From assembly GCA_948466735.1 (NCBI GenBank), contig CAOKBR010000002.1, positions 1-56,546 of the forward strand: a stretch of DNA of 56,546 nucleotides, given 5' to 3'. Within the stretch, counting starts at the first letter, position 1. Every line of letters starts with the position of its first letter. Made by a program: the position numbers and the translations under genes. This stretch comes from an uncultured Mycoplasmatota bacterium. GTDB taxonomy: Bacteria > Bacillota_I > Bacilli_A > RF39 > UBA660. Below are positions 1 to 56,546 of this stretch, one piece after another. The notes below the pieces were generated by a model. That model saw only the letters and a program-made list of their open reading frames with translations. It ran no database searches and was not told the DNA's origin.

Positions 1-377
1 TAAGAATAATCATATCTTCTACATACATCTATTAAATATTTATTTAACTGATAACTTGTAATCGCATTAAGTCTATAATGATCTAAATAAATCTTTAAAT
101 ACTTATTAACAATAGCTGAATACTCTTCTATTGTTCTATATTTTAAATTTACTTTGCAATAATTATCTAGCCAATAATCCAAATAATTTCCATACGACAT
201 ATAGCTTCCCGTTTTACAACTTCCATTTTGATATTCATCATAAGCTTTTTATCCTGCGGTAAATGCAACATTTTTAGTTTTAAATCCAAATTTTGAAATC
301 CACTTTCTTTTTCCATTAACTTTTGCTGCTTCTAAGCGATATTGATACACCTTTCCCCTTTTTTAAATACTAACCAT
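1..377 (-). pseudogene. Phage/ICE-type tyrosine integrase, N-terminal part; runs off the left window edge; two in-frame TAA stops
   Basis: Own minus-strand translation from ATG at 377: MVSI*KRGKVYQYRLEAAKVNGKRKWISKFGFKTKNVAFTAG*KAYDEYQNGSCKTGSYMSYGNYLDYWLDNYCKVNLKYRTIEEYSAIVNKYLKIYLDHYRLNAITSYQLNKYL... This shows the arm-binding pattern (KRGK.YQYR..GKRK..SK.GFKTK) followed by the SAM-like core-binding N-domain pattern of integrases. In-frame TAA codons lie at 363-365 and 249-251. Not in the ORF track. Confidence 0.6.
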
Positions 378-411
378 TTTTATCATTTGCCTTTCATTTT
401 TGATTAGTTTT

Positions 412-457
412 ACTAAAACAAAAAGGAATGTCAACATTTTATCTATGTTAACACTCC
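412..457 (-). terminator. Rho-independent terminator downstream of secA
   Basis: On the minus strand: GGAGUGUUAACAU-agauaaa-AUGUUGACAUUCC, a 13-bp stem including 2 G.U pairs (425-457), followed by CUUUUUGUUUU (412-424). Confidence 0.65.
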
Positions 458-564
458 TTTATTTATCAGTGTTTTAGTTATTTTCATTCAATTTATGGAA
501 ACAAATGCCAATTTTGCTACCACTTTTAATTTTATCGAATCTTTCGAAAAGCCTTATTTTACGA

Positions 565-3057
565 TCATTTTCCGCAACATTGCTTGTACTTTTTCCCACT
601 ACCACAAGGACAAGGATTATTTCTACCTATTTTTTCTACTCGTTTTGGCTTTTTCTTTCCATCACTTTCATCTTTACTATTCGTAAATTGCTTTTTGGTA
701 TTCTCACGACGCTCAATATTATGATGAATCTCTGCTTTTAATAAGAAAATAGTAACATCTTTATCGATTCTTTGCAACATTTGATCAAATAATTCAAATC
801 CTTCAGTTGTGTAAGCGCGTAATGGGTCTTCTTGTGCATAACTTCTTAAATGAATTCCTTCTCTTAAATGAGATAAAGTATTAATATGTTCCATCCAATA
901 ATTATCAACAACACTTAAACTTAAGGCCTTTTCAAACTCATTTTTTACTTCATTAGGAATATCCTTTAACTTTTCATCGTATTCACTAACAACTTTATCA
1001 TAAATAAATTCGATTAAATCTTCTTCCTTTTTACCTTTTACATCATCTACGGTAATATCTTTTTTCAAAAGATTTCCATTAGTTGCTTCTACAATTTCTT
1101 CTATATCTTTATCGGTTAAATAACCCTCGGGCATGATATGAGAATTAACTAAATCAGCAATATGGTTATGGAATGTATCCATAATCATTGGATGAACACT
1201 TTCTTGATCTAGGATTTCATTACGTCGATTATACATGATTTCTCTTTGATTGTTCATTACATCATCATATTGAAGTAATTGTTTACGAATATCAAAGTTA
1301 TTTCCTTCAACACGAGTTTGGGCTGTACTAATGGCTTTAGTAAACGTTTTACTTTGAATAGCATTATCTCCAAAGCCTAGTGATTGCATCATCATTCTAA
1401 TTCTATCTGATCCAAATCTTATCATTAAATCATCTTCCATAGAAACGAAGAATTGTGTATATCCAGGGTCTCCTTGACGACCTGATCTACCACGTAACTG
1501 ATTATCAATACGACGTGACTCATGACGTTCTGTTCCAATAACACATAATCCGCCTAGTTCTCTAATTTCATCACTTAACTTAATATCGGTTCCACGTCCA
1601 GCCATATTAGTTGCAATCGTTACAGACTTATGTAGACCTACTTTAGCAATGATTTCTGCTTCACGAGCATGGTTTTTTGCATTCAATACTTCATGAGGAA
1701 TACCCTTTTTCTCTAACATTTTGCTAATTAATTCACTAGTTTCAATGGCAATCGTACCAACGAGTACTGGTTGACCATGGTCATATCGCTCTTTGATTTC
1801 TTGAATAATGGCTTTATATTTAGCATCTTTTGTCGCATACACTAAATCTGGTGCATCAATACGAGCAATTGGCTTATTCGTTGGAATTTCAATAACATAC
1901 ATATTATAAATATTTCTAAATTCTTCTTCCTCTGTCTTAGCTGTTCCTGTCATTCCAGCGATTTTTTTATACATTCTAAATAAATTTTGGAAAGTTATTG
2001 TTGCTAGAGTTTTTGTCTCTTGATTAATATGAACGCCTTCCTTAGCTTCTATTGCTTGATGTAATCCATCACTAAAAGCACGTCCTTTCATTAAGCGACC
2101 TGTAAATTGATCCACAATTACAACCTCATCATCTTGTACAACATAATCAACATCTAACTTCATCGTATAATTTGCTTTTAAAGCCATATTGATATAATGG
2201 ACTAGCGTTGTTTGATTAACATCATATAAATTAGCAATTTTAAAGTATTTTTCCGCTTTTTCTGCACCTTCGTCTGTTAAACTAACACTTTTAGTTTTCT
2301 CATCATAAATATATTCTTCATTTTCTTTTAACATCTTTGCAAAACGGTCTGCGTCAATATATAAATTAGCACTTTTCATTTCTCCACCAGAAATAATCAA
2401 TGGTGTACGTGCTTCATCAATTAACACAGAATCCACTTCATCAATAATAACAAAATTTAATCCACGTTGAACACGATTCTCCTTTTTTACTACCATGTTA
2501 TCTCTTAAGTAGTCAAATCCAACTTCATTATTTGTCGTATATAAAATATCACAATTATATTGTTCCTGCTTTTCTTTTGGCGTTAAATCCCTACTATTCG
2601 CTCCTACTGTAAGTCCTAAGAAGCGGTGAATTCCACCCATCCATTCAGCATCACGATTAACTAAGTACTCATTTACTGTAATAACATGAACTCCATCTCC
2701 TGTTAAGGCATTCAAATAAGCTGGCATAACACTAGTAATCGTTTTTCCTTCACCAGTTTTCATCTCCGCAATATTTCCATAATGAATGGCAATTGCACCT
2801 AATAATTGTACATAGAAAGGCCTCTCTCCAATTACACGAAAACAAGCTTCCCTTGATACAGCATAAGCTTCAACCAATAAATCATCTAGTGCTTCACCTT
2901 TTTTTAATCGTTCTTTAAACTCTACTGTTTTATTTTTTAATTCTTCATCCGATAATTTTATCATATCGTCTTCTAACGCCATAATTTGATCAGCAATCTT
3001 TTGAAAACGATTTAATTCTTTATACTCGTGATCGAACAATTTTTTTATAATGTTCAT
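565..3057 (-). CDS. secA: Preprotein translocase ATPase SecA
   Basis: 830-aa ORF with DEAD-motor motifs (MKTGEGKT, IIDEVDS, TNMAGRGTDI) and the C-terminal zinc-binding tail CPCGSGKKYKQCCGK. Confidence 0.97.
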   Translation of the reverse strand: MNIIKKLFDHEYKELNRFQKIADQIMALEDDMIKLSDEELKNKTVEFKERLKKGEALDDLLVEAYAVSREACFRVIGERPFYVQLLGAIAIHYGNIAEMKTGEGKTITSVMPAYLNALTGDGVHVITVNEYLVNRDAEWMGGIHRFLGLTVGANSRDLTPKEKQEQYNCDILYTTNNEVGFDYLRDNMVVKKENRVQRGLNFVIIDEVDSVLIDEARTPLIISGGEMKSANLYIDADRFAKMLKENEEYIYDEKTKSVSLTDEGAEKAEKYFKIANLYDVNQTTLVHYINMALKANYTMKLDVDYVVQDDEVVIVDQFTGRLMKGRAFSDGLHQAIEAKEGVHINQETKTLATITFQNLFRMYKKIAGMTGTAKTEEEEFRNIYNMYVIEIPTNKPIARIDAPDLVYATKDAKYKAIIQEIKERYDHGQPVLVGTIAIETSELISKMLEKKGIPHEVLNAKNHAREAEIIAKVGLHKSVTIATNMAGRGTDIKLSDEIRELGGLCVIGTERHESRRIDNQLRGRSGRQGDPGYTQFFVSMEDDLMIRFGSDRIRMMMQSLGFGDNAIQSKTFTKAISTAQTRVEGNNFDIRKQLLQYDDVMNNQREIMYNRRNEILDQESVHPMIMDTFHNHIADLVNSHIMPEGYLTDKDIEEIVEATNGNLLKKDITVDDVKGKKEEDLIEFIYDKVVSEYDEKLKDIPNEVKNEFEKALSLSVVDNYWMEHINTLSHLREGIHLRSYAQEDPLRAYTTEGFELFDQMLQRIDKDVTIFLLKAEIHHNIERRENTKKQFTNSKDESDGKKKPKRVEKIGRNNPCPCGSGKKYKQCCGK

Positions 3058-3251
3058 CTATTCCATCTCCTCGCTAGTACTATTTTATCAAAAAAAACGA
3101 AAGAATAAAAGAGTTTTCTATATCTTACTCAATTCTATTTTCTTATCAATTTATTTTTCCTGACATTATCATTATATTAAGCATATTTCCTTTTTACACC
3201 GAAAAATGAAAAAACCAAGATTTTTCTCTCTTGATTTTTCCTATATCATAA

Positions 3252-3782
3252 TTATTCTGTTTCAATAATACCATATCCACCATCGTTTCTTTTATATACT
3301 ACCATTGGCTTATTCGTGGTTGCATCCTTATATAAATAAAACTGATGATTTAATAATTCCATTTGTAAAATGGCTTCTTCTTCATCCATTGGTTTCATTT
3401 CAATAGTTTTTCTACGAATTAAATTATCATCTTCATCTTCTAATGTTTCAATTGAATCAAAAATGAAATCTCTTTTATTAAATTTCATCGCACGACTAGC
3501 TAGCTTTGTTTTATTCTTTCTAATTTGTCTTTCTAGCTTATCAATAATTAAATCTACAGCAGCATAAAAATCATTTTCCACTGCTTCTGCTCTTAAAATA
3601 ACAGATTTTAATGGGATAGTTATTTCTACTTTTTGTCTTAAGCCATTTACTTTAATTAAAATATTGGCTCTTACTTCACTAGCTTCTTCCAAATACTTTT
3701 CTAATTTTTTAATCTTTTCACTGACATAATCGTTCATTGCTTTGGTAACTTCGATTTTGTCTCCTCGAATAATTAGTTGCAT
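3252..3782 (-). CDS. hpf: Ribosome hibernation promoting factor, long form (HPF/YvyD)
   Basis: The sequence MQLIIRGDKIEVTKAMNDYV...KRNDGGYGIIE is typical of long HPF and sits upstream of secA as in Bacillus. I moved the start to the ATG at 3782 (GGGAGG 8 nt upstream) instead of the ORF-track start at 3818. Confidence 0.9.
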   Translation of the reverse strand: MQLIIRGDKIEVTKAMNDYVSEKIKKLEKYLEEASEVRANILIKVNGLRQKVEITIPLKSVILRAEAVENDFYAAVDLIIDKLERQIRKNKTKLASRAMKFNKRDFIFDSIETLEDEDDNLIRRKTIEMKPMDEEEAILQMELLNHQFYLYKDATTNKPMVVYKRNDGGYGIIETE

Positions 3783-3892
3783 AATCATCAACCTCCCAAA
3801 TTTATTATAACATAACAAAAATAAAAAAGCTACTTGTATTTGTAGCTCTACTACTTAATTTACCTCAAAAATTTCTTTTTATTGTAGTTTTG

Positions 3893-4111
3893 TTATTTTA
3901 CCTCAACAGGATCTTTAATGATAGTCACATTGTTTGCTTGATAACCCTTCGCTGTTTCAAGTAGTACAAACTCAACATACTGTCCTTCAGATAACGTTTT
4001 ATAACCATTTTGGTTAATAGCTGAATAATGAACAAAAATATCTTCATTTTCCTTATATTCAATGAAGCCATATCCTTTTTCGTTATTAAACCACTTTACT
4101 TTTCCGGTCAT
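3893..4111 (-). CDS. Cold-shock protein (CspA family)
   Basis: 72 aa with [15 protein letters not shown] and DIFVHYSAI, the RNP1/RNP2 motifs of the cold-shock domain. Confidence 0.95.
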
Positions 4112-4370
4112 AATCTCTACCTCCTTACTCTATAATTCTCTTTACCACTACCAGTTATATCATCGGGCTAGGAATAGCTTATCAAAAAAATTAAACTCAT
4201 TTTCTAAAAAATATATCAATGGTCAAAAAAGCGGGATAAACGGTAAATCCTATTTTAAATTCTTATTATTTTCCCAAACAACTTCAAAATTTGCACCTTT
4301 TATCCCAATTTTAATATTCTAAATTTAGAATATGTTACACTGGTAGTCGTAAAGATAATAAGGAGCAATT

Positions 4371-4967
4371 ATGAAGCAGTATATTATTGGTAATTCATTA
4401 AAATTAGTAAAGAATTTTAATCCAGAATTTTCTGAAGAAAAACTTCTTGAAATCAAATATGGACTAGAAGCAATATATCTAACATTAACTAAAATTATTA
4501 CCATATTGTTATGCGCTTTATTAATTGGTTCAATTAAGGAAACGTTATTGTTGATGTTTTTTTTCAATTTATTACGATTAACAGGATTTGGATTACACGC
4601 AACAAAAAGTTGGATTTGTTGGATAATTTCCACGCTAATTTTTATCTTATTACCCTATTTGTGTATGAGCATGACGCTAACTACACCTATAAAAATTGTT
4701 TTATCTAGCTTATGTGTAATTATATTTTTATTATTTGCACCCGCAGATACTAAGAAAAGACCAATTTTGAATCGCAAGAAAAGAGTATTTTATAGAATTG
4801 CAACAACAATAACAGGAATTATCTTTATGATTGTCTTGCTTATGATACAAAATAACTTTTTATCCAATGTTTTGTTAACATCTATGATTTTAGAGGCAGT
4901 CATGATCTGTCCGTTGTCTTATAAGTTATCTGGTCAACCTTATAACAATTATAAGAACTATCAATAA
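4371..4967 (+). CDS. agrB: AgrB-family accessory gene regulator B (AgrD-processing membrane peptidase)
   Basis: 198-aa polytopic membrane protein with the AgrB signature region LLRLTGFGLHATKSWICWIIS (catalytic His and Cys spaced as in AgrB). It is followed immediately by an AgrD-like mini-ORF. Confidence 0.85.
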   Translation: MKQYIIGNSLKLVKNFNPEFSEEKLLEIKYGLEAIYLTLTKIITILLCALLIGSIKETLLLMFFFNLLRLTGFGLHATKSWICWIISTLIFILLPYLCMSMTLTTPIKIVLSSLCVIIFLLFAPADTKKRPILNRKKRVFYRIATTITGIIFMIVLLMIQNNFLSNVLLTSMILEAVMICPLSYKLSGQPYNNYKNYQ

Positions 4968-5027
4968 GGTTTAAATATTTTTTTATAAATGATATTTGAA
5001 CAAAAAATAAATAGTAGGAGGATAGTT

Positions 5028-5153
5028 ATGAAAAAATTATTAGCTTCAGTTTTAACTGGACTTGGTATCTTAGCTGCTGGTGCTGCAAGTGCTGCTTGCA
5101 TTATCGTAGTTATGGATGAACCAGAAGCTCCGATGAGTTTATTAACTAAATAA
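5028..5153 (+). CDS. agrD: AgrD-like autoinducing peptide precursor (41 aa; absent from the ORF track)
   Basis: Own translation: MKKLLASVLTGLGILAAGAASAACIIVVMDEPEAPMSLLTK. AGGAGG lies 5-6 nt upstream of the ATG. It has an N-terminal hydrophobic helix, a single Cys, then an acidic D-E-P-x-x-P recognition tail as in clostridial and staphylococcal AgrD. It sits 60 nt downstream of agrB. Confidence 0.8.
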   Translation: MKKLLASVLTGLGILAAGAASAACIIVVMDEPEAPMSLLTK

Positions 5154-5169
5154 TTAAACGATACGGATT

Positions 5170-5200
5170 AAAAAAGACTACTTAATCAGTAGTCTTTTTT
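5170..5200. terminator. Bidirectional terminator shared by agrBD (+) and the agrC-like gene (-)
   Basis: AAAAAAGACTACT-taatc-AGTAGTCTTTTTT, a 13-bp arm palindrome with A/T runs on both sides. It overlaps the last codons and stop of the kinase gene (stop at 5182-5184). Confidence 0.65.
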
Positions 5201-6480
5201 ATTTTTAACACTTGAATAAAATATCCATTTCGAATGCTCGTTTCATTACTATAAATTTTAAAAGATCTAATAATCCGTTTTACCAAGATTAAACCATGTC
5301 CTCTAGTTTTATCTTTTGTTGATACAAAACCATCGTCTACTTGATTTATTTCGTTGAACGTATTAGCAAATTCAAAAACTACAGTATCATCTTCTAAATA
5401 AGCATCCATAATAAATTTCTTTTCCTTACTCGTTGCTGTTGCTTCTATAGCGTTATCTAGGAATACACCAATAATTTTATTTAAACTATCCCAATCTTTT
5501 ACAGGAAAATCTTTCAAAAGAGAATTTTGTAATTCTTTACTAATATTAATATCGATGGAAATTCCTAACTCTTCCATCCTCAATAATTTAAAATGAATTA
5601 AGCCTTTTGCACAATCTAATGGAATATTCTTTAAAGATGTAATCCATTTATATTTTATAGTATATTTATCCTTAATAATATGATCTAAATATTCAAGAAG
5701 TTTAGTATTTTTAGGCCTAACCATTGTTTTAATAACTACTAATTGATTTTTATTTTCATGTTGTGTAATTCTATACTCTTCAATTAATTGCTCGCTATTT
5801 TTAACATACTTTCCTAATTCTTTATAATTTTCTCTCATCATGACATTATTCATTTTTTCTTTTAATAAATATATTGTAATTGAAGTAAATGTTACTACTA
5901 AAAGTAAATTTAACCATAAAGTATCATCATACATCCAACCGCTATTACCTGCTTTAAAGAATATAGTACCAACAGCAATAAAGAATGTTGGTGCTAAAAT
6001 AATAATGTCAATCTTTTTCGTATTACATAATTTATTGTATAAAAATCTTAATTGCTTTTTGAAAATTTTGATAATTCCCATTGTAATTAACAATACCAAA
6101 ATATTAGCAACAAGTGTTTCATTAATAAACGAAACCATATTTCCTGTTAACCAATTTAAAGCAATATAACCAAGTAAAATAGGGAAATCGCTAATTATAA
6201 TAATAACATATGAAATCAAAGATGTTACCATTGTATTTGTTGTTGAATTTTTAAAAACACATAAGAAGAACACGGTAAAAAGATAATAACATAAAGGAAT
6301 TCTTAAGTTCATATCAACAAAATCATACAAAACCATAATAAGCAATGCCAAAACCATCAGTAAAATCATACTTCTTAATTTAAAAAATTTCTTGCTAGCC
6401 CCACATAATGAATAACCAACATAATAAATTGCTAAACCACTAATTAATGAACATAAATAAGTATATAAAAAATCTAACAT
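5182..6480 (-). CDS. AgrC-like sensor histidine kinase (HPK10 family, GHKL ATPase)
   Basis: 432 aa. The N-terminal ~200 aa has about 6 predicted TM helices. The H-box is ITQHENKNQL, the N-box is LDNAIEA and the G-box is TRGHGLILV. It is adjacent to a LytTR regulator and convergent with agrBD. Confidence 0.85.
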   Translation of the reverse strand: MLDFLYTYLCSLISGLAIYYVGYSLCGASKKFFKLRSMILLMVLALLIMVLYDFVDMNLRIPLCYYLFTVFFLCVFKNSTTNTMVTSLISYVIIIISDFPILLGYIALNWLTGNMVSFINETLVANILVLLITMGIIKIFKKQLRFLYNKLCNTKKIDIIILAPTFFIAVGTIFFKAGNSGWMYDDTLWLNLLLVVTFTSITIYLLKEKMNNVMMRENYKELGKYVKNSEQLIEEYRITQHENKNQLVVIKTMVRPKNTKLLEYLDHIIKDKYTIKYKWITSLKNIPLDCAKGLIHFKLLRMEELGISIDINISKELQNSLLKDFPVKDWDSLNKIIGVFLDNAIEATATSKEKKFIMDAYLEDDTVVFEFANTFNEINQVDDGFVSTKDKTRGHGLILVKRIIRSFKIYSNETSIRNGYFIQVLKIKKTTD

Positions 6481-6502
6481 ATTTCACCACTCCCATTCCT
6501 AT

Positions 6503-7237
6503 TTAGATTTTTTCCAGTAAATGTTCTTTTAAATCACGCTTATATCTTCTTGATAACAAGTCGGTAGTTTTTCCATTTTTAAACTTGATAATACTATTTA
6601 GAAAATCTACGCTTTTTATATTATATAAGTTCACAATACAGCTACGATGTGTCCTTATAAACCGTGGATCATTATCTAATTGCTTTAATAAACTAATCAT
6701 AGATTGACGAACACTTAATAATTCCCTACTAGTATGAATAACAGCATACTCTGTATCCAAATCTTTTTCAATATATTGAATATCATCGTAAGGAAATTGA
6801 TAAATTTCACCTTCTTGCATTATTGATAACTGTCGATCATAAGTTAATATTTCATGTGCCAGCATCAAACTTTTGTATAAATCATTGTAGCAATCATCAT
6901 ATTTAGAAATAAAATTAAGCATTAACACCTTACTTCTGAAATCACCTTCCTTTAAACCTTCATGTGCTGTAATCATAATAATTTGACTAATCCAATCGTG
7001 ACTATTCCTAATTTGTCTTGCCAAATCTATACCAGATTTAGAATTTGGAACTTCAATATCTAGAATATAAATTTTTTTTTCGCGATTGTTTTCAATCAAA
7101 TTCTTTAAATTTTCTGTATAGGAAGAAAATTGATGAATTTTATATACTCTTGTATCGCTTCCCATAACTCGATGAATAACTTTAATGTATTCCTCCTTAA
7201 AAATTCCTTCGTCTTCATAAATAATAAAATTAATCAT
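6503..7237 (-). CDS. LytTR-family response regulator (AgrA-like)
   Basis: Receiver domain (IIYEDE..., YILDIEVP phospho-Asp, MITAH) plus a C-terminal LytTR DNA-binding domain (FIRTHRSCIVNLYNI). Start moved to the ATG at 7237 (GAGGGG 4-5 nt upstream); the ORF-track start is 7291. Confidence 0.88.
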   Translation of the reverse strand: MINFIIYEDEGIFKEEYIKVIHRVMGSDTRVYKIHQFSSYTENLKNLIENNREKKIYILDIEVPNSKSGIDLARQIRNSHDWISQIIMITAHEGLKEGDFRSKVLMLNFISKYDDCYNDLYKSLMLAHEILTYDRQLSIMQEGEIYQFPYDDIQYIEKDLDTEYAVIHTSRELLSVRQSMISLLKQLDNDPRFIRTHRSCIVNLYNIKSVDFLNSIIKFKNGKTTDLLSRRYKRDLKEHLLEKI

Positions 7238-7263
7238 AATACCCCTCATTTCATCAGTACAGT

Positions 7264-7291
7264 ATTTTAACATATTTTTCCAATTATGCAA
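7264..7291 (-). promoter_or_regulatory. Putative sigma-A promoter for the LytTR regulator/kinase operon
   Basis: Minus strand reads TTGCAT-16 nt-TAAAAT with TGT immediately upstream of the -10 (extended -10), about 25 nt upstream of the start codon. Confidence 0.4.
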
Positions 7292-7321
7292 AGCAGAAAA
7301 AAAGAAAAATTAACTACTTGT

Positions 7322-8422
7322 TTACTTTTTCTTGTTTTTGAACCTATCTTTTACTATTTTTTCAAGTTTTTTTATTTTTTTTGGATTTTTATCAGAGATT
7401 ACACTGGTAAAGAAAACAAACCAAACAACTATTACAAATAATATAATATAAATAATTTTTCCTAACACAGGATCTTTTAAAATATAGAAAATAGAGGCTA
7501 ATGCAAATAAAATATTAATTGCATAAATGATTAACACTGTATTACGATGAGAAAATTTCATTCCTAATAACTGATGATGAAGATGTTCTTTGTCAGCGGA
7601 AAAAATGGGTTTTCTCTTGAGAATTCGGCGAATAATTGCAAATAGAGTGTCCAAAATAGGAATCGCTAATATTAGCAAAGGAACAAAAAATGAGGTTAAT
7701 GCTGTTCCTTTAAAGCCTAGTAGAGAAATTACTGCAATAATATATCCCATAAACATGGTACAATCACCTGCAAAAATACTTGCTGGATAAAAGTTATGAA
7801 CTAAAAATCCTAATGTTGAACCTAGCATAATGAGGGCTAATGTTAATTCTAGGCTACCATAACGCCCCTGAAAATAACAAATTATGCTAATCGTTAAGTA
7901 AAAAATCGAAGCAATACCACCACTAAGACCATCTAATCCATCAATCAAATTAATAATATTGACACAAGCTACCACAAATAACACCGTTAATGGATATGCC
8001 ATTATTCCAAAATCCAAAGCAAATCCAAAAGCCGTAATATCATTTAATAAAATTTTTCCATAAAAGGCGATAATACATCCTGCTGCTATTTGTCCAATTA
8101 GTTTATGTAATGCTCTAAGTGGTTTGATATCATCAATAATTCCAGTTAATACAATAATAAAACTACCAATTAATATCGCGTTCATTTGAATACTATGTAT
8201 TCCAAAAAGCATATACCCAAAAAGGAATCCTAAAAAAATTCCTACACCACCTAACTTTGGTATAGGGTGATGATGAATATGACGATTCCCCTCATCTTCG
8301 CGAGGTATATCAATTGCACCTATATGAGCTGCTACACGCTTCATTAATGGCATTATCGCTATTGAAAATAACATAGTCGTTAAAATAATTTTTATCATTG
8401 CTATAATTTCTTCATTTGCCAT
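7322..8422 (-). CDS. Glycosyltransferase family 4, undecaprenyl-phosphate GlcNAc-1-P transferase (TagO/WecA/MraY-like)
   Basis: 366-aa polytopic membrane protein with IDDIKPL, NLIDGLDGL and VHNFYPASIFAGD motifs typical of the MraY/WecA superfamily. Confidence 0.85.
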   Translation of the reverse strand: MANEEIIAMIKIILTTMLFSIAIMPLMKRVAAHIGAIDIPREDEGNRHIHHHPIPKLGGVGIFLGFLFGYMLFGIHSIQMNAILIGSFIIVLTGIIDDIKPLRALHKLIGQIAAGCIIAFYGKILLNDITAFGFALDFGIMAYPLTVLFVVACVNIINLIDGLDGLSGGIASIFYLTISIICYFQGRYGSLELTLALIMLGSTLGFLVHNFYPASIFAGDCTMFMGYIIAVISLLGFKGTALTSFFVPLLILAIPILDTLFAIIRRILKRKPIFSADKEHLHHQLLGMKFSHRNTVLIIYAINILFALASIFYILKDPVLGKIIYIILFVIVVWFVFFTSVISDKNPKKIKKLEKIVKDRFKNKKK

Positions 8423-8487
8423 TTTATCACCTTCTAATGGAATTATATCAAAAATTTATTACTTAGACAAAGAAAAAAAGCAAATTC

Positions 8488-9471
8488 TCATTGCTCTAGT
8501 ATCTTTATATTATCTAAAAGAATTCCCGTTCCCTCAGCAACACAGGTTAATGGCGAACTAGCAATAAACACAGGAACCTTTAATTCTTCCGTTAAAAGTT
8601 GAGGAAAACCATTTACCATTGCTCCTCCACCAGTAAGAACAATTCCTTTATCCATAATATCTGCTGACAATTCTGGAGGAGTTATCTCTAATACATTTTT
8701 TACCGCCTTAATAATTACATCAACGCTTCCTTTAAGTGATTCTTCTATTTCTTTAGAATTAACTACAATCGTATTTGGTAATCCTGTGGTGATATTTCTC
8801 CCCTTTACTTCAAGACGATTTTCTTTATCCCCTTCATAAACAGAACCTATTTTAATTTTAATTTCTTCTGCGGTTCTATCTCCTATTAATAATTTATATT
8901 TTTCTTTAATAAATTTAATAATATCTTGATCAAATGTATTTCCTGCAACACGTACTGATGTACTAGTAACAATTCCGTTTAATGATAAAACAGCAATATC
9001 AGTAGTACCCCCACCAATATCAACAACCATACTAGCACTGGGTTTTGAAATATCCATCCCCGCTCCAATGGCTGCTACTTTTGGTTCTTCTTCAATATAA
9101 ACTTTTCTTGCCCCTGTTCTCTCAGTAGCTTCTTTGATTGCATTTTTTTCTACCTGCGTAATATTTGCTGGACAACAAATTAAAATTCGAGGTTTTGATA
9201 TTACTCCTTTTCCTTTAATTTTTTGGATAAAATGATTTAACATCATCTCTGTCATTTCAAAATCAGCAATCACTCCATCTTGCATTGGACGAATTGCTTT
9301 TATTTTTCCTGGCGTTCTACCAAGCATTGCACTTGCATCATGACCTACTGCTAAAACTTTTTTTGTTTCACTATCAATTGCTACTACGCTAGGTTCATTT
9401 ACAACAATTCCTTCACCTTTAACGTATACTAATACATTTGCTGTACCTAAATCGATACCTATATCTTTCAT
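8488..9471 (-). CDS. Rod-shape-determining actin homolog MreB/Mbl
   Basis: 327 aa with IGIDLGTANVLVY, VVDIGGGTTD and GIVLTGGGA. Its position next to spoIIID matches the Bacillus mbl-spoIIID arrangement. Confidence 0.95.
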   Translation of the reverse strand: MKDIGIDLGTANVLVYVKGEGIVVNEPSVVAIDSETKKVLAVGHDASAMLGRTPGKIKAIRPMQDGVIADFEMTEMMLNHFIQKIKGKGVISKPRILICCPANITQVEKNAIKEATERTGARKVYIEEEPKVAAIGAGMDISKPSASMVVDIGGGTTDIAVLSLNGIVTSTSVRVAGNTFDQDIIKFIKEKYKLLIGDRTAEEIKIKIGSVYEGDKENRLEVKGRNITTGLPNTIVVNSKEIEESLKGSVDVIIKAVKNVLEITPPELSADIMDKGIVLTGGGAMVNGFPQLLTEELKVPVFIASSPLTCVAEGTGILLDNIKILEQ

Positions 9472-9515
9472 AAATAACCTCCGTATATCTATATTATTTA
9501 CAAAAGATAATTACT

Positions 9516-9767
9516 TTATACCATTTTTGCATATTTTTGCTTAGTTGATTCGCCGCCTCTTATATGACGAATTTCTAAGTGTTTTTTTAAGACTTTTTGT
9601 ACCTTTTCATATAAATCAAAGTCAATTTCCTCTAACCTTACTTGTAAATCTTTATGAATACTACTCTTACTTCGATTACTATTTTTAGCAATTTCTCTTA
9701 TTGTTGCATCATTTTCCAACATATACTTTGCTTCTTTAAGCACTGTCTTTTCTAAATCAATATTCAT
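9516..9767 (-). CDS. spoIIID: Stage III sporulation transcriptional regulator SpoIIID
   Basis: ATIREIAKNSNRSKSSIHKDLQVRL...HLEIRHIRGGESTKQKY matches the SpoIIID HTH and basic C-terminal motif. Start set at the ATG at 9767 (GGGAGG 5 nt upstream). Confidence 0.9.
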   Translation of the reverse strand: MNIDLEKTVLKEAKYMLENDATIREIAKNSNRSKSSIHKDLQVRLEEIDFDLYEKVQKVLKKHLEIRHIRGGESTKQKYAKMV

Positions 9768-9826
9768 ATATCCTCCCACTAATATATATGAAATTCAATT
9801 TTTTTCTAGAAGAAAAAAAGACTAAT

Positions 9827-10465
9827 TTAGTCTTGATTGGTAATGGATTTGTCAAAATAATTTTCAGGATTTACAATAACACCTTTAGAAAATAATTCAA
9901 AATGAAGTTGATTCTCGTGATTACTTAATTCACTTTTTCCAGATGTTCCAATAACTTGTCCTTGTTTTATGGTATCATTTTTAGCAACTTTTACTTCACC
10001 TAAACTTTGATAAATACTAATTAAATTGTTTCCATGACGTACTTCAACAATTTTTCCTAGAATTTCATCTTCTTTAACATCAATTACAGTTCCATCTAAA
10101 ACAGCAATAACATCAAATGCCTCATCACAAACAAAATCAATTCCTGAATTTTGCATATAAGTATTTTCATGTTCAATTAAGGATTGTTGCTGTTTTGTCG
10201 CATCCCCTTGATAATCATAAAAATATTTATCAATTTTTACATTTTCTTTTTGATAGGGACGAATTACTTTTACTGTAGGATCATCTTCTACGTTCATTAC
10301 TGGAATAGTTGTTCCAAAAATAGCGTTAGATACATAGGTAATTTCTTCCTTTTCTGGTTCCTTTAAGCTTTTTGATGTTGCAAAAATACTAATGACTAAG
10401 GCAAAAACTGCTAATAGATAAATACTTGGTAAAACAAAGGGTTTTAATTTTAGTTTCTTTTTCAT
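9827..10465 (-). CDS. Membrane-anchored degenerate LytM/M23 protein, SpoIIQ-like
   Basis: N-terminal TM segment plus an M23 fold in which the metal ligands are replaced: QNSGIDF instead of HxGxD, YQSL instead of Y.HL, and QLHFE instead of HLHFE. It lies next to spoIIID as spoIIQ does in many spore formers. Confidence 0.6.
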   Translation of the reverse strand: MKKKLKLKPFVLPSIYLLAVFALVISIFATSKSLKEPEKEEITYVSNAIFGTTIPVMNVEDDPTVKVIRPYQKENVKIDKYFYDYQGDATKQQQSLIEHENTYMQNSGIDFVCDEAFDVIAVLDGTVIDVKEDEILGKIVEVRHGNNLISIYQSLGEVKVAKNDTIKQGQVIGTSGKSELSNHENQLHFELFSKGVIVNPENYFDKSITNQD

Positions 10466-10512
10466 TTTTCCACCTCAATAAAAGTGTTTCCTAAAATGAA
10501 AAAAAATATACA

Positions 10513-10713
10513 TTAATAATATATTTTTGTTGCTTCAAATATATCGTATAAAAAATTAGTTACTAAGTATGATATAGATAGACAAAGAAAAAAATAGACT
10601 AATCGTGCTTTAAAAACTTGATTTTTTTTAAAAATAGCGTTGATATTTACTCCATCCATAGCAAAAATGACTAAGATGGTAACTAAGGCATATAAATACG
10701 CTTTGACACTCAT
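10513..10713 (-). CDS. Small two-TM membrane protein (possibly DUF1146/YwzB-like)
   Basis: 66 aa with two hydrophobic helices. It overlaps the rpiB stop by 4 nt (translational coupling). Family assignment rests on position and size only. Confidence 0.45.
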   Translation of the reverse strand: MSVKAYLYALVTILVIFAMDGVNINAIFKKNQVFKARLVYFFLCLSISYLVTNFLYDIFEATKIYY

Positions 10714-11156
10714 AAGTTGTCACCGTTTTCATAAGAAGTTATCATTTTTATTCGACAAATATGACGTTCTTCGTTAGAAAATGTAGTAGTAAGAAAGGTT
10801 TCTACAGATTGGATTGCTTCTTTTAATGGCATTTTGGCAGATAACGCAATAATATTCGCATCATTATCTAATCTTGTGTACTTTGCCTCTTCCTGATTAG
10901 AAACTTTGGCACACCTTATGCCTTTTACTTTATTACAAGCAATACTAATTCCAATTCCACTACCACAAATGGCAATTCCAAAATCGAATTCACCATTAAC
11001 TACTTTTTCTCCTAATAAAAATGCGTAATTTGGATAATCTGCGGCATCTGTTGTATGTGTTCCTAAATCTATTATTTCAAAACGATTAGAAAAATTTGTT
11101 TTTAATGCCTCTTTTAACTCTAATCCACGATGGTCACTAACAATTCCTACTTTCAT
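10710..11156 (-). CDS. rpiB: Ribose-5-phosphate isomerase B (RpiB/LacAB family)
   Basis: 148 aa with MKVGIVSDHRG and GIAICGSGIGISIACNKVKGIRCA, typical of RpiB. Confidence 0.92.
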   Translation of the reverse strand: MKVGIVSDHRGLELKEALKTNFSNRFEIIDLGTHTTDAADYPNYAFLLGEKVVNGEFDFGIAICGSGIGISIACNKVKGIRCAKVSNQEEAKYTRLDNDANIIALSAKMPLKEAIQSVETFLTTTFSNEERHICRIKMITSYENGDNL

Positions 11157-11193
11157 TTTATCACCTTCTTTATTTATTATACCATAAAATATG

Positions 11194-11219
11194 AAAAAAC
11201 TTAGAATTAACTCTAAGTT
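11194..11219 (-). terminator. Terminator downstream of rpmE
   Basis: Minus strand reads AACUUAGA-guuaau-UCUAAGUU followed by UUUUUU. It starts at the rpmE stop codon. Confidence 0.55.
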
Positions 11220-11428
11220 TAAGCTTGTTCAGTGAAACCAAATTTTTTATTGAACTTATCAACGCGTCCAGCTTTAGATGCTCTACTTTGTTTTCCTGTA
11301 TAGAAAGGATGACATTTTGAACATACTTCTACATTGATTTCTGGTTTTGTTGATCTTGTCATAAATGTCTCACCACAAGAACAAACTACTTTAGTATCAC
11401 AATAATTTGGATGAATATTTGCTTTCAT
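11219..11428 (-). CDS. rpmE: 50S ribosomal protein L31 (zinc-binding type A)
   Basis: MKANIHPNY..., with CSCG...[10 protein letters not shown] cysteine pairs. Confidence 0.96.
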
Positions 11429-11608
11429 TTTTCATCTCTCCTTCCGCCATGATTAATACTAATCATAGTAAATTCACTAGCGACAATAGTATATCAAGAA
11501 AATTAGTGTTTGGCAAGTCAATTTGGAATTTTTTAAAAATTGCTTCTTTTAACAGTTTTTTAAGAAAATTCCTATCCTTATCCAATAATTATATATGAGG
11601 TGAATCAT

Positions 11609-11967
11609 ATGAAAAGACTTAATATATTTGTGATTAAACAAGAGAATTTGGCTTTGGGAATGGTGCATCTAATTTAGATGGTGTTTCTTTTACTTTTCAC
11701 AAACAGGAAAATAGTATTATAAAAGAGGTAAATATATTAAATGATAAATTAACGGAATTTTGGTATACCAATATGATACATATAGCTAATTTAATTATGA
11801 AACATGGGGATTATAATAAATATGATATAGACACTAGGAAAAATATTTTCTTAGCAACGATGAAATTCTTAGAGAGCTTTCAAAAAAAGATTTTGAAACA
11901 TTTGAAAGCAAGAACTCTATTCACTTTTACTATTGATTTAAAATATTGCTTTCTATTTCATCAATGA
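11609..11967 (+). pseudogene. Orphan ORF apparently split by a 1-nt frameshift (hypothetical protein)
   Basis: GAGGTG RBS plus ATG at 11609 gives MKRLNIFVIKQEN...stop after 22 codons. The other frame continues without a stop (FGFGNGASNLDGVSFTFHKQENSIIKEVNILNDKLTEFWYTNMIHIANL...) into track ORF 11773..11967. One extra T in the TTT run near 11648 would fuse them into about 119 aa. I recognise no family. Confidence 0.3.
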
Positions 11968-12655
11968 TTTTATTGGCAATTAGAGAATACCCTTTAGTAT
12001 TTGGATGAATATCGATAGGATTTGGTAATACGTCATCACTATTTCTAAAATCTAGAGAAACCTTGATATAAGTTACCTTATGCTTTTTACAAATATCTTC
12101 ATATTCACTATCAACATAATCAATTACTGGGTCAAATTCTTTGATTTTAGGAAAAGGATTGTAATATCCTATGACTAAAACGTTTTTCTTATTATACTTA
12201 CGAATTTCTCCTAATAAAGTATCTACATTTTTTATCGTATTATCAATTGCTTGATAAGAAATACTATCTAAATTTTTTATATTAATTTCCCCAAAAAAAT
12301 CATTTGCACCAATAGAAATTGTAATTAAATCAGCTTCTCTTAAGAGTACTTTTAGATGCTGTTCTTTCCCATCTACAACAATTTTCTTATTATTTTGAAT
12401 ATCTTGTAACAAATCAGTACTTCTAGCACCGCTTTTTGAATACTCTTTTGTATAAAACTTTAATAAATCATTCTTTTCTAAATAATTAGCCACATAATCA
12501 CTATAACCATATCCAATAGCACCATAAGGATTTTGTCCTATTGCTAAAGAGTCCCCTAAAGCTAAATAAGTAAAAGAATGCGTCATGGTTAACCGATAAA
12601 TCAAATAAATTAAGAAAAAGACAACCAAACAAATGATAATTTTTCTATATTTCAT
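11930..12655 (-). CDS. SGNH/GDSL-family hydrolase with N-terminal membrane anchor
   Basis: YLALGDSLA (block I GDS), ISIGANDF (block III) and DIHPN (block V DxxH). Start set at the ATG at 12655 (GGAGG 5 nt upstream). Confidence 0.85.
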   Translation of the reverse strand: MKYRKIIICLVVFFLIYLIYRLTMTHSFTYLALGDSLAIGQNPYGAIGYGYSDYVANYLEKNDLLKFYTKEYSKSGARSTDLLQDIQNNKKIVVDGKEQHLKVLLREADLITISIGANDFFGEINIKNLDSISYQAIDNTIKNVDTLLGEIRKYNKKNVLVIGYYNPFPKIKEFDPVIDYVDSEYEDICKKHKVTYIKVSLDFRNSDDVLPNPIDIHPNTKGYSLIANKIIDEIESNILNQ

Positions 12656-12691
12656 AACGTCCTCCAAAGAAAAAAGAGATTATATATTATA

Positions 12692-13945
12692 CTATATTTC
12701 ACTAATCTCTATTTTAGCACCGACGTTTGTCAATTTTTCTACTATTTCCTCGTATCCTCTTAAAATATGTTCGACATTTTCTATCACTGTTGTTCCTTCT
12801 GCAATTAAAGCCGCTGCAAGTAGTGCTGCACCTGCTCGTAAATCCGTAGCTTGTACAACCATACCTTTTAATGGTGTTTTTCCCTTAATCAATGCCGCTT
12901 GACCGTTGACTATAATATTAGAACCCATTTTATTTAATTGTTCTACATGCATAAAACGATTTTCAAAAATGGTTTCTACTACTTTAGATGTTCCCTCACA
13001 CTGTGTTAATAAAGTCATAAATGGTTGCTGCAAATCTGTTGGAAAACCAGGATATACTAGTGTTTTTATATTTGTCTTTTTATAATTTTCCTGATGATTT
13101 ACAATGACATAATCTCCTCCAATTGTAACATCTACACCAATTTCCATTAATTTAGAAGTTAATGCCTCTAAGTGTTCTGGAATAATATTATCAATTTTTA
13201 AGTAATTTCCACATAAAGCACCAATAATAATATATGTGCCTGCTTCAATTCGATCTGGAATCACCTCATGAAAGCATCCATGTAATTCCTCTACCCCAGT
13301 AATTTTGATTCTAGACGTTCCAGCACCAGTAATTTTAGCTCCCATATTATTTAAAAATGTTGCAACATTCACAATTTCAGGTTCTTTAGCAGCATTATCA
13401 ATAATGGTTGTCCCTTTCGCTTTTACAGCAGCTAGCATAATATTAATCGTAGCACCAACACTAGCAATGTCTAAATAAATATTACCGCCTTTTAACTCTT
13501 CTGCTGAAACAATGTATTTATTTCCTTCTACTTCTACTTTTGCACCTAAAGCTTCAAAACCTTTTAAGTGCAAATTAATTGGCCTAGCTCCAATAGCACA
13601 ACCTCCAGGAAAATACATTTCTGCTTTCTTATATTTTCCTAATAATGCTCCTAAAAAATAATAAGATGCTCTTAATTTACTTGATTTTTCACAAGAAATT
13701 TCTTTATTTTCCATATTTTTTGCATTAATTACTATACTCTCACTGGCTCGAGCAATGTCAACTCCTAAAAAGGTAAGAATGTCACATAATGCTGATGTAT
13801 CTGTAACCTCTGGAACATTACAGATTGTCACCTCTCCTGTTGCTAATATAGCAGCAGGAATTAATGCTACAGCGCTATTTTTCGCTCCACCAATTCGTAT
13901 CGTTCCTGATAGATTTTCTCCTCCAACGATGGATAATGTTTTCAT
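12692..13945 (-). CDS. murA: UDP-N-acetylglucosamine 1-carboxyvinyltransferase MurA
   Basis: 417 aa with GGAKNSAV, the active-site loop PGGCAIGARPINLH and FPTDLQ. Confidence 0.96.
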   Translation of the reverse strand: MKTLSIVGGENLSGTIRIGGAKNSAVALIPAAILATGEVTICNVPEVTDTSALCDILTFLGVDIARASESIVINAKNMENKEISCEKSSKLRASYYFLGALLGKYKKAEMYFPGGCAIGARPINLHLKGFEALGAKVEVEGNKYIVSAEELKGGNIYLDIASVGATINIMLAAVKAKGTTIIDNAAKEPEIVNVATFLNNMGAKITGAGTSRIKITGVEELHGCFHEVIPDRIEAGTYIIIGALCGNYLKIDNIIPEHLEALTSKLMEIGVDVTIGGDYVIVNHQENYKKTNIKTLVYPGFPTDLQQPFMTLLTQCEGTSKVVETIFENRFMHVEQLNKMGSNIIVNGQAALIKGKTPLKGMVVQATDLRAGAALLAAALIAEGTTVIENVEHILRGYEEIVEKLTNVGAKIEISEI

Positions 13946-13962
13946 ATTCTACCTCCATACTA

Positions 13963-14838
13963 CTATATTTTATTATCGATATCTTCCTTGGTGCTATTCT
14001 TTTTCATAAATTCTAGTATTAAGGCCTGCACCTTTTTTATTATAGCATCTTTTCCACTACCAATTATTTTTCTTGGGTCATACACTTCTTGATTTTCATC
14101 TAGATATTTCCTAACCTCTTTAGCCCATGTAATTTGAAGTTCTGTGTTAATGTTGATTTTATTTATTCCACAGTCAATTGCTTTTTCAATTTGTTCCTTA
14201 GGTATTCCTGTACCACCATGTAATACTAAAGGTATAGGAAGTAATTCCTTAATTTTTTTCATCGTATCAAAATCTAAATTAGGTTCTTTCTGATATAAAC
14301 CATGTACACTTCCTAAGGCGGGCGCCAGCGAATCTACTTTTGTCATTTCATAAAAAGGAATAACTTCTTCTACTCTAGCATGAAAAGTATTATACTCCAT
14401 CCCATCTTCACTACCACCGAAGTGCCCTAGTTCTGCTTCTACACTTACACCACGAGTATGCGCATACTCTACGACTTCTTTTGTTATTTTTACATTTTCT
14501 AAAAAGGGATATTGTGATGCGTCAATCATTACCGAAGTAAAACCATTATCAATGGCCTTCTTGCAAGATTCCACACTAGAACCATGATCTAAATGTAAGC
14601 ATACATCTATAGAAATATTTAAATCTTTCATTAAACTAGAAACAATATGATAGACCGTTAAGTATCCACCTATATATTTGATTGCACCCTCACTAACACC
14701 TAAAATTACTGGCGTTTTTAGTCCTTCACTTGCTTCTAATATATACCGTGTCCATTCTAAATTATTAATATTAAAATGAGCAATTGCGTACCCACTTTGT
14801 TTTGCCTTTAATAACATCTCGTTGCTATTTACTAACAT
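13963..14838 (-). CDS. fba: Class II fructose-1,6-bisphosphate aldolase
   Basis: GYAIAHFNINNLEW, LHLDHG and LVLHGGTG motifs. Start set at the ATG at 14838 (MLVNSNEML...), which matches normal FbaA N-termini. Confidence 0.93.
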   Translation of the reverse strand: MLVNSNEMLLKAKQSGYAIAHFNINNLEWTRYILEASEGLKTPVILGVSEGAIKYIGGYLTVYHIVSSLMKDLNISIDVCLHLDHGSSVESCKKAIDNGFTSVMIDASQYPFLENVKITKEVVEYAHTRGVSVEAELGHFGGSEDGMEYNTFHARVEEVIPFYEMTKVDSLAPALGSVHGLYQKEPNLDFDTMKKIKELLPIPLVLHGGTGIPKEQIEKAIDCGINKININTELQITWAKEVRKYLDENQEVYDPRKIIGSGKDAIIKKVQALILEFMKKNSTKEDIDNKI

Positions 14839-14893
14839 ATTAATCACCAATTTAATGATAGACAAAAACCTATACTTTGTCAAATGAAATCCA

Positions 14894-15430
14894 TTAGAAA
14901 AATAAATAATCTAAAGCTAATAGCAATAAAATAATACTTCCAATAAAAGAGGCAACTTTGCCAAAATGATTACTAAATACTTTACCAATAGACAAACCAA
15001 AATAAGTAAATGTTGCACTAACAATAGAGAAAATGCTAGAAGATAAAAATAAATGTCTATCATAAGTACCAAAGGCTAATCCAATCGAAAAACTATCAAT
15101 ACTAACGGTAAAAGCAAAAACAATTAATGCAAATAAAGAAGTTAACGACATAATCTCCTCATCTTTTTTTAAGGAAATCAACATTTGAATAGCAATTACC
15201 AAAAAAATAAGTCCTACGAAAATTTTGGGATATAGAATAAACTGGGCTAAAAAGAAATCTCCTAAAATATAACCAAATAGTGGCATAAAAAAATGAAAAA
15301 TACCAACACATACACTTAATTGATACTGTTTTGTTCTAGTTAAAGGCATTGTTCCATAAAAAATGGCCAAAGAAAAAGCATCCATACTAAGAGCAATGCC
15401 AACTAGTAGTTTACTAAAAAAAATACTCAT
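14894..15430 (-). CDS. mntP: Manganese efflux pump MntP family
   Basis: Six-TM protein with the duplicated SMDAFS / SIDSFS motifs. Start set at the ATG at 15430 (AGGTGA upstream). Confidence 0.85.
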   Translation of the reverse strand: MSIFFSKLLVGIALSMDAFSLAIFYGTMPLTRTKQYQLSVCVGIFHFFMPLFGYILGDFFLAQFILYPKIFVGLIFLVIAIQMLISLKKDEEIMSLTSLFALIVFAFTVSIDSFSIGLAFGTYDRHLFLSSSIFSIVSATFTYFGLSIGKVFSNHFGKVASFIGSIILLLLALDYLFF

Positions 15431-15476
15431 ATGATCACCTTGATAAATCATACGAGAAAACATCTTTATTCATACA

Positions 15477-16022
15477 TTATTTTGTTATATTATCCCATAA
15501 CTTTTTAAAAAAAGAGGTATATTCTATCTTTTCACTCTTACCTTCATCAAATCCTTCTTTATCCATAAAACACAAAGGAGGAAATAATACACACCACCAA
15601 TTGTTCCCTTTTCCTTCTCCCAATGTAACTACTAATGATTCATAATATCCTTCTTGATATTGATGATTTTGATATGTTTTTTCAGGAAATAAATGATAAC
15701 CATAATCAATCGAGTAATCATCACTTTCTAAATCAAGACTAATTAAAGTTTGTTTTACCACATTATCTAATAAAGAAAGATTATTTTTTAGCAAGGTTCG
15801 TGCTTCATCAAGATTTTTAGCATTTTCTAAAATATTCACAATGGTCTCTTCTAATTGATTTTTCACCTTACCTTTTATCATTTGATCAACAGGTAAATTA
15901 CTATTTGCTATTACTCGAAAGCGAATCGATTCATTAGGAATCACTACATCAGCTTTTGAATTATCTGATAAGATTATAAATAAAGCAATTAGGGCTAAGA
16001 TTATATATCCAAATTTTTTCAT
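15477..16022 (-). CDS. spoIIR: Stage II sporulation protein R
   Basis: Signal anchor plus IRFRVIANSN ... NWWCVLFPPLCF, the hallmark SpoIIR motifs. Confidence 0.9.
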   Translation of the reverse strand: MKKFGYIILALIALFIILSDNSKADVVIPNESIRFRVIANSNLPVDQMIKGKVKNQLEETIVNILENAKNLDEARTLLKNNLSLLDNVVKQTLISLDLESDDYSIDYGYHLFPEKTYQNHQYQEGYYESLVVTLGEGKGNNWWCVLFPPLCFMDKEGFDEGKSEKIEYTSFFKKLWDNITK

Positions 16023-16065
16023 TAAAAATCACCTTCACTTAAATCATGAAAGGTGATGCTATAAG

Positions 16066-16896
16066 TTATTCATCGCTTGATAAGACAAAAATCATCCTAT
16101 CTCGACCTTGTAAATCTTGATGAGGAAATATCCTTGATTTTGGGAAATATTCCTTAATCATTGCTACTACTTTTTCTTTTTGGGTAGCACCGATTTCTAA
16201 GGCCAATAAATATTTGGAATTTAAAAACTTTGCTGCTTGTTTTAATATTTCCTGATAAAAGTAAAGTCCATCATTTTCTGAATATAAGGCTAAATGAGGT
16301 TCATATTTTAATACCTTTTCATCAACTGTTTCACCTTTAGCAATATAAGGCGGATTGGAAATAATTATATCAAAATTTCCCTTTACATTAGAAAAAAGGT
16401 CACTATATACCAAATCCACGTCAGCATTTAATATTTTAGCATTACTCCTTGCTACATCAAGAGCTTCCATACTAATATCAGTTAAAACCACTTTCGCCTT
16501 TGGTAATTCTTTTTTTAACGTAATGCCAATATTACCACTGCCTGTACAAAGGTCTAAAATTTGTAAATTTTCATCACTTTTAAAATGTTTTTTGACATAT
16601 TTTATTGTATTTTCTACTAACTCTTCTGTCTCAAAACGTGGTATTAGTACATTTTTATTGACTTGATACCAATATCCGTAAAAATTTACTTTTCCTAAAA
16701 CATATTGAATTGGCTCATTATTCGCTAAGCGAGATACCATTTGTTGATAATGTTTAACCTCTTTTTCATCCACCTCTTGATGAAGGATATCTAGTAATTC
16801 AATGGGATTTTTATTTAATAATTCACTAAGTAGAAAGTGAACCTCTTTTGTATGAAGATAACGTTTTCCATAGACAATTAAATCTTCAATACTCAT
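16066..16896 (-). CDS. prmC: Release-factor glutamine N5-methyltransferase PrmC/HemK
   Basis: ILDLCTGSGNIG SAM motif and the NPPY catalytic motif. It overlaps the prfA stop by 4 nt. Confidence 0.93.
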   Translation of the reverse strand: MSIEDLIVYGKRYLHTKEVHFLLSELLNKNPIELLDILHQEVDEKEVKHYQQMVSRLANNEPIQYVLGKVNFYGYWYQVNKNVLIPRFETEELVENTIKYVKKHFKSDENLQILDLCTGSGNIGITLKKELPKAKVVLTDISMEALDVARSNAKILNADVDLVYSDLFSNVKGNFDIIISNPPYIAKGETVDEKVLKYEPHLALYSENDGLYFYQEILKQAAKFLNSKYLLALEIGATQKEKVVAMIKEYFPKSRIFPHQDLQGRDRMIFVLSSDE

Positions 16897-17957
16897 TCTT
16901 CGATATTACCTTCTAAATGACGTTTTTGATCTTCTAGAATAAGGGCTTCAATAATTTCTCCAAGGTCTCCTTGCATAACTCTATCTAATTGTTTTGTCGT
17001 AAAGTTAATACGATGATCCGTTACCCGATTTTGGGGATAATTGTAAGTCCTAATTTTTTCGGAACGATCTCCTGTTCCAATTTTGTTTCTTCTCTCATTT
17101 CCCGCTTTTTCCTCATGTTCTCGAATCATTTCTTCATAAATTTTCGCTTTTAACATTTGAAGAGCTTTTTCTCTATTTTTAATCTGACTTCGCTCATTTT
17201 GACATGTTACCACAATTCCCGTTGGTAAATGCGTCATTCGAACAGCACTATCAGTAGTATTTACATGTTGTCCTCCAGCACCTGATGAGCGATACACATC
17301 TACTTTTATGTCTTTTTCATCAATATCGACATCAATGTTTTCTGCTTCTGGCATAACTAAAACGGTAGCCGTAGAAGTTTGAATTCGACCCTGCGACTCT
17401 GTTTCAGGTACACGTTGAACACGATGAGAACCACTTTCATATTTTAACTTACGGTAAGCATCTTTACCTTTAATCATAAACTCAATTTGACTAAATCCTC
17501 CTGCTTCCCCTTCAACCATGTTATATACTTCATAAGTATAATGTTCACTTTCGGCATAACGAATATACATTCGGTATAAATCTCCAGCAAAGATGTTTGC
17601 TTCATCTCCTCCTGCTGCGCCTCGAATTTCGACAATGACGTTCTTCCCGTCGTTGGGATCTTTAGGAATTAACAAGTATTCCAAATCTTTTTCTAATTTT
17701 TCCTTTTGTTTTTCTAATTCACCAAGCTCTTCTTTGGCCATTTCTCCTAGTTCAGGGTCTTTCACCATTTCTTTTGTATCATTAATACTACCAAGTAATT
17801 TCTTATACTTTCGATACACCATAACAACATCTTCTAAACTAGACATTTCTTTTGATATTTCCTTTGTTCGATTAATATCACTTAAGGTTTCTAGCTTTGT
17901 TAATTCTTCACTTAACTCTAAATAATGTTTTTCAGTTGCTTCTAATCTCTCAATCAC
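16893..17957 (-). CDS. prfA: Peptide chain release factor 1
   Basis: 354 aa with RSSGAGGQHVNTTDSAVR (GGQ) and a PxT-type tripeptide region (VPETESQGRIQTSTATV). Confidence 0.97.
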   Translation of the reverse strand: MIERLEATEKHYLELSEELTKLETLSDINRTKEISKEMSSLEDVVMVYRKYKKLLGSINDTKEMVKDPELGEMAKEELGELEKQKEKLEKDLEYLLIPKDPNDGKNVIVEIRGAAGGDEANIFAGDLYRMYIRYAESEHYTYEVYNMVEGEAGGFSQIEFMIKGKDAYRKLKYESGSHRVQRVPETESQGRIQTSTATVLVMPEAENIDVDIDEKDIKVDVYRSSGAGGQHVNTTDSAVRMTHLPTGIVVTCQNERSQIKNREKALQMLKAKIYEEMIREHEEKAGNERRNKIGTGDRSEKIRTYNYPQNRVTDHRINFTTKQLDRVMQGDLGEIIEALILEDQKRHLEGNIEE

Positions 17958-18004
17958 AATTATCCCTTCCTCACTTATATAAAATGCTTAAAAGAGCTAG
18001 GTAG

Positions 18005-18445
18005 TTATTGCTCTAGCTCCATTTCATCCTCATCAATTACCACTAAATCTTTTAATTCATCATCACCATCATCGTAATCATCTTCAGTCTCATCCATATC
18101 AAAATCGTTTCCTTCTTCTTGTATATCTTCATCGATTTCTTCTTTTACGTCTTCTAATTCTTCATCATCATCTTCTTCTAAAACAATAACCTTATCTGAT
18201 GCATGACGAGTACGTAAATCCCATGTTCCATCAGTCAATAAAATAAAGCGTTTATCTGTAGTTAATGATGTATAATAATCGCCAATTTTATTTTCAAATA
18301 CACTATTAGGTAATTCTAACAACGTTACAATTTCCTTAAATAGGGATGCTGTATTCATTTTTCCCTTTTCTTCTAATAATAAATTAGTGATATCTTTATA
18401 TGATAGTAGTTCTAACTCTTCTTTAGTCATATTCTTAATTTTCAT
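18005..18445 (-). CDS. rpoE: RNA polymerase delta subunit RpoE
   Basis: N-terminal HARE-HTH-like domain (SYKDITNLLLEEKGK...YTSLTTDKRF) and a long poly-acidic C-terminal tail. Confidence 0.88.
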   Translation of the reverse strand: MKIKNMTKEELELLSYKDITNLLLEEKGKMNTASLFKEIVTLLELPNSVFENKIGDYYTSLTTDKRFILLTDGTWDLRTRHASDKVIVLEEDDDEELEDVKEEIDEDIQEEGNDFDMDETEDDYDDGDDELKDLVVIDEDEMELEQ

Positions 18446-18456
18446 TGACTTACCTC

Positions 18457-20070
18457 CTACATTTTTTCATATGCATTTATCCCCACTAGTGATAAAGCAT
18501 TTTTTATCGTAATTTGAACAGCTCTGATTAATGCTAAATGGTCTATCGTATACTCCGTGTCACTAGTTATAATTTTTTCATTAGCATAATAATTATGAAA
18601 TAAACTAGCTAAATCATAAACATAATTTACAATTGGATGTACTTCTTTTTTAATTGCACATTTTTTAGCCACTTCCTTAAATTCATAAACCTTTTCTAAA
18701 ACATTATATGCACTATCACTCGTTATGCTCTTATAAGTTGCTTTTTTATCTAGTAATTCTAGATTAGCATTTAATATTGAGCAAATTCTAGCATGAGCAT
18801 AATTAATGTAGTAAACAGGATTATCATTAGACTGTTGTAGAGCAAGATCTAAATCAAAATCAATTTGTGTATCAGGGCTATGGCTAACAAAGAAATATCT
18901 CGCTACATCTTTTCCTACTTCATCTAATAGTTCATCTAGAGCTACAGCATTTCCTGTTCGCTTACTCATTTTTACTTCTTCACCATTCCGTAGAAGCCTT
19001 ACCATCTGTAAAATTAATATCTCCAATTTTTTAGAATCATATCCCATCATTTCGATACTTGCTTTTAATCTTTTCGTATATCCGTGATGATCTGCTCCTA
19101 AGATATCAATAAGCTCATCAAATCCTCGCTCATACTTATATGTATGATACGCAATATCAGGAAGTAAATACGTATTTGTTTTGTCTTTTTTTATCAGTAC
19201 TCGATCTTTATCATCACCATACTTCGTCGTTTTTAAAAATAAGGCATCATTTTCTATATAAGTATTATTCGATTGTTTTAGTTTTTCTATCGCTTGTTCT
19301 ACTCTTCCTTCTTGATAAATAGAACTTTCTTTCGTCCATTTATCATAAACAACGCCAAAACGTTTTAAATCTTTTTCAATTCTTGCTAAAAGACGATTCA
19401 TTGCATATTCTTTGAAGTAAGATAAATCTTTATCTAACCAAGCCGTTTGATATTCTTGATATAATTCCTTGGCCATAATAATAATATCTTGCCCATGATA
19501 GCCATTTTCTGGAAACTCCACTTCAATATTACAACATTCCTTATACCTTGCTAAAAGGGATAATCCTAAATTATTGATTTGATTTCCTGCATCATTGACA
19601 TAATATTCACGGGTAACCTCATATCCTGCAAAAGTTAAAATATTAGCTAAGCTATCTCCTAGCGCTGCTCCTCTAGCATGACCTAGATGAAGAATTCCAG
19701 TAGGGTTAGCACTAACAAATTCTAAGTTTACTTTTCTATGTTCTCCAACGTTACTTTTTCCATAATTTTCTTTTTTTTCTAAAACTTCATCGATGTTTTC
19801 TAATAAATAATCACGCGTCACAAAAAAATTAATAAAACCAGGTGCTTTTACTTCAATCTTTAAAATTTTCTCATCATGAATATCGCGAGTTAACATATTC
19901 GCTATTTCTAAAGGATTCTTTTTTAAAACACTCGCTAACTTCATTGCAAGATTACTTGCATAATCTCCATTATTCTTATCTTTACATTTTTCAATGACCA
20001 AATCATTCGGATAATCAATTGATAAAGTACTCATCTGTTGCTTTAACAATTCTTTTAATTGCTCCTTCAT
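18457..20070 (-). CDS. argS: Arginine--tRNA ligase
   Basis: 537 aa, class I motifs (SANPTGILHLGHARG, MSKRTG). Confidence 0.96.
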   Translation of the reverse strand: MKEQLKELLKQQMSTLSIDYPNDLVIEKCKDKNNGDYASNLAMKLASVLKKNPLEIANMLTRDIHDEKILKIEVKAPGFINFFVTRDYLLENIDEVLEKKENYGKSNVGEHRKVNLEFVSANPTGILHLGHARGAALGDSLANILTFAGYEVTREYYVNDAGNQINNLGLSLLARYKECCNIEVEFPENGYHGQDIIIMAKELYQEYQTAWLDKDLSYFKEYAMNRLLARIEKDLKRFGVVYDKWTKESSIYQEGRVEQAIEKLKQSNNTYIENDALFLKTTKYGDDKDRVLIKKDKTNTYLLPDIAYHTYKYERGFDELIDILGADHHGYTKRLKASIEMMGYDSKKLEILILQMVRLLRNGEEVKMSKRTGNAVALDELLDEVGKDVARYFFVSHSPDTQIDFDLDLALQQSNDNPVYYINYAHARICSILNANLELLDKKATYKSITSDSAYNVLEKVYEFKEVAKKCAIKKEVHPIVNYVYDLASLFHNYYANEKIITSDTEYTIDHLALIRAVQITIKNALSLVGINAYEKM

Positions 20071-20071
20071 C

Positions 20072-20419
20072 TTATTCCTCCATCCAATTCATATCAATTT
20101 TAATCAAGTCTTCTGTCTCATCCAATTGATAAACAACTTCAAACTTATTTCCTTGAAAATTTAACTTTCGAACTAATAGTGATGCTTCAAAACTAATGTT
20201 TTCTTTTTTTAATTCATAAACTAACTTTTTCTTAGCGAAATTGAAGGTCGATTTTTTTTCTTTATCTTCTCTAATGAATAAAAGCTCATCTATATTAAAG
20301 TGATACGATACTTCATCATAATGAAAATGAATTTTATTCAAATTTTGTAAACCTAAGCACATAAATTCGTATTTTTCGTCCATATTAACTAATGAAAATT
20401 TGACTCTTATTTTAGACAT
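20072..20419 (-). CDS. DUF1934 (YwiB-like) beta-barrel protein
   Basis: About 115 aa, immediately upstream of argS as ywiB is in Bacillus. There is sequence-level resemblance only, and the start chosen (ATG at 20419) is uncertain. Confidence 0.55.
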   Translation of the reverse strand: MSKIRVKFSLVNMDEKYEFMCLGLQNLNKIHFHYDEVSYHFNIDELLFIREDKEKKSTFNFAKKKLVYELKKENISFEASLLVRKLNFQGNKFEVVYQLDETEDLIKIDMNWMEE

Positions 20420-20528
20420 TAAAATCACACCACAAATTTCTAATTTGCATTATAACATATCTTTATAAAAATGCATACATATTTTAATTATTTTTTTCAA
20501 ACGATGACATTGAAAGGAAGCGTTATCC

Positions 20529-22481
20529 ATGAAAATCGTAAAAAAAGTAGTAAAATACATCACTTTAATGAGCATTATCTTTCTAGTTTTTATCCTCGCC
20601 GTTTATACTTATGCAAGACTAACACCAAAAATTCAAATTAAAAGTGCAAATAGTTTTTCTCTTTATGATAAAGATATGCAAATGTTTTTTCAAGGATCCG
20701 AGAGCAAAGAATGGATAGCATTACAAGAAATTTCTCCACATTTAGTCAATGCTACGTTATCAATTGAGGATAAACATTTCTATTCCCATCACGGTTTTGA
20801 TTTATTAAGAATTGCTAAAGCACTTTATGTAAACATCACTTCTGGATCTAAAAAACAAGGGGCTTCAACAATTTCACAACAATATGCTAAAAATTTATTC
20901 TTAGATTTTGATAAAACTTGGCAAAGAAAATTAAAAGAAATGTGGTTAACATTAAAATTAGAAACACATTATTCAAAAGATGAAATTCTAGAAGGATATT
21001 TAAATACCATTAATTATGGACACGGAATGTATGGAATTGAAAATGCATCTAAATACTATTTTAATAAAAGTGCGACTGACTTATCTTTAGCAGAAGCTAC
21101 CATTTTAACAGGAATTCCTAAATCACCTTCGAATTACTCGCCACTAGTAAATTTTGAATTAGCAAAAACAAGACAAAAAACAATTTTATCCTCTATGGTA
21201 AAAAATAAAATGATTACCCAAGAAGAAGCTGATGCTGCTTATTTAGAAGAGTTAACTTTTACTGGAAAAAGACAATATGTTAATTTAAGTACTATTATGT
21301 ATTATCAAGATGCAGTTATTAAAGAATTAAAAACCATTTCTTCCATTCCTTCTTCTTATTTACAAACAGGGAGCTTAAAAATTTATACAACACTTGACAT
21401 CAATGCGCAAACGCTATTAGAAAACAACATTAAAGAAATTATGCCTGATAACGAGTTACAAACAGCAGCAGTAATGATGGATCCTAATAATGGAGGAGTT
21501 CTTGCCTTAGTCGGGGGAAAAGACTATAATATTAGTCAATTTAATCGAGCAACGCAAGCGATGCGACAAGTTGGATCAACCATGAAACCTTATTTATATT
21601 ATTCTGCCTTAGAAAATGGATTTACCTCAAGCACAACTTTTACCAGTGAAGAGACAACCTTTACTTTTTCTAATAATAAAAGTTATAGCCCCCAAAATTA
21701 TAATGCTAAGTATGGAAATAAACCTATTTCAATGGCCACTGCTATTGCTTATTCAGAAAATATATATGCCGTTAAAACCCATATGTTTCTTGGTGAAAAT
21801 GCTTTAGTTGATATGGCAAAACGCGTAGGAATCACCGCTGATTTAGAACCTATTCCATCTCTTGCTTTAGGAACAGGAGAAATTAGTGTTTTAGAAATGG
21901 CTGCTGGGTACTCTGCTTTTGCTAATGAAGGATACAAAATTAAACCACACTTTATAAAAAGAGTCGAAGATGGATATGGTAATGTTTTATATGAATTTAA
22001 AGAAGAAAAGGAAGCTGTACTAAATAAGAGTTTAACTTTTATTTTAAATAATTTACTAACTGCTACTTATGATACTGATTTTATTGATTATAATTATCCT
22101 ACTGCAGTAGGTATTAAAGCTAGGCTTACTAATAAATATGCCTTAAAATCAGGAACAACGAACACTGACAACTGGTATATTGGCTATACTCCTCAAATTG
22201 TTACCGCGGTATGGGTAGGATATGATAATAATCAAGCACTAGAAGTTTCTGAATATAAATATGCCCAAAATATATGGGTGAACTCTATGGAAAAATATTT
22301 TACTGATAAAGAGGCTACTTGGTATACAATGCCAAGTAATGTAGTTGGAATTTTAGTAGAGCCTATATCAGGAAAACCCGCTACAGAAAACTCCGAGAAA
22401 AAAAAGATCATGTACTTTATTAAAGGTACTGATCCTAGTCGAGAAGATCCTGTTTTTGATGAATATACCACAACAGATTAA
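20529..22481 (+). CDS. Class A penicillin-binding protein (glycosyltransferase GT51 + transpeptidase)
   Basis: TM anchor. GT51 motifs: SIEDKHFYSHHGFD, GASTISQQYAKN and RKLKE. Transpeptidase motifs: STMKP, SEN and KSGTT. Confidence 0.95.
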   Translation: MKIVKKVVKYITLMSIIFLVFILAVYTYARLTPKIQIKSANSFSLYDKDMQMFFQGSESKEWIALQEISPHLVNATLSIEDKHFYSHHGFDLLRIAKALYVNITSGSKKQGASTISQQYAKNLFLDFDKTWQRKLKEMWLTLKLETHYSKDEILEGYLNTINYGHGMYGIENASKYYFNKSATDLSLAEATILTGIPKSPSNYSPLVNFELAKTRQKTILSSMVKNKMITQEEADAAYLEELTFTGKRQYVNLSTIMYYQDAVIKELKTISSIPSSYLQTGSLKIYTTLDINAQTLLENNIKEIMPDNELQTAAVMMDPNNGGVLALVGGKDYNISQFNRATQAMRQVGSTMKPYLYYSALENGFTSSTTFTSEETTFTFSNNKSYSPQNYNAKYGNKPISMATAIAYSENIYAVKTHMFLGENALVDMAKRVGITADLEPIPSLALGTGEISVLEMAAGYSAFANEGYKIKPHFIKRVEDGYGNVLYEFKEEKEAVLNKSLTFILNNLLTATYDTDFIDYNYPTAVGIKARLTNKYALKSGTTNTDNWYIGYTPQIVTAVWVGYDNNQALEVSEYKYAQNIWVNSMEKYFTDKEATWYTMPSNVVGILVEPISGKPATENSEKKKIMYFIKGTDPSREDPVFDEYTTTD

Positions 22482-23038
22482 TAGATAATTTTAATAAAAT
22501 CTCCTGTTTTTGCCAATAAAGCGTTGGCATCATCCGTATCTAAGTGACATTCTAAAGCGTAATTTTGTCCTTCTTTAATCTTAACGTGATGCAAAATGGC
22601 TCCTTTTTCTCCTTGAATTTCGATTGACACTTCATCTTTATCTTCCAAATTAAGTGCTATTCTATCATTTTTAGTCATATGAATGTGCCTTGTTGCTAAA
22701 ATGGCACACTCTTTTTTTATTGAACCATTTAATCCGATAATTTCTACCATTTGAGCTTTTGTTAAATCTCCAGAATCACGAACAGGCGGATTAATTCCTA
22801 ATTGATAAGCATCGGTTTTACTAAGTTCTACTTGAGTATATTTTCTTATAGGACCAAGGATACGTACATTTTCAATACTATTCTTTTCTGTTTTTATGGT
22901 AACTACTAAATTTGATGCAAATTCACCTGGCTGTACTAAACTTTTTTTCACTTCCAACGGAGTATTTCCAAATAAAATTTGATAGTCTTCTTCATTCAAA
23001 TGAACATGGCGATTAGAAACTCCTAATAATATATCCAC
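22478..23038 (-). CDS. pduL: Phosphate propanoyl/acetyl-transferase PduL family
   Basis: Duplicated PduL motifs: GVSNRHVHL at the N-terminus and ATRHIHM in the second half. Stand-alone, with no microcompartment genes nearby. Confidence 0.85.
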   Translation of the reverse strand: MDILLGVSNRHVHLNEEDYQILFGNTPLEVKKSLVQPGEFASNLVVTIKTEKNSIENVRILGPIRKYTQVELSKTDAYQLGINPPVRDSGDLTKAQMVEIIGLNGSIKKECAILATRHIHMTKNDRIALNLEDKDEVSIEIQGEKGAILHHVKIKEGQNYALECHLDTDDANALLAKTGDFIKIIY

Positions 23039-23132
23039 TTTATCATCTCCCTATTTATTTTAACACTAACATTATTTTTCGTAAATATTTTTCCATCTTT
23101 CCCATATAATGAAATAGCGAAAGGAGATATTT

Positions 23133-23465
23133 ATGAATCAAAATGTAAATTCTAATCCATTTTTGGGAGGAACTCAACCCCCTATACAAAATTTTCCTAA
23201 TTTTAACAATCAACAACAAAATCAAAATATGATTGCTCAACCACAATATGCTGAGAATCTTTTACAATTAAACCGAGGAAAAATGGCTAGATTCTTTATG
23301 TCATATTCTGATTCTATTGAGTGGCGCGATCGTATTTTTGAAGGAATTATTGAAGATGCTGGTAGAGATTATACCCTTCTAAGAGACCCTAAAAATAATC
23401 GCTCTACTATTTTATGGAACGTCTATTTAAACTTTGTTGAGTTTGACGAGCCGATTAACCACTAG
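23133..23465 (+). CDS. gerQ: Spore coat protein GerQ-like
   Basis: Gln/Asn-rich N-terminus followed by LLQLNRGKMARFFMSYSDSIEWRDRIFEGIIEDAGRDYTLLRD...YLNFVEFDE, as in GerQ/YwdL. It is close to ung, as in B. subtilis. Confidence 0.75.
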   Translation: MNQNVNSNPFLGGTQPPIQNFPNFNNQQQNQNMIAQPQYAENLLQLNRGKMARFFMSYSDSIEWRDRIFEGIIEDAGRDYTLLRDPKNNRSTILWNVYLNFVEFDEPINH

Positions 23466-23470
23466 AAATA

Positions 23471-23497
23471 AAAGGAATGATTGCTTCATTCTTTTTA
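23471..23497 (+). terminator. Terminator after gerQ
   Basis: GGAATGA-ttgct-TCATTC followed by TTTTT. Confidence 0.45.
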
Positions 23498-23531
23498 ATT
23501 TGATATAATAAATATTATAGAGGAGGTTAAA

Positions 23532-24053
23532 ATGTTTTATTTTGTTGTTTCTTTTATTGTTATTCTTGCTATACTTGGAATATTTATCATGACCATTTAT
23601 AATAAATTTCAAATTACGATTATTAAAATTAATAAAGCAGAAAATAATCTTGATTCTTTATTCAATAAAAGAAAAGTGCTCCTTTTACGAACTATTTCTA
23701 ATATTGAAGAAAATGATGAATTAAAAGAAATGAAAGATGAATTAGACTTTGATATTGTCCTTGAAAATCATTTTGAGGCGAAGAAAAAATTATTTTTGCT
23801 ATCAACAGAGTTATTTAACTATCTTGATTCAATTTCTAAAACGAGGGAAATTGATGAATTATTAGTTGATTTTGAACGTAATGACATAGAAATTGATAGT
23901 GCTATTTCCTATTATAATGATCAAGTGGTAATTTATAATCGCTTAATTAAATGTTTTCCTTCTAATTTAGTTAGCTTGATTTTTCATTATCAAAAAAAAT
24001 CGTTTTATGAAGGAGAAACAAAGGAAATCGACGATATTATTGTAAAGAGCTAA
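23532..24053 (+). CDS. LemA family membrane protein
   Basis: N-terminal TM segment, YNKFQ..., and C-terminal YYNDQVVIYNRLIKCFPSNLV, characteristic of LemA. Confidence 0.8.
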   Translation: MFYFVVSFIVILAILGIFIMTIYNKFQITIIKINKAENNLDSLFNKRKVLLLRTISNIEENDELKEMKDELDFDIVLENHFEAKKKLFLLSTELFNYLDSISKTREIDELLVDFERNDIEIDSAISYYNDQVVIYNRLIKCFPSNLVSLIFHYQKKSFYEGETKEIDDIIVKS

Positions 24054-24732
24054 GCTCTTTTTCTTTTATTTGCCAGTTAATAGGACTTAGCCCTTGGCTT
24101 GTTAAGAATTGATTTGTTTTAGAAAACGGTTTACTTCCAAAGAAACCATTATATGCAGATAACGGAGATGGGTGAGCGGATTCTACTACATAGTGAATTG
24201 GATTCGTAATCAACTTCTTTTTTCCACGAGCATAACTACCCCATAAGATAAATACCACAGGTGTTGTTTTTTGATTAATAATTTTAATGACATCATCAGT
24301 AAATATTTCCCAACCTCTATCTTTGTGAGACGCTGGTTTTCCTTCTTCCACAGTTAAAACAGCATTTAATAAAAGTACCCCTTCTTTAGCCCACTGCATT
24401 AGTGACCCATTTGATGGAATAGTGCATCCTAAATCATCATGTAATTCTTTAAAAATGTTTTGTAATGATGGTGGTTTTCTTATTCCCTCTTTAACCGAAA
24501 AGGATAATCCATGTGCTTGTCCTATACCATGATAAGGATCTTGGCCTAAAAGTACAACTTTAACATCTTGATAAGAAGTCATTTTAAATGCATTAAAAAT
24601 ATCTGTTGACTTAGGATAAATTGTCTTTATTTTATATTCATCTTTAACAAATTCGATTAATTTTTGAAAATACTCTTTTTTTAATTCCTCGCTTAATAAA
24701 TTGTCCCAATCATTTCCAAACATATTTTTCAC
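24037..24732 (-). CDS. ung: Uracil-DNA glycosylase
   Basis: VVLLGQDPYH, GVLLLNAVLTV and HPSPLSA motifs. Confidence 0.96.
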   Translation of the reverse strand: MKNMFGNDWDNLLSEELKKEYFQKLIEFVKDEYKIKTIYPKSTDIFNAFKMTSYQDVKVVLLGQDPYHGIGQAHGLSFSVKEGIRKPPSLQNIFKELHDDLGCTIPSNGSLMQWAKEGVLLLNAVLTVEEGKPASHKDRGWEIFTDDVIKIINQKTTPVVFILWGSYARGKKKLITNPIHYVVESAHPSPLSAYNGFFGSKPFSKTNQFLTSQGLSPINWQIKEKELSSLQ

Positions 24733-24758
24733 TTCCTTTTACTATTATATCACTTTTT

Positions 24759-26039
24759 TTACTTATTTTTTAATGTTAAATGAAAAAATATTTTCTCTCT
24801 TAAACAAAAAATAGTGTAAACGTTTAATATTGCCATTAACGCTACTAAAATATCTACTATATTCCATAATATACTAGGACTAGCAACACTACCAAAAATA
24901 AGTAAAGTTAAAGTTAAAATAACCAAAATCAATCGATAATTAGAAAATTTTTCTTTTAAAAGATATTTAAGATTACTTTCACCATAATAATAACCAGTGA
25001 CAATGGTAGAAAAAGAAAATAATACAATAATGACAATTAAAAAGGTATTACCAAAACTACCAAAGTGTTCTCTAAAGGCAAATTGAGCAAGTTCTATTCC
25101 ATTCATATTTAAAAATTGCTGACCTTGATAATCTGAGGTCATAATAATTAAAGCCGTTGAGGTACACACAATCAAACTAGTAAAATATACTCCTACAATT
25201 TGGACTAATCCTTGACCTATCGCATTATTGGTATCTGCTGTTGAGCTTGCTATTGCTGATGTTCCAAGCCCTGCTTCATTAGAGAAAACTCCTCTTTGTA
25301 TTCCAATTAATATAGTACTAATAAAACCTACACTAGCACTTCTTAAGTTTAAACCAGATTTTACAATTGACATAAAAATTGTCGGAAGTTCTTGAAAATG
25401 CTTTATAGATACAATAATTGTAACTAGTAAATAGCATAATCCCATAATAGGAACCAATTTATTAGAAAATTTACTAATACCTTTTAATCCCTTGTAAATA
25501 ACTAAAAAAGTAATTATAGCAATAATAATTCCACTTGCTAATGAGGGAAGATATGCTTCTAAACTTTTGGCTATGGTATTAGATTGAATGGTAAGAAAAC
25601 CTAAGATATAAGCAAAACAAGTTAAGATAGCATATACTACTGCCATATTTTTTTGATTTAGGCCATAATCCATATAATAAGAGGGTCCTCCAATATAGTT
25701 ATTGTTATCTTTTTTTCGATACAGCACTCCTAGACAGCTTTCGACAAAAGAGTTTGGTGCCAAAAGAATTGATGATATCCATACCCAAAAAATAGTACCT
25801 ACTCCACCAATATAAATGGCTAACGCAATTCCTGCAATAGAGCCTACCCCAACTTTAGCAGCTGTTGATAACATTAAAGTATCAAATGGTGTAATATTAC
25901 TATCTTTTTTATGATGAAAACTTTCCCTAATTTTTTTGATATTAAATTGTATTCCTTTTAACTTTATCGTAAAATATATTCCACTTGCCATCATGAATAC
26001 TGTTGCAATTAACCAAAGAACTTTATTAACGTATTCCAT
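24759..26039 (-). CDS. Sodium:alanine (amino acid) symporter, AGCS family
   Basis: About 426-aa polytopic protein with FSNEAGLGTSAIA and other AGCS-typical blocks. Start set at the ATG at 26039 (AGGTGA upstream). Confidence 0.85.
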   Translation of the reverse strand: MEYVNKVLWLIATVFMMASGIYFTIKLKGIQFNIKKIRESFHHKKDSNITPFDTLMLSTAAKVGVGSIAGIALAIYIGGVGTIFWVWISSILLAPNSFVESCLGVLYRKKDNNNYIGGPSYYMDYGLNQKNMAVVYAILTCFAYILGFLTIQSNTIAKSLEAYLPSLASGIIIAIITFLVIYKGLKGISKFSNKLVPIMGLCYLLVTIIVSIKHFQELPTIFMSIVKSGLNLRSASVGFISTILIGIQRGVFSNEAGLGTSAIASSTADTNNAIGQGLVQIVGVYFTSLIVCTSTALIIMTSDYQGQQFLNMNGIELAQFAFREHFGSFGNTFLIVIIVLFSFSTIVTGYYYGESNLKYLLKEKFSNYRLILVILTLTLLIFGSVASPSILWNIVDILVALMAILNVYTIFCLREKIFFHLTLKNK

Positions 26040-26105
26040 TTTATCACCTAACTTTATCATAAAAGATAAAATGATAAAAAATTGACGAAAAAAGAAATAC
26101 CACTT

Positions 26106-26558
26106 TTATTTATGATATTTCTCATGATTCATAATGGTAAATGCTCGGTATATTTGTTCTAGAAGTAAAACTCTAAAGAGTTGATGGGGAAATGTAAGTG
26201 AGGAAAACGATAGATGCATCTTGGAAAGTTTTTTAATTTCCTCATCTAACCCGTAAGAACCTCCAATAATAAAGGTGACTTGTGAATAATGAACTAAAGT
26301 TTGCTCAATTAAACTAGCAAATTCTTCTGACGTACACATTTTTCCTTCAATTTCTAAAGTAATTATATAATCTTTATCCGATATTACTTTTAAAATTTTT
26401 TCTTTTTCTTTTCGTTTACAGACAATAACATCATCCATAGACGAATCAGATAACTCAATTAACTCAAATTTGGTATATTTTGATAATCTTTTTTCATATT
26501 CCTTAAATAAAGATGAAAACTCTTCTTTTAATTTTCCTACACAAATGACTCTTATCAT
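26106..26558 (-). CDS. rlmH: 23S rRNA (pseudouridine1915-N3)-methyltransferase RlmH
   Basis: VICVGKLKE..., FIIGGSYGL and LTFPHQL, matching the SPOUT RlmH pattern. Start at the ATG at 26558 (GAGGT upstream). Confidence 0.92.
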   Translation of the reverse strand: MIRVICVGKLKEEFSSLFKEYEKRLSKYTKFELIELSDSSMDDVIVCKRKEKEKILKVISDKDYIITLEIEGKMCTSEEFASLIEQTLVHYSQVTFIIGGSYGLDEEIKKLSKMHLSFSSLTFPHQLFRVLLLEQIYRAFTIMNHEKYHK

Positions 26559-26559
26559 T

Positions 26560-27324
26560 TTATACCTCAATTAATTTACTACCTTCTAACTGGGTAGCAA
26601 CATATATTTTAGGTGATGGTATTTCTTTTTTCTTAAATTCTTCCACTACTGCTTGTATAGCCAATTCTTCGTTGTTATTTGTTTCACTTAGATGGGCTAA
26701 GACAATATAATCTGTTTTACTTCCAATGATCCCAGATAGATATTTAGCTGCGGCATGATTGGATAAATGTCCTATGTCACTAATTACTCTTTGTTTTAAA
26801 TAATATGGATAAGATCCTTCCATCAACATTTTTTCATCATGATTACTTTCTATAATATAAATGTTTTTATTTTGAATTTTTGATAAATATTTTCGATTAA
26901 TATACCCTGTATCAGTAATATATACTAAGCTCTTTCCTTGATATACAAAGGAAAAACCAACGGGAGATATAGCATCATGAGAAATAGGGATTAATTCTCC
27001 TTCTATATCGTCTAAGAAAAATTTATCAGATAAAATTTCAATTTGTTTAGGATTAATCATTTGACTAATTTCATCTACATTTTCTTTAGTGACAAAAACT
27101 TTACAAGATAACTTTTTGGCAAAAGAAACTAAACCTTTAATATGATCCTTATGTGTATGGGTAATTAAAATATATTTAATTTTAGATAAATCTACGTTTA
27201 ATGGCTCTATTCGTAAGATAAAATCGTGATAAGTAATTCCCACATCAATTAAAAAATAGATATCATTACACATTACTAAGGTGACATTTCCCTTAGATCC
27301 ACTAGCAATTACTTTAACTTCCAT
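26560..27324 (-). CDS. MBL-fold metallo-hydrolase (YycJ/WalJ-like)
   Basis: ITHTHKDH metallo-beta-lactamase motif. Its position next to rlmH is as in Bacillus. Confidence 0.85.
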   Translation of the reverse strand: MEVKVIASGSKGNVTLVMCNDIYFLIDVGITYHDFILRIEPLNVDLSKIKYILITHTHKDHIKGLVSFAKKLSCKVFVTKENVDEISQMINPKQIEILSDKFFLDDIEGELIPISHDAISPVGFSFVYQGKSLVYITDTGYINRKYLSKIQNKNIYIIESNHDEKMLMEGSYPYYLKQRVISDIGHLSNHAAAKYLSGIIGSKTDYIVLAHLSETNNNEELAIQAVVEEFKKKEIPSPKIYVATQLEGSKLIEV

Positions 27325-28789
27325 AAAATACCCATGGACTCACATGAGTCCCCCCATAATAAGGGAATCCTTTCCAAATTCCAAAATGTAAGTGGGGTCC
27401 TGTTGCCCATCCTGTATCTCCCATCGTTCCAATGACTGTTTTCCCCATTTCCACGTGTTGTCCTGCTGATACATACCGATTGGCTAAATGAGCATAAATA
27501 GTATAATAACCGTTATTATGATTAATAACAATATATTCTCCATTAACAGAAGTATATGATGATACTTCAACAACACCATTATTTGCTGCATAAATTGGTG
27601 AACCATATCCTGTTCCTGATATATCAATTCCATCATGGAATGAACCCCAACGCCAACCATAGTTACTAGTAATAACATATGGTGTCCTAGTAGGCCATGC
27701 CCAAAGATTAACGTCTCCATAACTTGTACTTTTTCCACCACGAACAATCACTTCATTAATTACAGGTTTTACAATTTCATTTTTATCTACATGCGCATAC
27801 GCTAATTCACCATTATTAGTTACTACACTTTTAGTTACTTTTTGTGTACCATTTTCTCCTTTTTGACGAACTTCACTATATCCAATTAGTAAATTATCAT
27901 CATAAACAATTTCCGTTTTATACTTTACCTCTTCAAGTTCTACAGTACGATATTCTTCTACTGTTTTAAACTTAGGTTGCAAAATTCCAAGTGTTACTTG
28001 TTGCCCTGGATATAATAGACTTGATGCACTTGTAAATTGAGGGTTAGCAATTAAAAATTCTTCTTGACTCATTTTATTATTAAATGCTACATCTTCAATC
28101 GTATCTCCTTCTTGCACCGTGTAGTTTTCTTTGATATCTAATGTTCCAAAAAGTAAATAGCGACTTAAATCATCTACATTAGTAAAAATCTTTTTATCTA
28201 CTGGAATATTTTCTTTTTTTATGGTAATATTATTTTCAATATAAATATCTTCTACATATTTCCCAACATCCACAATCTCTTTCTGTGTTGAGTTAAGAAA
28301 AGCATCATATTCGTTATTATCAATAAATGATCTGATTGTCTTATCTGCTGCCTCAGTAAAAATATTTTCATCTAACACATAAACATATTCCGTAGGTGTC
28401 ATTGCTGTTTCTCCGCTTTCAGAGGTTTCCTCAATTCCGTTAATTGTTATTTTATAGCCATTAATAGTGAAAGGAGAAATATCTTTAATTTTATCATATA
28501 TTTGTTCCACTGATGATATTTTTTCATCAAAGGTGATTTCTTTTACAATGTTTAAATCAGTAGGAGCATATACTTTATCTACTTTATATTGCTCTTTTAA
28601 TATTTGTTGACCTTGGTCAATATAACGTTCTAATTTTGCCTTAGATTCAATTAACCCTAATGATTCTCCCTTTAAATATACTCGGTAAACGTCTTTTGGA
28701 ACACTTGATTTAGATTCTGGAAGTCCTATAATTAAACCTAAACTCAATATACATGAGATAAATATTGAACAAATTAATCTACCTTTCAT
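27314..28789 (-). CDS. Secreted M23 peptidase with LysM and G5 domains
   Basis: Signal/anchor peptide, LysM (YTVQEGDTIEDVA...LLYPGQQV), a G5-like segment (EVRQKGENGTQKV) and an intact M23 site (FHDGIDISG, YAHL, GPHLHFG). Confidence 0.88.
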   Translation of the reverse strand: MKGRLICSIFISCILSLGLIIGLPESKSSVPKDVYRVYLKGESLGLIESKAKLERYIDQGQQILKEQYKVDKVYAPTDLNIVKEITFDEKISSVEQIYDKIKDISPFTINGYKITINGIEETSESGETAMTPTEYVYVLDENIFTEAADKTIRSFIDNNEYDAFLNSTQKEIVDVGKYVEDIYIENNITIKKENIPVDKKIFTNVDDLSRYLLFGTLDIKENYTVQEGDTIEDVAFNNKMSQEEFLIANPQFTSASSLLYPGQQVTLGILQPKFKTVEEYRTVELEEVKYKTEIVYDDNLLIGYSEVRQKGENGTQKVTKSVVTNNGELAYAHVDKNEIVKPVINEVIVRGGKSTSYGDVNLWAWPTRTPYVITSNYGWRWGSFHDGIDISGTGYGSPIYAANNGVVEVSSYTSVNGEYIVINHNNGYYTIYAHLANRYVSAGQHVEMGKTVIGTMGDTGWATGPHLHFGIWKGFPYYGGTHVSPWVFYGS

Positions 28790-28792
28790 CTT

Positions 28793-30145
28793 TTATCCTT
28801 CCTCCTTTACATCATCTTTTTGAAAGTTTAAAAAAGTACTTGTATCTCGTTTATATAATAATTGCACTGTCTTCGTTGGACCATTTCTATGTTTTCCAAT
28901 GATAAATTCAGTAATACTAGTATTATCATCCATTCTTGCTTCTTTATTGTAATAGTCATCACGATATAAGAATGATACAATATCAGCATCTTGTTCAATG
29001 GAACCTGATTCACGTAAATCACTCATAATTGGACGTTTATCTTCGCGTCCTTCAACAGCTCTTGACAATTGTGCTAAAGCAATAACTGGAACATGAAGTT
29101 CCATTGCCATTGTCTTTAGCGATCTTGAAATATCAGATACTTCTTGTTGACGATTCGCTCCATAGTTCCTTCCACCAGAAATTAATTGTAAGTAATCAAT
29201 AATGACCATACCAAGACCTTGTTCACTAGCAGATAATCTACGGCATTTTGCACGAATTTCACCTATACTAATACCTGGTGTATCATCAATATACATATTT
29301 GCTTGAGATAATCTACTAATTGATTCATTAATTCTTTTCCAATCATCATTTAGCAGCGAACCTGTTCTTAATTTATAACCATCGATTTGTCCTAGTGAAC
29401 TAAGCATTCTCGTTGCTAACTGCTCAGCACCCATTTCTAAATTAAAAAGGGCTACTGTTTTATCTGTATTCATTGCTACATAGGTAGCCATATTTAAAGC
29501 AATTGCCGTTTTTCCCATAGCAGGACGTGCGGCAATAATGATTAACTCATTTTCATGAAATCCTGCTGTTACTTTATCTAAGTCAATCCAACCACTGGGA
29601 ATACCTGTAATTTCTCCTCTTGTTTTAGAAAGCCTTTCTAAATCGGCCTGTGTTTTATAAAGTACTTCTTTAATACTTCTAAATTCGCCACTTTCTTTTC
29701 GTTTTGAAATATTTAGTATCCTTTTATTCGCTTCTTCTAATAAATCATCTACACTACCACTTGATTGATACCCTAATGTAGCAATTTGTTCTGCTTCATT
29801 AATTACTTTTCTTAAAATAGAACGATCTAGGACAATACTAATATAATAATCAACATTAGCAGCAGTAGGCACATAATTAATCAATTCCGTTAAATATTCT
29901 ACTCCCCCAGCATCATTTAATTGATTCTTTTGAGTTAAAGTGGAAGTAACTGTTGTCATATCTACTGGTGTTTTACTTTCTGAAAGAGATGAAAATATTT
30001 GAAAAATTATAGCGTTTTTCTGAAGATAAAAGTCATCGCTTGATAACGATTCGCAAGTCTTTTCAAGAGCATATTTAGATAAAAAACAAGCTCCCAAAAC
30101 GGATTTTTCTGCTTCTATATCGTGGGGAAGTTCTCTACCTTTCAT
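28793..30145 (-). CDS. dnaB: Replicative DNA helicase (DnaB family; DnaC in Bacillus nomenclature)
   Basis: PHDIEAEKSVLG, Walker A ARPAMGKT and IIDYLQL. Confidence 0.97.
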   Translation of the reverse strand: MKGRELPHDIEAEKSVLGACFLSKYALEKTCESLSSDDFYLQKNAIIFQIFSSLSESKTPVDMTTVTSTLTQKNQLNDAGGVEYLTELINYVPTAANVDYYISIVLDRSILRKVINEAEQIATLGYQSSGSVDDLLEEANKRILNISKRKESGEFRSIKEVLYKTQADLERLSKTRGEITGIPSGWIDLDKVTAGFHENELIIIAARPAMGKTAIALNMATYVAMNTDKTVALFNLEMGAEQLATRMLSSLGQIDGYKLRTGSLLNDDWKRINESISRLSQANMYIDDTPGISIGEIRAKCRRLSASEQGLGMVIIDYLQLISGGRNYGANRQQEVSDISRSLKTMAMELHVPVIALAQLSRAVEGREDKRPIMSDLRESGSIEQDADIVSFLYRDDYYNKEARMDDNTSITEFIIGKHRNGPTKTVQLLYKRDTSTFLNFQKDDVKEEG

Positions 30146-30154
30146 CTATATCAC

Positions 30155-30598
30155 CTACTCTTTTACTACATGAACCTTTATTTTTGCACACACACCTTTA
30201 TATAATTCAATATCTACATAATGAAAACCTAGTGATGTTATACTTAATTTTGAATCAATTTGACCTTTTTCTACAATATAACCTTTCTTTTTTAATTCAT
30301 CTTTAATTTGCTTAGCACTAATTGAACCAAACATTTGATCATTTTTTCCTGATTTTACTTTAAATTCTAGGACTAAATCTTGAATTTTTTTCTTCTCATT
30401 TAATGCCCAATCATAACGAGCTTTTTCTTCTTCTTTTAAACGCAATTGTTCTTTTTGATAATCTGATAAAACTTTTTCCGTCAACTTTTGCGCATAACCA
30501 TTTTTTATCAAATAATTTTGAGCAAAACCATCTTTAACTTCTTTAATTGTACCTTTTTTAGCTTCTTTTTTATAATCTTTTAAAAATATTACTTTCAT
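30155..30598 (-). CDS. rplI: 50S ribosomal protein L9
   Basis: [11 protein letters not shown]..., 147 aa, located between the DHH gene and dnaB as in Bacillus. Confidence 0.95.
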
Positions 30599-30611
30599 TT
30601 TTTCACCTACT

Positions 30612-31598
30612 TTATATGTTATTCATATATTGATTAATTACATCGATTAATTTTTTTTGAATATCTTGAATTGTTCCTGTCGTAATTTTACAAGCAGCTT
30701 CATGCTTTGAACCTCCTCCACCTAAATGATCTAATATTTCATTAACAGCAATATTTCCTATAGACCTAGCACTAATTCCTATAGTAGAATCACCTAAAGA
30801 AGCAATAACAAATGACGCTTCAATATCATTAAATAGTAATAGTGTATCTGCTAATTTTGCTAAATCCTCTCTTCGATATTTGACTTTTCCATCACTTTTC
30901 GTTAAGGCTATTTTTCTATGAAGCACTTCTATATTGGTTAATGCTTTTTGTCTTTCAATATATTCATCTAAATCTTGTTTCAAATAATATTGAACCCGAT
31001 TAGGATCCGCTCCTAAGGAAGTTAAAAAATATGCAGAATAAAATGTATCTTTTGTGGTTTTTAAGACAAAGTTATTTGTATCCAAAATAATTCCTGCTAA
31101 TATTGCCGTACTAATATATGACGTTGGTTTTAATTTATAAGAACGAACTAAATCTGTAACCATCTCACAAGCACTGGAAGCTTTATTATCAATAATACTA
31201 AGGGAAGTCTTAATGGAATCTTCATTTTCTTCATGATGATCAATTACGACAATATTTGAAAAATATTCTATCACGTTTTTCTCTTGAAGTAAAAAGTTTT
31301 TATTACAATCTACAACAATTAACAAATCTTTAATAGTAGGTGTCATTTCTTTTAATGTGTTACTAGTGATAATCGATAAATCAAGATCTCTTTCGCTTAA
31401 GACTTTATCTACACCTTTTTCTTTTTTCAAGTCATCAATAATAATATAGGCATCTTTTCTTAAAGCACTAGCGATATAATACATACCAATGGCAGCACCT
31501 ATAGCATCTAAATCTAAATCGGCGTGTCCTACAATAAAGATTCTATCACTTTTTTTCATCGTGTTTTTCAAGCGATGTTTAAATTGATTGATATTCAT
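30612..31598 (-). CDS. Stand-alone DHH/DHHA1 phosphoesterase (GdpP C-terminal-like / NrnA-like)
   Basis: [15 protein letters not shown] (VIDHHE) and a DHHA1 [10 protein letters not shown] motif. It occupies the gdpP(yybT) position upstream of rplI but has no TM, PAS or GGDEF region. Confidence 0.85.
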
Positions 31599-31720
31599 TT
31601 TTATACCTCCTAATAAGGATACTATTATTATATAATATTTTTTTTAAATTAAAAAGAAACATTCGCTCGGTTAATGGCAATAAATTCACTATTTTTATTG
31701 TATATCAGGGAATTATTGGG

Positions 31721-31747
31721 AAAAAAAAAGATACATTTTTTGTATCT
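31721..31747 (-). terminator. Terminator after the rpsF-ssb-rpsR operon
   Basis: Minus strand reads AGAUACA-aaaaa-UGUAUCU followed by a U9 run. It overlaps the rpsR stop by 2 nt. Confidence 0.6.
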
Positions 31748-31961
31748 ATTTTGTATATGGTAATAGTCCAATTGCTCTTGCTCTTTTAATTTGAATAGCA
31801 ATATGTCTTTGATGCTTAGCACACGCACCTGTTACACGTCTTGGTAAAATTTTACCTCTTTCATTAATATAACGTTTTAAGGTTTCTACATCTTTATAAT
31901 CAATGTTTTTTCCCGTGCACATATAGCATACTTTTTTTCTTTTACGAAAAAATTCAGCCAT
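31746..31961 (-). CDS. rpsR: 30S ribosomal protein S18
   Basis: 71 aa with [15 protein letters not shown]. Confidence 0.96.
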
Positions 31962-31978
31962 AATACGTTCCTCCTTTT

Positions 31979-32476
31979 TTAAAATGGTAATTCATCATCA
32001 TTAATTTCTATACTTGCACCAAAGTCTGCAAACGGATTATTATCCATATTTGTTCCCTTGGGTTCAGTTGCTGGTACATCTTGAGCACTAAAGTCGTATG
32101 GAGTAGGATTAGACGATACGTTAAAAGCGCCTTCATTAGGCATAGCACCGTTATCCGCTCTTTTTGAGCCAAGAAATTCTACATTATCTGCTATTACTTC
32201 AGTAACATATCTTTTATTTCCATTTTGATCATCATAATTTCTTGTTTGAATGCGACCATCAATGGCTACTTGACTACCTTGTGCTAGATAATTTTTTACA
32301 TTTTCAGCTTGTTTTCTCCACACCACAATATTAATAAAGTCCGCTTCTCTTTCCCCAGATTGACTAGTAAAAGGACGATTTACGGCAATACTAAATGTTG
32401 CTACTGCTGTATTATTGCCTGTATAACGTAATTCTGGGTCTCTAGTTAAGCGTCCAATTAAAAATACTTTATTCAT
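31979..32476 (-). CDS. ssb: Single-stranded DNA-binding protein
   Basis: OB fold ([19 protein letters not shown]) and an acidic tail ending DDELPF. Confidence 0.97.
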
Positions 32477-32490
32477 AGCTACCTCTTTTC

Positions 32491-32781
32491 TTAATTGTCG
32501 ACTCTAACGACTAAGTGACGTAGAACATTTTCGTTGATACGTGCAAGACGTGAAAATTCTTCTATCGCTTTAGCATCATTAGCATCTACATAGTATAGAA
32601 AATAATATCCCATTTTGTAACCATTCATTTCATAAGCAATTTCGCGTTGTCCCATTTCTTTTTCTTCAGTAATAACTGCATTGTTTGCTGTTAAAGCTTG
32701 TTTTAAACTATTTGCTAGCTCTTTTATAACAGGCTCCTCTAAATCTGGTTTCACAATGTACATTAATTCGTACTTTCTCAT
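32491..32781 (-). CDS. rpsF: 30S ribosomal protein S6
   Basis: MRKYELMYIVKPDLEE..., 96 aa. Confidence 0.96.
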   Translation of the reverse strand: MRKYELMYIVKPDLEEPVIKELANSLKQALTANNAVITEEKEMGQREIAYEMNGYKMGYYFLYYVDANDAKAIEEFSRLARINENVLRHLVVRVDN

Positions 32782-32887
32782 TTTTTACACCTCCTTTTGG
32801 TCTTTGGCCACTAAAAAATGGCAAGGAGTATTAAATACTCAAGTTGTATTATAGCAGAACTCTAATAAAAAGTCTACAAAAATCTCC

Positions 32888-33988
32888 TTAAACATTGAAA
32901 CGAAAGTAACAAATATCCCCGTCTTGCATTAAATAGTCTTTTCCTTCTAATCGTGCTTTCCCTGCTTCTTTTACTTTAACTTCGTTTCCATATTCAATTA
33001 AATCCTGATAACTAATTACTTCTGCTTTGATAAATCCTTTTTCAAAATCACTATGGATAATTCCTGCACATTCCTTAGCGGTCATTCCCTTTTTGAATGT
33101 CCATGCTCTAACTTCATCTTTTCCTGCTGTAAAATATGTTTCAAGTCCTAATAAAGAATATGTTTCATGAATTAAATTATCTAATCCGCTGCAAGGTAGA
33201 TTCAACATAGTTAACATCTCTTGACACTCTTCACTACTCATACTAGATAAATCTTCTTCCGTTTTTGCACAAATAACAACAACTCTAGAATTTTCCTTTT
33301 TAGCATACTCTTTTACTAACTTTACATATTCATTATCCTCTTTCCCTAATTCTTCTTCATCTATATTAGCAATATAAATCATCGGTTTATTGGTTAAAAG
33401 ATGATAACTTTTTAATAATTGAAGTTCTTCTTTTTTTAAAGATAAAGTTCTTAGCGGAATATTTTTTTCTAAATTTTCTTTAATTTTTCTTAGCAATTCT
33501 ACTTCTAATAAATCAGAAGCCAATTTTGTTGTTTTTGCTTTTTTTTCTATCTTTCCTAACCGATTATCCACAATTTCTAAATCTGATAAAGATAACTCGA
33601 GATTAATTGTTTCGATATCTCTAATTGGATCGATTTTATTTTCTACATGAATAATATTTTTATTATCAAAACAACGAACAACTTCGCAAATAGCATCAAC
33701 TTCACGAATATGAGATAGAAATTTATTTCCTAATCCTTCTCCTTGACTAGCTCCTTTAACTAAACCAGCAATATCGGTGAATTCATAACTCGCTGGAATC
33801 ACTCTAGCTGGCTGATAAATTGCGTCCATTTTTTGCAAACGTTGATCAGGTACAAATACAACACCTACATTAGGATCAATTGTGGCAAAAGGGTAATTTG
33901 CCGCTAATATTTTTTGCTTAGTAATTGCATTAAACAAAGTAGATTTTCCTACATTTGGTAGACCTACAATTCCTGCGGTTAAACTCAT
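32888..33988 (-). CDS. ychF: Ribosome-binding ATPase YchF
   Basis: GIVGLPNVGKST, DIAGLV and a C-terminal TGS-like domain. Start set at the ATG at 33988 (AGGAG 8 nt upstream). Confidence 0.95.
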   Translation of the reverse strand: MSLTAGIVGLPNVGKSTLFNAITKQKILAANYPFATIDPNVGVVFVPDQRLQKMDAIYQPARVIPASYEFTDIAGLVKGASQGEGLGNKFLSHIREVDAICEVVRCFDNKNIIHVENKIDPIRDIETINLELSLSDLEIVDNRLGKIEKKAKTTKLASDLLEVELLRKIKENLEKNIPLRTLSLKKEELQLLKSYHLLTNKPMIYIANIDEEELGKEDNEYVKLVKEYAKKENSRVVVICAKTEEDLSSMSSEECQEMLTMLNLPCSGLDNLIHETYSLLGLETYFTAGKDEVRAWTFKKGMTAKECAGIIHSDFEKGFIKAEVISYQDLIEYGNEVKVKEAGKARLEGKDYLMQDGDICYFRFNV

Positions 33989-34000
33989 AATGTTCACTCC

Positions 34001-35596
34001 TTATAATGTCGGTAAAACATTAGGCCCTAATGGTAAGCCTAATAAATACCAACCAATTAATAATAATATCCAAGCAAGACTCATCAATAAGCAACAAGGT
34101 GCTGCAAAGCGAATTGCTTTAGTTATTCCAATAGGCTTTTCTTTATCTTTATGATATATATTTAAATAACCAATGTATACTACGAAAAAGGCCAACAATG
34201 GAGTAATACAATTTGTCATTGAATCTCCTGCTCTTAATAGCATTTGCGCAAACTGAGGCGAAATATTTGACTGCATCAACATAGGTACAACAACTGGAGA
34301 TAAAATACTCCACTTTAGTGTTGCTGTTGTATTAAATAAATTAACAAACGCAATTACTAAAATTACTAAGATAATTAATGGTAAACCAGTAAAAGATAAA
34401 TCATTAATTAAATTCGCACCTAAAGCAGTAATTACTGTTCCAATATTCGCTTTTTTGAAAATAGCAATAAACTGAGAAGCTACAAACATTAAAATAATAA
34501 TAGAACCAATATCTTTTAAATAAAGAGATGCTTTATTAAGAATATCGCGGTCATTTTTAAAAGTTTTTGCTCCACAACCATAAGCAATTCCACAAATAAC
34601 TAATAAAATAGATACCATAAACGTAAACCCATCTTGAAAATAAGAATTATTTCCAAATAATTGATTTAAATAAGTTGTTTCATTTGTATCTAATAGAATT
34701 CCAGAGCCTGGAAGATTTGGTACAATCATATAAATAAATAGTAAAACAACTACAACAAAGGCAATTAAAGCATAACGTAATCCTGCTTTTTCCTTTTTTT
34801 CTTGCTCAATTTTAACTTGTTCTGTATCAATTACATCTAAGACTTCAATTTCTTCTGTTTTACTCAAATCACCATCTTCTTTATATTTACCAAGTTTAGG
34901 AATAATCCATTTTTCTAAAATAATCGTTCCAATGATGGCTAATAAAATTGAAAAAGCAATAATGATAAATAAATTAGAGGTTAAACTAACGTGAAAGGTA
35001 TCATCAATTAACCTTGCTGATGAAGTAGTATAGGGAATTATTCCAACTTCCATAGAGCCTACGAATAAAGTGACTCCATAACCTAATCCAACACTACAAA
35101 AGGCACTAACAATACCTGCTAAAGGATTCCTTTTATTAGCTAAAAATACTATTGCTGATAAAGGAATTAAAATTGCGTACCCAACTTCATTAATCAAAGA
35201 TGAAATTATTCCAAGAAAAACAATAAAAAATGTAATGGTTTTGTTACTATGCTTATTCAAATACTTCTTCATAAATGTATTAATTAATCCAGATGATTCT
35301 GCTACACTAATTCCAATTAAAGAAATTAAAAGAATATTTAAAGGAGCAAAACTGATAAAATTACGAGCTGCATTACTAATAATATATTTTAATCCATCAT
35401 AATTAAATAGATTTTCTACAGTAACTAAAACAGGTTCTAATCGTAATAAATTATTATTTACTCGATTATAAGTAGCTTGAAATTCTAATTTAGATAAAAT
35501 TCCACTTAAAATTACAACAAAAATAGATAATACGATGAAAATCGTAACTGGATGAAAATAAAATTTTTTCAATCGCCTTCTTTTCTTCTCTTTCAT
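34001..35596 (-). CDS. AbgT-family transporter (p-aminobenzoyl-glutamate / antimetabolite efflux family)
   Basis: 531-aa polytopic protein with an AbgT-like N-terminus (HPVTIFIVLSI...) and overall pattern. Family call is from sequence memory, not a search. Confidence 0.7.
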   Translation of the reverse strand: MKEKKRRRLKKFYFHPVTIFIVLSIFVVILSGILSKLEFQATYNRVNNNLLRLEPVLVTVENLFNYDGLKYIISNAARNFISFAPLNILLISLIGISVAESSGLINTFMKKYLNKHSNKTITFFIVFLGIISSLINEVGYAILIPLSAIVFLANKRNPLAGIVSAFCSVGLGYGVTLFVGSMEVGIIPYTTSSARLIDDTFHVSLTSNLFIIIAFSILLAIIGTIILEKWIIPKLGKYKEDGDLSKTEEIEVLDVIDTEQVKIEQEKKEKAGLRYALIAFVVVVLLFIYMIVPNLPGSGILLDTNETTYLNQLFGNNSYFQDGFTFMVSILLVICGIAYGCGAKTFKNDRDILNKASLYLKDIGSIIILMFVASQFIAIFKKANIGTVITALGANLINDLSFTGLPLIILVILVIAFVNLFNTTATLKWSILSPVVVPMLMQSNISPQFAQMLLRAGDSMTNCITPLLAFFVVYIGYLNIYHKDKEKPIGITKAIRFAAPCCLLMSLAWILLLIGWYLLGLPLGPNVLPTL

Positions 35597-35790
35597 ACGT
35601 CTCCTATCACAATCTTTTTCACTTTTTTATTAAATTCTACTCGTGGGATTAACACCGTTCTTTGACAAGCAATACATCTAATTTTTATATCTGCACCAAC
35701 TCTTACGATCTCCCACAAATTATTTCCACAAGGATGTTGTTTTTTCATGATTACCTTAGTCCCTAACTGGTATTCTAACTGATTATCCAC
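35593..35790 (-). CDS. DUF951 family small protein
   Basis: KKQHPCGNNLWEIVRVGADIKIRCIACQRTVLIPRVEFNKKVKKI. I place the start at GTG 35790 (AGGAGG 6 nt upstream). The ORF-track N-terminal 26-aa hydrophobic extension is probably not translated. Confidence 0.75.
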   Translation of the reverse strand: MDNQLEYQLGTKVIMKKQHPCGNNLWEIVRVGADIKIRCIACQRTVLIPRVEFNKKVKKIVIGDV

Positions 35791-35900
35791 AATATACCTC
35801 CTAGTCTTAAGCTTGATAGAACAATAAGCACTATATATGATAATACCAATAATAAGATAAATCAACAATATTTATGTAAAACTTCATTAACTTTTGTTCA

Positions 35901-36788
35901 TTATTCCACTTGCATAATCTCTAAAATTCTATTTAAATCATTCGCATTAACAAAGTTAATTTCTATTTTTGTTCCCCTAACTTTAACTTTTGTCCCTAAT
36001 TTATCCCCTAATAATTCTTCAACGTAAGCAAATTCATTATTTTTTTCTTTATTAGGAAGGAATTTTTCTTTTTTCTTTTGATAGTTAACCTGTGAAGACA
36101 GTTCTTCTAATTGACGAACATTTAAGCCTGTTTTTACAATTTTTTCTGCTAAATTTTTTACTTTCTCACTATCTTCAATCTTACTTAATACTCTAGCGTG
36201 ACTCATAGTAATTTTATTTTCTATTAGTAAATCTTTAACATCTTCTGGTAAGGTTAGTAAGCCAAGCATATTGGTTACATGGCTTCGACTTTTTCCAATT
36301 CGATTTGCCAATTGTTCTTGTGTAAGGGTTAAATGATCAATCAAACTCTTATATGCCATAGCTTCTTCTAATGGAGATAAATTCTCTCTTTGTAGGTTTT
36401 CTAATAAAGCAATTTCCATCATTTCACTATCAGTAAAATCTTTTACTATAGCAGGTACAGTTGTTAACCCAGCTAATTTACTTGCTTTTACCCGACGTTC
36501 TCCAGCAATAATCTCATAACCTTTAATGCTTTTCTTGGCAATAATGGGACTAAAAACACCATGCTCTTTTATAGAACTTGCTAATTCTTCTAATGCTGTT
36601 TCATCAAATGTCTTCCTTGGCTGGTAAGGATTACTTCTTAATTCATTGATTTCTAATTCCACAACAGCATCTTTTGGAGTCGTCGTAATAATTTTTTCTT
36701 CCAATTTATCATAGTCAATTGGTTCATTATTAAATAATTCTTCCAAACCTCTTCCTAATGCTCTTCTTTTAGTTTCCATTTCTCTCAA
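35901..36788 (-). CDS. spo0J: Chromosome partitioning protein ParB/Spo0J
   Basis: RRALGRGLEELF, GERR (CTP-binding box), HTH region with GKSRSHVTNMLGLL (parS-type Arg), and a C-terminal dimerisation domain. The real start may be the ATG at 36779. Confidence 0.93.
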   Translation of the reverse strand: MREMETKRRALGRGLEELFNNEPIDYDKLEEKIITTTPKDAVVELEINELRSNPYQPRKTFDETALEELASSIKEHGVFSPIIAKKSIKGYEIIAGERRVKASKLAGLTTVPAIVKDFTDSEMMEIALLENLQRENLSPLEEAMAYKSLIDHLTLTQEQLANRIGKSRSHVTNMLGLLTLPEDVKDLLIENKITMSHARVLSKIEDSEKVKNLAEKIVKTGLNVRQLEELSSQVNYQKKKEKFLPNKEKNNEFAYVEELLGDKLGTKVKVRGTKIEINFVNANDLNRILEIMQVE

Positions 36789-37554
36789 TCACTTCCTTTG
36801 CTAAATTTAAGTAGGCTTCTGAACCCCTACTTTTAGGATCATATTCAATGATAGGTAAACCATGCGATGGAGCTTCTGTTAATCGAATTAAACGAGGAAT
36901 TATAGTATTATATACTCGTTCTTTAAAGTATTTTCTAATATCTTCTACCACCTCAAATCCTAAATTTGTACGTGAATCTAGCATGGTTAATAATACACCT
37001 TCTATATCCAAATTTGGATTTAATGTTTTTTGAGCAATCATAATTGTATTTAATAACTGCATAATACCTTCTAGAGCAAAAAATTCACATTGAACAGGAA
37101 TAATAACTGAATCTGATGCACTTAATGCATTAGTTGTAATTAATCCTAATGAAGGTGGACAATCAATGATAATATAATCAAATACACTTTTAGCAGGATA
37201 AAGATGCGCTTTTAATTGGCCTGTCTTAGAAAAAGATGCATCCATTTGTCCTTTTTCCATTAATTCAATGTCTATACCTGCTAAATTAATTGTTGCTGGT
37301 AATAAGTATAAATTATTGCATCGTGTTTTAATAATGGCATCATTTAAACTACTTGTTCCATTTAATACATCATATATACTTTTATCAAAATCTCCTTTAT
37401 TATACCCTACACCAGTAGTAGCATTTCCCTGAGGATCTAAATCTACTAATAACACTTTTTTTCCTAAAACTGCTAAAGATGCGGATAAATTTATGCTAGT
37501 CGTTGTTTTTCCAACTCCACCTTTTTGATTTACTAAAGAAATTATTTTTCCCAT
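36769..37554 (-). CDS. soj: ParA/Soj partitioning ATPase
   Basis: Deviant Walker A NQKGGVGKTTT, 261 aa, immediately upstream of spo0J. Confidence 0.95.
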   Translation of the reverse strand: MGKIISLVNQKGGVGKTTTSINLSASLAVLGKKVLLVDLDPQGNATTGVGYNKGDFDKSIYDVLNGTSSLNDAIIKTRCNNLYLLPATINLAGIDIELMEKGQMDASFSKTGQLKAHLYPAKSVFDYIIIDCPPSLGLITTNALSASDSVIIPVQCEFFALEGIMQLLNTIMIAQKTLNPNLDIEGVLLTMLDSRTNLGFEVVEDIRKYFKERVYNTIIPRLIRLTEAPSHGLPIIEYDPKSRGSEAYLNLAKEVIERNGN

Positions 37555-37591
37555 TTTATCACCTTTTTTTACTAATATAACTTATTTTATC

Positions 37592-37618
37592 AAAAAAAAA
37601 GCAGTTTTAAAATGCTTT
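37592..37618 (-). terminator. Terminator after the noc-like gene
   Basis: Minus strand reads AAAGCA-uuuuaaaac-UGCUUU followed by a U9 run. Confidence 0.45.
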
Positions 37619-37641
37619 TAATAGAAAAAGTAACTTTATTC

Positions 37642-38829
37642 TTAAGAATTTGTCGCTTTATTAATCTTAATTGTAATTTGATATACTCCATCAAGGTCGG
37701 CTTCCTCTTTATCTATACTAAAACCGTAGCTTTCAATACTAGACACTAAGGAACGAACTTGTTCTATGGCAGATTGTAAAGTATTGATGTTTTTCCGTTC
37801 AATGTTAGGTTCAAAATATAGTGCTTCTTGTAACTCTGGTTTAGGATTCATCAAAGAACCAAAGGCAATGTTAGGATCTAATACTTTTTCACTTGATGGA
37901 AGTAAGTCTAGTACTTCAATAGCTTCATCTTGATCAACTTGTACCTCTTGTTCTACTATTTTTCCATCTGGGGTATTTCCAACAAATCGATACTCATTTT
38001 TTTGATTGTTTTCACCTGTTGTTGGAATAGAATCTTGTTTAACAAATTTATTTACCTCTATATCTTTAGTTGTTCCGTCCGTTGTTTTTAATTCTTCTAA
38101 GTTTTGACTAACTTTTTGTTGGGTATTATTAATTTGCTGAATCATATCGTCTAATGTTGATAATTGTTTATTGATAAATTTATTTGTATTTTCCTTACTA
38201 TTTTCTAACTCTTTGCTATTATTTTGAGCGTTCAACATTTTAATTTCAGATTCTAATTCTCTAACTGTCATTCTTGTTGATATAATTCTTTGAAGTAACT
38301 CAATTTGTTTAGCTGGATCACTAACATTCAATAAACTTCTTGCATGCCGTTCAGAAATTTGATCTTTCATTAATGCATCCTGAATTTCTATAGGTAAAGA
38401 CAATAAACGTAATTTATTTGCTACTGAAGATTGGCTTTTTCCCATTGTTTTTGCTAATTCCTCTTGGGTCATCTGATCTAATTCTAAAATCTTTTGGTAT
38501 GTTCTTGCTTCCTCAACAGCACTTAAATCTTTTCTTTGTAAATTTTCAAGAAGTGCAACTTTTGAAGTTTCTTTATCATCTAAATTCCTAACAATAGCTG
38601 GAATCTTTGTCAATCCTGCCATGGCAGATGCCTTATAACGTCTTTCTCCAGCAATAATTTCGTATTTATCACCTATTTTTCTTACAATAATTGGTTGGAT
38701 TACTCCGTGTTCCTTTATTGATGCGGCTAATTCTTTTAAGGCTTTTTCATCAAATACTTCGCGTGGTTGAAATCTATTAGGTATAATCTCATCTAAATAT
38801 AAATTTATTATTTCATTTTCTGAATGCAT
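37642..38829 (-). CDS. noc: Noc-type ParB paralog (nucleoid occlusion protein-like) with a long internal insertion
   Basis: ParB N-domain (IIPNRFQPR, IIAGERRYKA). HTH region with Noc-type residues GKSQSSVANKLRLLSLP...ISERHARSL (compare B. subtilis Noc GKGQSTIANKLRLLKLP...ITERHARAL). C-terminal end ...YQITIKINK resembles Noc ...YIQLTIRIPK. It lies between rsmG and soj as noc does in Bacillus. Confidence 0.85.
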   Translation of the reverse strand: MHSENEIINLYLDEIIPNRFQPREVFDEKALKELAASIKEHGVIQPIIVRKIGDKYEIIAGERRYKASAMAGLTKIPAIVRNLDDKETSKVALLENLQRKDLSAVEEARTYQKILELDQMTQEELAKTMGKSQSSVANKLRLLSLPIEIQDALMKDQISERHARSLLNVSDPAKQIELLQRIISTRMTVRELESEIKMLNAQNNSKELENSKENTNKFINKQLSTLDDMIQQINNTQQKVSQNLEELKTTDGTTKDIEVNKFVKQDSIPTTGENNQKNEYRFVGNTPDGKIVEQEVQVDQDEAIEVLDLLPSSEKVLDPNIAFGSLMNPKPELQEALYFEPNIERKNINTLQSAIEQVRSLVSSIESYGFSIDKEEADLDGVYQITIKINKATNS

Positions 38830-38889
38830 AACATTTCCTCGCTATTCTATATATTATACTATCATACAATATATTATAGCATTATTTTA

Positions 38890-39591
38890 TCATTTATCAA
38901 ATGTTTTTAGTGGTTTTGGAAAAATTTTTGCTGTTTTTTGTCGTTTTTTGATGCAAATTAAAGTCCTATCACTACATTCAATAGGTAATAAAAACTCTTT
39001 AATATCCTTTACTTCAGCTTGCATTTCCGTTAATAAAGGTTCGATTTGATTTATTTCCTCATGATTCTTTTTTCCCTTCATTGCAATAAAAACCCCTGTA
39101 TCTACTTTAATTAAAGGAAGAGAAAAATTCATCAATTTATTTAATGACGTAACAGCTCGAGCAGTAACAATATCAAATTCTTCACGATGAACTTTAGCAT
39201 AGTCCTCAGCTCTTGTATGTATTGCAATAATATTTTCTAATTTCAACTTTTCAATAATTGTATTTAGGTAATCTACACGTTTTCGTAAACAATCTAAAAG
39301 CGTAATTTTTAAATTAGGAAAAACAATTTTTAATACTATTCCAGGAAAACCTGCTCCTGTTCCAATATCACACAATGTTAAATTTTTATTCAAATCAATA
39401 CCTTTACTTAAGGTTAAACTGTCATAAAAATGTTTTAAGTAAAAATCTTCCTCTTTTATAATTGTTGTTAGATTAATCTTTTGATTCCATTCTATTACAA
39501 GATGATAAAATTCATTCAATTGTTTTTGCTGAATGGTGCTTAATGTTATACCTAATTGATTTACATAATCAACAAATTCTTTATTTGTCAT
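38890..39591 (-). CDS. rsmG: 16S rRNA (guanine527-N7)-methyltransferase RsmG
   Basis: DIGTGAGFPGI SAM motif, 233 aa, downstream of mnmG. Confidence 0.95.
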   Translation of the reverse strand: MTNKEFVDYVNQLGITLSTIQQKQLNEFYHLVIEWNQKINLTTIIKEEDFYLKHFYDSLTLSKGIDLNKNLTLCDIGTGAGFPGIVLKIVFPNLKITLLDCLRKRVDYLNTIIEKLKLENIIAIHTRAEDYAKVHREEFDIVTARAVTSLNKLMNFSLPLIKVDTGVFIAMKGKKNHEEINQIEPLLTEMQAEVKDIKEFLLPIECSDRTLICIKKRQKTAKIFPKPLKTFDK

Positions 39592-41452
39592 GAGAGCAAC
39601 CCCTTTTTTTTAAATAAATATTCAAAATGGTAATATCAGCAGGATTTACTCCACTTATTCTTGATGCTTGTCCCAACGTAGCTGGGTGAATTTCGTTTAA
39701 CTTTTGTCGTGCTTCACTAGCAATATTAGGAACCATATCATAATCTAGGTCAATTGGAATTTTCACTTTTTCTAAATGAAGCATTTTTTCAGCTTCACGG
39801 AGAGCTTTTTTGATATATCCTTCATATTTTGATTCAATTTCAACTTGTTGCCTTACTTCTTCTTCATATGAAGAAAGGTCAATAAAATGAGATAGTTGCA
39901 TCATTGTTACTTCTGGTCTTTTCACCAATTCGTATAATGTAATACTTTCCTTTAACGCAGTTGTTCCTATTGATTGTAAGTAATCATTGGTACTTAAAGT
40001 TGGAGTAATTTTTGTCTTTTTCAAAAGGGAAATCAAAGCAGTAATAGATTCTTTCTTTTTTAAAAAATTTTGATAAATATTTAATGAAACTAATCCTATT
40101 TGATATCCATATTCTCTTAATCTTAAATCAGCGTTATCATTTCGTAAGAGAAGACGATATTCTGCTCTTGATGTTAACAAACGATATGGATCTTTTATGC
40201 CCTTCGTTACCAAATCATCAATTAAAACGCCAATATAGGCTTCATTTCTTTTTAAAATTAAAGGTTCTTTTCCTTGTAATTTCAAACTAGCATTAATTCC
40301 AGCAATTAACCCTTGACACGCTGCTTCTTCATAACCACTACTACCGTTAATTTGCCCTGCTGTATAAAGATTTTCAATTAACTTTGTCTCTAATGATTGT
40401 TTTAACTGTCTCGGGTCAATTGCATCATATTCAATGGCATAAGCATATTTTTTTATCACTGCATTTTCTAAACCAGGTAAACTATGAACCATCTGTTCTT
40501 GTACTTCGTATGGCATACTAGTTGAAAATCCTTGCAAATACATATCATCATAATAAATACTTTCTGGTTCTAAAAATAATTGATGACGCTCTTTATCTGA
40601 AAAACGAACAATTTTATCTTCAATAGAAGGGCAATATCTAGGACCCACTCCTTCAACATATCCACCATACATACTAGATTGTTCCAAATTATTTTTGATA
40701 ATTTCATGTGTTTTTTCAGTAGTATAAATTAAATGACACGGAATTTGATTATCTTTATCGTAATAATAATGCTTGTCAAAAGAAAATGCATAATATTGAT
40801 TATCACCAGTTTCTAATTTTGTTTTATTAAAATCTATACTATTTTTAGCAATTCTAGGTGGTGTTCCCGTTTTTAATCTTAATAACTTAAATCCTAAATT
40901 TCTTAAGGAATCACTTAAATAATTAGAGGCTTTTTCTCCATGAGGACCGTTGGAATGCTTATTAGAACCTACCAATATCATTGCTTTTAAATAAGTTCCT
41001 GTAGTTAATATTACCACTTGTGATTTTATCTCTATTCCATCTTCTAATTTTACTCCAATAATTCTGTTTTCTTTTGTTAATAATTCCCCCACTAAATTTT
41101 CTTTAATTTCTAAATTTTCTTGATTTTTCAATGTTTTTAACATTTCTCTTGGATAAACTACTTTATCCGCTTGTGCTCTTAATGCTTGAACCGCAGAACC
41201 TTTTTTCGTATTTAGCATCTTTAATTGTAATAAACTTTTATCTGTGGTTTTTGCCATTTCACCACCTAAAGCATCAATTTCACGAACAACAATTCCTTTC
41301 GCTGGCCCTCCAATAGAAGGATTACATGGCATATCAGCAATATTACTAATATTCCCTGTGATTAATAATGTTTTTTGTCCCATTCTAGCACAAGCTAACG
41401 CAGCTTCACATCCTGCATGACCTCCACCTACTACAATAATATTATATTCCAT
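39581..41452 (-). CDS. mnmG: tRNA uridine 5-carboxymethylaminomethyl modification enzyme MnmG (GidA)
   Basis: VVGGGHAGCEAA FAD motif, 623 aa. Confidence 0.97.
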   Translation of the reverse strand: MEYNIIVVGGGHAGCEAALACARMGQKTLLITGNISNIADMPCNPSIGGPAKGIVVREIDALGGEMAKTTDKSLLQLKMLNTKKGSAVQALRAQADKVVYPREMLKTLKNQENLEIKENLVGELLTKENRIIGVKLEDGIEIKSQVVILTTGTYLKAMILVGSNKHSNGPHGEKASNYLSDSLRNLGFKLLRLKTGTPPRIAKNSIDFNKTKLETGDNQYYAFSFDKHYYYDKDNQIPCHLIYTTEKTHEIIKNNLEQSSMYGGYVEGVGPRYCPSIEDKIVRFSDKERHQLFLEPESIYYDDMYLQGFSTSMPYEVQEQMVHSLPGLENAVIKKYAYAIEYDAIDPRQLKQSLETKLIENLYTAGQINGSSGYEEAACQGLIAGINASLKLQGKEPLILKRNEAYIGVLIDDLVTKGIKDPYRLLTSRAEYRLLLRNDNADLRLREYGYQIGLVSLNIYQNFLKKKESITALISLLKKTKITPTLSTNDYLQSIGTTALKESITLYELVKRPEVTMMQLSHFIDLSSYEEEVRQQVEIESKYEGYIKKALREAEKMLHLEKVKIPIDLDYDMVPNIASEARQKLNEIHPATLGQASRISGVNPADITILNIYLKKRGCSHDK

Positions 41453-41488
41453 CTTTCTTCACTTCCCATTTTATTTCTCAAAAAGATT

Positions 41489-42847
41489 TTATTTTCCCAA
41501 ACAAAATTGACTAAATAATTTATCAATTAACTCATCTGTGTAAACATCACCAGTAATTTCTCCTAATGTGTCCCAAACCTTCTTAATTTCTAATTCTACA
41601 ATATCCAAAGGAATATCATTACTTAATGCTGTTTCTACATCATTCAAAGCATCAAAAGCACTTTTCGCCAACGATAATTGACGAGCATTAGAAAAATAAT
41701 TATAATCTTTTCCTATAATTTTATCCACATTAAACATCATTTTTATTTCTTGTTTTAATAAATCTAAACCATTATTTTCTATCGTATTAACAAAAATATA
41801 TTTTCTATTATCTAAAAGAGATAAATCCAATTGCAAAGGTAAATCGGTCTTATTAATAACAATAATAGAATTTTTTCCTTTTGTTAAATTCAATATATCT
41901 TTATCATCTTCTTCTAAGTTTTTGGTTCCATCTAAAACACATAATATTAAATCAGCTGGAGAAATTAATGATTTTGCTTTATTTACTCCAATATTTTCTA
42001 CTATATCTTCCGTTTTTCTTATTCCAGCTGTATCTAAAATATTCAATTGAATACCATCAATTTGCATTTTTCCTTCTACAACATCTCTTGTCGTTCCTGC
42101 AATATCTGTTACTATCGCCTTTTCTTCTTGTAAAAGTTTATTTAAAATACTACTTTTTCCTACATTTGGTCTACCAATAATCAAGACATCTATCCCATCT
42201 TTTATCATTTTAACATTTTTAGATTGTTGAATTAACTCGATTAATTTATTTTTTATTTCATTTACAGATTCTAGTACTTGATTTTTGGTTACCACTTCAA
42301 TATCTTCATACTCTGGATAATCTATATTTACTTGAATAGCTACTAATAAATTAGAAATTTTATCTCTCAAGGTACGAATAAAAGCAAATAATTCACCATT
42401 TAGTTGCTGCATAGCACCTTTTAGTGCTAACTCATTCTTTCCATTAATGATATCTATAATTGCTTCCGCTTGTGTTAAATCAATTCGACCATTTAAAAAC
42501 GCTCTCTTACTAAACTCACCTGGTTCTGCTAGGCGAACACCAACGTTAAATACGCATTCCAACACTTTTTGAGTCGCTGCTATTCCTCCATGACAATTAA
42601 TTTCCACTACATCTTCACAAGTAAAAGTTTTTGGAGCTTTCATTACACTTACTAATACTTCATCTACATCATTTCCTTGATCATCAATAATATGACCATA
42701 ATGTATAGTATGTGATAAAACACTATTTAAATTTTTTCCACGGAAAATTTGATTTACTTTTTCAACAGCTTCATTCCCACTTACTCGAATAATAGATATG
42801 GCCCCTACTCCTAAGGCAGTAGAAATTGCCACTATTGTATCATTCAT
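41489..42847 (-). CDS. mnmE: tRNA modification GTPase MnmE (TrmE)
   Basis: DTIVAISTA..., G-domain GRPNVGKSS and DTAGIR, and a C-terminal FCLGK. Start set at the ATG at 42847 (MNDTIVAIST). Confidence 0.96.
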   Translation of the reverse strand: MNDTIVAISTALGVGAISIIRVSGNEAVEKVNQIFRGKNLNSVLSHTIHYGHIIDDQGNDVDEVLVSVMKAPKTFTCEDVVEINCHGGIAATQKVLECVFNVGVRLAEPGEFSKRAFLNGRIDLTQAEAIIDIINGKNELALKGAMQQLNGELFAFIRTLRDKISNLLVAIQVNIDYPEYEDIEVVTKNQVLESVNEIKNKLIELIQQSKNVKMIKDGIDVLIIGRPNVGKSSILNKLLQEEKAIVTDIAGTTRDVVEGKMQIDGIQLNILDTAGIRKTEDIVENIGVNKAKSLISPADLILCVLDGTKNLEEDDKDILNLTKGKNSIIVINKTDLPLQLDLSLLDNRKYIFVNTIENNGLDLLKQEIKMMFNVDKIIGKDYNYFSNARQLSLAKSAFDALNDVETALSNDIPLDIVELEIKKVWDTLGEITGDVYTDELIDKLFSQFCLGK

Positions 42848-42883
42848 AGATGAATCACTCCTTTTTCTCATGATTATACCACT

Positions 42884-42907
42884 AAATTATTTCCCGGGAA
42901 ATAATTT
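42884..42907. promoter_or_regulatory. Noc-binding-site (NBS) consensus inside a 24-bp perfect palindrome
   Basis: AAATTATTTCCCGGGAAATAATTT. The core TATTTCCCGGGAAATA equals the published B. subtilis NBS consensus. It is intergenic between the jag stop and the mnmE start. Confidence 0.7.
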
Positions 42908-42926
42908 TTTACAAATTTAAAAAAGT

Positions 42927-43537
42927 TCATTTCGAACTTTTATACTTTATAACAATATAACGATTGGGTTCTTCCCCTTCACTTACTGTATATATATTAG
43001 AATATTCACTTGCTAAATGATGAACAATTTTTCTCTCATAAGAATTCATACTTGTTAGTTTTACATCAATTTTAGACTTTTGAACTTCGCCTGCAATATT
43101 TTTTACAAGTTTTTCTAACTCTTTTGCTCTTTTTTTCTGATAATTATTGATATCGATTTTAACTTCAATAAATTCTTTTGTAATTTTGTAAACATACTGA
43201 TTAATAATCCAATTAAGCGCTTGCAAATTTTTACCATGCTTTCCAATCAACAAAGAATCATTGGAAGACAAAATTTCTATATTGATTGTACTTTCAGTAT
43301 ATTGAACTTTAATCTCACTCATTATATTCATGAAATCAATAATTCTTTTAACATATTCTAATACATGTTTAACTAACGACTCTTTTTTTATTACTGTATA
43401 TTCATATTTTTTACCAAATAATGATTTTTTTTCTTTCGGATCTACAAATAATAATTTATCTTCTAGTAAAGAAAATTTATTTTCGGCTTTTTTTTTACTT
43501 CATCGATATCTTTTCCAACAATTACATACTTATCCAT
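42927..43537 (-). pseudogene. jag: Jag/KhpB (Jag_N-KH-R3H RNA-binding protein) disrupted by a frameshift in an A9 run
   Basis: The track ORF 42927..43331 holds only KH+R3H (GKHGKNLQAL..., SYERKIVH). The ATG at 43537 (overlapping the yidC stop) opens MDKYVIVGKDIDEVKKK, then hits a stop. The same reading, shifted by one base after the A9 run (T9 on the plus strand, 43488-43496), continues AENKFSLLEDKLLFVDPKEKKSLFGKK... in frame with the KH-R3H ORF. Total is 611 nt; 612 would give a normal 203-aa Jag. Confidence 0.8.
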
Positions 43538-44465
43538 GAATTAATTCCGTTCTTTTTCTTTTTACTAATAAATTTTGTGCGACAGTAAATAAATTTGTAG
43601 TAATCCAATAAATATCTAAGGCCGCTGGCATAAATAATGACATTAATACTATCATTCCACACATAATATATGGCATATACTTCATAGACGGATCAGAAGT
43701 TGCTGCAGTAGTATTTAATTTGAATGAAAAATAAGTAGTAACAGTAATTAAAATCATTAAAATAATATACATCCATCCATTCTGTTTGAAAAAACCTACC
43801 CACGGAGTAGTTCCTAATTGTAATAAGGCAAAATGTTCTTCAAAAATAGCAGGTACACGATTTACAGCTTCCAAAAAAGCAATAAATAATGGTAATTGCA
43901 GGAAACCATAAACACAACCTGAAAATGGATTAATACTAAACTTTTTATATACCATCATTAATTCTTGACTTTTTTTCATCAATGAATCTTGATCATTTTT
44001 TCCTTCATATTTTTTTTCTATTCTATTAATTTCTGGTTGGGCGTTTTTTAATAATTCAGATTGCATCGCTGTTTTTCTAGTAATCGGATATGCAATTAAT
44101 CGAATAATTAAACTCACAATAATTAATGATAACCCGTAACTTTTAACAAAATTTCCTAAAGTCAAAATACAAAAGGCTAACGGCTTTACAAAAATTGTAG
44201 TCCATAGTCCATCATATTTACCTGAATTGATTTTAAATTCTGTACAATCTGGTAAACTATCTATATCCACACCGTTTTTTTTATATGTTTCTATTGTTTG
44301 AGAATCAGTAGGCTTACATAAAATATTTTCTGTTAAGCTTTGTCCTGTTTCTGGATTTTTAACAGGTTTTTTATCTCCATCTTTTAATACTTGTGTACAA
44401 CCTGTTGTTAATAACATACATATTAAAATCAAAAAAATTTTCCATTTTTTATTTTTTTTTGGCAT
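43530..44465 (-). CDS. yidC: Membrane protein insertase YidC/SpoIIIJ (lipoprotein type)
   Basis: Lipobox LLTTGC, and a 60-kDa-IMP core (YGLSLIIVSLIIRLIAYPIT, PFSGC..LQLPLFIA). Confidence 0.93.
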   Translation of the reverse strand: MPKKNKKWKIFLILICMLLTTGCTQVLKDGDKKPVKNPETGQSLTENILCKPTDSQTIETYKKNGVDIDSLPDCTEFKINSGKYDGLWTTIFVKPLAFCILTLGNFVKSYGLSLIIVSLIIRLIAYPITRKTAMQSELLKNAQPEINRIEKKYEGKNDQDSLMKKSQELMMVYKKFSINPFSGCVYGFLQLPLFIAFLEAVNRVPAIFEEHFALLQLGTTPWVGFFKQNGWMYIILMILITVTTYFSFKLNTTAATSDPSMKYMPYIMCGMIVLMSLFMPAALDIYWITTNLFTVAQNLLVKRKRTELIHG

Positions 44466-44805
44466 CTTTTTGCTCCTTTTTACTAATGGTATTTAAAAGA
44501 CTAACTAAGGTGTTTTCTTTTGTTTTAAAATCACACACTAATATGTCCTTTCTTACAATTATAATATAATCTCTTGAAATATGATATAATTTTTTATTTT
44601 TATCTATAATATTTCTCACTTGGCGTTTTAGTTTATTTCTAGTTACAGCGTTTCCAATTTTCTTTCCGACTGATATGCCATAACGACTAAAACCAATTTC
44701 GTTATCCATAAAATAGATAATAAAATATTGATTTTTTTCATATCTTCTATGTTCAATTATAGTATTAAAATCTCGATTATTCTTTACTATATTCGTCTTT
44801 TTCAT
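44449..44805 (-). CDS. rnpA: Ribonuclease P protein component
   Basis: 118 aa, basic, with GISVGKKIGNAVTRNKLKRQVR (RNR motif). Confidence 0.93.
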   Translation of the reverse strand: MKKTNIVKNNRDFNTIIEHRRYEKNQYFIIYFMDNEIGFSRYGISVGKKIGNAVTRNKLKRQVRNIIDKNKKLYHISRDYIIIVRKDILVCDFKTKENTLVSLLNTISKKEQKDAKKK

Positions 44806-44823
44806 GTAACCACCTTAACTAAC

Positions 44824-44849
44824 AAAAAACCACTGTAACAATTCAGTGG
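44824..44849 (-). terminator. Hairpin plus U-run between rpmH and rnpA (terminator/attenuator)
   Basis: Minus strand reads CCACUG-aauuguua-CAGUGG followed by UUUUUUG. Confidence 0.5.
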
Positions 44850-44851
44850 AA

Positions 44852-44974
44852 TTATTTTACTAATTCTTTGCGACCTTTTTGACGACGTTTATTAATAATA
44901 TTCGTTTTCATACGGGCAAAAAATCCGTGTTTCTTCGCTCTTTTACGATTATTTGGTTGATACGTTCTTTTCAT
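44852..44974 (-). CDS. rpmH: 50S ribosomal protein L34 (short, 40 aa; not in the ORF track)
   Basis: Own translation: [51 protein letters not shown] upstream. About 4 residues shorter than the B. subtilis L34 I recall (the KNGR stretch is missing). Confidence 0.9.
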
Positions 44975-45050
44975 ATTTCCACCTCCAAATAGAAATCTAC
45001 CCCATTATACCTGATAAATGATTGAAAAGTCAATTGTTTTTGATAAAAAG

Positions 45051-45278
45051 TTTTCCACAGATTTTTCCACAACGTTTTCCACAGATATTTTTTTTTCACA
45101 GGGTTTTCCACAGGCTTCTTTTTCAATATAAAGCTTATTTTACAACGAATTCAAAAGTTTTCCACAACCTGTGGAAAAGAGTTATCCACATGTGGAAAGA
45201 GTTTTTTTAATTTTCTGTGGAAAACTCATTTTTTCTATATGATTAAAGAGTTTTACCTGTGGAAAACCCTGTGGAAAA
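45051..45278. other. oriC part I: cluster of about 12 DnaA boxes between rpmH and dnaA
   Basis: TTTTCCACA on the plus strand at 45051, 45063, 45075, 45104 and 45158. Perfect TTATCCACA at 45182. Degenerate TTTTTCACA at 45092. Inverted TGTGGAAAA/G at 45170, 45191, 45216, 45258 and 45270. Includes head-to-head pairs TTTTCCACAaccTGTGGAAAA and TTATCCACATGTGGAAAG. Confidence 0.9.
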
Positions 45279-45376
45279 CTTTTTAAAAATTTTTTTACTT
45301 TTTGCTCTTTCTTTTTAATACAAAGTAGGCTACAATAATAGTACTTTTTGATATTTTCGTGAAGGGAAGTGGTAAT

Positions 45377-46741
45377 ATGGATGTAGATAAAATATGGAAA
45401 CAAGCTTTAGAAATAATAAAAAAAGAAATTACTTCCCTCTCATACGATACTTGGTTTAAAGATACGAAATTAAAAGCAATTCGGCAAGGAAAAGCAACGA
45501 TATTAGTCCCAATGATGGTTCATCAAAAGCATTTATATGATAACTATGAAACTTTAATCATTACTACATTAAAAAATATTACTAATGACACTTATGAACT
45601 TACTTATTTACTGGAAGATGAAGTAATAGAAGAGAAACCTACTGAAAATAAAGACCCAACAGTAGAAATTAAAGAAACAATTACGCTAGAAGAAAAAAAC
45701 AATATTAACAAAAATTATACGTTTGACAATTTTATCGTGGGAAACAGTAATAAATTTGCACATGCTGCTGCTTTATCAGTAGCCGAAAATCCAGGAAAAA
45801 TGTACAATCCATTATTTATATATGGAAATAGTGGACTAGGAAAAACACATTTAATGCATGCCATTGGAAATTATATTATTGAAAACACCGATAAAAAAGT
45901 TTTATATGTTACAAGTGATCAATTCATACAAGACTTTATTAGTCTTAATAAAAAAGATACTAGTGGTAGTAATCTTAATTATATAGATTATTTTAAAAAT
46001 AAGTATCGAAATGTGGACGTCCTCATTATTGATGATATTCAATTTTTAGGCGGTGCGACACAAACACAACAAGAATTTTTCCACACCTTTAACACATTAT
46101 ATAGTGATAGTAAGCAAATTATCATTTCATCCGATCGTTCTCCAGATGATCTAAGACTTTTAGAGGAACGACTAAGAACAAGATTTTGTTGGGGATTAAC
46201 CGTGGACATTTTTCCACCAGATTTTAGCTTGCGAATTGCTATTTTAAAAAAGAAAATATCCGCAGGAAATATTGAAAAAGAAATTCCTGATGATGTTATT
46301 GAATACATTGCATCTAATATGGCAAGTGATGTCCGACAACTAGAAGGCTCAATCACTAGATTAATTGCGTATTCCACAATTATGGGAGGTAGCGAAATTA
46401 CTTTAGATTTAGCCATTGAAGCACTTACTGATTATATTAATAAAGGAGTTAGCGAAAAAGATGATGTTAGAAAAATTCAAAAAACTGTTGCCGAATACTT
46501 TCAAATTTCGCTAGAAGATATTAGGTCGAAAAAACGAAGTTCTGCAATTTCCTTTCCTAGACAAATTGCCATGTACCTGTGTAGAAAGTTAATTAATGAG
46601 TCATATCCTAAAATAGGAACAGAATTTGGTGGTAAAGATCATTCTACTATAATGTACTCTTGTGAAAAAATAGAAAAAGAAATAAAAAACAATAAAAATT
46701 TACAAAAAATTATTGAAAAAATCGAGGCCGATTTAAAATAG
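45377..46741 (+). CDS. dnaA: Chromosomal replication initiator DnaA
   Basis: AAA+ motifs GNSGLGKTHL and LIIDDIQF, and the domain IV DNA-binding region (FGGKDHSTIMYSCEKI). Start taken at the ATG at 45377 (MDVDKIWKQALE); the ORF track starts at the GTG at 45359. Confidence 0.97.
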   Translation: MDVDKIWKQALEIIKKEITSLSYDTWFKDTKLKAIRQGKATILVPMMVHQKHLYDNYETLIITTLKNITNDTYELTYLLEDEVIEEKPTENKDPTVEIKETITLEEKNNINKNYTFDNFIVGNSNKFAHAAALSVAENPGKMYNPLFIYGNSGLGKTHLMHAIGNYIIENTDKKVLYVTSDQFIQDFISLNKKDTSGSNLNYIDYFKNKYRNVDVLIIDDIQFLGGATQTQQEFFHTFNTLYSDSKQIIISSDRSPDDLRLLEERLRTRFCWGLTVDIFPPDFSLRIAILKKKISAGNIEKEIPDDVIEYIASNMASDVRQLEGSITRLIAYSTIMGGSEITLDLAIEALTDYINKGVSEKDDVRKIQKTVAEYFQISLEDIRSKKRSSAISFPRQIAMYLCRKLINESYPKIGTEFGGKDHSTIMYSCEKIEKEIKNNKNLQKIIEKIEADLK

Positions 46742-46742
46742 T

Positions 46743-46874
46743 TGTGGAAAACTCAAAAGTTTTCCACAGGTTTTCCACAGGTTCTAATGAATATTTTACC
46801 TATATTCTATAAGGTTTTAAAAAGTTTTCCACAGTTTTCCACAGTAATAATAATAATAATATATATAATAATAA
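46743..46874. other. oriC part II: 5 DnaA boxes plus (TAA)n DnaA-trio-like/AT-rich unwinding element between dnaA and dnaN
   Basis: TGTGGAAAA at 46743. TTTTCCACA at 46760, 46771, 46825 and 46835. These are followed directly by TAATAATAATAATAATATATATAATAATAA (46845-46874), which is 100% A/T with in-phase TAA triplets. Confidence 0.8.
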
Positions 46875-46892
46875 AAGAAAGAAGGATTTTTT

Positions 46893-48017
46893 ATGAAAAT
46901 AACAATTAAAAAAGAAATTTTACAAGAAGCTTTAAATAAAGTATCTAAAGCAATTTCCACAAAAAATTTAATTCCCGTATTATCAGGAATAAAATTTGAA
47001 TTAAGTAATGATACATTAACTTTAACAGCATCAGATAATGATATTACTATTCAAACATCTATTACTAAAAATGAAAATAACATGATAATAGAAAGAGAAG
47101 GAAATATAATTATACAAGGAAAATATATTTTAGATATTGTTAGAAAATTACAAGATGAATATATTAATATTGAAGTAGTAGATGAATTAAAAATATTAAT
47201 TTACACAGAAAATAGTGAATTTAATTTAAATGGGATTAATGAAAAAGAATATCCTAACATCACACTAGAAGATAGTAAAAATCCAATTAGTGTTAATGTA
47301 AAAATCTTTAAAGATATTGTTAATCAAACATGTTTTGCCGCATCTACTGATGAATCAAAACCAGTATTAACAGGAATTAACTTTAAAATTTTAGGAAATA
47401 CTTTAGAATGCAATTCTACAGATTCATACCGCTTAGCTAGAAAGGTAATTACTTTAAATCAAACAGGAGAAGAAACATATAATGTAATTATTCCTAGTAA
47501 AAACTTAGTAGAATTTTCTAGAATTTTAGATGAGCATGCAGAAATGGTGGAGTTACATATTTTTAACAATAAAATTCTATTCAAATATGACAATTTATTA
47601 TTTCAATCAAGGCTAATTAATGGAAGTTATCCAAATACTAGTAATTTAATGCCAGAAGATAATTTTTTAACTATTACAGCAGATTTAGAACGTTTATACA
47701 ATGTAATTGATCGAGCAAGCATTTTAACTAGTGATAAAGATAAAAATATTGTTACATTAGAAACAGTCAATAACACATTAATTTTACGTTCATCATCTGC
47801 AGAGATAGGAAGAGTTGAAGAAAAAATGGAAATTCAAAAAAATAATGATGAAGAAATTAAAATTTCATTTAGTGCTCGATATATGATGGATGCTTTAAAA
47901 TCTTTTAATTCATCAACAGTAGAATTACACTTTGTAGGAGATGTAAAACCAATTATTTTAAAAAGTACTATTGATGATACTTTAACACAGTTAGTTTTAC
48001 CAATTAGAACTTATTAA
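46893..48017 (+). CDS. dnaN: DNA polymerase III beta sliding clamp
   Basis: 374 aa with a typical three-domain beta clamp pattern (MKITIKKE.., LTGINFK.., TDSYRLA, LPIRTY end). Confidence 0.96.
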   Translation: MKITIKKEILQEALNKVSKAISTKNLIPVLSGIKFELSNDTLTLTASDNDITIQTSITKNENNMIIEREGNIIIQGKYILDIVRKLQDEYINIEVVDELKILIYTENSEFNLNGINEKEYPNITLEDSKNPISVNVKIFKDIVNQTCFAASTDESKPVLTGINFKILGNTLECNSTDSYRLARKVITLNQTGEETYNVIIPSKNLVEFSRILDEHAEMVELHIFNNKILFKYDNLLFQSRLINGSYPNTSNLMPEDNFLTITADLERLYNVIDRASILTSDKDKNIVTLETVNNTLILRSSSAEIGRVEEKMEIQKNNDEEIKISFSARYMMDALKSFNSSTVELHFVGDVKPIILKSTIDDTLTQLVLPIRTY

Positions 48018-48080
48018 TTAAAGAGTAAAAAGTCATTTTGAAAGTTCCGATATAAGGAATTTTCTTTTTTTTGTAAATAT

Positions 48081-48110
48081 TCGACAAATTTCAACAATTT
48101 TCGACAAATA
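48081..48110 (+). repeat. Three tandem 10-bp units upstream of the comK-like gene
   Basis: TCGACAAATT TCAACAATTT TCGACAAATA, with one helical turn periodicity, about 50 nt upstream of the ATG at 48157. Confidence 0.5.
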
Positions 48111-48156
48111 TCTTTGTTATTATAAGCAGCATATTTTTAAAGAAAGGAGGAATTTT

Positions 48157-48603
48157 ATGGATTCTTACGAAATTAATCCAAGTACATTGGCGATAATTCC
48201 TAACGGTGAAGAAAAGACAAAAGTTATTGAAAAAAATAAAGAATATATTGTTGAATCGTCTGCTTTTGCCGTTATGGAGAAGAGTTGTGAGTATTTTGGA
48301 AGTTCTTATGAAGGAAGAGTAAAAGGTACTAAGGCTGCTCTTGGAATTACTTATAAGCCTCCAATTGTAATTGAGGAGAGTAGAGACATTATTTTTTTTC
48401 CTACGTCATCACCGACTTCAACAAGTTGCAGTTGGATAAGTTTAAAAAACATAAAATCTTATAAACGAATACCAGGTGGAGTAAAAATTATATTTGAAAA
48501 TGATAAAGAGGCTATATTTCCTGTTTCTTTAGAATCATTTGAAAATCAGTTATATCGGGCAACTAGATTAGAAAGCGTATTAAGAAAACGTAGAATTGAT
48601 TAG
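48157..48603 (+). CDS. comK: ComK-family competence transcription factor homolog (short, 148 aa)
   Basis: Matches B. subtilis ComK blocks: SYEINPSTLAIIP (SYEVNGATIAVLP), SCEYFGSSYEGRVKGT (SCRFFGSSYAGRKAGT), YKPPIVI..IIFFPTSSPTSTSCSWIS (HKPPIMV..IFLFPTLSSTRPQCGWIS) and SFENQLYRA (SFENQVYRT). GGAGG RBS present. Confidence 0.85.
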   Translation: MDSYEINPSTLAIIPNGEEKTKVIEKNKEYIVESSAFAVMEKSCEYFGSSYEGRVKGTKAALGITYKPPIVIEESRDIIFFPTSSPTSTSCSWISLKNIKSYKRIPGGVKIIFENDKEAIFPVSLESFENQLYRATRLESVLRKRRID

Positions 48604-48769
48604 GCATAATTTAGTTTATGTCTTTTCTTTTTCACTTATTCTGTGGAAAAAATTAATTATTTGATATTTTTCTTTATAAATGGGTTTATTTATGTTATAA
48701 TTTTAGTACATGTATAGGTGTACTTATTATGAGTTGGGTGATGATAATGGGGGATTACATAAGAAATAA

Positions 48770-49888
48770 ATGTATATAAAGAAAATTTTCTTTTCTCAAT
48801 TTAGAAATTACAATCGTTTAACGATATATCCAAAAGAAGGAATAAACCTTTTTATTGGAAATAATGCTCAGGGTAAGACAAATATACTTGAAGGAATTTA
48901 TTTTTTAGCATTGACTAAGACATTTAAAAACACAGTGGAAGGAAATATTATTAAATTTAAAGAGGACTTGGCTGTTATTAAGGCAGAAGTATACAATGGA
49001 AAATATAATATAGATTTGGAAATACAATTAGAGCGTCATAGTAAAAAAGTTTTTAAAAATGGTAATAATATTAAAAAATATGCCGATTATATTTCTAATT
49101 TAAATGTAGTTTTATTCACACCAGATGATCTAAATTTAATAAAAGGTGCTCCTAATTATAGAAGAGATTCTATGAATTTAGAATTATCACAGTTATCTAA
49201 AGAATATTTAAAAATCTATAATGAATATAACAAAATTTTGAAAATGCGAAACGAATATTTAAAAAAATTGTATATTAGTTCTATAGCAGATCGGAGATAT
49301 TTAGATATTTTGACAGAAAAATTAGTTGAAAAAGAGTTATTTATTTATCAACTTCGCCATCGATATATTAATGATATAAATTGTTGTATAGAGAAGATTT
49401 TCAAACAATTTACAGGTCTTTCTAAGTTACATTTAGTCTATCAAAATAGTTTTGATGTTCCTTTTAATATGGACGATATTACTAGAAGAAAAATGATAGA
49501 AAAATATAATAATATTTACCAAAAAGAAGTCGCTTTAGGAATGACTTTACTTGGACCGCATCGTGATGATTTTTCGTTTCACTTAGATAATTTAGATCTT
49601 AAAACTTATGGTTCACAGGGGCAAATACGTTTAGCAATTGTAGCGTATAAAATTGCTGTTGCAGATATTTTTTGTGAAAAATTAAATCAATCGCCAATAT
49701 TATTATTAGATGATGTTTTAAGTGAAATAGATTCAGAAAAAATAAATATATTTTTTGAATCTTTAAAAGGAAAATATCAGATTTTCATAACTGCGACGGG
49801 TGTTAAAAATTTAAAAAAGAGTTTTCTTAAAGATGTTACTATTTTTAATGTGTGTCAAGGAAATGTAGAAAAAGAAAGGAGAAATTAA
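48770..49888 (+). CDS. recF: DNA replication and repair protein RecF
   Basis: FRNY..., Walker [14 protein letters not shown], signature SQGQ and [11 protein letters not shown]. Confidence 0.95.
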
Positions 49889-49889
49889 G

Positions 49890-51815
49890 ATGGAAGATAA
49901 AAATAAAGAAAAGTATGATTCCTCTTCAATTCAGGTATTGGAGGGATTAGAGGCTGTAAGAAAAAGACCAGGGATGTATATTGGTTCAACAAGCGAAAGA
50001 GGTTTGCATCATCTAGTTTGGGAAATTGTCGATAATTCAATAGATGAAGCATTAGCTGGATATGCAGATGATATTGAAGTTGAGGTAGGAAAAAATAATA
50101 CAATAACAGTAAAAGACGATGGTAGAGGAATACCAGTAGAAATTCATCCAAAAACTGGAAAATCAACAGTGGAAACTATTTTTACAGTATTGCATGCTGG
50201 TGGAAAATTTGGTGGAGGCGGATATAAGGTCTCTGGTGGGTTACACGGTGTAGGAGCAAGTGTTGTTAATGCGCTTAGTGAATGGTTAGAAGTTCGTGTT
50301 TATAAGGATGGTAACGTTTATTATCAAAAATTTGTTAACGGTGGACATTCAGTAGAGCCATTAAAAATTATTGATACGTGTGCAGAGGATAGAACAGGAA
50401 CAACAGTAACTTTTAAACCAGATTCTGAAATATTTACAGATACTACAGTATTTAATTTTGAGACGTTGAAAGTTCGATTAAGAGAATTAGCATTTTTAAA
50501 TAGAGGATTACGAATTATTTTAACTGATCACCGCCATGATGATGAAAAAATAGAATTTTTATATAATGGTGGTATCAGTGAATATGTAAAAATGTTAAAT
50601 GAAAATAAAACACCAATTCAAGAGACTATTATTGATGTAAATGGAAAAGACAAAGACATAATGTTAGAAGTGGCATTACAATATAATTCTACCTATAATT
50701 CTTGTATTTATTCTTTTGTTAATAATATTACTACCCCTGATGGAGGAACGCATGAAGATGGTGTTAGAAGAGCTTTAACAAGGATTTTAAATAAGTATGG
50801 AACCACATCTGGCATGTTAAAGACTAATGATGAATCATTAACTGGTGACGATGTTCGTGAAGGATTAACAATGATTATTTCAATAAAACATCCAAATCCA
50901 CAATTTGAAGGTCAAACAAAAACAAAATTAGGAAATAGTGAAGTACGTAGTATTGCTGATCGGATTTTTTCTGAGACTTTTGAACGTTTTTTAATGGAAC
51001 ATCCTGAAGAGGCGAGAATCATTGTTGATAAAGCGATGACCGCTAGTAGGGCACGTGTGGCAGCAAAGAAGGCTAGAGAATTGACTCGTAGAAAAGGGGA
51101 TTTAGATATTACTAATTTTTACGGTAAATTATCAGATTGTAAGAGCAAAGATGCATCAATTAGTGAAATCTTTTTAGTTGAAGGAGATTCCGCTGGTGGA
51201 AGTGCCATAAAAGGTAGAGATAGCATAACTCAAGCAATATTACCTTTACGTGGAAAGATTTTGAATGTGGAAAAGGCGAGATTGGATAGAGCTTTATCTA
51301 ATGAGGAAATTCGTACAATTATTACTGCTTTTGGAACAGGAATAGGGGAAGAGTTTGATTTGTCAAAGCTTCGTTATCACAAGATTATTATTATGACCGA
51401 TGCCGATGTTGATGGTAGTCATATTCGAGTATTATTACTTACGTTATTTTATCGTTTCTTTCGTCCTATTGTAGAGGCAGGGCACGTTTATGCGGCGCAA
51501 CCTCCATTATTTGTTATCAAGCATGGAAAAACGATTAAGTATGTATTAAATGAACAAGAGCGAGATGAGTATTTAGCTTCGTTATCCCCTAATACTAGGT
51601 ATGATATAGCCCGTATGAAAGGTTTAGGAGAGATGGACGCAGAAGAGCTAAACGAGACAACAATGGACATAAATAAGCGTATTTTAAGACAAATTACTGT
51701 TGAAGATGCTGTTAGTGCCGATGAAATTTTCTCAAAATTAATGGGAGAAGAAGTAGAACCACGACGAGAATTTATTGAAGAACATGCAACATATGTGGAA
51801 AATTTAGATATTTAG
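49890..51815 (+). CDS. gyrB: DNA gyrase subunit B
   Basis: [41 protein letters not shown] and [12 protein letters not shown]. Confidence 0.98.
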
Positions 51816-51827
51816 GAGGGGTTAAAA

Positions 51828-54281
51828 TTGGATAGATTAGAAAAAAATAATATTGTCAATGAAGTTAAAGATTCCTTTATGGAATATTCGATGAGTGTTA
51901 TTATTGCCCGTGCATTGCCAGATTTAAGAGATGGGTTAAAGCCAGTTCATCGTAGAATTTTGTATTCTATGTATGAATCTAGTTATACGCCTGATAAACC
52001 GCATAAGAAAAGTGCTAGAATTGTCGGAGATGTTATGGGTAAATATCATCCACACGGAGATTCTAGTATTTATGAAGCTATGGTAAGAATGGCACAAGAT
52101 TTTTCTTATCGTTATATGTTAGTAGACGGTCACGGAAACTTTGGTAATATAGAGGGTTACGGTGCTGCTGCTATGCGTTATACTGAATCTAGATTATCTA
52201 AAATTTCATTAGAATTATTGAGAAATATTAATAAAAATACGGTGGATTTTGTTCCTAACTTTGATGATAGTGAAAAAGAACCCGCTATTTTGCCATCACG
52301 TTTCCCCAATATTTTAGTAAATGGTACAACAGGTATTGCAGTAGGAATGGCAACTAATATTCCCCCTCATAATTTAGGTGAGGTAATTGATGGGTGTGTC
52401 GCTTATATTGATAATCCAAATATTGATTTAAGTGGATTAATGCAATATATCAAAGGACCTGACTTTCCAACAGGAGCTACTATTTTAGGTAATAGTGGAA
52501 TAAGGAAGGCTTATGAAACAGGTCGTGGAAGCATTACGATTCGTAGTAAGGCACAAATTGAGGAAAAAAATGGTAAGCAATATATCATCATTGATGAAGT
52601 TCCTTATGGTGTTAATACGCAAGAATTAAAAAATAAAGTAGCAGAATTAGTGCATAATAAAACAATAGATGGAATTGCTGATTATCATTCCGATTTAAAA
52701 AATGGTATAAAGATAACAATTACATTGAAAAAAGATGCGAATGCTCAGGTTATTTTAAATCAATTATATAAGCACACTTCTTTGCAAATTTCTTATGGTA
52801 TTATTTTCTTAATGTTAGATCAAGGTGTTCCTAAGACACTGGGTTTAAAAGATATTATTAGTAAATATATTGATTATCAAAAAGAAATAATTATAAGAAG
52901 AGTTCGTTTTGATTTAGAAAATGCAGAGAAAAGGGTACATATTTTAGAAGGTTTAAAGATAGCGTTAGATCATATTGACGCGGTAATAAAACTAATTCGT
53001 GGTTCAAAATCTGATGAAGAAGCAAAAACGGGATTAATGAGTCAATTTGCTTTAACAGAAATTCAGGCAAATTCTATTCTTGAAATGAGATTACGTCGTT
53101 TAACAGGTCTAGAACGCGAAAAAATTGAAAATGAATTAAATGAGTTATTAAAGTTAATTGACGAGTTAAGAGGGATTTTAGCAAGCAATGCTAAAGTATT
53201 AGATATTATTCGAACAGAATTATTAGAGATAAAAGATAAGTATGGTGATGAGAGAAGAACAGATATTGATATGACAGCTATAGAATATATTGAGGATGAA
53301 TCATTGATTCCAAAGGAAGATATTATTATTTCTCTTACAAGTAAAGGTTATATAAAACGGTTGCGCTCTGATACATATCGTACACAAAATCGTGGTGGAG
53401 TTGGAGTTAAAGGAATGACTACCAACGAAGAGGATTATGTAGATAAACTAATTTTAGCAAAAACTCATGATTATATATTATTCTTTTCCGATAAAGGAAA
53501 AGTATATAGGATTAAGGGATATGAAATTCCTGAATACAATCGTCAATCAAAGGGTTTACCTTTAATTAATTTGCTTTCTTTAGAAAAAGATGAAAGAATA
53601 AATTCAGTAATCTCAATAGATAAAAGCGAAGACACGAACAAACATTTGGTTTTTGTAACAAAAAAAGGTATTATTAAGAGAACATCTTTAACTGAATTTG
53701 ATAATATAAGAAATAATGGAAAGATAGCAATTATATTAAAAGAACAAGATAAGTTAATAGATGTTATGATTACAGACGGAACTAGTGAAATTGTTATTGG
53801 CGCTAGCAATGGCAGAATGGTGAGATTCTCTGAAAAAGAAATTAGAACAATGGGAAGAACAACTTCTGGTGTAAAAGGAATCGATTTAGACGGTAGTATA
53901 GTTGTTGGCGCTGGTACTGTAAATGAAAGTTCACAAATATTAGTTGTAACTAGAAAGGGTTATGGTAAAAGAACAGCAATAAATGAGTATAGATTGACTC
54001 ATCGTGGAAGTAAAGGTGTAAAAACTTTAAATGTCACTGATAAAAATGGAGACTTAATTGCTTTAAGAAGTGTAACTGGAGAAGAAAAAGTTATTATTGG
54101 TACTAATAACGGAATTATGATCAAAATGCCATTACAACAAATTTCAGTATTAGGAAGATCAACGCAAGGAACGAGATTAATCAATTTAAAAGAGCAACAA
54201 GAAGTAACCACTTTAGCTATTGTTAATCAAGAATATGATGAAGATGTAGATACAGAAGAGGTTGCAGTACAAGAAAATTAA
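51828..54281 (+). CDS. gyrA: DNA gyrase subunit A
   Basis: TTG start with [32 protein letters not shown], the catalytic AAMRYTE and a GyrA-box/beta-pinwheel C-terminal domain. Confidence 0.98.
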
Positions 54282-54284
54282 TTA

Positions 54285-54300
54285 TGTTTCACGTGAAACA
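54285..54300. promoter_or_regulatory. parS site 1 (perfect TGTTTCACGTGAAACA)
   Basis: Exact 16-bp ParB/Spo0J consensus within the 20-bp palindrome 54283-54302. It begins 4 nt after the gyrA stop. Confidence 0.85.
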
Positions 54301-54310
54301 TATAAGTAAA

Positions 54311-54339
54311 AAGAATAAATTTAAAATTTATTCTTTTTT
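54311..54339 (+). terminator. Terminator after gyrA
   Basis: AAGAATAAAT-ttaaa-ATTTATTCTT followed by TTTT. The stem is entirely AT-rich, hence moderate confidence. Confidence 0.5.
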
Positions 54340-54459
54340 ATTTATTATATTAATACATGAACTTTTGACAAAAACAGAATATTGAAAAAATTTTAAATAA
54401 TATGAAGTATAAAAAATATCAATATCTATATGTGAATTTTATTATAAATAAGTATAGTA

Positions 54460-54475
54460 TGTTTCACGTGAAACA
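54460..54475. promoter_or_regulatory. parS site 2 (perfect TGTTTCACGTGAAACA)
   Basis: Within the 20-bp palindrome 54458-54477. Confidence 0.85.
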
Positions 54476-54651
54476 TAAAAGCAAATAAAAGAAATTCAAT
54501 TTCAATTGTTAAATCATAAAGCAAGCATACGCTGTAGGTATCATAAAAATAAGTAATTTAATAAATTGGTAAAGTATGATTAAAAGCACATTAAAAAGGT
54601 AATCTTACAAAGTACAATATGAATGTACATTTTTACATAAATAAGTTTATA

Positions 54652-54667
54652 TGTTTCACGTGAAACA
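54652..54667. promoter_or_regulatory. parS site 3 (perfect TGTTTCACGTGAAACA)
   Basis: Within the 26-bp palindrome 54647-54672 (TTATATGTTTCACGTGAAACATATAA). Confidence 0.85.
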
Positions 54668-54835
54668 TATAATAAGAAATTGCTTTTATTTTAACTATAT
54701 ATTATATATTTAGAACGCGTATATTATATGTAAGCATTAAACTAATAAAAAAACAAGTTTTCAATAAACATGATAGAAATTATAAAAAAATATATTGTAA
54801 ATATGCAAGGAATTTAAATATAAATGGATTTTCTA

Positions 54836-54851
54836 TGTTTCACGTGAAACA
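54836..54851. promoter_or_regulatory. parS site 4 (perfect TGTTTCACGTGAAACA)
   Basis: Within the 22-bp palindrome 54833-54854, about 20 nt upstream of the -35 of the SRP RNA promoter. Confidence 0.85.
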
Positions 54852-54871
54852 TAGTTTTATTAGTTAAAAAG

Positions 54872-54900
54872 TTGCAATAAATATTTAGTAATGATATAAT
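54872..54900 (+). promoter_or_regulatory. Sigma-A promoter of the SRP RNA gene
   Basis: TTGCAA (54872-54877), a 17-nt spacer ending in TGa, then TATAAT (54895-54900). The predicted transcription start is near 54907. Confidence 0.7.
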
Positions 54901-54906
54901 GAAAAC

Positions 54907-54985
54907 GTGCAATGATATTTATTGGAAACAGGTCAGGATTGGAAAATAGCAGCCTTAACAGTTAATGTCATGTGCACTTTTTATT
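54907..54985 (+). ncRNA. ffs: Small (4.5S-type) signal recognition particle RNA
   Basis: CAGGUCAGGAUUGGAAAAUAGCAGCCUUAA matches the universal domain IV of E. coli 4.5S, CAGGUCAGGUCCGGAAGGAAGCAGCCAAGG: GGAA tetraloop, a compensatory AUU/AAU stem and the conserved AGCAGC loop. The long closing helix GUGCAAUGAU.../...GUCAUGUGCAC is followed by UUUUUAUUUU. The 3' end is approximate. Confidence 0.85.
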
Positions 54986-55053
54986 TTAAATTTTTATAAT
55001 AGCAAACTAAAGTTCGCTATTGCAAAATTTGGGCAAAATATAATGGAGATATT

Positions 55054-55500
55054 ATGGAAGAAAACTATATGAGAATTGCTTTGGAAGAAGCAAAACAAGC
55101 TTTTAGAGAAAATGAAGTACCTATTGGAGCAGTACTAGTGGATTCTAATGGTAAAATTTTATCTAAAAATTATAACAGAAAAGAGCAAAATAAATGCTGT
55201 ATAGAGCATGCGGAAATGTTAGTTATTCAAGAAGCTTCAAAAATAAAGAATAATTGGAGATTAAATAATTGTTCTTTATACGTAACAGTAGAACCATGTC
55301 CTATGTGTATGAGTGCAATAAAACAATCAAGAATTAGCAAAGTTTACTTTGGATGTAGCAATAAAAATGTTTTAGAATCACAAATTTCGGAGGATATAGC
55401 TAAATTATCAGATGCCAATATTCCTGTAGAACTTTATCATGGTATATTGGAAGACGAATGTAAAAAAATATTGAGTTTATTTTTTGATCAAAAAAGATAA
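55054..55500 (+). CDS. tadA: tRNA-specific adenosine deaminase TadA
   Basis: CDA fold zinc motifs HAEMLVI and PCPMCMSAI, 148 aa. Confidence 0.93.
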   Translation: MEENYMRIALEEAKQAFRENEVPIGAVLVDSNGKILSKNYNRKEQNKCCIEHAEMLVIQEASKIKNNWRLNNCSLYVTVEPCPMCMSAIKQSRISKVYFGCSNKNVLESQISEDIAKLSDANIPVELYHGILEDECKKILSLFFDQKR

Positions 55501-55528
55501 AAAATTATTTCCCGGGAAATAATTTTTT
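55499..55528. promoter_or_regulatory. Second NBS-consensus palindrome (30-bp perfect palindrome)
   Basis: AAAAAATTATTTCCCGGGAAATAATTTTTT. The central 24 bp are identical to the copy at 42884-42907. It overlaps the tadA stop codon. Confidence 0.7.
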
Positions 55529-55592
55529 GAAAATAATCCTTTCTGTAAAAAAATGTATGTGATATAATATAAGTGAATTTGGAGGGATAACC

Positions 55593-56546
55593 ATGAGACA
55601 AGCATTATATAGAAAATATCGTCCAAAAGAGTTCCAAGATGTAGCTGGACAAATTGTACCTGTTAAAATTTTGAAAAATGCTATTTTAAATGAAATGGTA
55701 AGTCACGCTTATTTATTTTCAGGCCCCCGTGGTACAGGAAAAACGTCAATAGCAAAAATATTTGCAAAAAATGTTAATTGTCAACACAATAATGCAGGAT
55801 TGTCTTGTGGAACATGTGAGTTTTGTAAAGCAATTGAAAGCGGAAATTGTGTAGATATAGTTGAAATTGATGCTGCTTCTAATAATGGAGTGGACGAAAT
55901 ACGTGAATTGAAAAATAAAATTAATTTAGTTCCTGCTATAGTGAAATACAAAATTTATATTATTGATGAAGTACACATGCTATCTATTGGAGCTTTTAAT
56001 GCTTTATTGAAAACATTGGAAGAGCCACCTTCACATGTAATATTCATTCTAGCAACTACTGATTTGCATAAAGTTCCGTCTACAATTGTTTCTCGTTGCC
56101 AATGCTTAGAATTTAAAAAAATTTCTTCTATTCATATGGTGGAACGTCTAACATATATTTGTCATCAAGAAAATATAGAAATAGATGAACAAGTATTAGA
56201 AAAAATTGCGGAATATACCGATGGAGGATTGCGTGATGCTATTGGGCTACTTGATAAATTAGCATCATATGGAGACAATAAAATAACTATAAATGATTTT
56301 TATGATGTTATAGGTAGTGTTTCAGATAATACTATCCTGGAATTTTTGGGTTTTATTAAGAACAATGATAGGAAAAATGTGTTTAATTGTATAAATAATT
56401 TATATAATACTGGAAAAGATGTAGTTAATTATTTAGAACAAATGTCTGCTTTATTAATTAAAAATGTTAAAGAAAAATATATAAATAACAATACAGAAGA
56501 TTTACTTTTTTCTGAGGAACGAATAAATTTAATTTTAAAAATATTA
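55593..56546 (+). CDS. dnaX: DNA polymerase III subunit gamma/tau (5' part; continues beyond the window)
   Basis: GGAGGG RBS. MRQALYRKYRPKEFQDVAGQ..., Walker A GPRGTGKTS, a zinc module CQHNNAGLSCGTCEFCKAIESGNC, and IIDEVHMLS. Open to the window end, so it is not in the ORF track. Confidence 0.95.
   Translation, partial: MRQALYRKYRPKEFQDVAGQIVPVKILKNAILNEMVSHAYLFSGPRGTGKTSIAKIFAKNVNCQHNNAGLSCGTCEFCKAIESGNCVDIVEIDAASNNGVDEIRELKNKINLVPAIVKYKIYIIDEVHMLSIGAFNALLKTLEEPPSHVIFILATTDLHKVPSTIVSRCQCLEFKKISSIHMVERLTYICHQENIEIDEQVLEKIAEYTDGGLRDAIGLLDKLASYGDNKITINDFYDVIGSVSDNTILEFLGFIKNNDRKNVFNCINNLYNTGKDVVNYLEQMSALLIKNVKEKYINNNTEDLLFSEERINLILKIL

Follow-up and report, generated by a model that had tools for sequence, protein, structure and literature searches.

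Four perfect parS sites between gyrA and the SRP RNA gene form a probable origin-proximal centromere in an uncultured low-GC bacterium

The window analysed here is a stretch of 56,546 bp. It contains the order gyrA, an array of parS sites, the small SRP RNA gene (ffs) and tadA. The array occupies a non-coding gap between the first gene and the SRP RNA gene, and the locus is made up of the following features:

51828–54281, + strand: gyrA, left border of the gap (NF004043, 1149 bits)
54282–54897, no strand: non-coding gap with the array, 616 bp, gyrA to SRP RNA
54285–54300, no strand: parS-1, perfect 16-mer within a 20-bp palindrome (54283–54302), starting 4 nt past the gyrA stop codon
54308–54338, + strand: AT-rich perfect hairpin with 15-nt arms and a 1-nt loop, followed by a T run, putative gyrA terminator
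54460–54475, no strand: parS-2, perfect 16-mer within a 20-bp palindrome (54458–54477)
54652–54667, no strand: parS-3, perfect 16-mer within a 26-bp palindrome (54647–54672)
54836–54851, no strand: parS-4, perfect 16-mer within a 22-bp palindrome (54833–54854), ending 20 nt before the -35 element of the SRP RNA promoter
54872–54900, + strand: promoter-like TTGCAA-17-TATAAT with an upstream TG (extended -10), positioned to drive the SRP RNA gene
54898–54988, + strand: small SRP RNA gene (ffs), right border of the gap (Rfam RF00169, 57 bits)
55054–55500, + strand: tadA (profile match)

The exact 16-mer TGTTTCACGTGAAACA occurs four times, at 54285, 54460, 54652 and 54836. The copies are spaced by 175, 192 and 184 bp and form a block of 567 bp. 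All four match the parS consensus TGTTNCACGTGAAACA perfectly and have TATGTTTCACGTGAAACATA in common. The initial annotation had reported these positions and spacings, together with perfect palindromes of 20–26 bp around each copy. Both observations are reproduced, the palindromes measuring 20, 20, 26 and 22 bp. No further match with up to 2 mismatches is present elsewhere in the window, and the extra 10 kb covered by contig L001 adds none, so that ~66 kb around oriC were scanned altogether. Dinucleotide shuffles of the window contained 0.04 matches on average, and four were reached in 0 of 100. The same four sites with the same spacing are found in L001 and L004, which come from independent metagenome assemblies and share 99.9% identity over the gap, and three of the four are present in L002, whose contig begins within the gap. 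Recovery from independent assemblies shows that the array is no assembly artefact. The strain contigs L001–L005 are near-identical and carry no evolutionary information.

The gap between gyrA and the SRP RNA gene had been given as ~770 bp. That figure holds for the distance from gyrA to tadA (772 bp), and the distance to the SRP RNA gene is 616 bp. The gap had been described as free of ORFs of at least 60 aa, and in fact no ORF longer than 35 aa overlaps it. An Rfam search of the gap returns the SRP RNA only. The spacers have a GC content of 0.12–0.22, compared to ~0.29 for the window. If the hairpin at 54308–54338 is the gyrA terminator, parS-1 falls within the gyrA 3′ UTR. The fourth site had been said to abut the SRP RNA promoter, and it indeed ends 20 nt before the TTGCAA-17-TGnTATAAT element. 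The gap contains 10 promoter-like sites versus 8.7 ± 3.1 in shuffles. As this is no enrichment, a hidden transcription unit is unsupported. Owing to the T-rich tail behind it, parS-4 is flagged by a consensus scan as resembling a terminator. The idea that the parS sites are intrinsic terminators was rejected, since the flag is raised at this site alone and sites 1–3 have no T tail. The 5′ end of the Rfam match to the SRP RNA (54898) overlaps the predicted -10 hexamer (54895–54900). This means that the RNA really starts a few nucleotides further downstream or that the promoter is miscalled.

The array is located in the origin region of a chromosome. The sign of the GC skew switches at ~45 kb, and dnaA (45359–46741) is flanked by a DnaA-box cluster on either side:

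45051–45278, no strand: DnaA-box cluster upstream of dnaA, left half of oriC, 11 boxes with at most 1 mismatch
46743–46843, no strand: DnaA-box cluster between dnaA and dnaN, right half of oriC, 5 boxes

The whole window contains 56 DnaA boxes versus 20 ± 4.6 expected. The two dense clusters around dnaA place the array 7.5–9.8 kb to the right of a bipartite oriC. The core genes around the array (dnaA, dnaN, recF, gyrB and gyrA) show that the setting is chromosomal. The boxes of oriC are nearly all of the variant TTTTCCACA and not TTATCCACA, and several are 12 bp apart from start to start. Between dnaN and recF, a gene for a ComK-family protein is inserted (48157–48603, + strand; PF06338, 157 bits), an insertion also seen in the relatives L017, L108, L112, L118 and L120. 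The window has one other long non-coding stretch, and in it lies an L31-Firmicutes ribosomal-protein leader at 11438–11468 on the - strand (RF03156, 34.6 bits, slightly over the gathering score).

Three genes to the left of oriC encode two ParB-family proteins and a ParA:

35901–36788, - strand: ParB/Spo0J, 295 aa, predicted reader of the array (ParB_N and HTH_ParB domains, GERR CTP motif)
36769–37554, - strand: ParA/Soj ATPase (profile match), adjacent to parB
37642–38829, - strand: Noc-type ParB paralogue, 395 aa (residues Q-K-S-R; best matches are Noc structures)

The parAB genes are ~17 kb from the array, and a window scan with up to 2 mismatches finds no parS in or near them. The best PDB match of the 295-aa protein is B. 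subtilis Spo0J (6SDK, E 2e-68). We assessed its specificity residues following Jalal et al. 2020 (PMC7383237). Positions 173/179/184/201 read R-M-T-S, and judged by these residues the protein is a ParB of parS-type specificity. The initial annotation had paired the parS consensus with a matching parA-parB operon, and this pairing is confirmed by the perfect 16-mers and the genes at 36769–37554 and 35901–36788. Gly201 was described as invariant among natural ParBs, and in one-hybrid selection small polar residues at this position, Ser included, were tolerated for parS binding, Ser201 also being frequent among the selected dual-specificity variants (PMC7383237). Among the closest 120 ParB homologues, 75 have Ser and 45 have Gly at position 201, and all have Arg173. 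The frequent occurrence of Ser201 qualifies the published claim of invariance.

The Noc-type paralogue scores 295 bits against TIGR04285, under the cut-off of 315 bits. Its longest ORF begins ~25 residues later than Noc of B. subtilis or Geobacillus, and the protein would therefore lack the amphipathic helix that targets Noc to the membrane at its N terminus. At the C terminus it is extended by ~190 aa that match no Pfam family. The residues that read the Noc-binding site (NBS) in Noc-type proteins are Q173/K179/K184/R201 (PMC7383237), and the NBS core sequence used here agrees with PMC8429893. Perfect 14-bp NBS (ATTTCCCGGGAAAT) occur twice in the window, at 42889–42902 and 55507–55520, versus 0.22 expected. 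The site at 55507 directly follows the tadA stop. No NBS-like site with up to 2 mismatches is present in the gyrA-tadA gap of the window, and the four array sites were rejected as NBS, their sequence being that of parS.

Taken together, the locus combines a 16-bp palindrome, a location in the origin domain, a ParB of parS type with its ParA, and, as described below, conservation of the sites only. We estimate with a probability of about 85% that the four sites constitute the origin-proximal chromosomal centromere of a Bacilli/Mollicutes-like gut bacterium with low GC content and a small genome. By analogy with characterised systems, dimers of the 295-aa ParB would recognise every parS through the helix-turn-helix, bind CTP, close as clamps and slide to the flanking DNA. 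Four perfect sites within 567 bp would multiply clamp loading and give rise to one dense partition complex near oriC. The complex would be segregated by ParA (36769–37554) and, as in related systems, might also load SMC. The AT-rich gap may provide a platform with few roadblocks for the sliding clamps, because, with the exception of the gyrA 3′ end, it is free of ORFs and has no more promoter-like sites than expected by chance.

The reading as a multi-site pad for ParB loading draws on loading and clustering results obtained elsewhere. More than one parS is found near oriC in most species (PMC7022226). In vitro, more parS sites lead to a higher rate of ParB clamp loading and to a more stable, force-resistant condensation, although one site is enough in vivo (PMC8299390). 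In Caulobacter, clustering was argued to increase the local ParB density, and new sites are tolerated best beside the existing cluster (PMC5815017).

To place the array among other genomes, we searched 185,579 species, each represented by one genome, for pairs of perfect parS sites 150–180 nt apart, which yielded at least 120 loci. As the loci were chosen for having one parS pair of one spacing class, the counts given here are not frequencies. The matches listed include Bacillota, Actinomycetota, Pseudomonadota, Planctomycetota, Patescibacteria, Spirochaetota and other phyla. Of the 120 listed, 90 contain at least 3 perfect parS in the sequence retrieved around the pair, 54 contain at least 4 and one contains 12. 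The array lies near parA, parB, rsmG, mnmG, mnmE, yidC or dnaA in 75 of the 120 and shares the gyrA-tadA position of the window in 23. Dense parS arrays are common across bacteria, and the array of the window is ordinary in kind.

All 23 syntenic genomes among the matches listed have a low GC content (mean 0.27), and their labels read uncultured Bacilli, Firmicutes, Mollicutes or Mycoplasma. Their GyrA is 51–80% identical to that of the window. In 19 of 20 syntenic relatives among these matches, the array is followed by the SRP RNA gene and then by tadA. A second sample consisted of metagenome contigs picked by GyrA similarity alone. Most of its low-GC members have parS and/or NBS directly after gyrA, and the four more distant relatives (GC at least 0.35) with enough downstream sequence have neither there. 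The result indicates that a gyrA-proximal array is a clade-level character.

Within the gap, conservation is confined to the sites. When the gap is aligned to that of L123 and L060, the closest two relatives (GyrA 80% and 78% identical), nothing but the parS sites and the SRP RNA is conserved, and the spacers do not align. The 16-mer is preceded by A in 100% and followed by T in 97% of 99 gap sites of the clade. A whole-locus recount over 100 clade sites gave A at -1 in 99% and T at +1 in 98%, compared to 53–72% in other taxa. This makes the 18-bp palindrome ATGTTTCACGTGAAACAT the effective site in these bacteria.

The initial annotation had also proposed a duplicated unit of ~180 bp. Tandem Repeats Finder detects no unit near 180 bp in 54000–55200, and when the three complete spacers are aligned locally in either orientation, their scores are at shuffle level. 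The alignment test has power, because it is strongly positive in L024, L132 and L140, where the observed score was reached in 0 of 200 shuffles, pointing to recent tandem duplications in these relatives. What stands of the proposed unit is a marginal similarity of short flanks. In a strict in-register test, sites 1 and 2 are alike downstream (20/30, p=0.0006, uncorrected for 24 tests). The upstream flanks of sites 2 and 3 (ATAAATAAGT) agree at 21/27 positions with a 1-nt shift, and this offset is the reason that the in-register test missed them. The spacing is even, with a CV of 0.038 (P=0.0024 under random placement of the two inner sites), and only 2 of 25 arrays in relatives (L024 and L140) are equally even. 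No general spacing rule emerged: in the sample picked by GyrA similarity alone, the distance from one parS to the next varies between 45 and 802 bp and shows no mode at 180.

An origin of the array by old tandem duplication is plausible, because the spacing is even and relatives contain clear tandem duplications. Since whole-spacer similarity stands at shuffle level, we infer such a duplication in the window rather than observe it. The duplication would have happened long ago, after which selection may have kept the 18–20-bp palindromes alone and the spacers drifted.

The number and even spacing of the sites might have no function. In this case the sites are real parS, one of them would do, and the others persist as neutral leftovers of a slipped or tandem duplication. 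One parS is enough in C. glutamicum, P. aeruginosa and others, so four may not be needed and their number may be neutral. The same gap contains anything from 2 to 9 perfect parS spaced by 38–386 bp in the syntenic genomes among the matches listed, and the recent duplications in relatives show how copies can arise. However, all four copies are still perfect amid spacers diverged to shuffle level, which argues for selection on each copy. Perfect sites are mostly retained in the relatives as well, and multi-site arrays recur in many phyla. We regard a functionless multiplicity as rather unlikely.

A regulatory role is improbable. The array, or at least site 4, could act mainly as an operator from which bound or spreading ParB tunes the SRP RNA and perhaps the 3′ end of gyrA. 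The 20 nt between parS-4 and the -35 hexamer are suggestive. In 15 of 20 loci (19 syntenic relatives and the window) the nearest parS ends 26–73 nt before the SRP RNA start, and in several it touches the -35 element. Effects of ParB on neighbouring promoters are reported for P. aeruginosa and S. pneumoniae. On the other hand, three of the four sites are 200–600 bp away from any candidate promoter, the nearest parS is 106–252 nt off in some relatives, and the closeness may merely reflect the filling of a short gap. In B. subtilis, the loss of Spo0J leaves the expression of parS-adjacent genes unchanged (PMC7022226). Regulation stays a minor explanation.

That the palindromes are not ParB sites at all, and instead a REP/MITE-like repeat, sites of another protein or RNA hairpins and terminators, is very hard to maintain: site 4 does look like a terminator and each site could form an 8–13-bp hairpin if transcribed, but the T-rich tail is found at site 4 alone, 16/16 positions are identical to the pan-bacterial parS, a parS-type ParB gene is close by, and the sequence is invariant without covariation, which fits protein-DNA recognition and not RNA structure. 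A dispersed repeat was rejected, as no copy occurs outside the 567-bp block in 56.5 kb of the window and 10 kb of L001, and almost none outside the gap in relatives.

The centromere reading can be compared to characterised partition loci. Several sites in a short non-coding block recall plasmid centromeres such as F sopC, P1 parS and the type Ib iteron arrays, and the arrangement had been considered unusual and plasmid-like. Plasmid centromeres are direct-repeat units that adjoin their own parAB on a plasmid. Unlike them, the array of the window has no repeat unit, a chromosomal consensus and chromosomal core genes on both sides, and it lies 17 kb from parAB. A plasmid-type centromere was rejected on these grounds, and the view of the arrangement as unusual does not hold, given that dense arrays are widespread across phyla and the gyrA-tadA position is shared by the clade.

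The consensus is identical to that of the Spo0J/parS system of Bacillus subtilis, whose Spo0J is also the best match of the ParB in the window. The genes rsmG, noc, soj and spo0J around oriC are the standard Firmicute set. In B. subtilis, parS sites are often located within genes, spo0J among them. In contrast, the parAB region of the window is devoid of parS, and all sites are together after gyrA. The strongest parS sites of B. subtilis are 5–39 kb apart (PMC5815017).

Caulobacter crescentus likewise has several parS clustered near ori. Its cluster is ~8 kb from ori, with the five strongest sites within 5 kb and two strong ones within 260 bp (Tran et al. 2018, PMC5815017). These sites are degenerate, bind with varying affinity and are found within or adjoining genes beside parAB, whereas the window has four identical perfect sites in a non-coding gap 17 kb from parAB, at a greater density (4 in 567 bp). 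In Corynebacterium glutamicum, parS1–10 are ten B. subtilis-like 16-bp sites, 9 of 10 intergenic, in one origin-proximal cluster (Boehm et al. 2020, PMC7083940). ParB binding to this cluster was detected by ChIP-seq, and it is found at the tip of the SMC-dependent chromosome fold (PMC7083940). It is 35 kb wide and 73 kb from oriC, compared to 0.57 kb and 7.5–9.8 kb for the array of the window.

Dense arrays beside parAB or rsmG in other phyla (for example L020, L102 and L030) are alike in structure, with 3–12 perfect 16-mers in intergenic stretches that measure from a few hundred bp up to ~2 kb. Unlike these, the clade of the window has its array in the gyrA-ffs gap, across oriC; the array has moved there. 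The locus differs from the model systems in that its sites are denser, occupy a non-coding block of their own and follow gyrA instead of lying beside parAB.

In many relatives the gap contains sites for both ParB paralogues. parS and NBS are interleaved between gyrA and tadA in 9 of the 23 syntenic genomes among the matches listed and in many metagenome loci. The relatives concerned include L024, L038, L060, L093, L101, L120, L123, L126, L130, L132, L134, L140 and L161, and strict alternation is frequent. With P for parS and N for NBS, the site order is PNPNPNPP in L024, PNPNPNPNP in L132 and L140, and PNPNPNNNPNP in L161. Overall, 69 transitions between parS and NBS are observed versus 55.1 ± 4.4 after permutation, a value reached in 5 of 2000 permutations. 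The excess of alternation is largely due to tandem duplication of parS+NBS units. We found no report of composite parS/NBS arrays in the searchable literature, which is weak negative evidence.

We tentatively suggest that the gyrA-ffs gap might be a dedicated landing pad of the clade for two paralogous CTP-dependent clamps, ParB and Noc. The window would then represent a ParB-only variant whose NBS has moved to 55507, just past tadA. Should both clamps load next to each other, a single locus could serve the segregation of the origin region through ParB, ParA and SMC as well as its handling by Noc. The interleaved arrays offer a natural system to study how two related sliding clamps share DNA.

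For the uncultured small-genome gut lineage, the array marks a predicted functional centromere and supports the oriC call, which is of use in annotation, in orienting MAG assemblies and in interpreting Hi-C data. In a wider view, the survey shows that perfect parS often occur in nature as very dense arrays (3–12 sites in 0.2–2 kb), which expand by tandem duplication. Their density far exceeds that in the model organisms behind the current models of ParB loading and spreading.

Several loci of the survey are of interest in themselves. An Oscillospiraceae MAG (L102, 1208–3086) contains 12 perfect parS in 1.9 kb. The arrays of a Lachnospiraceae genome (L020, 1014–1353) and of L107 (598–769) have periods of 46–47 bp and 39 bp, respectively, and a Paceibacterota genome (L030, 1473–1906) has a repeated 175-bp unit of three sites. 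Two labels appear to result from mis-binning. L016, labelled Nitrosopumilus sp. (GC 0.63), carries a bacterial mnmG-rsmG-parA-parB region with parS despite its archaeal label, and L060, labelled Muribaculaceae, contains a low-GC recF-gyrB-gyrA-parS-ffs-tadA block of Bacilli type.
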